Below, in pieces: positions 1 to 10,613 of a DNA stretch of 10,613 nucleotides; the first letter of the stretch is position 1; each line of letters starts with the position of its first letter. The translations under genes were made by a program, and so were the position numbers. The stretch comes from an uncultured archaeon (GTDB lineage: Archaea; Asgardarchaeota; Lokiarchaeia; Sigyniarchaeales; Promethearchaeaceae). Below the pieces are notes generated by a model that saw only the letters and a list, made by a program, of their open reading frames with translations, had not been told where the DNA came from and did not search any database. The DNA lies in contig CAYRPF010000037.1 in NCBI GenBank assembly GCA_964426185.1, positions 19,147 to 29,759 of the forward strand, written 5' to 3'.

Positions 1-196
1 CAATATGATTTAATCTTTTTTTGGATAAAAATTCCATTGCAGCAAGCATACCCGAAAATAGCAAAGGATCAATTTTTTGAAATTTTTTAATTCTACTGTT
101 GCGTGCATTCAATAGAAGTAAACCTGAATTATTAAAAATCCAAATTTCGATAATTTTGGGTATTTTAGAATGCTTCAACAGAGAATTAAAGAGCAT
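1..196 (-). CDS. Longin/roadblock-like domain protein, N-terminal part (runs off the left edge; not in the supplied ORF track)
   Basis: Manual translation from ATG at 196 is open to the edge: MLFNSLLKHSKIPKIIEIWIFNNSGLLLLNARNSRIKKFQKIDPLLFSGMLAAMEFLSKKRLNHI. The beta-hairpin IWIFNNSGLLL followed by the helix DPLLFSGMLAAM matches the pattern of Asgard longin-like proteins. An in-frame TGA lies shortly upstream of the ATG. Confidence 0.75.
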   Translation of the reverse strand, partial: MLFNSLLKHSKIPKIIEIWIFNNSGLLLLNARNSRIKKFQKIDPLLFSGMLAAMEFLSKKRLNHI

Positions 197-271
197 AGGG
201 TTTTCAATTAAGTGAAGGAGAATTCATACCTAAATTTTTATGGGTTAGCACCAATATTTTTTTGAGTTTTT

Positions 272-1159
272 ATGGGGCGAGACAATTTAAAGAAAAAAGT
301 AAAAAAAGGCATTTCTTTACAAGATTATCGTAGTAATTTGCAAAAAATCAAAAAACTCATTGATTCTGCTCAAAATTTGGAAGAGTTAGAAGCATTAAAA
401 CTAAGCTTAATCAAATTATATGAAAAAGGAAAATCATATCCTAAGATACAAGAGTTAGAACCATTTAGAATAACTTTATTTAAAACATGTAATTTAAACA
501 TTCAATTTTTGAATTTAGAGAATGATGTGTGGTATATGTTCTCACAAGGTAAAATTAGTGAAGCATATGAGTTGATCCTCAAAGGAGTGGGCACCATGAA
601 TACTCACCCAGATCGAGAATATATTCATGATTGGGTGAAAAATAAGATCATTAAAACTTTAGAAAAAATAGCAGAGATCGCCACCGAACAGAAGAAAACT
701 CCTTCTATCCCCCCATCATCTCAGCCATTGGAGGAGAATCCAACAATACTCAATCCACTTGCGCGCCAAGGCGAAAAAGGTATGATAAAGGAAGAAACGG
801 ATTTTAACACCTCGGTAAATAAAGATGTTTTTGCCCCAACATCATTTTCACCATCAACAACTAATTCCCCAACCATACTTCCAAAATCAAGATCTGCCAA
901 TGCTACAATTCTTCCTCATAATGATACTTCAAGTGAGCGTACGCGGCGTTTAAGACCAGATGACGATTTTGAAACGCTTTTTAAGCCAAAAGATTTCACA
1001 GACGATAAAATCGAACAAATAAATAGAAATTCTTTTCCAATAAATGAAGATGGTTCAGAAGACAATCCTATTCAAACCTATTGGGTGCGAAATCAGAATA
1101 TAAAAAAAAATTTGAAAAAAAAAACAGAATTACCCAAACGCGATAATCAAGATGCATAA
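272..1159 (+). CDS. Hypothetical protein: helical N-terminal ~140 aa plus a Ser/Thr/Pro-rich, probably disordered C-terminal half
   Basis: 295-aa ATG-started ORF filling the space between neighbours. Amphipathic L/I/K/E pattern N-terminally and low-complexity segments (TPSIPPSSQP, PTSFSPSTTNSPT) later. No family motif recognised. Confidence 0.75.
   Translation: MGRDNLKKKVKKGISLQDYRSNLQKIKKLIDSAQNLEELEALKLSLIKLYEKGKSYPKIQELEPFRITLFKTCNLNIQFLNLENDVWYMFSQGKISEAYELILKGVGTMNTHPDREYIHDWVKNKIIKTLEKIAEIATEQKKTPSIPPSSQPLEENPTILNPLARQGEKGMIKEETDFNTSVNKDVFAPTSFSPSTTNSPTILPKSRSANATILPHNDTSSERTRRLRPDDDFETLFKPKDFTDDKIEQINRNSFPINEDGSEDNPIQTYWVRNQNIKKNLKKKTELPKRDNQDA
1102..1124 (-). terminator. Candidate oligo-T terminator of the E2-JAB-E1 operon, embedded in the convergent gene
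   Basis: A9 (1102-1110) and A10 (1115-1124) on + read as T10 and T9 on the - strand, 45-67 nt past the stop at 1169. Archaeal intrinsic terminators are oligo-T tracts. Confidence 0.4.
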
Positions 1160-1168
1160 AATTAAAAT

Positions 1169-2071
1169 CTAAGTTGAATCTTGTGAAATTATATCATTTT
1201 TCTTTAAAATATCGTTCAGAAACCATAATATCATGAGAATCTGAACATTTTGCGAATTTTCCTTTAATTCTTCTTTGATATAAGGAAATTTCTGGGAAAT
1301 ATTTTGTTGATTGTAGATTTCATGATAAATTTGGGCAATTTTTTCCTTGGCAGCAGAAAATTCACCTCTTTCAATGTGGCGAAGAAGTGTCTTGGTAGAA
1401 TCTTCCATTTCTTCGGATAGTTCTTTCATTAACCACCAAATTGAAGTACGAATTTGATATAAAAACTGATTTCCTTTAAGACTGAATGGAGGATTACTCG
1501 GATTTTGAGAGATTCTCTGAAAGTGGATCAAAAATGATTCTAATTGAGTTTTAACATCATTAGAACTTTGTTTTTTTGAATATATTTTCGATGCTTGATT
1601 AATTGGGGAAAAAAATGCTTTTAGGTTAAAATATTTTTCTGCATTTTGAATTTGATTTTGAATTATGAATAAAATGGCAAAGTCGGGGAAAAAATGATAT
1701 TTTTCTTCTTTGTCTTGCTGAGAAAGTAATTCTTGAAATTTCTGGAACATGTTTTCCCATTTATTTTGTTGGAAAAAAACAAGCAATTCCTGCATACAAT
1801 AGCGTATTTCTCTTTTAATCCCTTTTCGATTAAGTATATCTCTAAGAAGATTATATGTGGTTAAATATAAGGAAGGTGTAAAGATGTTCTGAAAATCAAT
1901 CCCAATTGGCTCATTGATCATGGTGTCTACATCTGAATCTTTCGAAATTGCAATAGCTTTATCTACTTCTAACTGCAGGTTTGATGAATTTTTGTCCCCT
2001 ACAATCAGAATATCACCTTTTTCAAGAGCCTTTTTAAGTTCTTCACCCATATTATCATCATTCTCCGACAA
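1169..2071 (-). CDS. Hypothetical, mostly alpha-helical protein; last gene of the E2-JAB-E1 operon
   Basis: 300-aa ORF with a TTG start 3 nt after the E1 stop (alternative ATG at 2050). Acidic N-terminus followed by amphipathic helices. No catalytic motif recognised. Confidence 0.75.
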   Translation of the reverse strand: MSENDDNMGEELKKALEKGDILIVGDKNSSNLQLEVDKAIAISKDSDVDTMINEPIGIDFQNIFTPSLYLTTYNLLRDILNRKGIKREIRYCMQELLVFFQQNKWENMFQKFQELLSQQDKEEKYHFFPDFAILFIIQNQIQNAEKYFNLKAFFSPINQASKIYSKKQSSNDVKTQLESFLIHFQRISQNPSNPPFSLKGNQFLYQIRTSIWWLMKELSEEMEDSTKTLLRHIERGEFSAAKEKIAQIYHEIYNQQNISQKFPYIKEELKENSQNVQILMILWFLNDILKKNDIISQDST

Positions 2072-2074
2072 TGT

Positions 2075-2926
2075 TTAAGAAAGATCAGCAAGAAACGCAG
2101 CTACTTCTTCTTTTTCCATTTCTTTTTGCTTACGTTTATCAGCTCTTTCTTTCTTCAAAATTTCTGGTGCAACTTCCTTTAATATCTTGCGGCATTCACA
2201 TTTTTCTTTGCGTTGAATAGGTTCAAAATAAAACGGTTTTTCAAAGCGAAAATCAAACTTAATTAAACCAGGCTTTCGAGGCGGATCAGAGGGAAGAGGC
2301 ATTAGCACTTCTCGAACGCATTTTACCATTAATCCGGCTACAATTTGACTTGTATACACCACACTAGGTTCAGGTTTATAAATACAAGATGTCTCTTGTT
2401 GCAGCTCTTGTTTTTGGACGGACTCAGGAAAGATACAGTTAATACATGGAGTTTTTCTGGATAAAATCCCCACTTGACCTCCAAACCACGATAATCCTCC
2501 ATGAATCATAGGTATATCATTTTGTATACAATAATAATTTAGTATCTTACGAACATGGATTAGATCAACACAATCAATGACTAAATCAACATTTCGAATC
2601 ACAGAATCGATGGTAGATTCTTCTATTTTTTCATCAATCCCAACGATAATTATACCAGAATTTCGCTTTTCTAAGCGCTCGGCTAATATTTCTGCTTTGT
2701 TATGCCCGATATCTTCTTCGCAAAAAAGTGATTGTCGATTTAAATTATGTGATTCAATCGTATCGTAGTCATATATTTTAATTGTACCTATTCCCAAACC
2801 AATAAGGCCCAAACAAACATGATTTCCTAAAGCTCCTGCCCCAATTACTGCTACACGGGCATTAGATAACTTATCTTGATTCCATCCAGAAATTTTAATT
2901 TGTCGGTCATATTTTACGGATGTCAT
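2075..2926 (-). CDS. ThiF/MoeB/E1-family ubiquitin-like activating (adenylating) enzyme
   Basis: YDRQ N-terminal motif, VAVIGAGALG nucleotide-binding loop, DYDTIESHNLNRQ, K77 in GHNKA, IDCVD, Zn ligands C161xxC164 and C243xC245, and candidate thioester Cys181 (ETSC) on the crossover loop. No rhodanese domain. Confidence 0.95.
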   Translation of the reverse strand: MTSVKYDRQIKISGWNQDKLSNARVAVIGAGALGNHVCLGLIGLGIGTIKIYDYDTIESHNLNRQSLFCEEDIGHNKAEILAERLEKRNSGIIIVGIDEKIEESTIDSVIRNVDLVIDCVDLIHVRKILNYYCIQNDIPMIHGGLSWFGGQVGILSRKTPCINCIFPESVQKQELQQETSCIYKPEPSVVYTSQIVAGLMVKCVREVLMPLPSDPPRKPGLIKFDFRFEKPFYFEPIQRKEKCECRKILKEVAPEILKKERADKRKQKEMEKEEVAAFLADLS

Positions 2927-3614
2927 ATTTTTTTCTCTTTTTCTCTAATTTTTTTGATTCAAAGTGAATTTTTGTTTTTAATTCTTCACGAATTTTCCGG
3001 CGAATTTCATGTTCATCCCAATCAAAGGGAGTTGGTAAAATCCGAAAATCTGCAGGTTCGTGAAATATCTTTCCAGTAAAAACTTGTGTGCTAACAATTC
3101 CAAATCGATTTCTCTGCAAATTTACTGTCATTCCATAAGCATATTTAACTTGGATTCCATTCCAAAATCTGAAGTTTGAAGTTTCACTCAAAATCGTATG
3201 TTGGTTTGAATAGTCAGTTCCTGAAAAGAAAACGGCCAAATTTCCATGGGAATGGGTCCAGCCTAGCACTGTAATATGATTGGTTCGAATATAGGATGTG
3301 AGTTGGAGAATTGCATCGGTTTCCACATTTACAAATGCATAATGAACGGTTTGCCTTGGAATAAGAACATCCTCAATAATGTGATTATTTCCTACTGCTA
3401 AAGCATAGACTTCCACTTGATTTTCAGTCAAATTAGTGACTTCTTCTGCCATAACATACATTTTTTCTAAAGCATATTCTGTTAATGGAATTTCTGTAAG
3501 AGGTGTAAATCCATTCAAAACTTCGGATGATTCAATTTGAGTTTTTTCAGGAGATGATTCAGAATTAATCAAATTTTCTATGGAATCTCCAACTATAATA
3601 CCTTTTTTATTCAT
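2907..3614 (-). CDS. JAB/MPN+/Mov34 (JAMM) zinc metalloprotease, deubiquitinase-like
   Basis: E68 (VEVYALAVG) plus GWT-H121-S-H123-GNLAVFF-S131-GT-D134, an exact E-xn-H-x-H-x7-S-x2-D JAMM motif. The 3' end overlaps the E1 start by 20 nt. Confidence 0.92.
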   Translation of the reverse strand: MNKKGIIVGDSIENLINSESSPEKTQIESSEVLNGFTPLTEIPLTEYALEKMYVMAEEVTNLTENQVEVYALAVGNNHIIEDVLIPRQTVHYAFVNVETDAILQLTSYIRTNHITVLGWTHSHGNLAVFFSGTDYSNQHTILSETSNFRFWNGIQVKYAYGMTVNLQRNRFGIVSTQVFTGKIFHEPADFRILPTPFDWDEHEIRRKIREELKTKIHFESKKLEKKRKKYDIRKI

Positions 3615-3630
3615 TTTTATCTACTTAAAT

Positions 3631-4446
3631 TTAATTTGTGGATGAATCTGCATTTTTTTTCAAGTAAGGAGCATATTGCGAAGTTCCTAAATGACCATTT
3701 GCAGGTGAAACATCACGATTATATCCCGTGATAAGGATTTGGACCGCTTGTCGCATTAAACTACTTAAATTGTTGGCAAAACGTAGACGATTAAAAGCTT
3801 TCTCGTCTGAAGAATGATAGAAACTACCCATACAAATTTTTTGACCAAAATTATAGTTGTCTCGATATACAAAAGGATGTTCATAAAATGGAGGGTTATT
3901 TTCTGCAATTACTTCAGGATTCATTAGATGGAAGTTTTCATCAATTCGAACTGCAATCGTGCATGGAGGCATTTGATAAACAAATTTCTCAAAATGAATT
4001 TGATAAGAAGACAAATATCGGATAGCAGCCAATGCTTTTTTGCTTCGATCACGGATCAATTCTTTCATAACAAAGATTATGTGATTTTCAGTTAAGTTTG
4101 CAATATCTTGAGCAGGAATTTTTTGGTATAATTCAATAAGCGTTTTTCTTTCTCCTACAACATTTTTGATATGTTGATTGTAGACGGTTATAATTTCTTT
4201 CAAACGGCCTTTTAACTTCAAACCTTTCAAAGTAGTATATATTATCCCGTTAAAAATAACAATATCTTCTCTTTCAAGTAATCTTTGAAGGTTAGATTGC
4301 GAAGAGGGGGGTAGTTTTTTGCCAAATTCGATAAAATCGGATAAAAACATTATCGGATGAAGCTGATAGATCTTTCCTTCCTTGACAAAGCTTATTCCTT
4401 GATGAGGAGTTAAAATATCTTGAATTTCTTCCGTTAATGTTTTCAT
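3631..4446 (-). CDS. Putative divergent E2/UBC-fold conjugating enzyme with an N-terminal extension
   Basis: C-terminal P-F-Y-E-H190-P-F-V...G-Q-K-I-C205-M-G followed by a long helix resembles the E2 signature P-x-x-x-H-P-N-(I/V)...G-x-I-C-L. The gene lies 16 nt upstream of JAB, in the same direction as JAB and E1. The CDS itself is well supported; the E2 call is an inference. Confidence 0.65.
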   Translation of the reverse strand: MKTLTEEIQDILTPHQGISFVKEGKIYQLHPIMFLSDFIEFGKKLPPSSQSNLQRLLEREDIVIFNGIIYTTLKGLKLKGRLKEIITVYNQHIKNVVGERKTLIELYQKIPAQDIANLTENHIIFVMKELIRDRSKKALAAIRYLSSYQIHFEKFVYQMPPCTIAVRIDENFHLMNPEVIAENNPPFYEHPFVYRDNYNFGQKICMGSFYHSSDEKAFNRLRFANNLSSLMRQAVQILITGYNRDVSPANGHLGTSQYAPYLKKNADSSTN

Positions 4447-4540
4447 ATGATTTAAATCACTTTCAGAACTACAATTTGATATTTCTTCATCCTTTTCAAA
4501 TCTTTTGCTTTAAAATAAAAAAAGTGCGATTTTTTTTTGA
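4447..4540. promoter_or_regulatory. Divergent promoter region with a TATA-like element and a 12-bp palindrome
   Basis: 94-nt intergenic between divergent starts. TTTAAAATAAAA at 4509-4520 lies about 20-30 nt before ATG 4541. Perfect palindrome TGATTTAAATCA at 4448-4459. Confidence 0.45.
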
Positions 4541-5260
4541 ATGGTGTTTTTAAATACTTATATGTTTACACTTTCTACCCGTACAAGTTGGCAAAAACAG
4601 CCCACGCGTGTGGATTTATCCGATATGAAAGAGATTCTTTATCCTTATCCTTTGATAGAACGTAAATTTTTCGATGATTTAATGCATTTATGTCGCAGTC
4701 AGACGCATTACTATGTTGAAATGGGATTAATCAGCGTGCTTGATGGACAACATCACCAATTAAACCCTGATACTTGGATTTTAATTTGGGCATTAGACTT
4801 TAAAGATCGATTGTATCAAATTTTGCTGGATAGAAACCCCCAACATGGAGGAAAAGGAGCCATCGCGGCAGTTGGTCCAAAAGACTTGGGAGAATTTTTT
4901 GGACGGATGAAGAAAAATGCTATTTTACCTTTACTTACTCTAATCAATACTCCCGAAAAGATGAAATCTGTGGGTGTAATTGTTTCACGTCCTAAATCCT
5001 ACCGCAATCAGCAAAAAGAAAAGCAAGAATTTCAAGCTTTTGCCCGATTTCAAAAATGGATTGCCCAATTAAAAGCCACTCCCAATAAGGAAGGACAATG
5101 GTTTCCTAGTTCGGCACCTAAATGCCCTATTTGTGGTAATCCTTTAGTAGGTATTTTAGATTCGTATCGGATCGGTTTTGGATATATGATATGCCCCGAA
5201 TGCGGTCATTCTGAAAGAAGACAAATTGGGAAGTCGAATAATAATAAGCCGATTATATAA
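4541..5260 (+). CDS. Hypothetical protein with a C-terminal C4 zinc ribbon
   Basis: 239-aa ORF (alternative ATG at 4562). CPICG...CPECG (CxxC-x19-CxxC) near the C-terminus. N-terminal alpha/beta region not recognised. Confidence 0.8.
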   Translation: MVFLNTYMFTLSTRTSWQKQPTRVDLSDMKEILYPYPLIERKFFDDLMHLCRSQTHYYVEMGLISVLDGQHHQLNPDTWILIWALDFKDRLYQILLDRNPQHGGKGAIAAVGPKDLGEFFGRMKKNAILPLLTLINTPEKMKSVGVIVSRPKSYRNQQKEKQEFQAFARFQKWIAQLKATPNKEGQWFPSSAPKCPICGNPLVGILDSYRIGFGYMICPECGHSERRQIGKSNNNKPII

Positions 5261-5276
5261 AATGACAATAATTATA

Positions 5277-6065
5277 CTATTCTTTTGATGAATTTCTTTT
5301 TTCTAATAACTTGTGTGCTAAATCGGGATAGTTAGTATAAATGGCATCTGGATTATAAGCAAGATATTTTCGCAACAAGGTACGAGAATGAAGATCCCAA
5401 ATGAACAACTTCATCCCAGCAGCCTTCAGCATTTTTTGATATTCGATCTTGAATTTCATTGCCTGAATATTGAATCCTTCGATTCCAATACGATGAATTT
5501 TAGCATTAGGGGCTAAATGTTCAGGTTGAATCTGATATTCCAAATTTGATGCGATAAACCGTAAATTAATTTCAGGAAATCGAGAACGAAGATTACGTAT
5601 TTTCCAAAGAGTTCCACTACAGAGAAAAGTGCGGTTAATCAAGCCATATTTAGCTAAAATTGGAATGAGATAGGCACCAACACGGTTATCTTGCAGATCG
5701 ATGCTGAAAAAAAGGTATGAATTTTTAGAATTTGAAAATCGCCTGGGCATGGTTCCGTATCTTTCGCAAAATTCTTCCAAAGTAGGAATTGATTCACCAT
5801 TGGGAAGAGTAAGCTTCTTAATCTCGGATAATTTCAATCGATTGAAGTTAAAATATGATTTACTCACTTTGTGATAAAAAAATCTGTCATGTTGAATGAT
5901 GACTCGCCGATCTCGAGTCAACCAGCAGTCAAATTCAAGCCCATGTGCACCTAGTTCTATCGCTTTATCAAATGCTTCAAATGAATTTTCATGAGCATAC
6001 CCAGACGCACCTCGATGAGCAAAAATTATGGGTGTTTCGGATAAATTAGATGGAGGTTTTTCCAT
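5277..6065 (-). CDS. Glycerophosphodiester phosphodiesterase (GDPD family), cytoplasmic type
   Basis: IFAHRGASGYAHENSFEAF, GLEFDCWLTRD, IIQHD, IPTLEE and C-terminal DAIYTNYPD are GDPD motifs, with both catalytic His present. No signal peptide is visible. Confidence 0.93.
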   Translation of the reverse strand: MEKPPSNLSETPIIFAHRGASGYAHENSFEAFDKAIELGAHGLEFDCWLTRDRRVIIQHDRFFYHKVSKSYFNFNRLKLSEIKKLTLPNGESIPTLEEFCERYGTMPRRFSNSKNSYLFFSIDLQDNRVGAYLIPILAKYGLINRTFLCSGTLWKIRNLRSRFPEINLRFIASNLEYQIQPEHLAPNAKIHRIGIEGFNIQAMKFKIEYQKMLKAAGMKLFIWDLHSRTLLRKYLAYNPDAIYTNYPDLAHKLLEKRNSSKE

Positions 6066-6090
6066 TAATTAGTTCTTGTAAATACCATTT

Positions 6091-6333
6091 TCAATTTAAA
6101 TTGTAATGATTTTTAAGTAATTCCGATAGGTTGATTTCATACCGATTGGCAATTTCCATGAATTCAATCAAGTAATCCCCCAAAATATTTTCGATTTCTG
6201 GTTTTGTATCATTTTCTAAAGCAAGTTTTAGCTTTCCATGCATATTTGTCAATTTTTCTGTTATATCATATAAATCTGGTTGGTGATCGAATTTGTGTAA
6301 GTTTTTTAGGAATTTTTGAACTTTTTCTAACAT
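6091..6333 (-). CDS. Small MazG-like (all-alpha NTP pyrophosphatase fold) protein, apparently degenerate; probable start 6333 rather than 6396
   Basis: EIENILGDYLIEFMEIANRYEINLSELL follows the MazG-like pattern EEELGDxLxxLxxLANxxxIDL. TATA-like TTTAAATA on - (6361-6354) fits a leaderless start at ATG 6333 (80 aa). Confidence 0.6.
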   Translation of the reverse strand: MLEKVQKFLKNLHKFDHQPDLYDITEKLTNMHGKLKLALENDTKPEIENILGDYLIEFMEIANRYEINLSELLKNHYNLN

Positions 6334-6353
6334 AAAAGAAATATAATCGCATT

Positions 6354-6361
6354 TATTTAAA
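6354..6361 (-). promoter_or_regulatory. Candidate archaeal TATA box for the MazG-like/GDPD transcript
   Basis: TTTAAATA begins 28 nt upstream of ATG 6333. The AT-rich background lowers specificity. Confidence 0.45.
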
Positions 6362-6427
6362 AATGTAAGCATCCCTACATTTTCGCTTTCCAGCATCCTT
6401 ACTTCCTCCCAACATCCTTACATTCTC
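6360..6427. repeat. Three imperfect 15-nt direct repeats plus an 8-bp inverted repeat in the divergent intergenic region
   Basis: CATCCCTACATTTTC (6370-6384), CATCCTTACTTCCTC (6394-6408) and CATCCTTACATTCTC (6413-6427); AAAATGTA-N8-TACATTTT (6360-6383). Confidence 0.7.
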
Positions 6428-6516
6428 ATAATGTCAATGAAATAAGTGGCTGAATACTTAAGAAGAAAGAATGCCAAATTATATTACTTGAGTAGAAATT
6501 TATTCAATTACTGAGA

Positions 6517-8082
6517 ATGATACTTATGAGTAAATATGTAGCAGCCCTTGATTTGGGAACAACCGGAACCCGGTGCATCATCTTTGATCTTAAAGGAAAA
6601 GAAATTGGACGAGATTATAAAGAATGGCAGAGTTTCTATCCCTCACCTGTAATGGTTGAACAAGATGCAAATGCATGGTGGGATGCAGTTAGAAAAACTG
6701 TTTTCAATGCCATTCGTCGATCAAAATTGAATAATGAAGATATTATCAGCGTGGCCATAACTAATCAGCGGGAAACAATTGTTCCCGTTGATGTTAATGG
6801 AGATCCCCTACATAATGCCATAGTTTGGCAAGATCGCAGAACAACGGCAGAATGCGATTGGATCAAATCTACTCTGGGAGAAGATCTGGTTTATAAAACC
6901 ACAGGCTTAACTATCGATCCGTATTTTTCTGGATCTAAGATTTTGTGGTTTAAAAATCATCATCCAGAGATATATGCAAAAACACACAAATTCTTGTTGG
7001 TTCATGATTTCATTTTACAAAAACTTACGGGAAAATTCATCACAGATTATTCAAATGCCAGCCGTACCATGTTATTCGATATAAATAAATTGAAATGGTC
7101 GGATGAATTTGCAGAAAAATTGGGCTTAGATTTGGATAAGATGCCTGAAGCGGTGGCTCCAGGAACAGATGTCGGAACAGTACGCTCTTCAGATACGGGT
7201 TTTAGCACCACCACTAAAGTTATTGCTGGTGCGGGAGATCAACAGTGCGCGGCTTTGGGAGTTGGTGTGGTTAAACCCGGACGGATGAAATGCACCACCG
7301 GAACAGGTTCATTTATTTTAGGGTATTTAGAAAAACCTTCATTTGACCCGGAGAAAAGAGTTTTATGCAGTTGCTCAGCAGTACCTGGGAAATGGGTACA
7401 AGAGGCAAGCATTTTTACTTCCGGAGCGGCGTTAAGATGGTGTAGAGACAACATGGGTGCTGCAGAATCAATTCAAGCATATTTAGAAAATAGACAAGGG
7501 AAAAATGTGGATCCTTATGACTTAATGACCGCCGAAGCCGCTAAATCTCCTGTCGGGGCAAATGGATTGCTCTTTTTACCCCATTTAACTGGCGCGGGAG
7601 CACCTTATTGGAATCCCAATGCACGCGGAATCATGTTTGGGTTAGCTTTAGGTCATAATACTCGAGATATGTATCGTGCAGTATTAGAAGGCGTAGCGTT
7701 TGAAGTGAAAAAAAATATTCAAGTATTTGCGGAATTAGGCCTTCAACCCCAAGATATACGCATTACTGGCGGAGGATCCCGCTCGGATTTATGGAATCAA
7801 ATAATGGCGGATATTTTAGGAATCCAATGTGGACGAGGGGATTTAGAAGAATCTACAGCAGTCGGTGCTTCTATTTTAGCTGCTTATGGGGCGGGTGAAT
7901 ACTCCGATTTGGCCAAAGCAGCAGATGATATGGCCAATATTAATAATATTTGGAGCCCAAATCCAGCTAATACCGCATTTTACAACGAACTATTCACAAT
8001 TAACCAAGAATTGTATAATTCGCTGCATAATGAAAAGATTTATGCAAAATTGGCACATATAATTCAACAACAGAAGATCTAA
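6517..8082 (+). CDS. glpK: FGGY-family carbohydrate kinase, most like glycerol kinase (xylulokinase-like annotation possible)
   Basis: LDLGTTGTR, VEQDA, ITNQRET, NAIVWQDRRT, TGLTIDPYFSGSK, TDYSNASRTMLF, AGDQQ, TTGTGSF, APYW and RAVLEGVAF. FGGY family is secure; glycerol specificity (and the symbol) is inferred from GlpK-type substrate-site motifs and the adjacent GDPD. Alternative start at 6526. Confidence 0.85.
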   Translation: MILMSKYVAALDLGTTGTRCIIFDLKGKEIGRDYKEWQSFYPSPVMVEQDANAWWDAVRKTVFNAIRRSKLNNEDIISVAITNQRETIVPVDVNGDPLHNAIVWQDRRTTAECDWIKSTLGEDLVYKTTGLTIDPYFSGSKILWFKNHHPEIYAKTHKFLLVHDFILQKLTGKFITDYSNASRTMLFDINKLKWSDEFAEKLGLDLDKMPEAVAPGTDVGTVRSSDTGFSTTTKVIAGAGDQQCAALGVGVVKPGRMKCTTGTGSFILGYLEKPSFDPEKRVLCSCSAVPGKWVQEASIFTSGAALRWCRDNMGAAESIQAYLENRQGKNVDPYDLMTAEAAKSPVGANGLLFLPHLTGAGAPYWNPNARGIMFGLALGHNTRDMYRAVLEGVAFEVKKNIQVFAELGLQPQDIRITGGGSRSDLWNQIMADILGIQCGRGDLEESTAVGASILAAYGAGEYSDLAKAADDMANINNIWSPNPANTAFYNELFTINQELYNSLHNEKIYAKLAHIIQQQKI

Positions 8083-8095
8083 TCTTGATGAAACC

Positions 8096-8116
8096 TTTTT
8101 TTTCGCTTTTACTTTA
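8096..8116 (+). terminator. Candidate oligo-T terminator after the FGGY kinase
   Basis: T8 at 8096-8103 followed by further T tracts, 13 nt after the stop. Confidence 0.55.
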
Positions 8117-8235
8117 AAGATGAAATGATTTCAAGTTTATTCTGGACAAACCTTCTATTCTGGGAGTTATTCTATATGGTTGATATTTATCAAGGAAAGA
8201 AACAGAACAAAGCGATATGAACATTTTCATTGTAG

Positions 8236-8266
8236 AAAAAGAAAGAAAAGTAAAAAAAGAAAAAAC
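8236..8266 (-). terminator. Candidate T-rich terminator of the surface protein gene
   Basis: Run of A tracts on + (gaaaaagaaagaaaagtaaaaaaagaaaaaa), T-rich on -, about 75-105 nt downstream of the stop at 8341. Confidence 0.35.
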
Positions 8267-8340
8267 TGGCCGACTGCTCAGCCAAAAAATTTCAATCCCT
8301 ATAATGGAAATGAACGTTTTTGGAATTCATAAAGATTTTT

Positions 8341-10613
8341 TTATTTTAATAATTTTTGGCGGCGATATGAAGGTGCAATTTTTGAAACCACTAACACACA
8401 AGGAATTATGAGCCAAATTATTGGAAATCCTGGAATAGTAAATGTTTCAAATGGATTTTCTTCATCATTTGTATTATTTTCCTCAACGGTGTGGCGAAAT
8501 TCAATAGTTCCTTGTAATGTAGCTATTGAAAATATCTCTCCGTCATCTGCATGTATTTCCAGATAATAAACTCCTTCTGGATAATCATTTGTATTAAAAG
8601 TGTATACCTCTCGTGTCAAACCTTCCACAATTTTTAACCATGATACTCCATCAGTTGAAATAAAGATTGCATATGTTAATGGATCATTATCAGGATCCGA
8701 CCCATCCCAAGAAAATGTGACTTGTCCTTGAAGGATTTCTCCGCCAGTTGGATAAAGAATTACAACTTCGGGGGGGTCATTTACATCCACCAGCCATTCA
8801 AAATGTTTATGGTTCCAACTTCCATGTTCATTTAGTACCCACACGTCCAGGGTATGAATTCCATCAAAATTGGGAACTGCGGTGAGAATTGTGGAATTTG
8901 GTTGTCCATCCCAACTATAATAAGCAATAACTGGATCCTCTGAGAAACTTAGACTAATCTCTTGATAACCTGCAATGATAGTGTTGTTTTGTGGATAAAG
9001 CAAGGTGATATCGATTAGAGGATTTGCAACAATCAAAATTAAAGTGGCTGAAAGAGTTTCAGAATCCTCATCCGAAATCCAGATGTTAAGTGAATGCTGA
9101 CCATCCAAGATTGGTGTGGTTGGCCATTGACCTAATGGCGCTTCGATATATGGGGCTTCATCCCATGCATAGAAATAATTGCCTAAAGTACCCTTTATAG
9201 TCATGTTAATAGTTACATTACTTTCCACGACAGTTCCATTAGTCCAAGTTATAAAATCGATCATTAATGGATCATCGGTCAAGAAAGTGAAATTTGCATA
9301 GGTCCAATAAGGTACAAAATCTGCCACCCATACATGCAAAATGTGATATCCATTTCCGACAGGTAAGATAGGGTTTTGAGTGAAATTTTTCCCTCCATCC
9401 CATGAAAAAATCAATTGACTATATGCTTCTGAGATAGATAATTGAATTTCAATCCCACTATTCAACCCAATAAATTCTTCAGGGGAGACCAGAGTAATAC
9501 TGGGAGGAATATCATCGATGGTAAATGTGAAGGTCGTGATACGCTCAATCCTTGTATCGGACACAGTTCGGATTTGTAGCGTGTGGAGACCTTGTTCTGT
9601 TGGTATGGGAGGAAGGGTATTTGACTCGGGTTCACTATCCCATGCATAATAGACTTCGGTGGGAGGACGGCTAAATGTAATATTGAGTTCAAACGAACTG
9701 GGGATGACATCACCGTCCTCACAATTTTCCAAATAGACGAAAATCTGACTATCATCAACTTCAAATGAAAATGTCGTGTAATTTGCATTTCCCGCGGCGT
9801 CTGTGGTCCAAATTTCGAGGATATGCCAACCATTCCCAGCAGGTATCGGTGAAAGAATAGTGCTACTGGGAGCACCGTCCCATGCATAGAAGACTGTTTG
9901 CGGGGTTTCTGAAAACGCGAATTCCAACATACGCCCACTGGCGGTTCGTGAATTATTGCTCAGATCTGCAGGCCCTATCAACGTAGTGATAATAGGTGTG
10001 TTATCGATTTCAATATTGAAGAATATTTCCCAAGCATTTGAGTGAATATCAATACCTTGAACTACGAATAAATAGGACCCATCTGCATACATGCGGGTAT
10101 CTAATTGAAAATCGAAATCAAAAGTTCCATTTTTCCAGAATTTATCACTTGAGATGTCTTCATTGTAAATAGTTGTGTCATTAAAATGAAGTTGGATATT
10201 TTTCATTCCTCGGTCATCAATGGCTGTTATATGCATATTTATTATGCCGTTATAAACCTCCCCATCGCTGATTCCATCCGCTGTAAGCGTTGCACATGTA
10301 ATATCTTCAGGAATGTCCATAAAATCGAGGGGATCGGTGCCGAACTGAATTTCTTCACCATCTCCATAACCGTCACCGTCTGTATCTGGGTTATGTGGGT
10401 CTGTGGCATAGATTTGAGTTTCGGTCGAATCACTTAAGCCATCCATATCATAATCATCTCCCACTAAGAAAGATGTGTTATCCAATTCGATCGTCCCCCA
10501 CTGCACGTTTTTATCACTAATAAATGAATGATCGGAAGCATTGAGATGTTGAACATTGAGGAACATAACCGTGATATCGGAGTGCTGGACGGTGAGCGAA
10601 TATATGGTGGAAT
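8341..10613 (-). CDS. Large cell-surface glycoprotein, 5'-truncated by the window: Ca-binding DxDxDG (thrombospondin type 3-like) repeats, tandem Ig-like repeats and a Loki-CTERM/PGF-CTERM-like sorting signal
   Basis: The frame stays open upstream of ATG 10566 to the edge (STIYSLTVQHSDITV), so the true start is probably outside the window. Contains DYDMDGLSD...TDPHNPDTDGDGYGDGEE...GTDPLD, five ~80-aa Y(A/S)WD...GxHxL repeats and many N-x-S/T sequons. Ends IPGFP + hydrophobic stretch + RRQKLLK. Confidence 0.88.
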   Translation of the reverse strand, partial: STIYSLTVQHSDITVMFLNVQHLNASDHSFISDKNVQWGTIELDNTSFLVGDDYDMDGLSDSTETQIYATDPHNPDTDGDGYGDGEEIQFGTDPLDFMDIPEDITCATLTADGISDGEVYNGIINMHITAIDDRGMKNIQLHFNDTTIYNEDISSDKFWKNGTFDFDFQLDTRMYADGSYLFVVQGIDIHSNAWEIFFNIEIDNTPIITTLIGPADLSNNSRTASGRMLEFAFSETPQTVFYAWDGAPSSTILSPIPAGNGWHILEIWTTDAAGNANYTTFSFEVDDSQIFVYLENCEDGDVIPSSFELNITFSRPPTEVYYAWDSEPESNTLPPIPTEQGLHTLQIRTVSDTRIERITTFTFTIDDIPPSITLVSPEEFIGLNSGIEIQLSISEAYSQLIFSWDGGKNFTQNPILPVGNGYHILHVWVADFVPYWTYANFTFLTDDPLMIDFITWTNGTVVESNVTINMTIKGTLGNYFYAWDEAPYIEAPLGQWPTTPILDGQHSLNIWISDEDSETLSATLILIVANPLIDITLLYPQNNTIIAGYQEISLSFSEDPVIAYYSWDGQPNSTILTAVPNFDGIHTLDVWVLNEHGSWNHKHFEWLVDVNDPPEVVILYPTGGEILQGQVTFSWDGSDPDNDPLTYAIFISTDGVSWLKIVEGLTREVYTFNTNDYPEGVYYLEIHADDGEIFSIATLQGTIEFRHTVEENNTNDEENPFETFTIPGFPIIWLIIPCVLVVSKIAPSYRRQKLLK

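Follow-up and report, generated by a model that had tools for sequence, protein, structure and literature searches.

The locus described here raises the question of whether an archaeal gene without any family assignment encodes an E2, the carrier and conjugating enzyme of a Ubl tagging system, and to which system such an enzyme would belong. The gene lies in a stretch of 10,613 nucleotides from an uncultured archaeon of the Lokiarchaeia, the whole of which was analysed and is called the window below. Canonical E2s have a His-Cys spacing of 10 according to the textbooks, and the Asn of their HPN triad is important. A sequence-only reading of the gene had proposed a possibly undescribed E2 subfamily, annotated as hypothetical, with a divergent active site in which HPF replaces HPN and the His and the Cys stand further apart. 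Our verdict is that the protein represents a sequence-novel E2 family, called E2L here, within a second Ubl system of Lokiarchaeia. The features of the gene are as follows:

3631..4446, minus strand: E2-like gene (P0001), 271 aa, defined by its ORF and translation, homologues and an AF2 model
3658..4149, minus strand: UBC/E2-fold domain of P0001, residues 100-263, as delimited by VIA-align
3871..3879, minus strand: H190-P191-F192, counterpart of the canonical HPN triad, from the translation and family alignment
3832..3834, minus strand: Cys205, candidate thioester-forming catalytic Cys in an [IV]-C-x-G motif, from conservation

Translation of window positions 3832-3879 on the minus strand gives HPFVYRDNYNFGQKIC, in which H190 and C205 are 15 residues apart, as had been described, and the ORF list of the window holds no rival frame of at least 60 aa on the opposite strand. 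The protein consists of an N-terminal domain (about residues 1-99) followed by the C-terminal UBC-fold domain. A word-indexed search returned 32 homologues at 48-77% identity, none of them with a Pfam domain, and phmmer, run exhaustively over 1.84 billion representatives, matched just 29 clusters at the 50% level. Conservation was read from two alignments, A1 with the 32 close homologues and A2 with 23 cluster representatives of the divergent set, down to 20-25% identity. H190, P191 and C205 are all invariant in A1. The sole invariant residues of A2 are P160, Y188, H190, C205 and G241, with counts of 23/23 for both H190 and C205, 22/23 for G207 and 20/23 for P191, which is Met in the other three. 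The upstream His and the Cys are also kept in three further Asgard lineages (YLHPFMVEAGAICMG, YVHPFLIEAGAICLG and YIHPFVYTTGPPYKICLG), and H252, downstream of Cys205, is found in 19/23 members and is lost in L091/L092. Because H190 and C205 are invariant in both sets, their conservation is far beyond chance. The sequence-only reading had made its proposal depend on the conservation of C205, which was borne out in all 32 close homologues and all 23 divergent representatives; the joint invariance of H190, P191 and C205 that it also looked for stands for the His and the Cys and fails for the Pro in the divergent set.

The third position of the triad behaves differently. Residue 192 is Phe in 21/23 members of A2, Tyr in 2/23 and Asn in 0/23, and the family therefore keeps the His and mostly the Pro of HPN, with an aromatic residue in third place. 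The replacement of HPN by HP[F/Y] is a trait of the whole E2L family, and in this respect the divergent active site first seen in a single gene has been extended to its relatives. The same replacement could point to an active E2 whose discharge is altered by the Asn-to-Phe change, with a non-lysine acceptor (Ser/Thr/Cys, an N-terminus or a lipid) or with direct, E3-independent transfer. Fixation of HP[FY] across the family would agree with such a shift, as would the lack of an E3 gene, and bacterial E2 chemistry can indeed move in this way, since Bub works via oxyester intermediates (PMC11601596). However, the sequence is silent on the identity of the acceptor, and the downstream P-A-N-G-H loop, which offers a possible substitute Asn/His, was rejected as a universal stand-in for the HPN Asn because other lineages (L091/L092) have EPAIGIFDP in its place. 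Several working E2-like enzymes, namely UFC1, ATG3 and ATG10, also do without this Asn. Altered discharge is therefore considered unlikely.

The other half of the proposed divergence, a long His-Cys spacing that sets the family apart, did not hold. The spacing among E2L members is 10, 11, 13, 14, 15, 16, 17 or 18, and it is 10 in the most distant members, including those from other Asgard classes. The comparison set was formed by the Pfam-positive UQ_con E2s of the window genome and 29 relatives, in which every motif-bearing protein has a spacing of 15 (HPNIDSSIPPGKINIC) or 17. Since the UQ_con E2s of the same organisms share these values, the long loop is a lineage-specific length that is ordinary in Lokiarchaeia and no mark of the E2L family, and the active-site oddity of P0001 is smaller than first supposed. 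The canonical Lokiarchaeial UQ_con E2s (L010:66-611 on the minus strand, which is G000:C85, and L011-L039) form two groups with unusually long His-Cys loops, one of 15 residues and one of 17 residues (HPNFWPKPSEYxGQRNIC).

The fold of the protein was approached through an AF2 model built on A1, with a mean pLDDT of 84. When the model was aligned by VIA-align with 48,161 representative chains, ranks 1-42 were all of E2/UEV/UFC1/Cap2/Bub type (top Z 7.3), and rescoring of Foldseek's 1000 best chains gave UBE2S 6s96_A as the best match (Z 8.2, rmsd 3.9, 127 of 149 residues) with 221 chains at a Z of at least 5; a Z of 7-8 is "middling" on the tool's own scale, and the argument for an E2 fold is drawn from the single superfamily that fills the match list and from a match that spans the whole UBC core, not from the absolute Z. 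E2S, Pex4, UbcH5, UBE2G2, UBC12, UFC1, the Tsg101 UEV, BubCD, Cap2 and CdnG-E2 are found among the 42 top ranks, and all of these ranks cover model residues ~100-263. The N-terminal helix, antiparallel beta meander and crossover helix of the UBC core are present in the model. Around the motif, a beta strand (174-181), Y-x-H-P-F, a hairpin (193-204), Cys205, a short helix (207-211) and a helix at 223-243 are modelled in succession, so that Cys205 lies between the hairpin and the short helix, after the beta4 loop; this matches the canonical E2 order of beta4, Y-x-H-P-[FY], hairpin, [IV]-C-x-G, short helix and long crossover helix. The segments YQIHF and CTIAVRID, which had been called strand-like, are modelled as beta strands (E148-152 and E162-168), and the long helix expected after the Cys is the one at 223-243. 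An added hairpin (148-159) and the absence of the last two canonical E2 helices (alpha3/alpha4) are peculiarities of the model. Thus, as far as the model goes, the C-terminal half of P0001 is a UBC/E2 fold, and the UBC-like character anticipated for it was recovered.

Other structural searches were less sharp. In Foldseek with the whole model against the PDB, the E2/UEV rows were sub-threshold and mixed with noise, and the Atlas shape search was uninformative (TM<0.5). Atlas structure rows include UEV clusters at TM 0.46-0.50, and Prok-E2_D appears there only as a lead, with 11% of one cluster at a score of 0.89 and TM 0.45. The N-terminal domain (1-99) gave only short helical coincidences in VIA-align, at Z 4.3-4.5. 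The UEV clusters in the Atlas rows, together with fold matches to an RWD domain and to the UEV domains of Tsg101 and Vps23 (Z 4.3-6.5), lend some weight to the alternative that P0001 is an inert UEV/RWD-like adaptor with an E2 fold, which would bind the Ubl or recruit targets to the E1/JAB pair while Cys205 would be structural. The family also lacks the HPN Asn, and archaeal SAMP systems manage conjugation without an E2, as in Haloferax SAMP/UbaA. Nevertheless, UEV and RWD domains no longer possess the Cys (PMC1779556), whereas in E2L the Cys and its upstream His are invariant at ~20% identity and [IV]-C-x-G is kept, and an inert adaptor is regarded as very unlikely.

The sequence of the family has escaped the usual catalogues. 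P0001 has no Pfam match at E<=0.1, and none of the 23 E2L members has an hmmscan match at E<=1, which includes UQ_con (PF00179) and Prok-E2_A to Prok-E2_E. PADLOC gave no match to P0001 either, and an E2L profile run against PDB sequences recovered nothing relevant and no BilB chain, just an LSm match at E=1.3. By hhalign, E2L and 30 Asgard UQ_con proteins were aligned without significance (probability 0.2%, E=0.29), with HPF nevertheless in register with HPN and IC with IC. No sequence link of E2L to any E2 family is therefore statistically significant. From the order of the modelled elements and this non-significant profile alignment, we infer that H190 and C205 occupy the canonical E2 His and Cys positions. 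The orthologues DSAG12_00952 / WP_147662051 (MK-D1) and NEF87_003303 (L. ossiferum) are called "hypothetical protein" in GenBank and UniRef, and no published description of an archaeal E2L family came up in a literature search of incomplete coverage, whether by topic or by locus tag. On these points the first suspicion of an undescribed subfamily hidden under a hypothetical annotation has proved sound.

Related loci are found in Candidatus Harpocratesius repetitus (70%), Promethearchaeum syntrophicum MK-D1 (57%), Lokiarchaeum ossiferum (54%) and other Promethearchaeota MAGs. The distribution is patchy: in a phylum-wide sample, E2L is found in 8/301 genomes, among which three other families are represented by one genome each. 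In one relative the E2-like gene is present as a tandem pair (L081/L083, G005:C136:4815-6475).

If P0001 is an E2, its neighbours should tell which system it serves. Three genes follow it on the same strand:

2907..3614, minus strand: JAMM/MPN+ metalloprotease (P0002), candidate Ubl-processing/deconjugating enzyme, from Pfam and motif
2075..2926, minus strand: compact ThiF-type E1 (P0003), 283 aa, from PF00899
1169..2071, minus strand: fourth operon gene (P0004), 300 aa, helical, fast-evolving, from synteny

The E2-like gene is separated by a 16-nt gap from the JAMM gene, which overlaps the ThiF E1 gene by 20 nt, and P0004 follows after 3 nt. P0002 has weak Prok-JAB and JAB matches in Pfam, and its residues E68, H121, S122, H123, S131 and D134 are invariant in 10 divergent orthologues. 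P0003 matches PF00899 with E=1.9e-53 through a single ThiF domain (residues 6-244), and its invariant positions are the GxGxxG nucleotide loop, C161/C164 and C243/C245 (a CxxC...CxC zinc site) and C181 in the crossover region. P0004 shows 23-37% identity over 8 syntenic Lokiarchaeial loci, where mostly the first ~100 residues alone align, and no homologue of it turned up next to the operon in the other Asgard lineages.

The E2L-JAB-E1 order is kept in 8 Lokiarchaeial loci, within a wider synteny in which an FGGY kinase, a small protein, a GDPD and a zinc-ribbon protein stand divergent from E2L-JAB-E1-P4-P10. In the loci read, the JAB gene comes directly after the E2-like gene, with the exceptions of L005, which has no JAB, and L086, which passes straight to ThiF. 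At L005:5989-7763, in an uncultured relative, the E1 gene directly follows the E2-like gene and leaves no space for a JAMM gene. Distant E2L homologues adjoin a JAB homologue (BLASTP 4e-18) and, in L086 and L087, a ThiF gene. A prediction of the E1-E2L complex gave a weak signal, with an ipSAE of 0.38 against 0.00 for the best control, in a range (passes at <=0.60) that took in 7/80 solved complexes as well as the two passing mismatched pairs; the partners had a pLDDT of at least 74 and the runs shared at least 68% of contacts.

The compact E1 also invites a different reading of the operon, as a sulfur-carrier pathway in which the E1 would thiocarboxylate a Gly-Gly protein, the JAMM enzyme would trim or hydrolyse it and Cys205 would relay the sulfur. 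P0003 is of MoeB/ThiF type, with only 283 aa and CxxC...CxC zinc ligands, and JAMM proteases are known to trim precursors with Gly-Gly plus extra residues in sulfur-carrier systems such as CysO/Mec+ and QbsE/QbsD. Yet thiamine, molybdopterin, cysteine and tRNA-thiolation genes are missing both from the window and from the remaining operons that were read, an E2-fold partner is a hallmark of conjugation systems, and the gene order equals that of Bil, a protein conjugator. Sulfur transfer is thus very unlikely, and the least probable of the alternatives that were considered.

Defence was also kept in view. The Lokiarchaeial locus is vertically syntenic among housekeeping genes, with no visible defence island, and P0002, P0004 and P0005, like P0001, have no PADLOC match. 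In L040/L041, L042/L043 and L084 a distant E2L gene is followed by long JAB fusions (448-736 aa), of which some bear a zinc-ribbon tail. Hardly any gene on the contigs of these loci has a family, and the contigs might be mobile elements or viruses; no relatives of the distant E2L homologues were found in IMG/VR, which has no bearing on a viral origin either way.

P0005, the gene at window 4541-5260 on the plus strand, is divergent from the operon and encodes 239 aa with a C-terminal CPICG...CPECG zinc ribbon. No Pfam family scores above threshold for it, and its conservation (86% to Harpocratesius and 60% to MK-D1) exceeds that of the E2-like gene. It was considered as a core component and rejected, as its only link is a CxxC...CxxC likeness to the zinc ribbon at the tail of a single distant JAB fusion and it has no homologue beside the operon in other lineages. 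Two further genes of the window lie on the minus strand. The 101-aa ORF at 6091-6396 probably starts at an internal Met, as its homologues (80-90 aa) align from residue 22 on only. At 8341-10566 is encoded a 741-aa protein, probably a surface protein, with a TSP3 calcium-binding repeat, Ig-like modules that each carry a "Y(Y/F)(A/S)WD" motif, and a C-terminus (PGF, a hydrophobic stretch and a basic tail) that resembles the archaeal PGF-CTERM sorting signal.

A conjugation system needs a modifier, and the small Gly-Gly-tailed tag that P0001 would carry probably has its gene elsewhere in the genome. One distant E2L homologue is immediately preceded by a 106-aa ORF ending in EQHAGG, and a search of the window genome with this ORF returned two unlinked paralogous genes of ~105 aa:

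G000:C31:25902-26222, plus strand, outside the window: candidate Ubl gene, ending in HHSGG
G000:C11:35510-35815, minus strand, outside the window: candidate Ubl gene, ending in SHSGGF

One of them lies beside a GNAT acetyltransferase gene, the other beside genes for a cyclophilin and a RIO-type kinase. All 17 aligned proteins (A3) end in an invariant H-x-G-G with 0-3 residues after it, and no Pfam family covers them. The tail ...ELDLVTSHSGG has neither Lys nor Arg close by. In structure, the 50 best Foldseek rows for the Ubl model (pLDDT 86) are all ubiquitin, SUMO or NEDD8 (best E=4e-4, probability 1.00), the Caldiarchaeum ubiquitin:Rpn11 complex (6fno) is among the Foldseek matches, and the model reached Z 8.7 in VIA-align. 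Second Ubl copies in two relatives, L066 (G013:C231:4107-4409) and L067 (G012:C16:12628-12930), carry in-frame TAA stops, which suggests that they are decaying paralogues.

Of the 81 genomes of the order, the Ubl and E2L genes were found in an identical set of 11; three further genomes of the same family yielded neither gene, nor did any of the 67 genomes that make up the other three families. This co-occurrence counts as one or few independent events because the 11 genomes are kin. In three other Asgard lineages a Ubl gene of ~110 aa, ending in H-x-G-G, stands directly upstream of E2L, and these families (L091, L092, L093) have a contiguous, co-directional Ubl(H-x-G-G)-E2L-JAB-E1 arrangement. 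Gly-Gly-tailed ORFs near distant E2L homologues were also seen as P0076 in L042, "QQTGG" in L084 and "HAGGLF" in L087, and at two distant loci such an ORF falls within ~2 kb. As the genes are unlinked in the window genome, the assignment of the Ubl there rests on co-occurrence in kin genomes and on adjacency in other lineages. The same genome separately encodes canonical ubiquitin, a UQ_con E2 (G000:C85:90-524) and four other ThiF-type matches, and the E2L cassette is thus an additional system.

On these grounds, namely the fold, the invariance of His190 and Cys205, the conservation of the operon, the ubiquitin fold and Gly-Gly tail of the tag, and the adjacency and co-occurrence of tag and E2L, it is likely that P0001 is the E2 of a second, non-ubiquitin Ubl system in Lokiarchaeia. 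In such a system, the ~105-aa Ubl precursor (...SHSGG plus 0-3 residues) would be trimmed by the JAMM protease P0002 to expose its Gly-Gly, after which the compact ThiF-type E1 P0003 would adenylate the Ubl and probably load it onto Cys181. The Ubl would be handed as a thioester to Cys205 of P0001 and would then move to an amine of a target, and P0002 could also reverse the mark. As the window and the other operons that were read contain no RING/HECT E3 gene, targets may possibly be chosen by the N-terminal domain of P0001, by the helical fourth protein, or by both. The biological role of the Ubl system would be either housekeeping or antiviral.

Such an E2 can be set beside several known families. 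Like the canonical UBC/UQ_con E2s (PF00179), P0001 would have a UBC fold and the order Y/W-H-P-x ... G-x-[IV]-C-[LM], and like the UQ_con E2 of its own genome (HPNIDSSIPPGKINIC) it has a His-Cys spacing of 15. Unlike them, it shows no significant sequence similarity, has Phe/Tyr for the HPN Asn, and is modelled with the extra hairpin (148-159) and the extra N-terminal domain and without the alpha3/alpha4 C-terminal helices. The partners also differ, a JAMM protease and a MoeB-like E1 for P0001 and a Uba1-type E1 and a RING E3 for UQ_con. Haloferax SAMP/UbaA/HvJAMM1 and Caldiarchaeum share with the Asgard cassette an archaeal setting for Ubl conjugation, a compact E1 and a JAMM protease; the SAMP systems are without an E2, whereas the Asgard cassette has an E2-like protein. 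The Caldiarchaeum operon runs Ub-E1-E2-RING-Rpn11 (PMC5654768). Ubiquitin operons of Caldiarchaeum and Asgard archaea contain a recognisable UQ_con E2, true ubiquitin (PF00240) and a RING E3, which the window genome has separately.

In comparison with the Prok-E2 families (PF14457-PF14462), Cap2 of type II CBASS and Bub, the E2 fold, a ThiF-type E1 and, mostly, JAB enzymes are held in common, and P0001 reached VIA-align Z values of 6.5 with BubCD (9eav_D), 5.5 with Cap2 (7to3) and 4.6 with CdnG-E2 (8hsb). The 23 E2L members, however, have no hmmscan match at E<=1 to any of these families, P0001 is not fused to its E1, and where Bub relies on Ser/oxyester chemistry, E2L has an invariant Cys.

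The closest parallel is BilABCD (Bacterial ISG15-like), which corresponds to operon classes 6C/CEHH and 6d of Iyer, Burroughs and Aravind 2006, the latter including a fast-evolving alpha-helical fifth protein (PMC1779556). The Bil operon has the order Ubl-E2-DUB-E1, conjugation depends on both the E2 Cys and the E1 Cys, and its JAB enzyme cuts off the residue that follows the terminal Gly of the Ubl (PMC10557695). The same four components occur in the same order, Ubl-E2-JAB-E1, in Asgard L091-L093, although the Ubl is unlinked in the window's own family. The Ubl of both systems carries extra residues past the terminal Gly for the JAB enzyme, whose removal is proposed for the Asgard system; neither has an E3, both E2s are too diverged for standard models, and P0004 recalls the helical, fast-evolving extra protein of class 6d. 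The differences are also clear. The Asgard host is archaeal, its E1 is a single-domain ThiF protein of 283 aa in place of the ~500-aa IAD+AAD+CYS E1 of Bil, and E2L has an extra ~100-aa N-terminal domain that BilB lacks. BilB/6d proteins have a conserved His downstream of the Cys, while the invariant His of E2L is upstream, as in classical E2s, and no sequence similarity to Bil was detectable in the PADLOC, PDB profile and Pfam searches. E2L is therefore classed as an enzyme of E2 fold within a Bil-like cassette.

Among known prokaryotes the Asgard archaea stand closest to eukaryotes, and their ubiquitin machinery is debated in the context of eukaryogenesis. The present findings indicate that these archaea also carry a Bil-like Ubl-E2-JAB-E1 cassette, one missed entirely by current annotation because its E2, its Ubl and its fourth protein are all without families, and the cassette ties the bacterial "defence" ubiquitination-like systems to archaea. 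A natural HP[F/Y] E2 is likewise a test case for the role of the HPN Asn, and the system is directly testable since orthologues occur in two cultured species, as DSAG12_00952 (MK-D1) and NEF87_003303 (L. ossiferum). Tentatively, and with considerable doubt, Lokiarchaeia, the cultured Promethearchaeum syntrophicum and Lokiarchaeum ossiferum among them, might run a second, self-contained tagging pathway beside their eukaryote-like ubiquitin, with a ~105-aa H-x-G-G modifier, a MoeB-like E1 and an HPF-type E2 whose N-terminal domain would choose targets without an E3. Such a pathway would be an archaeal counterpart of Bil, with an antiviral or an Asgard-specific regulatory function, and possibly with a non-canonical discharge, given the aromatic residue in place of the oxyanion Asn.
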